Shown: positions 1 through 60,000 of the stretch, piece after piece
Layout: each line of letters starts with the position of its first letter
Position numbering within the stretch: the stretch's first letter is position 1
Origin: Malacoraja senta
Taxonomy: Eukaryota
Assembly: GCA_038087875.1 (NCBI GenBank)
Contig: CM075988.1
Location: forward strand, 13,828,001-13,888,000
Length of the DNA: 60,000 bases
Direction: 5' to 3'
Made by a program: the position numbers and the translations under genes
Notes under the pieces: generated by a model
What the model was told of the DNA's origin: nothing
What the model saw: the letters and a program-made list of their open reading frames with translations, nothing else
The model's database searches: none

Positions 1-477
1 TTCATTCTCTCGGCATCACCACAGAAAAACCACTCGTAATTTCCAAATTTATGAACTGTATTCCTTCCTTGTTTGATTGAAGTGAATTTACCTAATAAAC
101 TTTGCCATTTTATAAGCTAATAAAAAGAAAGGCATTATATTCTAACAAGAATATCTTCTCCTCATCTATCAGACAATCTGCTATCCAACTTAAATTTCCC
201 ATAAAATTATATTCCCCAGGCTAGTGATAGAAAAAAATATCACACAAGAAGTTAGTGAATATACCAGTCATTATCCTAATAGCTTTACTGAAATGTCTTA
301 AAAATCATTTTACAAAGGTGAATGGTGAAACTCAGGAATGGCCCAATTAGTAAAATGTAACCTATGAGAAGAAAAGTTCCAAAGAACTCAGGAAAATTGC
401 ATGGTTCATTGAACATAGTTAGGCCAAAAAAAAAAGTGCAATGTCCTTTCGCTTCAGAAGACTATTTCTAAAGTATA

Positions 478-867
478 GGGCAACAGAGTGGTGCAGCTGA
501 TAGAGCGACTGACGCACAGTGCCACAGACCTGGGTTCGATCCTGACCTTAGGTGCTGTCTATGTGGAGTTTGCACGTTCTCCCTGGTAATTCGAATATCA
601 CTGTACCTTAATTGGTGCACGTGACAATAAAAGACCTTTGAAACCTTTGACCATGTAGATTTCCTCCGGGTGCTTCAGTTTCCTCCCATATCCCAAAGAT
701 ATCTGGGTTTATAGCCTAATCAGCCTCTGTAAATTGTGCCTAATGTGTAGGGATTGGATGCAAAAGTGGGACAACGTTGAACTGGCGTGAATGGGTGATC
801 GATGGTTCATGTGGACTCAGTGGGCCGAAGTTTCCAGGCTGTATCTCTAAACTAAACTAATCTAAAC
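478..867 (+). mobile_element. tRNA-derived V-SINE (HE1-like), interrupted by a ~60-bp LINE 3' tail at 586-647
   Basis: A-box-like gtggtgcagctg, B-box gggttcgatcc, V-domain-like ttcctccgggtgcttcagtttcctccca and tail tgtatctctaaactaaac. The insert ends ...gtgacaataaaagacctttgaaaccttt. Confidence 0.85.
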
Positions 868-991
868 AAGACCTGTTGAGACATATCAGAACATTATGGT
901 GCAGACTTTGGCATCAGTGCTCTCCCTCTCCTCTGTCCGATTTGGAGTCAGTCACACTTCGTATCTGGCTGTCAGCTTCCCATTAGCCACA

Positions 992-1267
992 GGCGGCACG
1001 GTGGTAAAGTTGCTGCCTTACAACACCAGAGACCTGGGTTCGATCCTGACTATGGGTGCCATCTGTATGGAATCTGTACGTTCTCCCCATTACCTGTGTG
1101 GGTTTTCCCCGGTTTCCTCTCACATTCCAAAGACCTACAGGTTTTTACATGTAAATTGTTCCTAGTGTGTGTATAGGATCGTGTTAGTGTGCGGGAATTG
1201 CCCGTTGGCGGGTACACGGTAGGCCAAAGGGCCTGTTTGCACACTGTATCTCTAAACTAAACTAAAC
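992..1267 (+). mobile_element. V-SINE (HE1-like)
   Basis: B-box gggttcgatcc, conserved body and ggccaaagggcctgttt...tctctaaactaaactaaac tail. Confidence 0.85.
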
Positions 1268-1686
1268 CTTGGTAATAGAGTATCTATGAAAGGTCATTGG
1301 ATTGACACGTTGATTCTGATTCTCCAGCGATACTGCCAGACATCCTGAGGGTTCCCAGCTCTTTTTTTTTGTCAATTATAAACAGCAAGGCTGGGGTTTG
1401 GGGTTTGTAGATTCACTTCCTGAAGGTTAGTTGTTGCTTGTGGTCCTTTCCACTCGCAAGATTGCCATGACAGCAAAACCTGGAGCCCCATTAGACCACT
1501 AGGGCCACGTAACATTCGTGAAACTGTCAGGATCAAGCAGGGGGGAGAGTGGGCAACAAGTGAGGGAGCAGAGCCAAGCATGACCTGCCCATTATCTTTC
1601 AGACAATGGAATATTTTCAGTCATAACATCACATCCTCAACTTTTGTAACAATAAATATTGGTGCAGTTGACTTGAATTTGCTTAA

Positions 1687-1921
1687 GTGAATCTGTGGAA
1701 TTCATTGTCACAGAAGGCTGTGGAGGCCAAGTCAATGGATATTTTTAAGGCGGAGATAGATAGATTCTTGATTAGAATGGGTGTCAGGGGTTAAGGGGAG
1801 AAGGCAGGAGAATGGGGTTCGGAAGGAGCGATAGATCAGCCATGATTGAATGTCAGGGTGGACCTGATGGGGCGAATGGCCTAATTCTGCTCCTAATACT
1901 TATGAACTTGTAAACTTATGA
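1687..1921 (+). mobile_element. CR1 LINE 3' end fragment
   Basis: VNLWNSL...KAEIDRFL-type ORF2 terminus and 3' UTR, matching other CR1 copies in the window. Confidence 0.85.
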
Positions 1922-2344
1922 AATGGCACAACAAATTACTCTTATATGGTTTTCTTGGGTAATTACATTGTAAGTGATTCAAGTTGTTATTTGTGCACCC
2001 ATCAAACTTTTTTGGAACTCTGTCCATTAATGCCACATGGCAATAGCTAAAATGATGAGAATCGCTTCACAAGAACTCTGACCCTTTATAAAATCAACAG
2101 CAATCAACCAATTTGCTGTGTCGCTGCTGCATTGGGGTTTTTTTGCTCCTTTTTTTTTGCTTTTTTTAAACTAGAACTGCATTGGTGACCTGGTAATAGG
2201 GTGATTTGTTTTGAAGACCAGAGACTGCTGGATGTCAAATATATTCTGTAATAAACATTAATCGAGGCATGTATTTGCAAAGAGCATGGACAGTCAAGTT
2301 GAAGACCCTGGATTTGCTGAAACAGAACATTTGTCCTTTAGAAC

Positions 2345-2862
2345 TACGGCCCGACTCCGGAGCTCAAGCTGCAGACCAGTGGACAGTGATATCGGGAGCT
2401 CGCGGGGCCGGGTGAGAGACCGCTTTCCGGAGCTCCCACAACGCAACTTCTCCCGCCCGTGTCGCAGGGTTGGAACGACCCGGAGCGGGGCCATAAATCG
2501 CCCGGCGCGGCTTTAATGGCCGCGGGACATTCCAGCGCCCGCCGGGGGCTCCAACTTTGTGACTTTTGGGCCCGGAGCGAGGCAGTACACCGCCCGGCGC
2601 GGCCTCAACGGCTGTGGGACTTAACATTGCCCGCCTGGGCCTTCAACATCGGGAGAAAAATGGTGCAGGGGAGAGAAAAGACTTTGCCTTCCATCACAGT
2701 GAGGAGGAGATTCACTGTGATGGATGTTTTTCTGTAAATTGAATTGTTTGTGTGTCGTGTAGGAATTGTTTTGTTTGTATGGCTGTGGAAACGGAGTTTC
2801 GTTTGAGCCTCTTTGAGGTTCAAATGACAAGAATAAAATCTAATCTAATCTAATCTAATCTA
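2345..2862 (+). mobile_element. GC/CpG-rich non-autonomous retroposon with (CTAAT)n tail
   Basis: Shares the gccttccatcacagtg...cactgtgatggatg stem-loop with copies at 25.3-26.9 kb; ends aataaa + (ctaat)n. Confidence 0.6.
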
Positions 2863-3324
2863 GAAATAGCAAGGTCTTTGATAATTTCTCAAAAAATCCA
2901 AATATTTAAAAAAAATTTAACAGGTCATTCACTCGTTTAAGGGAACATCGAATTTATTGAATTAGGGCTTTGTTAAATCTCATATCAGATTCTTCCATCA
3001 TCCAGTTTCCTTGCATTATTTATGCTCAATATTTAACATTAGAGAAACATACAAATATTCTATGTACTACTTTTAGGCCCCCTAACTGTTGGTTATCACT
3101 TTTGGTGTGAGCATGTCAATACAATGGCCATTGGCTGTGTTACTTACAAATACAAGGGTCCTCAATCTAGTATTTTCTAATAGGTGCTGTAGAAAATCTT
3201 GGCATAAACTGCACACCTTAATGAGGTGGTGAATGGTATCATGGCCTAATCAGAAATAAAAATTTGGGTTAAAATATACTCTTCATACATAAAATATATG
3301 GCAGATCTTATGATTCCCATATTG

Positions 3325-3937
3325 ACCTTTTTGTCCATGGCCTCCTCCATTGCCAGAGTGAGGCTACATGCCAGAGTGAGGAGTACCTCATGTTCCACTT
3401 GAGTAACATACATCCCAATGGTACAGTATGAACATTGAATTCACCAATTTCAAGCAATATCCCTCTAACCCCTCTCTCATTCCACTGACTCACCCCACCA
3501 TGGTACACACAAATTTCTCCCGCCATCTCGCTCCACCCTAATCACCCAACTCCTTCCTCATCTTCTGTATGCTCATTTCTCATCCTTGATGGAGAACAAG
3601 ATTTCTCCTGCATCCCACCTCTTTCACTTTCCCCATGTGCTCTTCCATCCGTATCCCTCTCTGAAGCTTTATGTTTCACTCCTCTTCTTTCCTTATCTGC
3701 CACCATTTTGTTTCCTTTTCACCTCTATCCTCTGTCACTTATTCCACACATTTGCCATTCTCCTCCTCTCACCTGTATCCACCTGTCACTTGACAGGCTT
3801 CGCCCCATCCCTACCTTTCTATTCCAGCTTTCTCCCGCCTCCCTACTCCATCAGTCTGAACAAAGAACCTGGCCCAAAACGCTGTCCATCCATTCCCTCC
3901 ACACATGCTGAGTTCCTCCTGCATTTTGTTCTTTGCT
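3325..3937 (+). mobile_element. Degenerate Penelope-like element 3' fragment
   Basis: Similar to the GIY-YIG C-terminus and 3' UTR of the copy at 29.6-30.5 kb (atgaacattgaattc..., pyrimidine-rich UTR, cagtctgaa...aaacg). Confidence 0.65.
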
Positions 3938-4952
3938 AATGAAATGGAAAATGCTGCAAACATGTAGCAACTTGGGTAGCCTCTGTTGAAAAAGAAGCAG
4001 AGCTAATGTTTTATTGAAAGGCATAGGTTCTGCAATCTGCTGCATTTTGCCATCATTGTCTTTCATTATTTAAGGACAAGTATAATCTATTGCCCTCACA
4101 TCACCGCTCCAGCATTTTGTTTAATATAAACTAAATTCCTTAAGTGCATTTGGGAATTATGCAAAAAAACACCCTTTATGTCAGTGAAGGGCTTTTTTTT
4201 TAAATCAATGAGGGGGGTCTATGTTGCAGAGCACTGAATAATGTTATAATTAGATACTGCTCTCTAATTCTGTCATATTTTTGTGAAATATTGTCAATGC
4301 TCTGACAAGCTGAGTTAACGAGCAGTCTACATGGCGGCAGGGGATACAGCCTGTCCTTGCTCATCCAGCCAGAAAATAATCTACACTTCTTTTAGCTGCC
4401 AGCACCCAAATAATTATTTAATGAATCTCAGATTTACAGTTCAACAACTTCCCCTGGAGTTTATTCCATTTGGTAAACTCTCTCTGAAAAGGACTTTCTA
4501 ATATTATTAGAATATACACCAGAGGTCAACTGCCAACAAAATGGACTTCTCGTTATGACATACTTGAAAGAGTTCAGGAACAGAGAGAGCTCCATTGTGC
4601 TCCATTGAGTCAAATGGTCAACATATTCCATAGACATCCTTTCAAATGAATGGGGTTGTAAACAAGAATTGTGGAAATAAATTTAAGTTTTGGTTTCAGT
4701 TTACTATTGTCACGTGTGCAGAGGTAAAATGAAAAGCTTTGTGTTGCATGTTATTCAATCAGATCAGGTAACACTGTACAAAAAAAAACAATCAAGTCAA
4801 ACTGAAGTACAATAAGTAGAATAAAAAGAACAAGAAGATAGAGGTGCAGCATATAGTTCTAAGCCTTGTAACGCAATGAAGAGGGATCCCTACCCGAAAC
4901 ATCACCTATCTACTGTATACTCTCTAGATATGTTGCCAGTTCTGTTCAGTTA

Positions 4953-5359
4953 AGGGCCTGTCCCACGAGCATGCGACTGCATGCGGCAAGCGCGACCTAA
5001 CGTGGTCGCTTGAGACGTTCGGCCTCGCGGGGCCTGTCCCACTTCGATCGCCGGAGCCGTATGGAGTTGTGCGGAGCTGGTCCCGACATTGTGCGGGGCT
5101 CCGAAAAACTGACAGTGTTCAAATATTCTGTGTGGCAACGGCCTGCCGGCCCGCAGCCGCATCGACGGCGTACGCACCGCCTCGAAGGGCGTGTGCACCG
5201 TCTCGACGCCGTACGCAGCGTCTTGACGCCATACGTCACGCGCGAACTTCCCGCGGATTTCGCTCGAACTTCACGTCACTCACTTGACCTCCGCGCGGCC
5301 CCCGCTTCCGGTTTGGTCGCGCTTGCCGCATGTAGTCGCATGCTCGTGGGACAGGCCCT
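4953..5359. mobile_element. PIF/Harbinger-type MITE
   Basis: Long TIRs agggcctgtcccacgagcatgcgact...agtcgcatgctcgtgggacaggccct; TTA TSD at 4950-4952 and 5360-5362. Confidence 0.9.
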
Positions 5360-6831
5360 TTACTCTAGCACTTTGTACCTATTTCCTATAGTTTATTTTA
5401 ACTAATATTAATGTTTTATTTAATTTATTTTATATATGGTGTAGAAATATTTTGGGTTGATAATGTTTAATGCTTTTAATTTTTCATCATTTTTTTAATC
5501 TATTATCAACTTTTACTTAAATGTCTATGATATCCAGATAGATTTAGAAGGGTTTCGACCTATTCCTTTTCTTCAGAGATGCTGTCTGACCCGCTGAGTT
5601 ACTCCAGCTTTTTGTTTATTTTTTAGATATAGAAAGATTAGATAAAGACTTTGACATTAAAAACTGCCGGAAGGCCATCAACACCCTTCAGGATGCAGTG
5701 GCTGAGGTCTAGTCATTTTTTGAGGACCACCACTACCTCACAGATTACCATGGCAACAGGGTCTCCGGTTCAGGTCAACCTGTGGCCTTGGCTTCTGGTG
5801 GCAGGACGAATATAATCTGCCACATAATAATAAATTGCAAGAATGTAAATGGTATTTAAAAGAGAATTTATAAGCAGACAAACCATCTTAAAATATTGAA
5901 ACTGGGCAGAGAGTACTCGAATAATTTATTGTTAATTGCTCGCTCAGTTAATTTAGTATCTTTATCTGAATCACTTAGCTGCTGTTCTAGTTAAATGTTG
6001 TGAAATCATCTGAGATTATATTCCGTGTTCATTATGCCAATCCAGTCTCCTAAGAATACACTTAGGGAATGGAAAAATAAAGAAATAATGGCCATCTGCT
6101 GAGGATGTTGTGATAATTAAAGGTTAGACTGGATTGCAATTAATTATATATCTGTAGCAGATGTTTATGTGTAATCTTTCGAAACTATTACTTCAATTTT
6201 AAGTTTTTTTTTATTTTATGAGGTTAATTGAATGATCATATTTTGAAAATTCTTGTTTCGTTGAAAGATAGCATTTCCAAAGAACTATTTGGAACATATT
6301 TTCCCAGCAGTGGTCATATTGACTGTTACAACTTTGATAAATATATCAATGTATTTTTAATAAATTCAAAGCTGTAATTATGCAAGTAATAGAAACACGA
6401 TGAGTCTCCGAAAAAATAATAATTTGGGGATATTTACTTTTACTGTTTCATTAAAATTATATGTTTTTATTTTAGAGTTCTTAAATTATGGTAAATTGAA
6501 TTAGTAAGTTACATGTTATTTAATAGTTTAATAGTTTTTTTAAAATGTTCTTTTAATAGTTAATAAATGTCTCTGAATTGCAAGTCGACACCTTGGGTGC
6601 AGTACCTGAGACCGACACATCACGTGGAAACCAATCCCACCCAGAGATGTCTTTTCAATGAGTAGTGGTTCAGGGGCGGAGGGTGCTGTTTAAATTCACA
6701 CCATCCACATTGAGAAAGAATAAGTTGGTGAGGACTTGAAGCAGTGAGTCTGTGCTGCAGCCAGCTCCAGAGTGATCTGCCCCTCATGTTTCTCCAGTTT
6801 CCCATTATCATGTCCATCTAATCAGTCTATT

Positions 6832-7032
6832 GGAGACACAAGGAACAGCAGGTGCTGAAATCTTGACCAAAATTCATAGTGTTGGGGGAACTCAACAGGT
6901 CAAGCGGCATCTGTGAAGGCAATGGATAGGTGGTGTTCAGTCTGAAGAAGGGTCCAGACCCAAACTATCACTTTTCCATTCCTTCCATAAATGCTCCCTG
7001 ACCAGCTGGATTACTCCAGCCCTTTGTATTTT
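6832..7032. repeat. Fold-back pair of MER6-like Penelope terminal repeats
   Basis: A minus-strand copy (aaggaacagcaggtgctg...) is joined to a plus-strand copy (cagtctgaagaagggtccagaccc...ttactccagc). Confidence 0.7.
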
Positions 7033-7104
7033 AATCAGTCGTTTGAAATCTCCCTGCAGTCTTGGTTCAATGTCAACATCAACCAAAAGGTATCTTTGGC
7101 TATC

Positions 7105-7425
7105 TTAGTTAATTTAGTTTAGAGATACAGCATGGAAATAGGCCCGTTAGCTTGCTGGTCCACACTGACCATCGATCACCCATTCACAATAGTTTTATGT
7201 TATCCTACTTTCACATCCACTCCCTACATCCTTGGAACAATTGACAGAGGTTGATTAACCTACAAATCTGCACGTCTTTGGGATGTGGGAGGAAACCGGG
7301 GGAAATCGTCGTGGTCATAGGGAGAACGTGTAAACTCCACACAGACAGCACCCAAGGTCAAGATTGAACCTAGGTCCTTGGCGCTGTGAGGCAGCAGCTC
7401 TACCAGTTGCACCACTGTGCCGCGC
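7105..7425 (-). mobile_element. V-SINE (HE1-like)
   Basis: Reverse complement of the SINE: tttagtttagagatacag tail, gggatgtgggaggaaaccgg V-domain, tRNA head. Confidence 0.85.
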
Positions 7426-8164
7426 CACTAGTTGTGGATTGTTCATTGAGGCTATTCAAATGATGCCTCGGGGTGTCTCTATGAAGAACTTGCTTACATT
7501 TTCTGGAGCTTTTTAGTCAGAAGAAATTTAGGAGTGGGAGATAATAAGAAAAAAATGATCAGGTACACAAAGAGTTTCATTATGCTTCACCAGCCCCACT
7601 GGTACCCATGGCTGGATTGCCATGACCACCATCATCTCTCCACTGGCAATGAAATACACAAGTTTGCTGTTGCCTGTAGTTCTGTGCCTTCTCCTGCAAC
7701 AGAGCGGGTATCAATAGATCTCTTGCAATATATCTGGGAGAATATGTGTTACGGCGTACAACAGCATGTGGGGTCTGAGGTGCAAATAGTGCTGTGTTCG
7801 TGACGGTGAGGTAAAGCATATGAAATGTAGGATTGGGAACTAATTAGTAGAGCTTGGTGGTAGTTGAGTAATGAATTGAGACTATTGGTGCATATGACAG
7901 GAAATGTCAATTGAGGGTTAATTCACTGACCTTAACAACTCTGTCTGATCATTGAAATGTTTTTCCTGCAATGCTTCTATATTAGAGGAGTAAATTCAAA
8001 TAGCTTAATGACACTGTTTGGAGATCCACCTACTCACTGGAAGGATGGCTTCTATCCACCTCCACAACCAAAGCTCCCAAGAAAGTGACTGATAATTCCA
8101 GTGCTTGCTCTCCTCCATGTTCAGCCATGGTTCCAAACATTCTAGCGTGGGATAGACTGACTGA

Positions 8165-9133
8165 CCGACCCACCCGTTCATATTTGTTCACTTTCACATC
8201 CACTCCCTAAGTACGAAGGGCAATGTAGAGAGTGCCAATTAACCTACTAACCCACATGTCTTAGGAATGTGGGAGGAAACCGGATCATCTCGAGGAAACC
8301 CACAAGGTCACAGGGAGAAATGTGCAAACCTCACGCAGACAACACCCAAAATCAAGATCGGACTTGTTAATCCTGGCTAAATTGGAGCAGCTAGGAATTC
8401 AAAATGTGATGTTTCACGGTTGCTGGGAGATTTGGTCAAATTGGAATTGCTCTCTGCAGAGCTGGGACAAGCTGCGGAGAGGTACCAGAGTGTCTGGAGC
8501 TTAGATACAATTTGCAAGTAAAGAATGGGAAGATCTGCAAACCCTGTCAATTTGGTGCAAAATGCATAGAATGGATTGAATGGCTGCAAACCAGACATAC
8601 ACCTTGTAAATAGTTGTAAATAATGTTGCAGAGTTTGACTTTGTCAAGTGTTGATTGGATGAGGTGTTGAGCCTTGTCTGGGTTTTCTGTAAATCAGGGT
8701 AAATGTTTCCAAGTTGACTTCCTCTCAAAGTTTGTTTTGAATACAATGTATTGAACTGTTGTATCATTGGGTTAGGGGAATGCCTGTTATGTATGGGGTT
8801 AATCGATATCTGTAATTGGGTTCGGCCCCTCGAGGTCCCGGGACATATAAAAGTCCACGATCAAGAGGCTCAGCGTGGATCTTCTGGAAGAACGCTTGGG
8901 ACTGCGTGAACTTCTGTAGTGTCTCTGTCTGAGCGAGGCCTGGAGGGCTTGAACAGGCAGACACGAGGATCAAACCCGCGGTGGGATAGGTACAGTAGTT
9001 GATCTGTAAAGCGCTTTTGGTAAAATAAAATTTAGTTGTTTCAAGTGCTTGATTCAGTGCTTTTACTGAAACTAGACTGAGGTCTCTTGCGCTGTGAAGC
9101 AGAAACTCTACCAGCTACACCATTGTGTCGCCC
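8165..9133 (-). mobile_element. V-SINE split by a solo LTR
   Basis: SINE body at 8165-8364 resumes at ~9081 with the tRNA-derived head (gtctcttgcgctgtgaagcag...). Confidence 0.75.
8365..9079 (+). mobile_element. Solo LTR (3' ~30 bp missing), same family as 31458-32204
   Basis: Starts TGTTAATC; TATAAAA at 8846, AATAAA at 9024; collinear similarity to 31458-32204. Confidence 0.75.
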
Positions 9134-10404
9134 TGCATGGACTATAAGTGCAAAATGTTGTAAATTATACCTTGTGTATAGGATAGAACTAGCATATGGG
9201 TGATCGCTGAACTCAGTGGGCCGAAGAGCCTGTTTCCATGCTGTATCTCTAAACGAAACAAAACTAAATCTCTCCGCATGTAATGTAACAAAGACACTGA
9301 AAGAAAAATATAAAATGCAGGTAGCATTTGTGGAGTGAGGTATAGTGTTAATGTTTCCAGTCAATGACGTTTGATTGGAACAAATAAACAATTTCACAAC
9401 TTCTGCTTTAAATTTTGTAGTCTGCCTTCAAGTTGTGCTGGCTACCCCTGGCAATGAGCTCTTTCTGAAGCATGCTGGTAATAAACAGCATGTGTTGTCC
9501 AGATTCAAAAAGCTATTGTGAAAAGCACTAAGCAGTATGAATCCTCCATGCTGCCTTTCACACTGATCGGGTGTGGTTTAATTGTATATTAATTGTGTAC
9601 TGAACACAATTCTAAAGGTTAGCTGATTTCCTATAGTCTTTCTATGTATTATCTAGTATTGATTAGAATAGTCATAATGTCCTGTTTCCAACTGTTTAAA
9701 AAAAAATATGATTTTCAAATATCTGATTTTAAAGAGGTGCATGGTAAGACTATTCACACTTTCAAGGCACAACATATCTCCTGAATTAAGGGAGGAAAAA
9801 AATCAATCAATTATTGGCACGATTTTCAGTTGTTAATGTTAAATTGGTGTGGTGAAAGGCAACAACAAGGATCAATAGATAGAAAGAGGGAGTTATGTAT
9901 CATAAGCCTGTGTCAGTGTAGAAATATGTTAGGTGATTGAAACCCTGGACTATTTAATCTTCTTAACGGGGACTCAAATCCAGTCTGATTGAGGAGTGTA
10001 CAGGGATTATTACACCTTTAATACAATGGCACAGAAATTCAGAAAAGGGATCTTCAAAGGTCACCTTCTATGGCCTAGAAACAGCAACCAGCTGCTCAGT
10101 AAGTGAGTTCCACTTAGAAGTTGAATGACAGCTCCATAAGCAATACTTCAATTACATTTTGCTTCAATTTCCCCTTTTGCTATTTTGCTATTGTAGCTTT
10201 TCACCTTGCTGTTTTGGTAAATCCAACATCACCATTTTGGATTATCCCAAGCCCATTTATCTCACTTTACAACCTTCAAAGTAATTACTTGTCACTTAAA
10301 GAGCCCAGTTTTACCAAACAGTTCCTTAATGCTTGGATCTGATATGATTCTATCCCCCATAAAGCCAAAATCTTCTGAGACACTATGAGCTATTTAAGAC
10401 TAGC

Positions 10405-10808
10405 ATCATAAGACCAGAAGACATAGGAGAATTAGGCATTTGGCCCATTGAGTTTGCTCTGTCATTCGATCATGGCTGATCTATTTTTTCCCCCTTGACC
10501 TCATTCTCCTTCCTTCTCTCCATAACTTTGACGCCCTTACTAGTCAAGAACCTATGTATCGTTGCTTAAAAAATACCCAATGATTTGGTCTCCACAGCTA
10601 TCTGTGGCAATGAATTCCACAGATTCACCACTCTCTCACTAAAGAAATTCCTCCTCATCTCCATTCCAAATGTGCATCTTTTTATTCTGAGACCATGGCC
10701 TCTGGTCCTAGACTCTCCCAAGACTGGAAACATCCTCTCCACACCCACTCTCTGGAGGCCTTTCATTATTTGGTAGGTTTAAATGAGATTCCCTCTCATT
10801 CTTCTAAA
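10405..10808 (-). mobile_element. CR1 LINE 3' fragment
   Basis: ORF 10566-10766(-) reads ESRTRGH...RRNFFSERVVNLWNSLP, followed by the CR1 3' UTR. Confidence 0.9.
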
Positions 10809-10945
10809 TGTAAGGCATGAGTAGTTGTGCGATAAATTAGTACTTAGGGTTTTGAAGTATGCCAGAGGTTCTCCAATTCGATATAGAAAGGAGCCTGTGC
10901 ATTTCTTCGGAGAAGTTAGTCTTGGGTAGAAAGTTTCATGATTTT

Positions 10946-11148
10946 TGTAAAATGACTTGGTTCCTACACAGAGTCTTTTACTGATGGTTTATTAAATCAC
11001 TAACACACACCATGCAATAGCTGTCCGTGGTCATCACTGGAGCTAGAGAGAGGGCTGGAGGTGGGAACCTTACAATTATAGGAGAGACAATGGGGAGTGG
11101 TTAGTAGTGGTGAGGTCACTAAGTTAAAGGAACATGCACTGATCTACA
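10946..11148 (-). repeat. 3' LTR of the Gypsy element
   Basis: Identical to 15428-15630 except for one substitution (gagtctttt vs gagactttt). Confidence 0.97.
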
Positions 11149-11160
11149 TCCCTCCTCTTG
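11149..11160 (-). other. Polypurine tract
   Basis: Minus strand reads caagaggaggga immediately before the 3' LTR. Confidence 0.85.
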
Positions 11161-11634
11161 GAAACAAAAACATGGCAATACACAGAGCGACCACGGCTCA
11201 TACGCTAGGATTACAAACCACGCTGGGAACAGTTAATCGTGTCATAACACAGCTAAGCGAGCTCCCCGTAACGGACAGGCGGCTTGACCAACCGGCCATA
11301 GCGGGTGCGCAACCCGCATTCCCCCTCAACCGCAGGAGCAGAAGGGACAGAGTCAGGGAAAGAGGTGGGAGAGCCGCGCGGGGAACGAACTGGAGACGGA
11401 GGAGTACAGCGAGGCGAAACGGGCACGCTGGCAGGCAAGGCAGGGGAAAGAGGCTTGTGAGCGTGGGGCATAGAGAGCTGGGAGGGCAGTTTCCGCGACA
11501 TGCGAGGAGGGATAGGTGGCTGAAACGGGTCCGCGGGAGGCGGAGGAGGCTCGTTGACGAGCAGGAGGTGCTGGCGTGACCGACGGTAGATAGCGCCCTC
11601 ATAGTCGACGAGGTATGACCGGGGAGAGCCGGCA

Positions 11635-14600
11635 TTACCAACCACTACGGCCAGCCTGTAGTGCCTGGAGGGGGACTGCATCCGAACCACCTGGCCCGGG
11701 AACAGGCAAGGAAGCGGCCGGGCCGACGTCAAAGGAGCGCTTCTGGATGGCTTTCTTCTCGATGATGCGCTCTGTGACAACAGCAGGGTTCTGGACTGAG
11801 GGTTTGAGGGACTGTTGCGAGACAGGGAGAGGTGGTCTAGTGGTGCGGGACATGAGGCGTTGGGCAGGTGAACCGAGCGCGGGGTCGCGGGAAATGTTGC
11901 GGAGGTTGAGGAGGGCAAGGTAGAAGTCGGAATGTGAAAGGCGGCAGTGTTCCAGCAGCTCCTTGGCACTGCGGACGGCGCGTTCCGCAAGGCCGTTGCT
12001 CTGCGGATACTCAGGGCTGCTGGTGATGTGACGAAAGTTCCAACGGGCAGCAAAGGCACGGAACTCGGCGCTGGAGAACTGGCTGCCGTTGTCCGATTGG
12101 AGGGTCACCGGGGGTCCATGGGTGCAAAAGTGTCGGCGAAGCTTCCCGATGACGGCGGCAGAGGTGATGGAAGGCAGCTGATCCACCTCAAACCAACTGG
12201 AGTATGAGTCCACCAGGACCAGGAAATGCTTGCCACGCCATTCGAAAAGGTCCGTGGCAATATACATCCACGGTAGCTCGGGGGCCGGCTGCTGCAGGAG
12301 GGGCTGGCGCTGCTGATGAGGCAGGAGACTGTTACAGGCAGCGCAAACGGAGACCCTGTCACGGATGTCCTGAGCCATGCCTGGCCAGTAGAATTGGCTC
12401 TGGGCCTGGGACAAAGTGGCCTCCACCCTGGGGTGGCCATTGTGTGTAGTTTGAAAATAGTGATCCCGCAGAGCGGCCGGCACCACGACCTTGTGACCCT
12501 TCACCACCACGCCGTCATGTAGCACTAGTTCATCACGAACCAGGAAGTAGGGGAGGGCACCAGCCGGCAGGGAAGAGCGTCGGTCAAGCCAACCATGGCG
12601 GATAACGTCCGCAAGTTCTTGCAGGGCAGGATCATCAGCAGTGTGTTTGACCAGGGACTGCATCTGCTGGGATGGAACAATGTTAACATTCAGTACCATC
12701 AGGTCAGAGGATTCGTACGGGTGGCGGGCAACTGAAGGGAGCGGCGCACGGGACAATGTGTCGGCCACAAACATATCTTTGCCCTTGCGGTGCACAATCC
12801 GGAACGTGAAACGCTGGAGCTGCAGCATCATCCGCTGCAACCGGGAAGAGGCGACATGGATAGGCTTATTCAGAATAGTGACCAGTGGCTGGTGGTCAGT
12901 CTCAATGGTGAAGGTGTTGCCCAGAATGTAATCCCTAAACTTGGAGCAGGCGAACACCACGGCAAGTAGCTCCTTCTCGATCTGTGCATAACGTTGCTCG
13001 GCAGGGGTCATGGTGCGAGAAGCGTAGGAGACAGGTAGCTGCAGGCCGTCATAAAGCTGCAGACATGCGGCACCGAGACCGAACTTAGAGGCATCACAAG
13101 TGAGGACAATTGGTCTGTGCAGATCGAAGAACTTAAGAGTCGGTGTGTGTGTGAGCTTGGACTTCAGAGCCACGAACGCCAACTGGTGATGCGGGAGCCA
13201 GATCCATGCGGAGTCCTTTTTGATCAGCTCCCTCAGGGGAGCACTCAGTTCGCTGAGGTCAGGTACGAACTTCCCCTGGTAATTGACCAGGCCCAGGAAG
13301 CGCTGCAGGCCGGGAATGTCAGTAGGAGCGGGCATCTCGGTGACTGCTGATGTTTTCTGGGGGTCAGGCTTTAAACCCCCTGCCGTGAAAACGTGACCAA
13401 CGTAAGTGACTTCCGGGACCCGGAACCGACACTTCTTGGGGTTGAGCTTGAGATTGATTTTACGAGCCCTGTCCAGGACTTTGCGGAGGTGCAGGTCGTG
13501 CTCAGCGACGTCCCTCCCGTACACCAGGATGTCATCCACGATGATAGCGCACGGCAACCCAGCGAACAGCTGTTCCATGGTGCGCTGGAAAACCTCACTA
13601 GCCGAGTTGATCCCAAACGGCATACGGAGGAAACGGAACCTGCCGAAAGGTGTGATGAAGGTGGTCAGGAATGAGGAACGTTCATCTAAAGGGATCTGCC
13701 AGAATGAGCTTTTGGCATCTAAGACAGAGAAGACAGTGGCAGGACCGACCTGTGCAGCGACGTCCTCCACCGTCCGCATGGGGTAGTGCGGGCGCTTGAT
13801 GGCCAGGTTCAGGTCCTTTGGATTAATGCAGATCCGGATCTCACTCTTATCCTTCTTGGCAGCGACAACCATGTTTGAGACCCACCTGGTGGGAGCGCTC
13901 ACCTCCTTGAGGATGCCCATGGTCACCATATCACGCAGAGTAGATTCCACGCGGCCCTTCATAGCGAAGGAGACGCGGTGGGCCGGTCGAACCACCGGGT
14001 CGACACTCGGGTCGACAACGATTGTATAGTCACAGGGCAATTTGCCCAAAATGTCATCAAAACGGTCGGGGTATTCGCCCAGGGGGTCCATGGGGGCCTG
14101 CACCAGGTGAATTCCGCGGTGGAAAGAAACCAAACCAAGGTCCTGGCACGCACAGGCGCCCAGCAGGGTGACATTGTCAGAATCCAGCAGGTGGAAGGTG
14201 AGGGGCCGAGAGGTCTCAAGGACTGTGCAGATAAGCGTGGCCTTCCCCACTGGAACTAGAACTCCTCCCCCATAGACATGAAGGCAGGTGTCATCGGGAG
14301 TAACTATCTCCCCAGATCTTATCCGCTTGAAAAGGCTGATAGACATAACATTTGAAAAGGCACCAGTATCGACCTTGGCAGAGAATGAATGACCATTAAC
14401 AGTAACATGCACAGAGGGATCTGTTATCGTAGCAGGTGCACCCAAAAGCAAAAACACCGTTGAATCACCATGGGAGGAGCTCCTATCAAAGTCCGACTGG
14501 TACTGATAACCAAGCGCACTATCAGGGTCTGCAAGGTTGTTTAAATTCCTCCTTGGAGCAGGGAGCGGCTTATCACGGGACCGACAAGCCGCCGAAAAGT

Positions 14601-15324
14601 GGTTCAGTTTGCCACAGGAATTACAAGTCTTACCCTGCGCGGGGCAAACGTTGAATTGGTGGAAAGAAAAATTACAATTGGGGCAACGGCGTGGGGTGAC
14701 CTTAGCGGGCATTGCGGCGGGGTTTCGTCGTGGCGGACCAGCGTTCCGCCGGCGGCCAGCTGCACCGGTAAAGTTAATGTCCTGGGACACCGGTTGAGAC
14801 ACGGAGCTAACAGCAGAGGCCATACGAGCGGAATACATAGCCTCCCTTAGTGTCAAATCAGGTTTCATAAGGAGCTCGTCACGCAGCTTAGCGTTCAGGA
14901 GACCATTGACCAGGACATCCCTGATCAATTCGTCCGTGGAGATTGTTTCAAGGCGACAGCACCGAGCCATATGACGCAAAGAGGCAATAAAAGCGTCAAT
15001 ATGCTCGCCGGGATTTTGCCGCCTCTGGAAGAATTTAAAGCGTTCAATAATGTTATTGGTAGGGATATCACAGAGGGCAGTGAATTTATCAATGAGACAT
15101 ACCGGGTCCCGACGGTCTTCTCCGGGGGCGAAGTCGAATGAAGCATAGTGATCCATGGCCTCCGGGCCAGCGAGGTTGAGCAGCAGGTGAGCCTGCACAG
15201 CAGGGGTGGCATTAGGATGAGCGATGGCTGTGTAATGTTCAAAGTCGCGCTGGAACACAGTCCAGCGGTGGACAATGTCCGTGTCAAAGACCAATATGTC
15301 GGGTCGACGACAGGAATTGGACAT
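11635..15324 (-). CDS. Gag-Pol polyprotein (zinc knuckles, aspartic protease, RT, RNase H, integrase); C-terminus frameshifted, continuing in the frame ending at 11253
   Basis: CPNCNFSFHQFNVC and CNSCGKLNHFSAAC knuckles, DTGA protease, LDAKSSFWQ and IVDD RT, DASKFGLGA RNase H, HNGH..CAAC plus D/SDNG/E integrase. Likely ATG at 15324 (MSNSCRR). Confidence 0.95.
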   Translation of the reverse strand: MSNSCRRPDILVFDTDIVHRWTVFQRDFEHYTAIAHPNATPAVQAHLLLNLAGPEAMDHYASFDFAPGEDRRDPVCLIDKFTALCDIPTNNIIERFKFFQRRQNPGEHIDAFIASLRHMARCCRLETISTDELIRDVLVNGLLNAKLRDELLMKPDLTLREAMYSARMASAVSSVSQPVSQDINFTGAAGRRRNAGPPRRNPAAMPAKVTPRRCPNCNFSFHQFNVCPAQGKTCNSCGKLNHFSAACRSRDKPLPAPRRNLNNLADPDSALGYQYQSDFDRSSSHGDSTVFLLLGAPATITDPSVHVTVNGHSFSAKVDTGAFSNVMSISLFKRIRSGEIVTPDDTCLHVYGGGVLVPVGKATLICTVLETSRPLTFHLLDSDNVTLLGACACQDLGLVSFHRGIHLVQAPMDPLGEYPDRFDDILGKLPCDYTIVVDPSVDPVVRPAHRVSFAMKGRVESTLRDMVTMGILKEVSAPTRWVSNMVVAAKKDKSEIRICINPKDLNLAIKRPHYPMRTVEDVAAQVGPATVFSVLDAKSSFWQIPLDERSSFLTTFITPFGRFRFLRMPFGINSASEVFQRTMEQLFAGLPCAIIVDDILVYGRDVAEHDLHLRKVLDRARKINLKLNPKKCRFRVPEVTYVGHVFTAGGLKPDPQKTSAVTEMPAPTDIPGLQRFLGLVNYQGKFVPDLSELSAPLRELIKKDSAWIWLPHHQLAFVALKSKLTHTPTLKFFDLHRPIVLTCDASKFGLGAACLQLYDGLQLPVSYASRTMTPAEQRYAQIEKELLAVVFACSKFRDYILGNTFTIETDHQPLVTILNKPIHVASSRLQRMMLQLQRFTFRIVHRKGKDMFVADTLSRAPLPSVARHPYESSDLMVLNVNIVPSQQMQSLVKHTADDPALQELADVIRHGWLDRRSSLPAGALPYFLVRDELVLHDGVVVKGHKVVVPAALRDHYFQTTHNGHPRVEATLSQAQSQFYWPGMAQDIRDRVSVCAACNSLLPHQQRQPLLQQPAPELPWMYIATDLFEWRGKHFLVLVDSYSSWFEVDQLPSITSAAVIGKLRRHFCTHGPPVTLQSDNGSQFSSAEFRAFAARWNFRHITSSPEYPQSNGLAERAVRSAKELLEHCRLSHSDFYLALLNLRNISRDPALGSPAQRLMSRTTRPPLPVSQQSLKPSVQNPAVVTERIIEKKAIQKRSFDVGPAASLPVPGPGGSDAVPLQALQAGRSGW

Positions 15325-15412
15325 AATGAAAACGGGGGGGGGGGGAGACGTGAACAACTGGGAGAAAGCAAAGAATAAAAAGAAAAACCGATAAACAGGA
15401 GACGCGAGTCTA

Positions 15413-15427
15413 CCACTTCTGACACCA
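15413..15427 (-). other. Primer-binding site complementary to the tRNA-Leu 3' end
   Basis: Minus strand TGGTGTCAGAAGTGG directly after the 5' LTR, complementary to ...CCACTTCTGACACCA of vertebrate tRNA-Leu(CAA). Confidence 0.85.
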
Positions 15428-15630
15428 TGTAAAATGACTTGGTTCCTACACAGAGACTTTTACTGATGGTTTATTAAATCACTAACACACACCATGCAAT
15501 AGCTGTCCGTGGTCATCACTGGAGCTAGAGAGAGGGCTGGAGGTGGGAACCTTACAATTATAGGAGAGACAATGGGGAGTGGTTAGTAGTGGTGAGGTCA
15601 CTAAGTTAAAGGAACATGCACTGATCTACA
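15428..15630 (-). repeat. 5' LTR of the Gypsy element
   Basis: TG...CA ends, followed by the ATTTT TSD. Confidence 0.97.
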
Positions 15631-17645
15631 ATTTTGTCACCATAATGATGAAGCACGTAAATTGGGCAGTTGTGTAACTTAGAGTGGAACTTGCAATTGA
15701 TGATGTTCCCATGCATCTGCCTTCCTGATCCTACAGACAATAGAGATCATGGGTTAGAAATCTAGAAAGCTTCGGTCAATTTGTTAACTTTATTGGGCAG
15801 ATAAATTTATAGGTCCTATCTTGGGATCTCTTTCCCACCTTCAACAATGAACTTGCTAAGTTTAAATCAGAGGTATTGCTTCGCCATGAAAGTAGTATTC
15901 CCCCTCCTTGTATGAAACCTCCAGAACCCTATGCACATTACACCAGCAGCTTTCAGAAAGCACCGATTTAATTCATCACTTCTCCCCATTTCCAGATCCT
16001 CCGATTGCTGAGCAAAATGTGAGCTGGAAAATCTAAAGTCAGTTCTTCTGACCCCACCCCCTAAAGGTAAGTTGATTTCTTCTGTGGCTAATCTCATTCA
16101 AGGAAGTTCACATTTTTGGACTTCAGTTAACTGTTTGAGAATGGCAAATATGTCTATATTAAAGATGGTGTTTCAGTACAAGTTCTTTGCACATTAGTTA
16201 ACAATCACTTTGGAGACTACACATCTATAATTATGCTTCTGGAAAGACACTTATTGTTGTGGAGAGGGAAAAAAGTTTAAAAACTAAAACTATTTCTTGC
16301 ATTCCTTCAGCAAAGAACAATAATTCGGCCGGATAACAGACACTAACTGTGGGTCACAAAATAGATGACATTTATGAGATTGTGAATAATTTCTGTCTCC
16401 AGCCAGTTTGATTGCAGTAGTTAAAGTGACAGGCGCTTTGAATTAAAAATCATCTAATTTGTACCAATTTACTGCATTTGAAACTACCAACAGAACTGGA
16501 TGATCCCCACCACATTAATATTTTAATGCAGTTTGGCACTCACAGACATGTTGCGAGCAGTGACTTGAAAGTAATTCTGATGAAAAGATGTACAGTAATT
16601 GATGACAATCTCTATCAGGCCGAATCAAAATAGTTCTGAGAGTCTCCGATTTTGGGGTGACGTCTCCTGTTATCTAGTCCTCTATTTGCCTAATTTTATG
16701 CACTTGGCCGGTTGACCTCTCATTCAGTCTTCAGTCAGGTCCGCCACTCTTCTTGGCTCCATCTCATTTTCTCTTTTCCTCCACGGTTCTCCGTGTCATA
16801 ATGTTCCCTAGCTTGTCCAGCCTTGTGTTGACAGGTCCAAATGAATGCAGCCTCATTCATTGCACAACCTCAAACCAAAGCTCGAGGGTACCAATTTTCT
16901 GTGCGCCTTGGTGCTTGACAGATTCATTGGTTTAATTGTCACTGTATAAAACATACATCACTTACAGCTACACATCTCAAATGCTTCCCTTATGCTCTCT
17001 GCCTTTACGTTATGTATTTGTGCCAAACAGATGAATGGATGGGGCAACACAACTTTCATTGAAATGTTGCAACTTGTTGCTGGCTTATATAGCGTGATAT
17101 TTTAGCTAAGGTGATCAATATCCTTGTAGTCTTGCTTATGGCGATGGTACCTATATAGTTGCTGAGACTATTGGTTGTCAAAGGAAAACATCCCCTCCCC
17201 ACAGTTGTGTTGCCATTCACTTCTGTCATCAGCTTTCTCATTTGTCATATTCAATAGCAAATGCTTACATTTACCTTTGCTATCATCCTTAAGACTTGAT
17301 TTTGGATGTCCTACAGATCGTTATACCAATACTGCTACTCATACATATACAGTGTATCCTTGAGTGTGTGGACATCTCTCACTCTGAACACATCTGTCAA
17401 TGTTTCCTTTGCTTCTGAGAGGACATTATTCCCATGTGAACTACCATGAAAATGCACCACAGGCACGGTGAAACTGTGCCATTTTTTTCAACATCTACAT
17501 GTAGTCCATGTGTCACTTAGTAGAACATCATCACAGGCTTAAAGGGTGAGTTTGTTATTCCTCCACGCTCATTTTGTTAGTTGGTCAAAGCTGATGGCAG
17601 CAGGCATTGCAATTATTTATGTTAATCTGTTGCTGACACCAAAGC

Positions 17646-18325
17646 CTACACCATAGATAAACACAAAGTACCGGAGTAACTCAGCAGGTCAGGCAGTAAC
17701 GCTGGAGAAAAAGGATCAGTGACATTTTGAAGAAGGGTCCTGACCCAAACCAGATTCACGAGGATGTTGCCAGGACTAGAGGGTGTGAGCAACTGTATAG
17801 GTTGAGTAGGCTGGGTCTCTATTCCATGGAGCGCAGGAGGATGAGGGGAGATCTTATATAGATATACCAAATTATGAAAGGAATAGATCGGGTAGATGCA
17901 CAGTCTTTTGCCCAGAGTAGGGGAATCGAGGACCAGAGGACTTAGGTTAACAGTGAAGGGGAAAAGATTTAATAGGAATCCGAGGGGTAACTTTTTCACA
18001 CAAAGGGTGGTGGGTGTAAAGAACAAGCTGCCAGAGGAGGTTGTTGAGGCTGGGCCTATCCCATCATTTAAGAAACAATTACACAGGTACATGGATAGGA
18101 CAGGTTTGGAGGGATATAGACCAAGTGCAGGTAAGTGGGACTAGTGTAGCTGGGACATTGTTATCGGTGTGGGCGAGTTGGGCTGAAGGGCCTGTTTCCA
18201 CACTGTATCACTGTATGACTCTATCACCCATCCTTTTTTTCCCAAAGCTGCTTCCTGACCCACTGAGTTACTCCAGCACTTTGTGTCTATCTTTGGTATA
18301 AACCAGCATCTGCAGTTCATTGTTC
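17646..18325. repeat. Fold-back MER6-like Penelope repeat interrupted by CR1
   Basis: Inverted arms at 17646-17750 and 18223-18325 (gagtaactcagc / gctgagttactc type). Confidence 0.7.
17752..18222 (+). mobile_element. CR1 LINE 3' fragment (HER1-like tail shared with the SINEs)
   Basis: ORF reads ESRTRGLRL...NFFTQRVVGV.NKLP; tail gggctgaagggcctgtttccacactgtat matches the SINE 3' ends. Confidence 0.9.
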
Positions 18326-19125
18326 CTGTTGGACCTACACCAGAGAAGCATAGAGACAACCAAGCCCGTTTGTGGGTGTGAAATTCTATTGGTCTTTTTG
18401 GGTTCATGAACTAAACATGAGACTGCTTACCAACGGGATTCTTTGGCAACTGAAAATTGAAGTGATATTTGGAAACATTTCATCAGTTAAGTTATTAAGC
18501 CCATGTATCAAAGACCCTACAGTATATGTGTTGAAATGACGTGGAAAGTGCTAATGTCTATGTTAAAGTTTATTTAGTAATTTGGGCCTGCAAATTATAG
18601 TCTATCACAGATATTGCAATGCTGAGGAGAATTCTTATTTGCTGAAGTCCAGCATTTGTCCTTCTTTATTCTCTTAGCTTTATTGATGTGGACCTTAACT
18701 CAATTATCTTTTAACTTGAAGAATACCAGACAATAAAATAAGGGTAGACTTAACCTTCTTACATTCAATGGAAAATGCTGAGTAGTTGTGCGATTTTTCT
18801 GCATTTGTTCGAAGTGAGTGAATGTGTCCCTCTACAAGCAAGAACAATAAACATGCACCGCTATAATCAATAAAAATGACCAAAAATGATAGAAAGCTGA
18901 AATGAAAACAAAATATTGGGAAAATGCTGTGTCAGATTAATACCTCACTCCAAGTTCCAGCACATGTCATACATTTATATACCAGCTTTATTTAAATATT
19001 GGTTATCAAAGTCCCAAAGTGAGTGCCAGATAAATGGATTGCCTTCCTTTTTACTATTCCCAATAATTTGTGAATCATTTCACATCACATCAATTGGAGG
19101 CCTAGAAAATTATATGGTTTGATTT

Positions 19126-19152
19126 CCCCCCCCCCCCCCCCCCCCCCCCCCC
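19126..19152. repeat. Poly(C) tract, 27 nt
   Basis: Read directly from the sequence. Confidence 0.9.
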
Positions 19153-19669
19153 ATCTCTTTAGTACTGTTCCAAACTCCAGCAATTGCTACATCCCAGTTT
19201 TCTCAGGCTGAGTCACACTGATCTGATAGTTTACCATCTGTATATTCTCACACCAGGACTACATTCTCACCACCATCACACAGCAGCAACTGCCCATCAC
19301 TTCCACAGCTCTAAACACTTTGCTTTCAGATGCAAGTATACACTCCCCAGTAATTCCCTTCTACACTCTCCTACCTTCCACACTATCATCTTACACATCT
19401 AGAGCCTTGAATTGGAAAGACACAGAATGCTGGAGTAACACAGTGGGTCAGGCAGCATCCATGGAAAACATGGATAAGTGACATTCCGAGTCAGACCCTT
19501 CTTCCTTAACTCTTTCAAGTGCCTTGAATTGTCCTTCTTACTCCAACAAACTTTGAAGCCCTATCATCTGCAGTTACAGAATACTCTTGGGGATTAAACC
19601 ACCTTCTTGACCATTTTCCTATCCACTCTGGTTATAAGCTTCCAAGATTGCCACAAACAGAAAACAGAG

Positions 19670-19990
19670 GTGGGGCAGTTATGCAGTAGGTAGAGTTGCT
19701 GCCTCACATTGCCAGAGACCCCGGTTCGATCCTGACCTTGGGTGCAGTCTGTGTGGAATTTGCACATTCTCCCTGTGACCGCCTGGGTTTCCTTCGGGTG
19801 GTTCGGTTTCCGGCCACATCCCAAAGACGAGTGGGTTTGTAAGTTATTTGACCTCAGTAAATTGCCCTAGTGTAGGGAGGGATTGAGAAAGTGGGATAAC
19901 ATAGAACTAGCATGAATGGGTGATCAATAATTGGCAGGGACTGTGGGCTGATGGGCCAGTTTCCTTAATGTATCTCCAGGCTAAACTAAC
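19670..19990 (+). mobile_element. V-SINE (HE1-like)
   Basis: B-box ggttcgatcc, V-domain and ctaaactaac tail. Confidence 0.85.
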
Positions 19991-20444
19991 CCAAATAAAG
20001 AGATCTTGCCTCTCTGCCTCTCTGTTAGCACTGTGCACAGACATTCACAGCTGCTTGCCATTTTGGTCACTGTGCTTTACCATCAGTGTCTAGTGAAGCA
20101 AGTGATAAGCATCACAGCATTGAATAACGCTACACAGCATCCACATTGTATGAATTATACAACTATGCCACATGACAATCCAGGAATGATCCCAAGAATG
20201 ATCCCAAGAATGTGTGGGTTTCAGGCCCGTACGAAGCTTTCCAAAAAGGGGGGTGGCATGACAGGATTACAAAAAATCTAATGTGAAATAATGTGCGCGC
20301 TGCGCACATCACGAGCGTGAAGCGTGAAGTCCTTGAAGCCAGGGTCCTGGAAGCTCTGGGGTTTTAGATGCTCTCTGATGCATTCTGAGCCTTATTTTGG
20401 AGCATTTTTGCACCAGATTTATGACCAATATTTCAGAAATTAAC

Positions 20445-20692
20445 ATGAATCTGAGAGGGAGCTTTTTCACACAAAGGGCGCTGGGTGTATGGAACGAGCT
20501 GCCAGGGGAGGTAGTTAAGGCTGGGACTATCCTAATGTTTAAGAGACATTTGGACACGTACATGGATAGGACAGATTTAGATGGATATGGGCCAAACGCG
20601 TGTGAGTGGGACTAGTTTAGATGGGACATGTTGGTCGGTGTGGGCAGGTTGGGCTGAAGGGCCTGTTTCCACACTGCATCATTTTATGACTA
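20445..20692 (+). mobile_element. CR1 3' fragment
   Basis: FFTQRALGVWNELP...FKRHLD plus tail. Confidence 0.85.
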
Positions 20693-20835
20693 AAAAGTTA
20701 AGAAGAAAAATGCATGTAGATAAGTAGAGCAGATTTGAAAGAGGAGTGAAATGTAAAGGCAGAGAGAGGTTTATGGGTGGAAAGGAACATAGGAAAGGAG
20801 GGGGGAGAGTGGGCTTGGGCAGATGGGTGAAGGGA

Positions 20836-21060
20836 AAATAGACACAAAGTGCTGGAGTAACTCAGTGGTCAGGCAGCATCTGCGGAGAATTTGAATAGGT
20901 GACGTTTCACAGAGTGCTGGAGTAACTCAGCGAGTCAGGCAGCATCTCTGGAGAACATGGATAGATGACATGTCACAGAGTGCTGGAGTAACTCAGTGAG
21001 TCAGGCAGCATCTCTGGAGAAAAGGTATAGATTATATTTTGGGACAAGACCGTTCTTCAG
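20836..21060 (-). repeat. MER6-like repeat with internal ~63-bp triplication
   Basis: gtgctggagtaactcag...caggcagcatct occurs three times, followed by a hammerhead-like end (...cttcag). Confidence 0.75.
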
Positions 21061-21242
21061 TAATATTCATGATGTGACATGCATAGACATTCCTGAATGT
21101 TACCCAAACCATCGTGAGCTACTTTGTTACGGTGCTTGCCCTCTCCTATAACGTCTCTGCTGCCTTGGGTGATGCAGGACAGGACACAAGCTTTGGGACA
21201 CGGTGTGAAGCTGTTGCCATCTGTCCCAGCCTGGTAAAAACA

Positions 21243-21520
21243 TGGATGGAGTGGATGTGGAGAGGATGTTTCCACAAGTGGGAGAGTCTAGGACCAGTGG
21301 CCACAGCCTCGGAATTAAAAGACATTCCTTTAGGAAGGAGATGAGCAGGAATTTCTTAAGTCAGAGGGTGGTGAACTATGGAATTCATTGCCACAGACAG
21401 CTGTGGAGGTCAAGTCAATGGACATTTTTCAGGAGGAGATTGATAGATTCTTGATTGATACGGGTGTCAGAGGTAATGGGGAGAAGGCCGGATAATGGGT
21501 TTGAGAGGGAAAGATAGATA
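21243..21520 (+). mobile_element. CR1 3' fragment
   Basis: VDVERMFP.VGESRTSGHSL. Confidence 0.85.
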
Positions 21521-21521
21521 G

Positions 21522-22068
21522 AGTCAGAGTGATACAGTGTGGAAACAGGCCCAGCATGTCCCATCTGCACTAGTCCCACCTGCCCACATTTGATCCATAT
21601 CCCTCCGAACCTGTCTATCCATGTACCTGTCTAACTGTTTGTTAAATGTTGCGATAGTCCCCACCTCAACTACCTCCGCTGGCAGCTTGTTCCATACACC
21701 TACCACCCTTTGTGTGAAAAACATACCCCCTCAGATTCCTATTAAATCTTTTGCTCGTCACCTTAAACTTGTGTCCTCTGTCCTCGATTCACCTACTCTG
21801 GGCAAAAGACAACCATACTATTCAAATCATGATTTTATACACCTCTATTAGATCATCCCTCATCCTCCTGTGCTCCATGAAATAGAGTCCCAGCCTACTC
21901 AACCTCTCCCTATAGCTCTGGCCCTCTAGTCCTGGCAACATCCTCGTAAATCTTCACTGTACCCTTTCCAGTTTGATGACATCTTTCCTATAACATGGTG
22001 CCAGAACTGAATACAATACTCTGAATGCGGCCTCACCAACTACTTATGCAACTGCAACATGACCTGCA
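21522..22068 (-). mobile_element. CR1 3' fragment
   Basis: FFTQRVVGVWNKLP on the minus strand. Confidence 0.85.
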
Positions 22069-22069
22069 A

Positions 22070-22760
22070 CATAAAATCAACAAACAGGATCCTCGCATAA
22101 GTTCCTGGCGGTCTAGATGCTGGAGGATGAAGTGCAGGCCCAGATTGACTGCGTCATCCACAGATCTATTGGCCCAATATGCAAAATGCAGAGGGTCCAG
22201 CAGAAGGATTGTGATATTTTTCAGCTTGGCCAGCACAAGCCTTTCAACGGTCTTCATGACTACAGAGGTCAGTGCGACAAGCCTGTAGTCATCAAGACCA
22301 GTAATCCTTTCCTTTTTGGGTACAGGGTCAATAGTGGAGACTTGAAGCCGGCAGGGACAGTACATCTTTGCAGGGACTGGTTAAAAATGAGTAATGGGTG
22401 TGAAGTGTTGGTTGGGGTGGAAAGGGTCCGCTCTTTTCATACTGGATTCTTGCCTTAAGTAGGTGTGAAGTGGTGAATGGGAAGGAGAGGGTGCACGGTC
22501 CATTCTTTGCAGACTGGGGTCTGGCTGTGTTTGTTGGGGAGGGGGTACCAGGGGTACGTTTCTGATTTTCAAACCTGCAGTAAACCTCATTCAGGTTGTT
22601 CGTCAGCTGACGATTGTCCAAAGAGCGGGGGCTTTCCTCTTATAGCTGGTGATTTCTTGCATGCCCTTCCAAACTGAAGAAGAGTCACTAGCTGAGAACT
22701 TGCTCCTCAACTTCTCAGAGTACCTTTCCTTGGCAGCTCTGATTCCTCTTCTCAGCTCTT
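22070..22760 (-). pseudogene. Rex1/Babar LINE RT fragment
   Basis: PVPKK..DDYRLVALTSVVMK..ER...LDPLHFAY.ANRSVDDAVNL..H..LQHLD. Confidence 0.85.
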
Positions 22761-22821
22761 TATCGATTAGGCTATCTTTTAACTCTTTACGATTAGGCTA
22801 TCGGCTTGACGCATATTTGGG

Positions 22822-22985
22822 AGTGGCGTGGGCCCAGCAGGGGTGGCGTGGGCCCAGCGGGGGTCAGCGGGGGTGGCGTGGGCCCAGCAGGGGTCAGTGG
22901 GGGTGGCGTGGGCCCAGCGGGGGTGGCATTGGCCCAGGGGGGGTCCAGCGGGGGTGGCATGGGCCCAGCGGGGGTGGCGTGGGGG
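22822..22985. repeat. GC-rich ~30-bp minisatellite
   Basis: About 5-6 variant copies of gggggtggcgtgggcccagcgggggtcagc. Confidence 0.85.
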
Positions 22986-23527
22986 GAAGATGGTGAGGGG
23001 AGCGGGCCCCACCGCAGCGGCGTCTGGTGTTGGGGTTACAACCACTCCCGCCCGGCGACGGGAGAATGGTCTCCCATTGGTGTCGCCCGACGCCGCGGAT
23101 GGAGACGCTGGACCAGGCGGCAGACACCGCACCCTGCACCCCGTGCACTTCCCCCCCCCCCCCGGGCCCGGAGAAATGGGCACTCCCTTATCCCGCGAGC
23201 CAGATTAGACCCCCTCATGGGTAGTTTGACCGAGGATAAAAAACAGACTCCCCCTCCTGCAATGCAATATTCCACTACTTACCTGGAGTAGACGTGAAGC
23301 ATCAAGCTCAATGTGTGGAGTGCAAATGGCAGTCTGATCTCGCCTGAGCCCACTGCGCATGCGCGGAGAGACGGCGTCATAACCAGAATTTCGGGCGCTT
23401 CTCCGACAAAGTGGAAACATTGATTTTTTTTCCGATTATTTTATTTTTTCTTGGGATTTTTTCTTACTCTGGGGGGAAAAAGGGGGGTGCGGTCGCACCC
23501 AACGCACCCCCAATTTGGACGGCCATG

Positions 23528-23955
23528 GGTTTACATATAATGAGTGTTTGACGGCACTGGGCCTGTACCCGCTGGAATTAAAAAGGATGAGGGGGGACCT
23601 CATTGAAACTTACCGAATAGTGAAAGGCTTGGATAGAGTGGATGTGGAGAGGTTGTTTCCACGTGGGAGAGTCTAGGACCAGAGGTCATAGCCTCAGAAT
23701 TAAAGGACGTTCCTTTCGGAAGGACGTGGGAAGGAATATCTTTGGTCAGAGGTTGGTGAATATGTGGAATTCTTTGCCACAGAAGGTGTGGAGGCCAAGT
23801 CAATGGATATTTTTAAGGCGGAGATAGATAGATTCTTGATTATTACGGGTGTCAGGGGTTATGGGGTTAGGGAGAGATAGATCAGCCATATTGAATGGCA
23901 GAGTAGACTTGATGGGTCAAATGGCTTAATGCTGCTCCTATTACTTATGACCTTA
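23528..23955 (+). mobile_element. CR1 3' part (its 5' stub lies at 20180-20221)
   Basis: RMRGDLIE...GESRTRGHSLRIKG...WNSLP plus 3' UTR. Confidence 0.85.
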
Positions 23956-24974
23956 TACGTGCCTGAACGTAATCGTATATTTAAAATGAAAAAGCAAGCA
24001 ATGATCAGGAATTAAAAATGAACAGGCTGTGAAAAAATTCGGTATAAAGGTTAATTTTCAGGAACAAACCATTTGCTTCACGTTAACATTCAACATTTTT
24101 TCTTTTTATCCAGTTGGATCCTTTGGATCACCCTCCCCTTGGAGCTTGATTTAAATTTTTCTGATTCTAACTCTGTGAAGTCTAGTGTGAAATTGTTTTC
24201 TTTCCAGCATTGGTATATATTATGATGATGATAAGATTATTTAACCATATGCTGTGCTTACTGAGCATCTATTTAATGCTCCAATAAGTACACAGCATTA
24301 CTAATATAAGCAGAGCATACTTCTAAACACTGAATATGTCAAAATAAGCCTTGTAATCTTTTTTGGGTAGAAATCTACTTTAATTATCAGGTACTTTAGC
24401 TACAATTTGATGTATGAATAATAAAACACACAATTGCTGATATTATGTGTAATATAACCTTTTTTTTAAATGTAAAGTATTGCAACAGCGCTACTTCATC
24501 AAATCCATCCCAATATACAGCGGCATCCAACATAACCACATTGAGGTGTCCCAGCCTCAAGGTGCTTAACGATGTGGAACTCAGAAAGAAAATTGAAGTT
24601 TTATTAGAATGAACTGGACAAGAGTGAAATAGAATTTTCCATTAATCTTTTGACCCCCTGGTATGATTAGTTCTGTCATAAATGTGTGACCAGAGAAGAG
24701 CAGGTTGAAAGAATAGATGTGCCAGCAGAAAAGATTGAAGGAAATAAGCGATATCTGAAGTCTGGCTTCTTACAGTTGTTTTAAGAAGCATTCATTAGCC
24801 ATACCAATGATGGCCTTGTTATTCCTTGAAATGCATCCACATAAACAGGTTCTAAGCATTGCATGAATTTGCATCCTACTATTTGAATGAAGATCGCAAT
24901 TATCCCAAATATTGAGTATTCTGCGCATTATTGCTGCAATAGAGTTAAATCAGCCTAAATTCAATTCATATTTA

Positions 24975-25230
24975 GCTTGGGTAGTTTACACATCAGCGGT
25001 ATGAACATTGACTTCTCTAACTTCAGATAGCCCTTGCTTTCTCTCTCCATCCCCTTCCCCTTCCCAGTTCTCCCACTAGTCTTACTGTCTCCACTTACAT
25101 TTTATCTTTGTCCCGCCCCCTCCCCTGACATCAGTCTGAAGAAGGATCTCGACCCGAAACGTTGGCCATTCCTTCTCTCCAGAGATGCTGCCTCTCCTGC
25201 TGATTTACTCCAGCATTTTGTGTCTACCTT
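24975..25230 (+). mobile_element. Penelope 3' fragment with hammerhead-like motif
   Basis: atgaacattgacttctc...ctgaagaaggatctcgacccgaaacg. Confidence 0.75.
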
Positions 25231-25285
25231 AAATTCAATTCATGGCAGGTATTACAACATTGAGGATCAATACTAGGTTTCAATA

Positions 25286-26372
25286 CCGGGTGGTGCCAGC
25301 AATGGCTGTCTCGCCAAGAGTCTGTCTATCCCTTCCTTTGTTGTTTGATAGTATGTGTTAAATGTATGTTTTAGTGTTCTTTACCTTGTTTTATGTACGG
25401 GGTGGGGGGTGGGGTTGGGGGAAACCTTTTTTAATCTCTTACCTCGACAGAGATGCAATTTTTTTCCGTATCGTATCTCCGTTCGCACTGCGGCCTAACA
25501 TCGAGGAGTTGGCGGCCTTTCCTGGAGACCGACTTCGGGAGCTCCAACCACGGGAGCCTGCTGGACTTACCATCGTGGAGCTCGCGATCCCATTCGGGGA
25601 TCGACTTTGGAGCTCCAACCATGGGAGCCTATGGACTTTAACGTCATGGATCTGGCAGTCCCTGGTTAGAGATCGACTTTGGGAGCTCAAGCCACAGGAG
25701 CTTCGACCACCCCGAAACGGGAGCTTCGACCACCCCGACGCGGGAGCTTCGATCACCCCGACGCGGGGGCTTTGACCGCCGGCTGCGGAAGTTTCGATCG
25801 CCCCGACTGCGGATGGTTCGACTGCCTCGACCATGGGAGAATAAAAAATCAGAATCAGAATCACACTTTATTCGCCAAGTATGTTTGCAACATACGAGGA
25901 ATTTCATTGGCCAGGTCAGTCATACAATTAAAAGTAACAGAACACTCAAAAACACATTTTGACATGAACATCCACCACAGTGACTCCTACTCATTCCTCA
26001 CTGTGATGGAAGGCGAAATAAAGTTCAAGTCTCTTCCTTTTGTTCTTCCTCGGTCGTGGGCCTCGAGCCCCCGTTGACGGGATGATCTTAACTCCCGTAG
26101 CCGGCGGCGTTTGGGCCCTCTGCGTCGAGGTGATCCGTTCCCGCATCGGGGGGATGTCAGCTCGAACCTCACGTCGAAAGGAAAAAGATTGGACTTTATT
26201 GCCTTCCATCACAGTGAGGAATATGGGGAATCTGCTGTGGTGGATGTTTATGTTAACTTTTATGTAGTTGTATGTCTTCTTGCTTTTTTTTTAGTATGGC
26301 TGTATGGTAAATCGAATTTTACTGTACCTTAATTGATACATGTGACAATAAACTGACCTTGAAACCTTGAAT
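25286..26372 (+). mobile_element. GC-rich non-autonomous retroposon containing an oppositely oriented relative (25846-26155)
   Basis: Internal gggagcttcgaccaccccgacgc repeats, shared stem-loop and ccttgaaaccttga tail; the nested copy has an (attctg)n tail on the minus strand. Confidence 0.6.
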
Positions 26373-26607
26373 ACCCAAAGGAAACAGGAAGCAGTTCCTA
26401 AGCTGTTTATTCAAGCAAGCAGCCACCTTTATTTTGCAAAATGTTAACACACCAGTACCAGAATAATTATGAAAATTACAATGAATGTACTCCCAGTTAC
26501 ATGGTGTCATGAGAAAATGGCTATCTATTATTGTCATGGGCTCATCTGAACAGATCTGTGATGCTGAGTGTGTCCCTTTGTTCCACCCGTATCCTCCCCC
26601 AACATCT

Positions 26608-26945
26608 CAAGGTTTCAAGGGTCAGTTTATTGTCACATGTACCAGTTAAGGTACAGTGAAATTTGAGTTACCATACAGCCATACTAAGTGAAAAGCAACA
26701 AGACGCACAACCACATAAAAGTTAACATAAACATCCATCACAGTGGATTCCACATTCCTCACTGTGATGGAAGGCAATAAAGTTCAAACTTCCTCCTCTT
26801 GTTCTCCCACGGTCAGGACAGTTAAACCATCCTCAGTCGGGGCGATCATAGCCCCCGCAGCTGACGATTGAAGCCCCTGTCGGGGTGGTCGAAACTCCCA
26901 TGTTGGGGCGGTTGAAACTCTCTCCGTGGCATGGAGTTCCCGAGT
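26608..26945 (-). mobile_element. Same GC-rich retroposon family, 3' part
   Basis: Reverse complement of the 26160-26372 sequence, including stem-loop and tail. Confidence 0.7.
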
Positions 26946-27191
26946 CTGCTGTCTACACTAACATTTCTCCCTGTCAGTTCTAATGAAGGTTCCTGGACCA
27001 GAAATATTGATTGTTTTTCTTTCCACATATGATTCCTGACATGCTGAGTCTTTCCGGCATTCCCTGTTTTCATTCCTTTTGAATAATGTCCTTCAACGAT
27101 GATGATTTCAATTTTTTTTCCAAATTAATATTCAATCTACCTTGTCTTTGTCAATTTACTTACCCTTTCTATATGCCTCTGCAACCTCCTT

Positions 27192-27870
27192 GCATAGAAC
27201 ATAGAACAATACAGCACAGGAAGGGCTCTTCAGCCCACAGTGTTTGTGGCAAATATGATCTCCAGTTAAACTGATCTAATTTGCCTATAAATGGTCCATA
27301 TCCCTCTATTCCCAGTACTTCCGCGTGCCAATCCAAAAGCCTCTTAAACACCACTATCATATCTACCTCCATCATCACCCACAAGCAATGCGTTCCAGAC
27401 ATCCACCACTCTCTGTGTAAAACACTTGCCTCCACATATCTCCATTAAACTTTCCACTTCTCACCTCATAGCTATGCCCTCTACTGTTGGATATTCCCAC
27501 CCTGGGAAAAAAGGTTCTGACTGTCCACCCTATCTATCCATGTCATCATTTTATACACTTCTATCAAGTTTCTCCTCAACCTCAGATGTTCCAGAGAAAT
27601 CAATTCAAGTCTATCCAACCTTTCCCTGTAATCCAGGCCAAATTCTGGTGAACCTCCTCTGCATCTTCTCCAAAGCTTCCACATCTTTCCTGCAATGGGC
27701 TGACCAGAACTGCACATATTACTCCAAATGTGGTCTAACCAAAGTCCTATAGAGCTGCATCTTAACTTCTTCACTCTTATATTCACTGTGCCTAGCAATA
27801 AATGCAAGCATACCATATACCTACTTTACCATCCAATCTACTCATGCTGCCGTGGTGAGCTATGAACTTA
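27192..27870 (-). mobile_element. CR1 fragment
   Basis: YRERLDRL.L.SLE..RLR..LIEVYK on the minus strand. Confidence 0.85.
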
Positions 27871-28029
27871 GAACTTAACATTTTCCTCGCATCCCAACTT
27901 ACTATTATTAGCAATTTTGGATATACTACATATCCAAAATATTGATGTAGCTTTTAACAGTTAGGGCTCCAATGTTGATTTCCAATGGCACACCATTCAC
28001 CATTGACTTCAACCATCACAACAGGTCCA

Positions 28030-28420
28030 GGTTAGATGCCCTCTCCCTACACTCATCAAAATTAAGATGACAAGGACACCACTGTCAGACTCCTTTTCAT
28101 TGAGTATAGCTCCACCTTAATCCCAACTAAACTCATCTCCAAATTCCTGGAGCTTGGATTCAGCACTGCCTTATCTGCTGCTCCACCTCCTGACCCATAG
28201 ACCACAATCTGTGAGGATAAAAAACCAAAACATCCTCCATGCTAACACCCATTCTCAACAATGATGCTCTGCAAGGATGAGTTCTCTGCCCCGTACTGCA
28301 CTCCCTATATATTAACAATTGTGTGGTCAAATTCTACTCTAACTCCATTTACAACATTTCAGATGACACCACCAGAGTTGGACAGATCTTAAACAATGTT
28401 AAACATAGTATGGGAAGGAG
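28030..28420 (+). pseudogene. Degenerate Rex1/Babar RT fragment
   Basis: Decayed LFI.YSS.F, QG.VL.P and DDTT motifs. Confidence 0.6.
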
Positions 28421-29609
28421 GTAGAGATCGTAATAAAACTTAATTCTAAACTCTCATATTTTCTCTTTGTACTACCTGTGGTACTTGTGTATGGCTTGAT
28501 TGTGGTCATGCATAGTATGATTTTAACTGGATATAATGAAAACTGTGTCTCGATACAAGTGATAATATTAAACCAACACCAATATAAATGACCCATTTGT
28601 TCCTACGCACTATTTTTGTCTGTTAATTAATCCTCAGATTACACCAGTCAAAATTCTAATATTTAGTAAATCCTTTTATAGGTCACTTCATCTAAACCTT
28701 CTGTGTTCAAGTATGCCATGTCCACTGGATTCCTCCTGCAAGTTACAATCTCAAAACACTCTAACAGATTTATGTCAAATAACTTCCCTTTTATATTTTC
28801 AATTTCAATAAAAAAAAACGTTATTGGCATGATAAAATACATCGCTATATTGCCAAAGTATAAAACATAACATACATATTTAAAATGCATAAATATAAAT
28901 ACAAGTATACAGTGCATGGATAGATATGTCCCTGTACATATACTCGCAATAGACCTATAGCCCTTTATTGATTGCTACACGTTCTGGCAACTGTAAGCAG
29001 TATTACAGAATAGCAAGTTTAGCAATTCAATGTTAATTTCTTAGTGTCAGTTAATGTCAATTAGTGTGTGCGTGCATATGTGCATATTGGTCATTCACCG
29101 TCTCTCAGGTTATGGCATGCTGTTACGTATTGTGCACCAAGATGTGCCGTATTTCCTGCACCAAGGATTATTCTTAGTTTTGATATATCATCTAGTTCTT
29201 TAAAATCAGGGGTTGCCACACTGAGTTTGTCAAAGTATGTTTTCCTTGTTTTGTCAATTATTTTTGCATTTTAGGAGGAAGTGCACCTCTGTTTCAACCT
29301 CATCTGTCAAACAGTGGTCGCATATTCTATTTTCTCTTGGTTGCCAGAATCTCTTCTGTCTTCCTTTTTCAACTGCCAAATAGTGGTAACTTAACCTGTA
29401 TTTGGTGAGGGTCTGTCTCTGCTTTATGTCTCTAACAGTCGAGAGATAATCTGCCAATTTATAATCTCTTTTTAGGGCACGGTAATATTCTAATCTGCTT
29501 TGGCTTTTGGTTTCTTTATCCCAATGTTCCAAATAAGTTTCTTTACATTGTTCGATAATTTGGTTCACTCTAACTGGTGATTGGGGATCAGTATTGATCC
29601 CCAATCAGT

Positions 29610-30493
29610 GATCAGTGATCTCCCCATCCCCCCACTCACAACAAGGGCGGAGTCCCCCTAGTCCACACCTTTCACCCCACCAGCCGTCACATACAACAAG
29701 TGATCTTCCGTCAGTTTCGCCACCTCCAACGTGACCCCACCACTTGCCACATCTTCCCATCTCCCCCCATGACTGCCTTCTGCAAAGACCGCTCCCTCCG
29801 TAACTCCCTTGTCAATTCTTCCCTTCCCTCCCATACCACCCCCTCCCCGGGTACTTTCCCTTGCGACCGCAAGAGATGCAACACTTGTCCCTTCACCTCC
29901 CCCCCTCGACTCCATTCAAGGACCTAAGCAGTCGTTCCAGGCATCTCCTCCAACCTCATCTATTGCATCCGCTGCTCTAGATGTCAGCTGATCTACATCG
30001 GTGAGACCAAGCGGAGGCTTGGCGATCGTTTCGCCGAACACCTCCGGTTGGTCCGCAATAACCAACCTGACCTCCCGGTGGCTCAGCACTTCAACTCCCC
30101 CTCCCATTCCGTATCTGACCTCTCTGTCCTGGGTCTCCTCCATGGCCACAGCGAGCAACACCGGAAATTGGAGGAAATGCACCTCATATTCCGCTTGGGC
30201 AGTCTACATCCTGGGGGCATGAACATTGAATTCTCCCAATTCTGCTTGCCCTTGCTGTCCCCTCCCCTTCATCAGCCCTCTGGTTGTCTCCTCCCATCCC
30301 CCAGCCCTCGGGCTCCTCCTCCGCCTTTTTTCTGTTTTTCCTTTCTTCTCCCCACCCCCTATCAGTCTGAAGAAGGGTTTCGGCCCGAAACATTGCCTAT
30401 TTCCTTCGCTCCATAGATGCTGCTGCACCCGCTGACTTTCTCCAGCAAATTTGTGTACCTTTGATTTTCCAGCATCTGCAGTTCCTTCTTTAA
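29610..30493 (+). mobile_element. 5'-truncated Penelope-like element (Neptune-type Cys linker plus GIY-YIG endonuclease)
   Basis: VPLVHTFHP...GTFPCDRKRCNTCP, then IYCIRCSRCQLIYIGETKRRLGDRFAEH...PVAQHFN; hammerhead-like 3' motif; TSD cagtattgatc at 29589-29599 and 30494-30504. Confidence 0.9.
30367..30395 (+). ncRNA. Minimal hammerhead-ribozyme-like motif of the Penelope terminal repeat
   Basis: CTGAAGA-A-GGG-tttcgg-CCC-GAAA-C. Confidence 0.6.
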
Positions 30494-31321
30494 CAGTATT
30501 GATCTGAGGTTGGCCAGGGTTTAACTGGATAGGGTTTAACTGAATAGGGGTAGTTAGTCAATACTGCCTGATCTTGTGATTATTTTCTAAATACCTTATA
30601 CCACGTAGCTTAAAAATAGATTCTAGCATTTTCAAGGCTAACATACTGGACTGTAGATTATAGAATGGTGGAGCTGGGAGGTGAGGGCAAGCCCATGGAT
30701 ATAACAAGGGCATGTATTTTAAAATTGACGTTGAACCACAAAATTGAGAAGTTTTGAGAACAGAGAGAGAAGATTTATGAATTTCGAATTTATTTTATCT
30801 TTTTGAGTGATACATTTAACACCATATTTAGAAGAGTTTTTCACCTAAATTATTCTCATGATTAGTTACCATGGAAACTATCAAAATGATACATTTGTAA
30901 TTAAATAATATTAGGCTTAAAGTGTAGGATTTAAATAAATAACGAATAACATCTTAAATCATTATTAGATATGAAATAACATTTGCCAAGTTCTAGCCTG
31001 TCTAAAGTCTACCTTTATATTTTACTACCTTCTTGTACTGTGGAAAGAAGCCATTCAGCCCAGTAAATCTATGATGGCTCTCAATTCCCTGCCACATATT
31101 ATCTCTCGCATGCCCATCAACTTCTCCAATCAATCCTCCTTTTATTCTCCCATCACAGGGGAAATTTTACAGTGGCCGAGATAACAACAACTTCTTATCC
31201 TGAACAGTCTTGGCTATGTTACATTGTTTTCCCTCATTCAAGACATTGCTTTAGTATTTCAACAGTTCAACACTGATCCCGATAGCAACTCATATTTTAG
31301 GTTTGGCAAGTGGTGGAAAAA

Positions 31322-32372
31322 TGGCAGAGTGGTCCAGCTGGTAGAGCTACTGCCTCACAGTGTCAGAGACATGGGTTCAGTCATGACCTTGGATGTGGTC
31401 TGTGTGTGATATAGTCATGAAATCCCTGTGACCATGTGGGCTTTCTCTGGGTGCTCCTGTTAATCTGGGCTAAAACAGAGCAGCCATGGCATCAACATTT
31501 AGTAAGGGTTTATGTACTGTTAGGTCATTTGCTCAAGTCTAATGTGCTCTGCAGAAAACGAGGCAAGCTGCTTGATGGACCCAGATCAGTGTTGCAGAGA
31601 GTGAATGGGACATGTGCAGAGTTCTTACAATGAAGTGTGAAATGCATAGAGTTGATTGGATTAATGCAAACTAAGTGTACATATTGTAAATAATGTTGTG
31701 AGACAGTTACCCTGTTAGTTGTTGATTGGTTTAAATGTTAAGCTTGTCTGGTTGTTAGGGCACATGTTGCATTATTCATTTATGTTGGCTTCCTTCTCGA
31801 AGTCCTACCAGATACCATGTATTTAAGATTATGTTATTAGGTTGGGGAACTGTCAATTATGTACTGTTGTAATCAATATGTTTGATTGGATTGTACAGAG
31901 ACCACCTCCATGTAGTTCAGCCCCTCAAGGTTCGGGGACCTATAAAAGGCAGCCCCCATGAGGTCTTTTGTCGATCTTCTGGAAGAGTGCTTGGGACTGC
32001 GTGACCTTTTGGAGTGTCTCTGCTTGCACAAGACTAGAGGGCTAGGCCAAGCAGATACAAGGATCGAACCTGCGGTGGTTAGGTATCATATAGGGGAATT
32101 TGTGTTGTGTCATCCAAAAATAAAGTTTAGTTGCTCAAGTGCTTGAATCAGTATTTTATTGACTGAACTAGACTGGGGGGGAAGCTTAGAAAGAGCTATT
32201 TTCACTCTGGTTTCCACCCACAATCCAAAGACTTGTGGGATTGTAGGTTAATTGACCTCTGTAAATTGCCCTCAGTGTGTAGGGTGTGTAAAACTCGTGT
32301 GAACGTGCACTCAGTGGGCCAAAGGGCCTGTTTCCATGTTGTATCACTAAACTAAACTAAAACTAAACTAAA
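31322..32372 (+). mobile_element. V-SINE split by a solo LTR
   Basis: SINE head at 31322-31457; the V-domain and tail resume at 32205. Confidence 0.8.
31458..32204 (+). mobile_element. Solo LTR, 747 bp
   Basis: TG...CA ends, 4-bp TSD ctcc/ctct, TATAAAA at 31941, AATAAA at 32119. Confidence 0.85.
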
Positions 32373-32849
32373 CCACAGAAACCGATGTAATTGCAAAGAG
32401 AATGTGCAAACCAAAATACAAAACCAGAAGATAGGATTGAACATGATTCACTGGAACTTCAAGATGGCATTACAAATTGCTTGCCACTGAGCTGCCCTTT
32501 AATTTTTAACAAAGTCAGGTTGGTCATTTTCCCACTATTCCTATCATAAACTCATCTATATCACTTATGGGAATCACTTTCCTAAAGCAGTTAGATTCTG
32601 CTTAAGCCATTTTTTTAAATATCTGAAGGATTCAAAGTTGCATTTAGATATGACTCATACTCCTGCTTGCATAACATTACAGTAATTGAGCTAAAATTGA
32701 AATTGTCCTCAGTCTGTTTAAAGAATATTTTAAGAAATATCCTTTTATTAAACTTATTGTTGATGCAACAGGAAATATTTTATTCACAGGTCACTGAAGA
32801 GATCAATTCTCTTTTTAAGCACATTCAGGAACACATGACAGTAACACTT

Positions 32850-34190
32850 ATAGACACAGAGACAATAGGTGCAGGAGTAGGCCATTCGGCCCTTCGAGCC
32901 ATTCAATGTGATCATGGCTGATCATCCAAAATCAGTACCCCGTTCCTGCCTTCTCCCCAGACCCCTGGATTCTGCCAGCTCTTCACATACCAAAAGGAGC
33001 TTTTACTATCCTCCTTTATATTCTTGGCTAGCTTACCTTCGTACTTCATCTTAGCTCCCTGTATCGGCTTTTTAGTTGCCTTCTGTTGATCTTTAAAAGC
33101 TGCCCAATCTTCTGGCTTCCCGCTCATCTTTGCTATGTTATACGTCTTCTCTTTTATTTTTATACTATCCTTGACTTCCCTTGTCAGCCACGGTCGCCTC
33201 TTACTCCTCTTAGAATCTTTCTTCCTCTTTGGAATGAAATGATCCTTGATCTTTTTGGATTATACCCAGAAATACCTGCCATTGCTGTTCCACAGTCATC
33301 GCTGCTAGGGTCCCTTTTCAGTCAACTTTGGCCAGCTCCTCCCTCATGCCTCCGTAGCGCCCTTTGTTCCCTGCAATACTTACACCTCTGATTTTACCTT
33401 CTCCCTCTCAAATTGCAGATTAAAACTTATCATATTATGGTGACTACCTCCTACCTCCTTTACTTTGAGATCCCTGATCAAATCCAGTTCATTACAGAAC
33501 ACTAAATCCAGAATTGCCTTCTCCCTGTTCAGCTCCTGAACAAGCTGCTCTAAAAATGCATCTCAGAGGCACTCTACAAACTCCCTTTCTTGGCGTCCAG
33601 TACCAACCTAATTTTCCCAGTCTACCTGCATGTTGAAATCTCCCATAACCACCATAACATTACCTTTGTTACATGCTAATTGTAACTCCTGATGCAACAG
33701 GCTGCTGTTTGGGTCTTTTTACCCTTACAATTTCTCAGTTCTAACCATAATGACTCGATATCTTCTGATTCTATGTCATCCCTTGCAAGGGACTGAATTT
33801 CATTCCTTACCAACAGAGCCACCCCACCTCCTCTGCCAACCTGTCTGTCTTTTCGATAGGATGTACACCCCTGAATACTCAGTTCCCAACTCTGATCCTC
33901 TTGCAGCCTCGTCTCTGTAATTCCCACAACATCATACTTACCAATTTCTAACTGAGCCTCAAGCACATCCACTTTATTTCTTATACTTTGCACATTCATA
34001 TATAACACTTTTAATTTGGTATTCACCTCCCCTCTCACACCGGTTCCTATTTCACTTGACCATACTCTTTTATCTCTTCTTCAACGTTCCATCCAATTAA
34101 TTTGAGTGTCTTTCATAACATTTTCTGTACTCTCTTCCCCTTTAACTCCATCCTTATACTCCCAATTTGTCAACCCTTCCCCCCTTCATT
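32850..34190 (-). pseudogene. Internally deleted CR1 (APE endonuclease region joined to the 3' tail)
   Basis: ORF 33676-34038(-) reads VLYMNVQSIRNK...DVVGITET...YRKDR..GRGGGVAL; 3' UTR at 32850-32970 with no RT in between. Confidence 0.85.
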
Positions 34191-35525
34191 GAAGTTAATT
34201 CTATTATGATTACTTTTCACCGAGGAACCAGTCAAAATGCATCAACTGAATCATGCAGTTACCACTGGTGGAAGCACTTAATTTTAATGAATAAAGCATA
34301 GAGGATCTTGAAGTGAAAAAAAACCCTCAAATCCTCATAGAACAGACTGGTTTAAAAGTCTGCTTCATTGATGATTCATTATAGAGTAACACACACAATG
34401 ATGCATTTGTGAAAGTTGCTCATTTTGAAGGAATGAACCAATTTCATAATTGATTGTATGGCCTCTTGCTGCTGTGTAAATATCTATTAATCCTTGAAAT
34501 AGATTTAGGATCCATCAGTTGTAGGAGGCAATCATATGAAGAATGAATGTTATGTCTTTTCACCTGAAAATGTGTGTAGAATTAGCTTCATAGATTAACC
34601 TATGATTATCAGTTATTTGACATTTTTTAATATGACAGTGTTTGACAATTATCTGATGCTGTATAACACCAAGGTGCCCACAAATATTCATGCAACAAAA
34701 GCATTTCATTGCACCGTAGTACATGTGACAATAAACTAAACTAAACTAACTAACTAAGGATAACATTGCTTAAGTATTTGTGTAAACATGTTATTAAATT
34801 GCATCATAATGCATGATGTAGATCATGAAAGAGAAATAGCAACATTATTTGAAAACCATCAGCTGAATCTCAAATGTGATTTTGAGCGAGCAATAATACC
34901 TTCAATTATGGTTAATCACACAGAATGGTGAAAAGGTCAACTTTTCTTGGGTAATGAGCAGAATCACAAATGGAATTTTGAGAGACCTCTCAGTTTTAAT
35001 GTCCAGAAAGTAGCGACATAACAGTAGTGACTGGGAAATTCTCTGCTGGCTAACATGTTGTTCTAGAATTAACCCAGTGGTGTAAATGTTTAATTTGCCA
35101 ACCTTTTCTAACACTGCCAGCTGGATATTACACCTTGGCAGCCAGTGGGGTTCTGGAAGCTGGCATGTTGTTATTGCAACTTATCAGTTTCTGGACCTTG
35201 ATGAGGTCCAGCAGCTGACAAGTCTGAAAATTGCATGGAACAGGGAGACTTATGGTTCCTAATGTTCTGTCTTCATGCCCCTAATTTCCCAAGCTATCAT
35301 TTTATCATTCACACCATTCAGCAATGACTGAATCGAAGCATTATCCACACTGCTGCCTTCTGTGAAAAACCATAACAATAAAACATGAGTTATATTTTAC
35401 CATGCTCATTCGTTGAACTTTGCCAACTCTTTAATGATAATAATTAATTAGGGGAATTAATGAAAGTTGCAGATAAAAATCACTATTGAGAAAGTGTGCA
35501 TGTTTCTAATTGAAAGTTCATTAAA

Positions 35526-35820
35526 GGGCGACACAGTGGCTGCTGCTTCACAGCGCCAGAGACCCTGGTTCAATCTTGACTATGGGTGCTGTCTGTGCGG
35601 AGTTTGTATGTTTCCTCTGTGACCGCATGGGTTTTCTCCGGGTGCTCCGGTTTCCTCCCACATTCCAAAGACATACAGGTTTGTAGGTTACTTGACTTCT
35701 GTTTTTTGCTCCTAGTATGTATGATGCGAAATTGGGTTCACATAGAAGTAGTGATCGATGGTCAGCATAGACTCAGTGAGCCAAAGGGCCTGTTTCCATG
35801 CTGTATCTCTCTATCTCTAA
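35526..35820 (+). mobile_element. V-SINE (HE1-like)
   Basis: V-domain ctccgggtgctccggtttcctcccacattccaaagac and tail. Confidence 0.85.
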
Positions 35821-35869
35821 ATGGAACTTGCCGTACTAAATCAAAAATACTTGTTGCTGGCGCTGTAGG

Positions 35870-38138
35870 TTCATTGGATCATTGTTACACTAACATCACT
35901 GGCGCGTACCGTGCCTTTCCTCGTGCTCCATTGGGCAAATCAGATCATCCCCGCATACAAACAAAAACTGAAATCCATCAAGCCCAAAACAATAACCGTT
36001 AAGTCCTGGTCAGAGGATGTCATCGAAACGTTAAGGGGATGTTTTGAATGCACTGACTGGGACCTCTTCCTCGACGCATCCGGCAACAACATCGACGTGT
36101 ACACTGACGTGGTGACATCATACGTCCGCTACTGTGAAGAACTGTGCGTCCCCTACAAAACTGTCACAATACCCAGTAATGGTAAACCCTGGTTCAACAA
36201 GGATATACAACTTCTTCGCAAAAAGAAAAATGCAGCCTACACCAATGGAAACAGTGATCAATACAAAATAGCAAAATATGAACTCAGGTCTGCAATACGG
36301 AAGGCAAAATTAGCTTATTCAAAGAAATTGGAACAACAATTCAACACTCAGAATTCAAGTCTGGAAAAATCTACAGAAGATGACGGACTACAAAAACCGT
36401 CCTGCTCCCATCTCAGATGAGGATCCGGACTTACCGGAAAAATTGAACACTTTTTATGCACGCTTTGATAATGTCACCCCGCCATCCATGCCTCCCCCCC
36501 CACCTAACTCAGCACCATTCACCATCTCTGAGGAGGTAGTGAGGGCGGCCTTCAAAAATCTTAATAAAATAAAAGCGGCAGGGCCAGACGACCTCAGCCC
36601 CGCTGCTCTTAACCACTGTGCAGCTCAGCTGGCTCCTGTGTTCACCACCATCTTTAACATTTCCCTCAGCCAATGTAGAGTCCCGCAGTGTTTTAAAGCA
36701 TCCATTATCATCCCTGTGCCCAAGTCCTCCAAGGTGAGCTGACTGAACGATTTTAGACCTGTTGCACTAACATCAGTTGCCATGAAGGCCTTTGAGCACA
36801 TAGTCCTCACCCATCTGAAAACATACACTGTCCCAATCATGGACCCTTTTCAATTTGCATACAGCGCCAACCGGTCTGTGGAGGATGCTATCAACTTAGC
36901 TCTTCACTACTCCCTACATCATTTGGAATCACCGAACACTTATGCACGCATCCTGTTTATAGATTTTAGCTCGGCCTTCAATACTATACACCCAATTAAA
37001 CTCTACAATAAACTGTTGGACATGGGCATTCACCTAGCCATGTGCCATTGGATTTTACATTTTCTGACAAACAGACAACAAAGAGTCAAGGTGGGTGAAA
37101 AACTCTCCAGCCCTCTGACTCTCAATACAGGAGCCCCTCAAGGGTGCGTTCTGTCACCTCAGCTCTTCTCACTTTACACCAACAACCTCACATCCCAATG
37201 CAGCTCAGTTAAAATTTTCAAATATGCAGACGACACAACAATAATTGGCCTCATCTCAGACAACAACGAATCACAATACCATCAAACAGTGGACAGCGCA
37301 GTCAAATGGTGCGCAGAAAACAACCTCCAGCTTAACACCTCAAAAACCTTAGAAATCATCATAGATTTCAGACGCAAACGAAACCTCAAACCCCCGGTCC
37401 ATGTCAACTCCCATCCCATAACCTCCACGAACTTATTTAAGTTTCTGGGCACCTATATCTGCAATAATCTAAAATGGCACATCAATGCCGACCAAATCAT
37501 CAAGAAAGGACAACAACGCCTATACTTCCTCAGACAGCTTAAAAAGTTCAGAGTCCACAAACACCTCCTGGTCCGTTTCTATCAATCCATCATTGAAAGC
37601 ATCATCACCTCCTCAATCACAGTTTGGTACGGAAACACTGATAGTCATTCACTACATAGAATACAGCGCATTGTCTCCAAGGCCTCTAGGATTATCAATT
37701 CTCCCCTCCCCTCAATCCATTCCATTTACCTCCAACGTACCTCAAAACGGGCAACAAAGATCATCTCGGACCCCTCCCATCCAGCAAACCACCTTTTCCA
37801 GTCTCTCCCTTCAGGGAGGCGCCTTAGGTCACTTGCTACAAAATCCACCCGTTTTAAAAACAGTTTCTTCCCCTCAGCAATAAGAACACTTAATTCCCTC
37901 CAATAACTTTTTGACTTTGATGTATACAGTGTCTTGCTTATGTTTTTTGTCTGTTCTTTTGCACTATGTTTGTTGGTGAGATTTGTGATTTGTGATGTGG
38001 TATGGATGCACTTTATTATTATGATTTGTGTTGTTATTAGTGTTAATGTGACTAAAGCAGTGTACCATCATGTACCGAACCCAAATACCACCAACCCTGG
38101 TCGTGTGGCAAATAAAGATTCTATCTATCTATCTATCT
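35870..38138 (+). mobile_element. 5'-truncated Rex1/Babar LINE with disrupted ORF
   Basis: EN C-terminus LDHCY...GKSDH; RT QFAY.ANRS.EDA, LFIDFSSAFNT, GAPQGCVLSP, KYADDTT; frameshifts and a stop near 35945, 36355 and 36740; (ctat)n tail. Confidence 0.93.
36782..37906 (+). pseudogene. Reverse transcriptase domain of the Rex1 LINE (374-aa open segment)
   Basis: ORF track; YADD motif. Confidence 0.9.
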
Positions 38139-40054
38139 TCATATGTATGCACATTAATTGTTGATAACCTGTTTCAGAGTCAAAGGCAAAAGGTTTTAGA
38201 TTTCCAAAATGGAGGAAACAACCTCTTTTCTGCAGGTTGTTTTTGACTCCTGCAGAATAGCTTACATTCAGCATTGATATGAAATATACTTCAGCTGGGT
38301 ACAAGAGTGATTAACAATGTCCGTTCTCCTAATGTGAGTCCGGAATTCACTAGCAAAAAATTTATCTGCAACTATTTTGTATAATTTAACATATTTTGTT
38401 CTCAGTACATGAAATAGATCTGTAATTTTATGATTAATAACCCTCCCATACACTGCAAACAAGCAAAAACACTTATAACTGCATGAATAGAACAAAATAT
38501 CTGGATATTTTCTTTAAATTATGTCTTCAGTGGGGAAAAAGTGCGTATTTTGCAAAGAAAATTTCAATAGAATCAAATCAAACAGGAAATAATTTACTGT
38601 TAAATTACAGTACATGGGCATTGCTAACAGGTCCAGAATGTATTGCCCATGTTTAAATGCTTTGCAAAGGCATTAGCACACCTGCTACAGTCCTTGTGAT
38701 GAAGGTGCTCCAGCTAAAGTAGAAGAATCTAATGGGCAAGGTCTAGCTAAGTGGAATCATCACTAATGGTCCTTCCAAGCCTTCAATTACTTTGCTGGGA
38801 TGTGGATGACCTGTCTCATTGCCACTCCACCTCCTCCAGCATCACCACTACGGTGGTTGGACTCCAATAATAGTTTGAGTAGCCTTAGACCCTGAAACAT
38901 TCGTGGCAGCCTTTGATACTGATTAAATTCAAGACATTTTATTCAAACATTTTAGTTCAGAAGGTGGTCAATGGTGAATCCTCAGGACTTTGCTGATAAA
39001 TGCCTAGGAAAGATAATACCGTTGATGCCATGGGAGCTGTTTAGACTCTCACCTGCTGAAGGTGTTCCTGAAGTAAAACGGGTAAAGATCAAATGTAACT
39101 TGTTACTTATCTGCTCCAGCGTGTATATTGTGTAAGTCTTACTGCCAGCAAGCACAGATTTATGATGCATTTTCCGAGGACTTGAAAATGGAATTGCATG
39201 GCATGAAAATTTGTAATTAATGAGTGCGCCAAATGGCCTGGAACATCTTCCTAATCCCCATTCACACAGCAACTTTAACTTGACAAAATTGAATGAACTG
39301 TTCCTAAAAATGATGAAATTTCACACTTGACTGATATTGTCATAACCACTTTCTGCTGGAATGCAAAGAACATTCATTCCTTTTTGGAAATTCAAACTTT
39401 GGAAGCAATTCAATCCCATATGTTTGACCATTCCGCTGAGGGGAATGTGAGGTTTTGGTGATGCTTCAGGTTTGGAGCTGTCATTTGGCAGAAGGAAAGT
39501 GGCCGACAACTTGATCCATTCCATAACTCCCTGATTTTCCAACACATTTTATTTAAGTTGATATTGAATGCATGGAATATTAAAACGTAATTCATATGAT
39601 ACAATTCCTTGTTATTTTTTTTATTTACCTCAGGATCAGACATATGGACAATCTTGCATAGAATCTTTTATGTGGACCTGAAAGGACATGTGAAGATTTG
39701 CTGTAACGTTAAGAGATCTATCACTAAGCTATGATTTATAGGTTGGACAAGCAAAATTGTTAACTAATGGCTTTTCCATTCCAGTGTAACATTGCAGCCG
39801 ATAGAATATTCAGACAGTATAAATACATTATCAAATGTATGTGCATTCAAAACGTCTTGAAAATTCTGATAAATATCTCAATAACCTTCAATGTTATATT
39901 TTCCTCTCAATGCTGTCTCATTTAATTTCACTTCAATCCACATTTTATCTCATCTAACTAAATCAGTTCAAGCCTATTCTAAAGTATCAGCACAGTCACA
40001 CGAAGATATAGAAGTACATGTGATTATGATTTGATTATTAATGCAGAGAGGATA

Positions 40055-40392
40055 ATAATAATAATAATAATAGATTTTATTTTAAGGGCGCCTAATACCG
40101 AGGTCTCCAGGACACCTTACAATTTAATAAACATAGAATCAGAGTAAAACAAGTTATAAAGACATCACAAATACACAAATTAAAAACAGAAATTCTATCC
40201 AAAAAAAGACAACAACAAAATTCAGAAAACACAACATGAAGGGAGAGCAGCGGCAGCCAAACCGCGCCAGCGTACACTCTCCCTTCCGCCCTCCATGTTG
40301 GACATAGACTAACACAGACTAACACAGACACTTAACACTACACACAAAATCATCCCCCCACAATGGTTACCACTGTGGGGGAAGGCACAATA
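40055..40392 (-). mobile_element. Short retroposon with L2-like tail and (TAT)n end
   Basis: Minus strand aaggtgtcctggag...ggcgcccttaaaataaaa followed by (tat)n. Confidence 0.55.
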
Positions 40393-41084
40393 AAGGATGT
40401 TTCCCTTATCAAAGAATCTAGAACTAAGGGATATTGTTGCAGAATAAGGGGTCAGCTATTTAAGACAGAGAGCAGTAAGAATTTATTTTCTGTGCCCTGG
40501 TATCTCCTCAGCTCTTCGGAACCGATTCATTGAATATATCCAAGGCTATGATAGAATATCATGGGTGACACGCAGGAAAGTGCAGTTATGGCCAAGATCA
40601 GATCAACCATGGTCTTATGAATAGTAGTGCAGAAACCAAAAAGCCTCCCCCGGCTCCTACATATATTCAGTGTACTATTAGTGTACAATATTTAGTCTTC
40701 ATTTCATCTCATCTAACTAAATCAGTTCGTCCACTAAAATAGTAACACATAATCACACTAAGACATTGATTATGATGGGACTATATAAAATGTGTATAAG
40801 GAGAGATTAAGTTGACTGGGTTTGTATTCATTAGAGTTTAGAAGAATAAGAGGAATTAGAAGAATTGAACCTCAAAACTCTGACAGCGCTAAACAGATTA
40901 GGTGTTTGCCCTGACTATGTCGTCTAGAACGAGGAGTCATGGTCTCAGGTTACAAGGCCAGAAATTAAAACCTCAGATGAGGAACATTTTCTTTACTTGA
41001 GATTTGCTAACACAGAGATCTGCGGAGGCTGAGACGCTGAATCGTTTTAAGTAGTTAGATTTTGAGACACAAAAGGGGTCTGGA

Positions 41085-42395
41085 TAACAGGAACACATAT
41101 GTCAGGCTGCCCTTCATTAATTACACCTTGATGCTCAATACTATTAATCCTTCCAAACTCTTCACCAAACTCAAAGACCTTGGTCTCTAAATCTCCCTTT
41201 TCTACTGGATCTTTCCTCATAGGAAGACATCAATCAGTACAGATTGGTAACAACATTTCCTCTTCACTAGCCATCAACGCTGTTGTACCTCAAAGCTTAG
41301 CCCCCTGCCATACTCTCTTTACTTTCATACATGTGTGACTAACCACAGCTCCAATGCCATCTATACATTCCCCAATGACAGGACTGTCATTTGTCACATC
41401 ACTGGTAGTGATGAGTTAGCACACAGGACAGAGATAGAACACCCAGTTGAGTGATGCCAAAAGATCATCATTCAACATTAACAAAACTAATCGTTGGTTA
41501 TAGAGATGGGAAGGCAGGAGACTACGCTTCCAGTTTTCATCAATGGGTTTGCGGTGGAGAGAATTAGCAGCTTTTAATTTCTGGGTGTTAATATATTGGA
41601 AGACCTCTCTTGGGTTCAGTATGCAGATGTAATCGTGAAGAAGACACACCAGTACCTCTACTTTTTTTAGAAGTTTGTAATGTAGAAAGTATCCTGACTT
41701 GTTGCATCATGGCCTGGTATGGGAATTTCAATGCACTGGAGCACGAGGCCGCGGAGAATGCGGATTCAGCTTGGTCTATCATGGGCAAAGCCCTACCCTC
41801 CAATGAAAGTATCTACACAAAAGTGGCATCTATCATGAAGGATCTCCCTAATCTGGACCTTGCCATGCCGTTCTCATTGCAATGATCAGACAGGAGGTAC
41901 AGAAGTTTCAAGTCTCACACCATCAGGTTCAGGAACAGCTAGTTTCACTACAACTAATAGGTTCTGGGACTAATGAACACAACCGTAATCCTATCTCAAT
42001 GACAGAACACTACATCCACCTCTTACACTACCATGGAATGTTTTTCTGATTATTTTTGTACTAATGCCTTGTTTTATGCAGTCTTCTATCTTTTAGAAAT
42101 TGTATATGTAATGTATGTATAATTTGTTTTTGTGTGCTTGACGGAGGCTAAGTCATAAGGTCATAAGGAATAGGAGTAGAATTAGGCCATTCAGCACATC
42201 AAGTCTACTCCGCCATTTAATCATGGCTGATCTATCTCTCCCTCCTAACCTCATTCTCCTGCCTTCTCCCCATAACCTCTGACACCCGTACTAATCATGT
42301 ACACATAGTCTACCATGTGTCTGCTTTGCTGCTGCAATGAAGATTTTTCATTGTACCTCACCATACTTGTCCATATAATAAACTCGACTTGACAT
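41085..42395 (+). pseudogene. Highly degenerate Rex1 RT fragment (CR1 tail inserted at 42150-42297, minus)
   Basis: Decayed motifs including VESILT.CIMAWYGN. Confidence 0.7.
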
Positions 42396-43959
42396 GAATC
42401 AAGGGGTATAGGGAGAGAGCTGGAAAAAGATATTGAAGTAGAGGATTAATCGTGATTGCATTGGCTGACAACGCATGCTCTCTAAAAACCAAATGTCCTT
42501 ATCCAGTTACACTTTTTGCAATATGTGCTGACTTGTATAATCATATTGCCTTGAAAAAAAAATATTCTTGAGAAGCATCAAAAACAAATGATGCCACATT
42601 AGTGACATATTATTTTGGAATGTCAGTGACATCTGGTTTCCTGTGATTTGTGTTGCCTCGGCAACAATTTAAAGGTTTGTAGTAATTTTCTAATTTCTGG
42701 TTTCTGCAATTAGATAATGCTAAGAAACCTGTGATAATTTTAACCACAATTAATTAAATGTTTTGCTTTTTGTCTTGTATTCTATTATTAATTAACAATA
42801 ATCTCATCAGATTCTGTCACTTCTGAAGGTGTCTGCATGAAAGGTATCACGTTTGCATTTTGCATTTTAACAACTCCTTGCTTTTTGAATTTACATACTT
42901 GAGAGTTTCAAATGTCGTTCAGCCAGTTTTATCTAGCTGTTTTCTGTTGCAATTTCTGCTATGACGATCCCTTCTGGCTTGGCTCAGTGGCAGTGCTGGG
43001 TCTAAAACTTGCGAGTTTAAGATCCATTTCAACAATCTGATATATCGGCAATATAAGGTCAATATATTGCTCATTATAAGCAACATTCTTATTTATGGGT
43101 GACAATGTTCATCTCCATTGCCCCAAGTTCTACTCTGGAAGATCGGTTTGTTTCTTTGCTGAGCAAGCCAGCCTATTTTTGAATGATTGACATCAAGGAG
43201 TAATATTTAATGCCCATACCAAATTTTCCTTATGAAGATGGCAGTTTTGAACCATTTTGGTGCAAGTACTCTCACTGTGTTTTCCGAATATAAATGCATC
43301 TAAAACAGAAGCAGTAGTGGGCCATTTGATCCCCCATGCCTGCTCTGCTTTTCTACAACATCATCTTAGCACCTCTATTCTATTATAACCCAATATCGTT
43401 TGATTCCTTCATTATCTAAAACCATCTCAATCTCTCTCTTGAATATGCTCAGTGACTGTTTCTCCACAATCCTCCTGGGTAGAGAATTCTAAATTTTTAC
43501 CGCTCACAAAGTGAAGAAGTTCTTTCCTATCTCAGTTCTTGAACGACTGACTCCTTATTTTGGGATTGTGAGATCTAATTCTTGAAATGACTGCAAGGGA
43601 AGACATTAACACTGCACAATTCCTGTCATCCTGAAAAACGTTGTATGCTTCAATGAGATCACCTTTTACACATTGAAACTCAAGACAGGTCCCTCAATTT
43701 TCCTCCAAATGACAATCCCATCCACTCCCCTCTCACCCATTCTTCTTCTGGCCTAAAATTCAAATGCACAGAATTCCCCCTTAAGCCTCATACAGGGTAC
43801 AACTTCAAAATGTACTAACTATTGTCAAACACCATTTATTTTTCATAGGGCATGATGACTGCCTAATCCACTCATTATTTTACAATTATCATGTAAACAA
43901 TAAATTCTAGCTTTTTTTTCCCTCTTACTGACAACATGCTACTTTGTTTCTGAATTAGT

Positions 43960-44065
43960 TTCTGAAGATGGGTCCCGACCTGAAACGTCACTTATCCTTT
44001 TCCTACAGAGATGCTGCCTCCCACATTTTGTGTCTATCTTTGGTATAAACCAACATCTGCAATTC
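43960..44065 (+). repeat. MER6-like repeat with hammerhead-like core
   Basis: ctgaagatgggtcccgacctgaaacgtc. Confidence 0.7.
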
Positions 44066-44107
44066 TTTTTTTTTCTATAATTTGCTTCTTTTTTAATGTA
44101 GCTGGGT

Positions 44108-44500
44108 TAATAATAATAATAAACTTTATTTCGGACTCAAGGTCCAGACAAGGGGCAACATTACATAAAAAGGCATTGCATATTAAAAACATCATAAACT
44201 ACATATAGAATCTTAGTATATCACATAAAAGCATCATAAATTATATATATTAAAAAAAACACAATACATGAATTAAAATCCAGAATAAAAGAATGATCCA
44301 ACAATGAGACAACAATACCAGTGTCTCCCCAACTGGGATTCGTAGCGTGTAGTGCTAAACCTTATGTTTGACAAGGCCACAATAATTACATTTTTAGAGT
44401 CATTTATCCTGCAAATGAATTTATACATATGATTTCTTAGGATAGCTTTTAAAGTACTGACTCCTGCAGCCACAAACATGTTACCTTTATCATTTTTCAA
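44108..44500 (-). mobile_element. Non-LTR retrotransposon 3' end, clade uncertain
   Basis: MFVAAGVSTLKAILRNHMYKFICRINDSKN ORF end, AATAAA and (TAT)n tail on the minus strand. Confidence 0.55.
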
Positions 44501-45144
44501 TTGAAGGGAAAACATTGTAGAATCTTGAAACATTTTGAAAGATGACAACCAATGAATTGCTTAAATCCATTGCCACATCTATCAAAGCCTTGGGATACAG
44601 ATAACCAAATCCAGTGGATATATGTCTTTAAGTCCTATTAATATCTCCAATAATGTTTTTTTACTAATGTGCTCCTTATTCACTCGGTCTCAGACATAAT
44701 AAATGTTTGATATTCCTGCCATTTCCTTTTACTCTCTATTTGCAAGGGACAATCTTGATCTTTTCCTTTCTTACATATATAGACGTTTTTATAGTCTGTG
44801 TTTTGTTTCTCGGGAGATTATTCACGCCTTCCTTGATCCCTCTCCTTTTTTGCTGAATTCCCTTCCTTAGCCTTGCTGCTCGTCTTGCTAATATTATTAG
44901 TTTTTGATTTACTACAACCTTTAATTCCTCTTGTGTATCAGGATGGGTCAATTTTCTTGTTGCACATTTAGTGCCTTAAAGGGAAATTTAAATATTGAAA
45001 ACCGAGTATTAATTCTTTATATGTTACTCATTGATTTTTTTATTTCAATACCTCTTAATCTCCCACGCTACTGTAGCCACGTCTTGTCTAATACTTTTGT
45101 GACTTAGTTTATTTAGATGTAAGACTCTGGTTTCAGACTGAAAG

Positions 45145-45510
45145 AAAAGACTTGAGGAAATATACAAAGTTATGAGGGAAATAGATAGAATGGACAATAG
45201 AATGGAGAATAGGAAACACTTCTCCTTAGCAGAGTAGTCTAAAACTAAATATATAGTTTTAGGAAAGGGCGCATGAGAGGTAGAGAGGATCGGAGGAAGT
45301 ATTTCACCCGGAAAGTGGTTGAATCTGAAATGTATTACCTGAGGTGAAGGCAGGTGCTCCCATAACATTGGACAAGTATCAAGATGAGCAGTTGAATCAC
45401 CTATATCAAGAAGGCTATGGACCAGGAGTGGGTAAATGGGATTAGTATAGATGGTTGACGTGGATGTGGTAGACTGACTGGCCTATTTCTCTGCTGTATG
45501 TCTGTGACTC
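45145..45510 (+). mobile_element. Degenerate CR1 3' fragment
   Basis: Similarity to other CR1 ends in the window. Confidence 0.7.
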
Positions 45511-46104
45511 GGTTGAAACACTTCCAATTCCTGAATAATCTTCTTTTACACTCTGATCACTCTTTCCTAAAAACCTCTTAAATACAAGAATATAGACTAA
45601 CTCTTTCTCATTGCACTATACTAGATTTAAAATGGTCCATTTAGTCAATGTTTCTTCAAATACTGTTCTAGAAAGCCACAATGTATGCACTCCAATAATT
45701 CATCCCCTGCAGTTTTACTGCTAATTTAGTATACAGGTATATTAAATTCTCCCATGGTGTTATGTTACCAAGGATACAAGCACTACTAATTTCCTGATTT
45801 ATACCGTGGCATACAATATCACTGCCAACATTTACTGCATTTTGCTATTTACTAACTTCATCAAACTGATTTTACTTCTTAATTTTTTGAGTTATTTTCT
45901 CTCGACGAACTGTATCCCACATTTATTATCATGGCTTGCCCTTTTTTGTCTCCATTATGCATACCTCTTTTAAAAGTTAAGAAACCTGCAATATTTAATT
46001 TCACCCTTTGGTCACTTTGTACCATATCTCTGTAATGGATTAGAGATAATTTATTTCTATGTGTGCCAATAATGCTTCTATCACGTTCCAAATGTTGCCT
46101 GCAT

Positions 46105-46470
46105 TCATAGAACATTGGACATAGTACACCCCTGGAACAGGCCCTTTGGCTCATAATATCTATGCCGTACATAATGCCAAATGAAATTAATCTCCTCTGC
46201 TTTCATGTGATCCATACCCTTCCATTCTCTGCATAAGCACGTACATATCATAAAGCGTCATAAACATCACTATCGTATTCGCTTCCATCACCACCACCAC
46301 TGGAAATAAGTTCCAGGCACCCACCACTCTCTGTGTAAAAAAACACAGGCTTTGCACATCACCTTTAAACTTTGCCCTCTCACCTTAAAGATATGCCCTC
46401 TGGTCTTCAACATATCCACTCTGGGGGAAAAGGTACCTACTGTCTGCCGTTTCTTTGCCATTCAAATAAA
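46105..46470 (-). mobile_element. CR1 3' fragment
   Basis: accactctctgtgtaaaaaa (RVV/FFT region) and tail. Confidence 0.7.
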
Positions 46471-48487
46471 TGGACTTCAGTTTTGTCTTGTAACCATTCT
46501 CCCCTAATGTAATTCCATTGGAAACAAACTCTTCTGTTTGTACAAACTGTTCTAACCTGATGGATTCCGGTTATTGTTGTCCATTCCCAACAGCATTATC
46601 AATTTGTCCTTTCACTTTAATTTTTGAAATTTCCTTCACCAGAACTATCTTCACCCAATCCCATCACTGCACACCACCCCAATTATTCTAACTAATATTT
46701 CATTTATAGCCCTCTTTATTTTATTTCCAGACACAACTGAAGATGTGTCTGATTTTTAGCAAATTCACCTAGCGGTCATACCCAAGAAAGTTAATTGTAG
46801 TAAAATCTTAGGGATTGTAACACCCAGTCCTACTAATCAATCAGGATATTAATTTTACTTCGGAGTCACGTGAGTGACTACGTGAAGAAGACCCGTCAGG
46901 GCGCATGCGCGTCATTACGTCAGTCACATTGGCGCAGACAGGCTGGGAGGAACAGTCCTCCAGCGGTAAGTTTAAAAAATCCTGCAGGTAAGTTTAAACT
47001 TACTTTTCAGGTTGTCCGTTCCAGGAATCTCTTCTCGCAGGTTCCTGCTGGATATCGAATTGAGCATAACCCGGTGGACCGCGGGGAAAATGTTGACCGC
47101 GGGGATGCCGGCTTCGGACCGCGGGTGTGCGGCAGCAGGCGGCCGGTGGGTTTTGCTGGTTGAGTCGCGGACAGAACGGTCCGCGACTCCCGAGGTTTAA
47201 TTCGGGCCGCGGGGTTTTGTCGACCGCGGGTTATGCAAGCTACGGTCACTACGGGTGGCTGTTGGGCTTGTTGTTTCGAGTCGCTGACAGGCAGGTCAGC
47301 GACTCCCGAGATGTGTTGTAAATGTGGACCGTGGGGTTCTCTAGACCGTGGGGATACCGGCTACGGTCCGCAGTAAAGTGAGGAGCCGGTGGCCGTCGGA
47401 CATCTTGTTAGAGTCGCTGACAGTAAGGTCAACGACTCCCGAGGGTGTTCGGGGTGCAGACTGAGCGTGGTCGTCGGGTTACTACCCGACTCACTGAGGC
47501 AGGGAACCCGACTTCGGCAGCCCATATGAGTCGAAACCATGTGGAGCCTGGACAGGAGGGTCCTCTCTGTTATATATGTATATCCTTACACGTATATTAT
47601 CCAGATATGGTGCGCCATATCAGGGCAGGTCATCAGGGGATTGCGGCAGCACCTGTGTTTTCAGGGCTGCTTAGCAATTCCCTCAGTGTAGAGGAGTACA
47701 AGGGGTCAGTGTGTGGCTGACCCCAACCCCAACTCAGGAAGTGGTTTATCACCCTTATGTGTCTATGGCTAGCATTTTCTGCTAATTCTGTGGAGGTTTC
47801 AGGTCTAGGTCCAAGCTGGCCTTCAAGGAGAATTTACAATTCACGCATCCCGGCAGTGCTGCCCTCCAAATTAAGGACGAACGCAATTTTGGGAAGCGTT
47901 CAAAAGGGTAGACATTATAGTTGCCACTAGGTCACGTTGTGACTATCATACCGAGACAGATGATTATCATTTACTCAATTTAGGACCTTGTTGAGCTGTA
48001 TTATCAGTCACCTGTGGGAGTTACACCAGGTGGCGTCATAGTAATTCTGCTCATTAAAGGGACTGTGCACGTTTTCTTCCCCAAGACGCCGGATTATTCA
48101 TATTAAAAGTAAATAAATCCCATATTTAACTGGGATGGGTGTCTTCATTCACATAAATGTCTTTGCCTATGACAAATAACTGTTAAGTTTTGTTCCAGCA
48201 TTTCCCACTATGTCTGATGTACGGGGGCCAGAGGCGCTCCAATTCTTCCCTATAGACGGCGTTGGCATCAGGAAGGAGCACGATTTGGAGTCACTAGCAC
48301 GTGCAGCCTGTTTGGGGAAGGAGGCTACCAACAGAGCATTGATTTGCACGGCTAGTCCTGGCGGCTGCTGTAAGCAGCGACCTGACAACCCCAACTCAGA
48401 GTGAGTGCCAAGCCTGGGGTATCAATGTCAGACAAGATTGCGTCTCGTTGCAATCCAACAATGCTCCATCTTAAGGCATGTCAGGCA

Positions 48488-48880
48488 GCAACACCTAGTA
48501 AAGGGTTGCAAAATTCCTCCCACTCAAGGGTCGGAGTGGTCGAGAGAGTGCTACAGGAGGATGCACATGTTCCTGAAGCAACACCTGTTTGCAGGGTTGC
48601 CATTCCTCCCACTTGGTGCACCACAGTGGTCGAGATAGTGCTAAAATACATGCACACATGCCTGAGGCGACACCTAGTAAAGGGTTGCCAAAATTTCTCC
48701 CACTCAAATGGCGGAGTGGTCGAGAGAGTGCTACAGGAGTATGCACATGGGCCTGAAGCAACACCTGTTTGCAGGGTTGCCATTCCTCCCACTCGGTTCT
48801 CCGTAGTGGTCGAGATGGTGCTAAAATACATGCACACAGGCCTGGGGCAGCTCCTGTTGCAGGTTGCATGTCCTCCCACG
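48488..48880. repeat. ~90-bp tandem array with A/B (180-bp) higher-order period
   Basis: Units start at 48488, 48578, 48667, 48758 and 48847 (partial) with gcaacacct-like sequence. Confidence 0.9.
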
Positions 48881-49286
48881 CGGATGTATAGCAGATGGAG
48901 CCACACACATATATGATAAGATTGTGGGGAATGGTGTCAAACAACATGCTTGGTACAGAGGCATGTACAAGCAAATGGAGGAGATGGATGATGATACATG
49001 CTTCAGCTGCGATTACTCCCACTCTAAAAGAGTGTCTAAGGTTATTATGGATTAACTCCAAACAGGAATCCAAACATGGCTATGTGCCGGGATCCTATGC
49101 TGAATGCATAAGGCACGACGATCGCATGAGGGAAAGCAGTGGGCGTTGCCTCTAAATTTGCTGCTCAGTCGGAGATGGACTAGCCACTACAAGAGAAGTT
49201 GGCCAGCAGCATCAGCGGTCTAATGGAAATGACAACATGGCAGAGTCTGCGAATGAAATTTCATTGGAACTCCACCAAAGGTAAGA

Positions 49287-49930
49287 GTGGCAAGTCTGCT
49301 TGGAAAATTTGTGGCACCATTTCCGCAAGTTCAATATGGACCATTGCACTACGAACAGTTACAGAGGGCAAAGGAACAGGCACTTAGGATAAATTTGAGT
49401 CATTATAATAGACCCATGCAGTTATCAGCAGAGGTTGTTGCTGATTTGCAATGGTGGATTCAGCATGTGTCCAGTAGTTCGAGCAGAGTAGTGCTTGAGC
49501 AGCCTTCCATGATTTTGCAGACGGATGTCAGTGCACTCGGGTGGGGTGCCACGGATACGAGTTCAAGCTGTGGAGGCAGATGGACTGAGCAAGAGGCATC
49601 TCTTCTGCAGACATGGGGAATTAACTATTTAGAGCTTTTATAAGCTTTTTATGCACTTAAGGCTTATTGCTCTAACAAAGGTAACCTGCATGTTCAGTGT
49701 CAGATTGACAACACTATGGCAGTGGCGTATATTGATCACATGGGTGGAATCAAGTCGGTATCTTGTGACAGATTGGCTAATCAAATTTGGGCCTGGTGTA
49801 TTGATAAAGATATTTGGCTTTCAGCTATTTATCTACCAGGTAGATTCAACACTGTGGCAGACGCCAGGTCACGAGAGTTCCATGACAACACAGAGTGGAT
49901 GTTGAACCAGGAGGTGTTCAATAATATAGT
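49287..49930 (+). pseudogene. DIRS RT thumb plus RNase H remnant
   Basis: LLGKFVA.FP.VQYGPLHY, LQWW, LQTDVSALGWGA, INYLEL, DNT.AVAYI.HMGG, N.VADARSR. Confidence 0.9.
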
Positions 49931-50311
49931 AGTTACATATGGAATGCCAGATATCGATTTGTTTGCATCCAGGCTTCACCACCAGCTGCCTAAATATGTT
50001 TCATGGGAACCAGACCCGGGGGCAGTTGCAGTTGATGCTTTCTCGCTACATTTGGGGTGGTATGTTTTTATATATTTTTCCCACCATTCTGCCACATAGG
50101 TCGGTGTCTGCAAAAAATCAAGCATGATGCCGCTTCGGGGGTGCTTGTAATTCCTAATTGGCCGACTCAAGCATGGTTCCCTTTGATGTTACAGTTAGCG
50201 ATCCAACCTTCTTTGGTGGTTCCCAAGCGTAGAAATTTACTGGAGCACCCGGTAACACGGGAAAGTCATCTGTTATGTAACCGTATCGATTTGTTAATTT
50301 GCAGGTTTTAA
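49931..50311 (+). pseudogene. DIRS DNA N6-adenine methyltransferase-like (MT) domain remnant
   Basis: PDIDLFASR...DAFS..W....FPPF..I.R.L.KI.....LVIP.WPTQ.WFP. Confidence 0.85.
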
Positions 50312-51075
50312 GAAGGCCATACCTGGGGCGAGGACTGTCTGGGCGAACTGTGGACATGCTCACTGCAGCCTGGAGAAAGAGTACTCATAAGCAGTATATT
50401 ACTTATGTAAAAAATGGGAGCAATATTGTGTACAAAATAATATTGACTATAGTACTGCAGGTATTGTGGAAGTTTTAGAGTTCCTGTCGACACTCTACTA
50501 TGATGAGGGGCTCAGTTATAGCGCCATTAATACAGTTAGAAGTGCTTTGTCCTCGTATCTTTTAATGGGGTCAGGGAAAGATCCTGTTGGATCTCATCCT
50601 CTCATAGCTCGATTGATGAAAGGAATTTCCAACTCCAGACCTCCTAAACCCAGGTATATGGCGATCTGGGATGTAAGTGTGGTCCTCAAGATGCTTCGTC
50701 AGTGGGTTTCAAAATTGTGTTTTCAGCATCTCCTACTGATCCATGTTTATGTGTAAGGACACATTTATTGCATTATATTGAAGCTACAAGGGCCTTAAGT
50801 AATGTGGAAACAGGATTGTTATCAGTTACAAGAAACCACACAAGAGAGTGTCAGTGCAGACTATCTCAAGGTGGTTAAAGCAAGTGTTGATTCAGGCAGG
50901 TATTAACACTGACGTGTATACATCGTATTCCACTAATGCAGCAGCAAGGTCGGCAGCCAGGGCGATGGATGTTCCCATCGATCATATTCTTACAGGTGGT
51001 CAAATGAATTGGTTTTTCAACAATTTTTACCATCGGCCGATTGCTGATGGGGGCTGTTTGCAAATTCAGTATTAA
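50312..51075 (+). pseudogene. DIRS tyrosine recombinase remnant (internal deletion)
   Basis: AAWRKST.KQY, LEFLSTLY..GLSYSAINTVRSALS, P.PRY..IWDV, TISRWLK..L..AGI.....SYST.AA. Confidence 0.88.
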
Positions 51076-51260
51076 GGTCTGTTTAGTTTCCCCTGGGATA
51101 GAGGGGTTACTGTTTGTTTTGATTATTCAAATCAATTGTTACTGCATGATATTCAAATTTCATGTTTAACGCATTATTGATTGTTTCTCATCCGAAGTCA
51201 ATCAATGCAGTGAGAAGCCGGGATTTGAATCTGCGGCATAAAATCACAGAGCTTTGAACT

Positions 51261-51356
51261 CTTCACGTAGTCACTCACGTGACTCCGAAGTAAAATAGTA
51301 AGATTAAACGAGAACTTACCAGTTTGAAGTTTGATCTTTATTTTATGAGGAGTTAC
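51261..51356. repeat. DIRS internal complementary region (ICR)
   Basis: 51261-51296 is the reverse complement of 46852-46887; 51294-51356 is the reverse complement of 51536-51598. Confidence 0.93.
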
Positions 51357-52114
51357 ATTGATGATTACGTGCCCACCACGCCCAACCCTCTCTCTCATAA
51401 AAGGTCATATGGTAGTTCTCATGTTGCTCATCTTACTATGTTACTTCAAATATTCTGTTATCTGTGATTTCATACCGCTGCTTTGAAGATTGACGCGCAT
51501 GCGCCCTGACGGGTCTACTTCACGTAATCACCAACGTAACTCCTCATAAAATAAAGATCAAACTTCAAACTGGTAAGTTCTCGTTTAATCTTACTATTCA
51601 TGTCTGATTCAAGTTAAACCTATTGTGAAAGTGCAGCTCACACTTTCCCCATTACTGGTGCTGTATCTGTTGGTGAAACCATTTCTCCTACACCAGTTTT
51701 TGAGCCATACATTTAATTCTCTAATTCTTATAGATTAATTCTCAATTTACATGTGCAGTAATCCAGAAATTAGTACATTGGCTTTTACCTTTTAATTTGG
51801 TCACGAGCTGATTGCATTCCTTCAGTAAAACCTTCTTCTAAGTCCAATTATGTCCATAATTTCCACATGGACCACAACAAACACATTTTCACGTTCTATT
51901 CCAGCAATGAGAAGATGTCCTTTATTCCAGTTTAGGCCAGGTAACACAGACTTAAATATGTGGTCAGAGAATTATATCTATGTCCCTAATTAAACTGTCT
52001 CTATTACTCATTTCCTTTTACTCCTGACTTGAATCGCCATACTGCCGTAGTCAGCTTGATCACATACAGTCTACAGAGGCCTACAGTCTGTGCTCTCATT
52101 CGCACAGGCTCTAA

Positions 52115-52297
52115 AGGGCCTGTCCCACTTAGGCGACTGCCAGGGACTAGTTGTAATGGAACTCACCTACAACACCTGACGACAACCTACGACAGCAAAA
52201 ATTGTTGCCACTGTCGCCGAAAATGTTTCAACATGTTGAAAATTTTGCCGCAGTCGCCTGTAGTTGCCAAAAAAATTGCCTAAGTGGGACAGGCCCT
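52115..52297. mobile_element. PIF/Harbinger-type MITE
   Basis: TIR agggcctgtcccacttaggc / gcctaagtgggacaggccct with TAA TSD; same terminal 14 bp as 4953-5359. Confidence 0.9.
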
Positions 52298-52666
52298 TAA
52301 GAGTTTCATTGCAAGGTCTAAGTGTCCTCAATGGTTCAATTGTTCAATGTCACTTTATTGTCACATGTACCGAGGTACAGTGACATTCATTTTGTATACA
52401 GTTTTGTACAAGTATCACTCTACATAAGCACTTAGACACATCTTAGGTAAGCATGTTTTAAGGCCCTTAATTTAAGGTCTTCTAGATCCCCCATAAATCT
52501 TCTAGATTCCCATTCCTGCCTCACTATAGACATTCCATCTTGTCTCTCTTTCCAGACCAATTCTGAAACAATTAAAGTGGTGAAAATGTCTCTTGTAATA
52601 AAAACCTAGATTACTTTCCCCCTCCCTGATGAATGTTGGTGTCTGAATGACAGACTATAGCTCATC

Positions 52667-53600
52667 AAGACAAGACAAGACAACACAAGACAAGAGAGTT
52701 TTATTGTCATGTGTCCTAGATAAGACAATGAAATTCTTGCTTGCTGCAGCACAACAGAATATATAAACATAATACAGAACAGGAGATAAAAGTTCAGTCT
52801 ATATACCATAGACTATACATATATATACACAATAAATAAACAGATGCAATAGGCTGTTATTGTTCGAAGTTTGTTTTATGGCGAGTTTAATAGCCTGATG
52901 GCTGTGGGGAAGAGGCTGTTCCTGAACCTGGATGTTCCAGATTTCAAGCTCCTGTACCTTCTTCCCGATGGCAACGGAGAGATCAGTGTGTGGCCAGGAT
53001 GGTGCGGGTCTTTGATGATGTTGGCAGCCTTTTTGAGGCAGTGACTGCGATAGATCCCTTCGATGGTGGGTAGGTCAGAGCCGATGATGAACTAGGCAGT
53101 GGTCACAACTTTCTGCAATCTTTTCCGCTCCTGGACCTTTAAGTTACCGAACCAATCCACGATGCAACCAGTCAGTATGCTCTCTACTGTGCACCTGTAG
53201 AAGTTCGAGAGAGTCCTCCTTGACATACCGACTCTCCGTAATCTTCTCAGGAAGTAGAGGCGCTTCTTTATGATTGCATCAGAGTGCTGGGACCAGGAAA
53301 GATCTTCGGAAATATGCACGCCCAGGAATTTAAAGTTCTTGACCCTTTCCACCATCGTCCCTTTGATATAAATGGGATTGTTGGTCCCTATCCTACCCCT
53401 TCCAAAGTCCACAATCAGTTCCTTGGTTTTGCTGGTGTTGAGAGCTGGGTTGTTGTGCTGGCACCATTTGGTCAATCGGTCGATCTCACTTCTATACTCT
53501 GACTCATCACCATCAGTGATTCGTCCCACAACAGTGGTGTCATCGGCGAACTTGCTGATAGAGTTCGCACTATGTCCGGCTATGCAGTAATGAGTATAGA
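52667..53600 (-). mobile_element. Rex1/Babar LINE 3' fragment
   Basis: FADDTTVVG...LNTSKTKELIVDF...FKFLGVHI...RLYFLRRL; (tcttg)n tail. Confidence 0.9.
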
Positions 53601-54112
53601 GTTGCAGACAAATATTCAGATCTTATCACCATGGACCATAACAATTTCCAATAGCTCTCACATATTACACTGCAAAGCATCATCAAACCAAACTTCACTC
53701 TTTAACACTGTATTCAGAGCTTTCACAAAACATATTTAAGTTCTCGGGTACTTTGAGTTCTAGATGCGGATGGTAATGTTTGTTAACCAGTTCTAATTAG
53801 TTATCTCATTAACTGGGAGCCAAATGAGTTACTTGCTTCTCACTGTACACAAATTCTAAAATGTTAAGAAAATGTAATAGTAAAAGTGAAATAATCAAAT
53901 CAATATTTAAAATGAAATCACTTCCTTACTCCAAAAATCCACATGGGTGCAGCATGCCATGGTCAACTATATGGTTTTCTGAGCCATTTCAGAAGACAGT
54001 TAAGTCTCAGCCTCTTCGCTGTGAGTCTGGAGTCTCAAGGACTCTGATGTGAAAAAGGTGTTTCATGATAAGCCAGTCAAGTCATTGTCATAATTATTGA
54101 CAGTAGCTTTTA

Positions 54113-55800
54113 AATTTAGTTTAGTGTGGAGATACAGCATTGTAATAGGCCCTTCAATCCACTGAGTTTACACCAACCATCAATCACCCGTTCGCAATAG
54201 TTCTATGTTATCCCAATTTCTCATCCATTCTCTTGGTCCCATAGCAGAAGCGTCCACGTTGCGGGGCTGGAAGTCAGTCCGTGTGGGCAAGAACACTTCA
54301 GGCTCGATCACGCTGAGCACCGGCTCCCCTCAAGGCTGTGTGCTCAGCCCGCTGTTGTTCACATTGCTCACACATGATTGTGCTGCCAGATTCAGGGACA
54401 ATAAGATCATAAAATTCGCGGATGACACAACAGTGGTGGGACTCATCAGCGGAGATGATGAATCAATGTACAGGGAGGAAGTAAAACAACTAGTGGACTG
54501 GTGCGGCAAAAATAATCTAGAATTAAATGTCGACAAAACAAAGGAGATGGTCGTCGACTTCAGGAGGGCGCAGCCAAAGCATGCACCCCTTAACATCAGT
54601 GGCGCCACAGTGGAGAGAGTGGAGAGCATAAAGTTCCTCAGGGTGCAAATTACAGACAGCCTCACCTGGTCCAGAAACACCACTGGGACCGTCAAAAGGG
54701 CCCATCAGCGACTGCACTTCCTGAGGAAACAAAAACAGGCCTCACTCCCCACCAACATCCTCAGGACTTTCTACAGGGGTATGGTGGAGTCTGTACTCAC
54801 GTACTGTTTAAATACGTGGTACTCCACCTGCAACTGCTCGGACAGGAAGGCTCTGCAGAGGGTAGTGAGGGGAGCAGAGAAGATCATTGGCGTCTCCCTA
54901 CCCTCGGTACAAGATCTGTTCCTGAGCCACTGTCGGAAAAAAGCTCAGAGAATTGCTAAGGACAAACTGCACCCCCTCCACATACACCTGGATCTCCTGC
55001 CATCAGGCAAGAGATATCGCAGCATCAAAGCCCGGACTACAAGACTGCTAAACAGCTTCCTGCCATATGCTGTGAGGCTGCTAAACAGCCACTCTGTACT
55101 CACAGTCACCTGATTCTGCGGCTTGGCACAGACACTATAATAACTGGCACTGGCCACTTCAATAACTGGCACTGGCCACTCAAATCAGCCACCCCGGACA
55201 TGTTTATGATTGGTCTTACTGTATTTTAACGTTGTTTTTATCTATTTTAACTTTATACTGTTCCATCAGGGACTGGATTGTTTTTAGTGTTATTATGTGT
55301 GAAATGTTTTAAACTTCATGTGCGATGCTCCGGTATTCCCTGGGAAACGGCTTCTCGTTTTGCACTGCACAACTGTTGCTTGCAAGATGACAATAAAGGA
55401 ATTGAATTGAATTGAATTAAAGTATCCTGAGCTAATTCTGCTATCACCATCATCTATTACGACAAGTGATGGCTTCCGTTGATTGTCGCCAGAAGCTAAC
55501 GTCCTTTTCAGGACGGACGATGACAGCGAGGTCAACATTTGTAACAAGATGGACACGAAAAGGAGAAGAAGAAGAAGATCCACTCTCTACACACTAGGGG
55601 TAATTTACAGAGGTCAAATTAACCTACAAACCCGCACATCTTTGGGATGTGGGAGGAAACCGGAGCACCAGATGAAATCCACACAGCCACAGAGAGAATG
55701 TACAGACAAACAAACAGACAGTACCCAAGGTCAGGGTCGACCCTGGTTCTCTGGCGCTGTGAGGCAGCAGCTCTATCAGTTGCATCACTGTCACCCTAGC
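54113..55800 (-). mobile_element. V-SINE split by nested insertions
   Basis: Tail at 54113-54232; body and head at 55578-55800. Confidence 0.75.
54275..55418 (+). mobile_element. Rex1/Babar LINE 3' fragment with open RT C-terminal half
   Basis: TGSPQGCVLSPLLF, KFADDTT and LLPSGKRYRS in ORF 54205-55113; (attga)n tail. Confidence 0.92.
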
Positions 55801-56356
55801 TGTGTCACTGTGCTGCCCTATTTCACATACATTTGATTAGCTGAAGTTATATTTGCCTTCTACTGTGGCAGTCTTAGAAATCAGCTCTTAAGAACATTAT
55901 TTGGGTTATTGATCCTGTATCCTAACCACTATGATAGCATTCTCACATCTCATGGGTCTTCTCTGGATCCCCTGTTTTGTTCTGCTATAATGAGTGGGTG
56001 CTTCAATTTTTCACACAGAACAGCAGTCATTTTATTATCTCAGCAATATTTTCTCTTTTGAAGGCTCTTCATCAGTTGGAGTTCTATGAGCATTCACTGC
56101 TGCAACATTTTAAACTTAGTCACTTGGAGGCTAAAGCTGCTTGAACAATTAACTACAGTTTCAATAGCAATAATTAGCTACTAAACTTTGATGTTTTGGG
56201 GGTAGACAAGGAACTGTAGAATTACATATGTACACTGGGAGCATATTGTAGCTGCCAAGCCACCTCTGAATATGCAAACACCTTTGCTATGACAAAGTAA
56301 TTCATATAGATGCTTTAACAATGTCTGAGAACCGAGAACCCAGATGCCCAATATTA

Positions 56357-56552
56357 ACACAAGGAACTGCAGATGCTGTAATCTTGAGCAAAACACAAAA
56401 TGTTGGAGGAACTTGGTTGGTCAGGCAACCACTCTGAAGGAAATGGGCAGATGACATTGTGGGTCAATTCTGGGTCTGAAGAAGGAGTCTGTGCATTTCC
56501 CCCACAGATGCTGCCTGGCCCGCTGAGTTCCTTCAGCACTTTGTGTTTTGCT
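56357..56552. repeat. Fold-back MER6-like Penelope repeat
   Basis: aaggaactgcagatgctg arm and inverted cagatgctgcctggcccgctgagtt arm. Confidence 0.7.
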
Positions 56553-56917
56553 CTGTTGTTTTACATTCAGCTGATGCATTTACAAACAGTCTGTCTGTGT
56601 GCAACATACACTAGAACAGATATTATGAAGACTGGTTCTTGTTTTGGATTAATGGCTTCTTGCGTATGGGGTGCACAGCCTAAAGTTGTAGGACAACTTG
56701 TTCTATATGATCTATTTGATTGTGCACGTCGGGTTGATTGCATTAGTCAAAGCAGGGTGGACCACCTGAAGGTTGCAATCTCCAACCCTGAATTACTGGC
56801 TGCTGCATCATCTAACTTTATAACCACTGGATAATCCTTAGCATTGACCACACATTGTCTATATGCCCTTGAATGGGAGGGTGGTTGAATCAGTTGTTTT
56901 TTGTAATGCGAAGCCTC

Positions 56918-57597
56918 ATAGACAATAGACAATAGATAATAGGTGCAGGAGTAGGCCATTTGGCCCTTCGAGCCAGCACCGCCATTCACTGTGAACATGG
57001 CTGATCATCCACAATCAGTACCCCGTTCCTACCTTCTTCCCATATCCCTTGACTCTGCTATCTTTAAGAGTTCTATCTAACTCTCTCTTGAAAGCATCCA
57101 GAGAATCGGCCTCCACTGCCTTCTGAGGCTGAGAATTCCACAGATTCACAACTCTCTGGGTGAAAAAGTTTTTCCTCATCAATGTTCTAAAAAGGCCTAC
57201 CCATTATTCTTAAACTGTGGCCCTGGTACTGGACTCCCCCAACGTCGGGAACATGTTTCCTGCGTCTCGCGTGTCCAATCTCTTAATAATCTTGTATGTT
57301 TCAATAAGAATTCCTCTCATCCTTCTAAATTCCAGTGAATACAAGCCCAGTCACTCCATTCTTTCAACATATGACAGTCCCGCCATCCCAGGAATTAACC
57401 TCATGAACCTACGCTGCACCCTCAATAGCAAGAATGTCCTCTCTCAAATTAGGAGACCAAAACTGCACACAATACTCCAGGTGTGGTCTCACCAGGGCCC
57501 TATACAACTGCAAAAGAACCCCTTTGCGCCTATATTCAACTCCTTTTGTTATGAAGACCAACATGCCATTAGCTTTCTTCACTGCCTGCTGTACCTG
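56918..57597 (-). mobile_element. CR1 3' fragment
   Basis: Minus-strand CR1 ORF2 end and tail. Confidence 0.88.
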
Positions 57598-60000
57598 GAT
57601 GTTTACACTGAGAAGGCCACTGCATTCAAACCTAATCCAACTGATAACAATCAGGAGTGAAAAATGTTAGCTGGAAGAGACTTTCTCATACATATACTAC
57701 CAATATTGCGATTTTCATGAGTGATCTGTATGTATCATAAGCAAAGCTTGCCTGTTGTTTTTCTGATAAAGTTTAAGTGCAAGGATTTTTCCAGCATCAA
57801 CCTTTCCTCTTTGTTCTTTATTTCCTTCCTAATGTTACACAAGCTAGAAATCAAAAATGAAACCTTCAGATTACATGTGATTGAATGCTTGCCTCTTCCA
57901 GCATATGAGAAAAGCCCACTGTATTTTTATTGCTGTTAGAAACAAAAACATTCATAAAGCTTTTCTTTCCTGAATCACTGTTATCTTAGACATTATAAAA
58001 CCGGCAGCCACATAGCAGCATTGTAATTTATTTACACAGGTCCAGCAGATGATAGTTTATCTTTGGCAAAATGATAGTTTCATAAGCTGTCACATCCATG
58101 AGCATATTGCAATGATTGAAGACTTTGTGAAGCATCATTTAACAAGTTCAGTTGTGCTGTTGTACTTTTCAATAAATATGGGACTGGCATTATTATACAT
58201 TCATCAACCCTTCAAAATTTAGCTCCGCATAGCAATCTTTAGGTGCTTAAGGCTACTTTCAAAGTGTGTCTCCAAGCCTCCTGAAGTACTGAGCAAAATT
58301 AATTTGTAATTTAGTGCTGAAAGAAAATAGGATATGCCGATAAAAAAAGCAGCCCATTCAGTATCTTGGGTAAAGATAGGCTCACATTTCCAGTGTAATC
58401 TTTCAGATGAAATGTTAACCTCGGGTTTTTTTTTCCTTTTTGATGGAGTGATCTATTATGTATGACTATTAATTTCAAGTGTTCAATATTTACAATATAT
58501 TTAAGGGAGACAACTATGTATTTTATACTTCCAATGACTTCATGATGTTCCGAAGCACTTTGTATTGAATGCATTATTTGTTTTAAGTGTCATCATTATT
58601 TTAGTGTAGATAACATGTTGGCCAATTTGTGAACAAACACCAGGCAGATGACAACCAGATTGCCTGTTGCACTGATGTTGTTTGGATAAAAATTGACTGA
58701 GGCACTGAAGAAAATTCTAGGCCTTCACTTGACTTAGTGCCATGTGTAACCCAAGTGGGTAGATGAGGCCCCATCTGAACGTTTTCATTATACTGGAGGC
58801 TAGGCTGAATTCCATTATACTGGAGGTTTGCCTAGGTCGTGTGCTACCTTCCACCATTGTTATGCTTTGGGTGACTAATATGTTGATTTAAGGATACCTG
58901 CCTCACCTAATTCCCAGCTTCAATTCAGTTTTCTTCTCCTCCATGAAGATTGATGAAAACCCACCTAAGAAGATACATATCATGAGAGTGGATAATTCAA
59001 CAACATGGAGGAAAGATTGAAGGTTGGTAGTGCCCAACAGGATACTCGATGGAGGGGAGATGCTTTAACAAGAGTAGGCTGGCTCCGAACAGGAAACTAC
59101 ACTAAAAGGATTAACAGGTCAGATTGTTTCCCGAATGTGTACCCTTTATACACACAACCCCCTTGTGGGAGAATGGAATCTGAGGAATACATCTATGAAT
59201 ACATATATTTGTAGATGCTCATTGATGTAAAGGTGAAAGTTTTGATATCACAAGATCACAGATCTTTTCAATACAGAGGTCTATTCATCCCATTGTGCCT
59301 GTTCTGTCACTTTGCTATAACAATTCAAAACCTATCTCATGTCCATTCTCTGTCCTTTCAGTTATTTTAATTCTTCTGCTTTCATTCTACACATACCATT
59401 TAAAAAAATGAAATTTGCTGTCTATCTGTACTTGTGAATAAATAATTGGTCCTTCACCTTCCTGCATATGAAGGAGTCATGGAGTTAATTTTAAGAAAAT
59501 GTACAAAGCATATATCACCTCTGTAGAGGAGGTTACAAGACACTGAAATTTCACAGAGAGTCTTCTATTTTTTTCTGCACTAACCCTGATAGAAGACAAG
59601 GAGAACCGTCATGTACTTTCAGGACCACTTAATGCATTACACAAATTTTGATGTCTACTTATGCAACACAGACAGAAAATGTCACCTTCCCTTCATGCAA
59701 TTTTAATACAGTTTTTAAAAAAAGTCAGGCTTTTACTATTTGTAGAAAATGAAATGCCATTCTCCTCCATCTCGTCTTGGTTGACCTTAGGTAGCTTCAA
59801 CCTTCTCATCATGTGGCCAATTATCCATCCTTTTAATAACAATTTAAAGAAACTGCAGGTTGAAAATCTGAAATGAAGCAGGAAATGTTGAAAACACTTG
59901 CCAGGTGAGACGGCATCTTTGAAGAATGATACAGAGTTAGCCGGTCAGCTCCTGGATCCTTAACTCTAAAATGTAACTTTTTTTTTCTCTTTCCACAAGT

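Follow-up and report, generated by a model that had tools for sequence, protein, structure and literature searches.

What is the tandem array of three-hairpin, roughly 90-nt units that lies at positions 48488-48880 of the 60,000-nucleotide stretch of Malacoraja senta DNA analysed here (called the window below; GCA_038087875.1, contig CM075988.1, 13,828,001 to 13,888,000, forward strand), and does its regularity reflect selection on an RNA? A sequence-only reading had seen in it an unexplained structured-RNA array with compensatory changes, and had suggested a protein-binding scaffold, a processed small-RNA array or a nuclease-blocking element.

Units of the array and their folding

The array consists of the following parts:

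48488..48577 (+): unit A1, 90 nt; bulged A in H1, 3' bulge in H2, then H3
48578..48666 (+): unit B1, 89 nt
48667..48757 (+): unit A2, 91 nt
48758..48846 (+): unit B2, 89 nt
48847..48880 (+): incomplete fifth unit with H1 and the H2 5' arm; nearer the older unit type

The count of about 4.4 alternating A and B units was borne out, as four full units (90, 89, 91 and 89 nt) and an incomplete one, both by TRF (periods of 89, 90 and 180 at 48487-48879) and by the identities among units (A1/A2 90%, B1/B2 91%, A/B 66-68%). Folding of the whole array gave z-scores of -4.8 on the + strand and -3.4 on the - strand, both inflated by the repetition; for single full units the values were -1.5 to -2.7 on + (300 dinucleotide shuffles) and -0.2 to -1.9 on -, with B2 equal for both strands. 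The three-hairpin fold proposed for every unit was recovered in part: H1 and H2 occur in the MFE structures of all four full units, but H3 takes the described form only in B1 and B2, lies in a shifted register in A2 and is replaced by another pairing in A1.

Conserved stems with varying loops were likewise found again. When array unit types are compared, variation affects 12 of 42 paired columns vs 41 of 52 unpaired ones (p=1e-6; L156 left out for H3), in a comparison that is partly circular, the structure having been drawn from the same units. The compensatory H2 change between B1 and B2, on the other hand, amounts to a C>T change in one arm and a G>A change in the other, both CpG-type transitions, which need no selection because methylation decay yields changes of this type, and none of the 21 named pairs has changed on both sides among 15 array units. 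The changes in H1 among array units are mostly A-U/G-U exchanges on the + strand, which, as far as sequence can tell, point to a + strand RNA or ssDNA. Of the earlier guess at a selected RNA or ssDNA structure, the stem conservation and the + strand G-U changes therefore speak in favour, whereas covariation is absent within the array. Agreement with any recognised RNA family was denied from the outset, and the Rfam search came back empty at two thresholds (no match at gathering; none at E<=1 in the array, the best, at E 1.6, lying outside it), while ARAGORN reported no tRNA. Resemblances to a permuted tRNA, hammerhead, HDV and C/D-box RNAs, judged by motif, were dropped, since the gag origin described below accounts for the sequence.

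Some family copies carry just 2-3 units, and a subgroup has a B2 without about 17 nt of H2; with 2-4.4 units, situated inside the element in the copies examined, the array is not a satellite. The copy comparisons leave out L001 and L003, which are near-identical to the window, and the duplicate L026; the comparison of the H2 deletion in B2 omitted arrays under 395 nt or lacking the anchor, and that of older units omitted 5 of 30 loci (duplicate or unrelated).

The element that hosts the array

The array lies within an element whose parts are these:

46852..51598 (+): whole non-autonomous DIRS1-like retrotransposon, 4.75 kb (inverted repeats I1, I3, I5)
46852..47001 (+): left inverted terminal repeat and 5' end, common to intact-type elements (nhmmer E 1e-35; I3, I5)
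47138..47443 (+): three-copy hairpin repeat, 57-nt core, spacing 116 and 133 (family D2)
47644..47733 (+): single H1-H2-H3 gag segment (nhmmer E 2.7e-5 / 5.8e-6)
49142..49225 (+): decayed gag, downstream of the hairpin segment in intact elements (hmmsearch iE 0.014; tblastn E 0.004-0.3)
49287..50308 (+): frameshifted region with the RT end, RNase H and methyltransferase (76-90% to intact-type ORFs in tblastn)
50281..51075 (+): tyrosine recombinase (YR) remnant, broken; internal deletion near 50705-50711
51260..51371 (+): internal complementary region (ICR; I5 and I1 pairings)
51491..51598 (+): right terminal repeat and extension (I1, I3)

According to the excerpted description in PMC3266345, DIRS1-like elements are defined by inverted terminal repeats (ITRs), an ICR, a right extension and coding for RT-RH-MT and YR. 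In the window, the terminal repeats of I3 (46862-46914 and 51491-51543) are 91% identical, and the ICR is complementary to both ends. Its first arm, 51260-51296, pairs with the left end at 100% along 37 nt (I5), its second, 51294-51371, with the right end at 97% along 78 nt (I1), and the two arms adjoin at 51294-51296. The pol remnants have 76-90% protein identity to sister elements (tblastn), and the remnant DNA is 92-98% identical to sisters that bear RVT_1, Phage_integrase (E 4e-9 in the intact-type recombinase ORF) and a sub-threshold Dam match; the window's own pol and recombinase fragments gave no Pfam match. Judged from its sequence, the host is a DIRS1-like (tyrosine-recombinase) retrotransposon, and a defective one: coverage of the gag core and the RT core is 0 and the frames are broken, which leaves it without autonomy. 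It resembles the elements of the excerpted description in PMC3266345 in its ITRs, ICR, right extension, NTT start and RT-RH-MT plus YR order, and its 4.75 kb fall inside the range of 4.0-6.3 kb given there. Unlike a typical member, the window copy lacks the gag and RT cores and is chimeric; neither a conserved gag hairpin nor a tandem array is mentioned in that excerpt. Elements of the host's kind are known, non-autonomous members of the DIRS order among them.

The chimera, proven on sequence grounds, joins a 5' part from an older defective lineage to a 3' part from a young intact-type family. Tiles of 47000-49249 are closest to older defective loci (74-92%), and tiles from 49400 onwards to intact-type elements (85-99%, mostly 95-98%). 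Contigs of four other organisms cover the region including the array, at high depth in three and low depth in one; in two of the four, loose ends at 49285 run on into older-lineage sequence, which fits a recent chimera junction at that place.

At least 40 genomic copies are 97-100% identical over the array, and a pattern search with the H2 core returned 987 exact matches vs 10 for the control, from which, at 2-3 per locus, we infer about 400 copies. The median pairwise identity of 60 copies over the array is 96.6%, and 20 full-length stretches have one common deletion structure. This is the picture of many young, dispersed copies with common defects that marks a non-autonomous retroelement mobilised in trans. 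Defective and intact elements are similar in length (about 4.3-4.9 kb). Two stretches, C2255:113071 and C4065:109692 (G000), are 99.4-99.8% identical to the window element over 3.4 kb and represent either very recent copies or assembly haplotype duplicates. Extra stretches of 3.4 kb and 1.4 kb in two copies, considered as the missing gag, proved to be LINE-like insertions.

Sister elements found via RNase H have one gag-pol ORF, up to 1,055 codons long and bearing RVT_1, followed by the recombinase ORF, and TRF detected no comparable array inside the intact-type ones. Loci L061-L100 include intact-type DIRS elements of about 4.8 kb with gag and pol fused in one ORF and YR next.

The 5' region of the window element contains a second amplified structured unit, the hairpin repeat at 47138-47443, whose 90-nt stretches have z-scores of -4.1 to -1.7; one older long-gag element has a single copy resembling this hairpin. 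Elsewhere in the window we observed a Gypsy-like LTR retrotransposon ORF of 1,274 codons on the - strand (11635-15459), with protease, RT, RNase H and integrase matches, and, on the + strand, LINE RT fragments with an ALKBH8_N-like tail (36743-37906 and 54166-55113).

Origin of the unit in gag

The contigs of other organisms differ from the window at two positions in H2, near-fixed in B2 and common in B1, and a search with those two variants gave 555 matches vs 16 for the control and led to older subfamilies. Upstream of the array, in its first units (where the period is 30 codons) and downstream of it, these read as DIRS gag, the gag before and the gag after the array standing in different frames. 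A profile built from 30 intact-type 5' gag regions matched the downstream flanks of the older subfamilies at E 1e-10 to 1e-2 and the upstream flanks at E 1e-4 to 1e-2. Single units matched it weakly (E 0.005 to about 0.9; unit A1, E 0.048-0.25), at one gag position, profile 424-480, and a reversed-profile control produced none among the matches listed. Upstream of the array, 47644-47733 is the sole piece of the window that the profile recognises.

In intact-type elements this gag segment codes for the motif AAP-x-x-GL, and three successive hairpins of the array's form can arise in it: the first stem has a bulged purine, the second a 3' bulge, and the third is simple. H1-H3 are present in many, not all, of the single MFE structures. 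These comparisons show the array unit to be a duplicated 5' gag segment, carried in single copy by intact-type elements, and the idea of a stand-alone array in need of explanation gives way to that of a gag piece multiplied inside a defective retrotransposon. The origin had been missed by tblastn with intact-type proteins and was revealed by the profiles and the older subfamilies.

Just upstream of the array, a 64-codon ATG frame (48210-48404) follows a splice-acceptor-like site and resembles a decayed gag N-terminus; a stop-free stretch of at least 70 codons ends at this frame in 51 family copies examined, and a protein search with it yielded 18 candidates, longer proteins only and none at E<=0.01. 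L173, L175 and L176 represent a defective lineage with the array module and a different 5' part that has its own tandem repeat of about 90 nt (e.g. L173 2577-2908).

Evidence for and against nucleotide-level constraint on the gag hairpins

The exact pattern of H1 occurs 6,166 times in the genome vs 0 in the control. Forty of these matches were sampled, picked for loop diversity, and 36 lay in DIRS gag context (iE<0.05), with 31 loop types and 25 encoded dipeptides among them. The third-position bases that form the inner U-A pair of H1 are nearly fixed, another base being found in 185 cases at the Pro codon and in 97 at its partner, exceptions that may be taken as about what post-insertion decay would produce. 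Among copies chosen via RNase H, 8 of 30 have two silent changes that jointly make a G-C pair, all in one family.

Synonymous randomisation was applied to 18 deduplicated gag sequences, 13 chosen via H1 and 5 via RNase H (26 of the 40 loci in the sample were omitted because their frames were shifted or stopped, and 5 near-duplicates were omitted too). The mean z was -2.2, -2.0, -1.5 and -1.6 in four intervals that run from 90 nt upstream of H1 through H2 (-90 to +63 nt), -0.5 in H3 and -0.1 to -0.3 downstream, and the structured domain is, on these predicted folds, one that reaches upstream of H1. Four-fold site variability was 0.17 in H1-H3 vs 0.21 in the rest of gag, a difference that is not significant; over intact-type elements as a whole, variation at four-fold sites is low in pol and in the opening 150 codons of gag and high in the gag core.

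Covariation in gag was weak, partly because the register of H2 shifts between families: alignment A1 had none above shuffles, and alignment A2, a hand-picked set of 26, exceeded all 500 shuffles but stayed below the slid control. RNAalifold retained H1 alone on the gag alignment, and one H3 pair is broken in 12 of 30 intact-type copies. We accordingly grade the hairpins, as read from sequence variation, as firm for H1, probable for H2 and weak for H3. In one array family, H1 contains an A-A mismatch. We also observed a family in which two H1 variants lie 143-145 nt apart and the U-A pair is replaced by a mismatch (G000 loci C1:230267556, C1:303626584, C2:60604900 and others).

Amplification in defective elements

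More than one H1 was present in 0 of 32 RNase H-selected loci with gag and RT cores (in 5 of which the pattern missed H1 entirely) and in 3 of the 8 remaining loci, two of these three belonging to the window element's family. Six further elements, picked for clustered H1 matches, have H1 arrays with periods of 76, 117-119 and 145-146 nt, and all are defective; additional periods are 84 nt and, in another element, 117/126. Unit length and donor sequence argue for at least four origins of H1 arrays. Since most of the periods break the gag frame, the link between array and defectiveness is expected whether or not amplification is selected, and so is the single copy in intact elements. In L085, an 84-nt in-frame duplication including H1 (2106-2271, oriented) stands in an element from which most of the gag core is gone, and looks like a nascent array.

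Within the young family, 60 copies have common variants at 4 of 163 stem sites vs 4 of 178 other sites, so stems are not depleted of variants, two of which break pairs, and at least 6 of the 60 lack part of the H2 of B2. In defective elements, 5' segments that do not contain H1 are duplicated as well.

Discussion

What, then, maintains the array? The explanation that we place first, at roughly even chances, is a reiterated cis-acting RNA signal, e.g. a Gag or RT binding site or a packaging site, that has been multiplied by parasitic elements. It starts from a unit of gag origin, a defective host, a single copy in intact elements, the fixation of H1 at the nucleotide level and repeated amplification in defective lineages. 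In intact elements, gag contains a single set of these hairpins. The segment was duplicated in a defective lineage, RT slippage or template switching being the probable route, and the stems were retained after coding was lost. In the transcript, the predicted hairpins would form and bind a protein of the element, with packaging, by analogy with Ty1, as the likeliest step, and the additional copies could capture more helper Gag or RT, to the advantage of the defective RNA. Among the guesses of the sequence-only reading, the protein-binding scaffold comes closest to this.

The hairpins may instead have been constrained only in intact gag, the array being a scar of RT slippage left once coding had relaxed, perhaps useful as length filler; we think this possible, though we would not bet on it, and the same tentative standing belongs to its account of stem conservation, in which recombination with co-packaged RNAs refreshes the stems. 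A neutral by-product is what one would expect from a young family without stem depletion or double changes, from the spread of copies that have fewer units or carry an H2 deletion, from the duplication of other 5' segments, from the similar lengths of defective and intact elements, and from a chimeric window element in which the H1 loop of the A units is the same as that of another gag family. Against it stand the fixed stems and free loops across unit types down to 66% identity, a fixation that includes H2 and H3 sequences far from any intact gag, and the recurrence of H1 arrays from at least four origins. A signal at the DNA level appears rather improbable to us; H1 would here serve as a double-stranded inverted-repeat site, a promoter or enhancer, or a hairpin of single-stranded cDNA, copies of which raise transcription or cDNA processing. 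The conserved primary sequence of H1, with almost no swaps, is indeed like that of a protein-DNA site, and splice-like sites and CpG-rich sequence were noticed by eye in the 5' region. However, lower-stem changes preserve G-U pairing on the + strand (two pairs show A-U/G-U exchange, one in 3 and the other in 7 of the 15 units), and the one-sided bulge offsets the inner pair, both of which suit a single + strand.

That the element captured a stand-alone functional RNA array, such as a small-RNA precursor, a ribozyme or a snoRNA-like RNA, is very unlikely: the hairpins are regular, and older units and other organisms have a box C-like stretch with CUGA downstream, but the unit derives from gag, the window's own units lack the box C-like bases, Rfam and tRNA matches are absent, inspection revealed no hammerhead core, and we found nothing in support of a processed small-RNA array or a nuclease block. 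Least credible of all is a protein-coding repeat of 30 residues, be it a Gag variant or a new peptide. The unit lengths were once said to break any frame, and this was mistaken, for a stop-free + frame of 176 codons (48386-48916) spans the array, as do two - frames (151 and 194 codons); the frame ends at 48868 with at least 70 codons in 22 family copies examined, and the commonest older unit, derived from gag, is exactly 90 nt and in the gag frame. The conclusion that the array is no protein repeat nevertheless stands, because indels place equivalent stems in different frames between A and B and codon-position bias is absent (variation 0.16/0.13/0.17 among array unit types). Furthermore, gag before and after the array is out of frame in older copies, other arrays have periods of 76, 118, 119, 145 and 146, and the array frame gave no usable Atlas match and a Pfam match to YopE_N below the cut-off, with no passing stretch.

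Several known systems offer points of comparison for a reiterated cis-acting signal. HBV epsilon and MS2-type RNAs have bulged hairpins, and the likeness to H1, by analogy only, lies in the form of the bulged stem-loop. Reiterated cis signals in defective genomes are familiar from defective interfering particles and suppressive petite mtDNA, where a parasite multiplies the element recognised by the helper's proteins; this too is analogy without homology. TOC1 and kangaroo of Volvox contain internal tandem arrays (about 76 and 89 bp) and are, like the window element, YR retroelements; unlike it, they have PAT-type split direct repeats and algal hosts. In Ty1, nucleotides 237-380 are gag coding sequence. 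The excerpted text of PMC9940879 lists TOC1 as a non-autonomous DIRS-order element. In Ty1, according to the excerpt of PMC4974528, the packaging signals lie within RNA nt 237-380; deletion of these nucleotides leaves packaging at 15%, and elements with deletions can be mobilised in trans. Ty1 and mini-Ty1 would resemble the window element in having structured 5' cis signals that deleted elements must keep for trans mobilisation; reiteration of the signal is not described in that excerpt. Ty1 differs, moreover, as an LTR/integrase element primed by tRNA, and the likeness proposed here is one of function.

A more specific version of the cis-acting reading, which we advance tentatively, is that H1 and its neighbours are the signal by which Gag or RT recognises DIRS RNA, multiplied repeatedly by defective lineages to outcompete their helpers. 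The step concerned might be packaging or an initiation of reverse transcription without a known primer, and the same caution covers both. The replication model of DIRS elements is, according to PMC5633606, proposed and not fully proven, and a search of the open-licence literature brought up no description of a DIRS gag packaging signal, RNA structure or hairpin, or of its amplification.

The array is less strange than the sequence-only reading supposed, yet it gives a testable candidate for RNA recognition in DIRS elements. If it is a neutral scar, it amounts to ordinary transposon debris, and the single-copy gag hairpin stays a conserved cis candidate. A 22-nt hairpin fixed in thousands of copies and amplified by several defective lineages is a concrete target for binding and probing, and the candidate would be the first handle on DIRS RNA recognition. 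Should the recognition signal prove true, the array would represent a strategy of the defective-interfering type that has become fixed in the germ line of a vertebrate.
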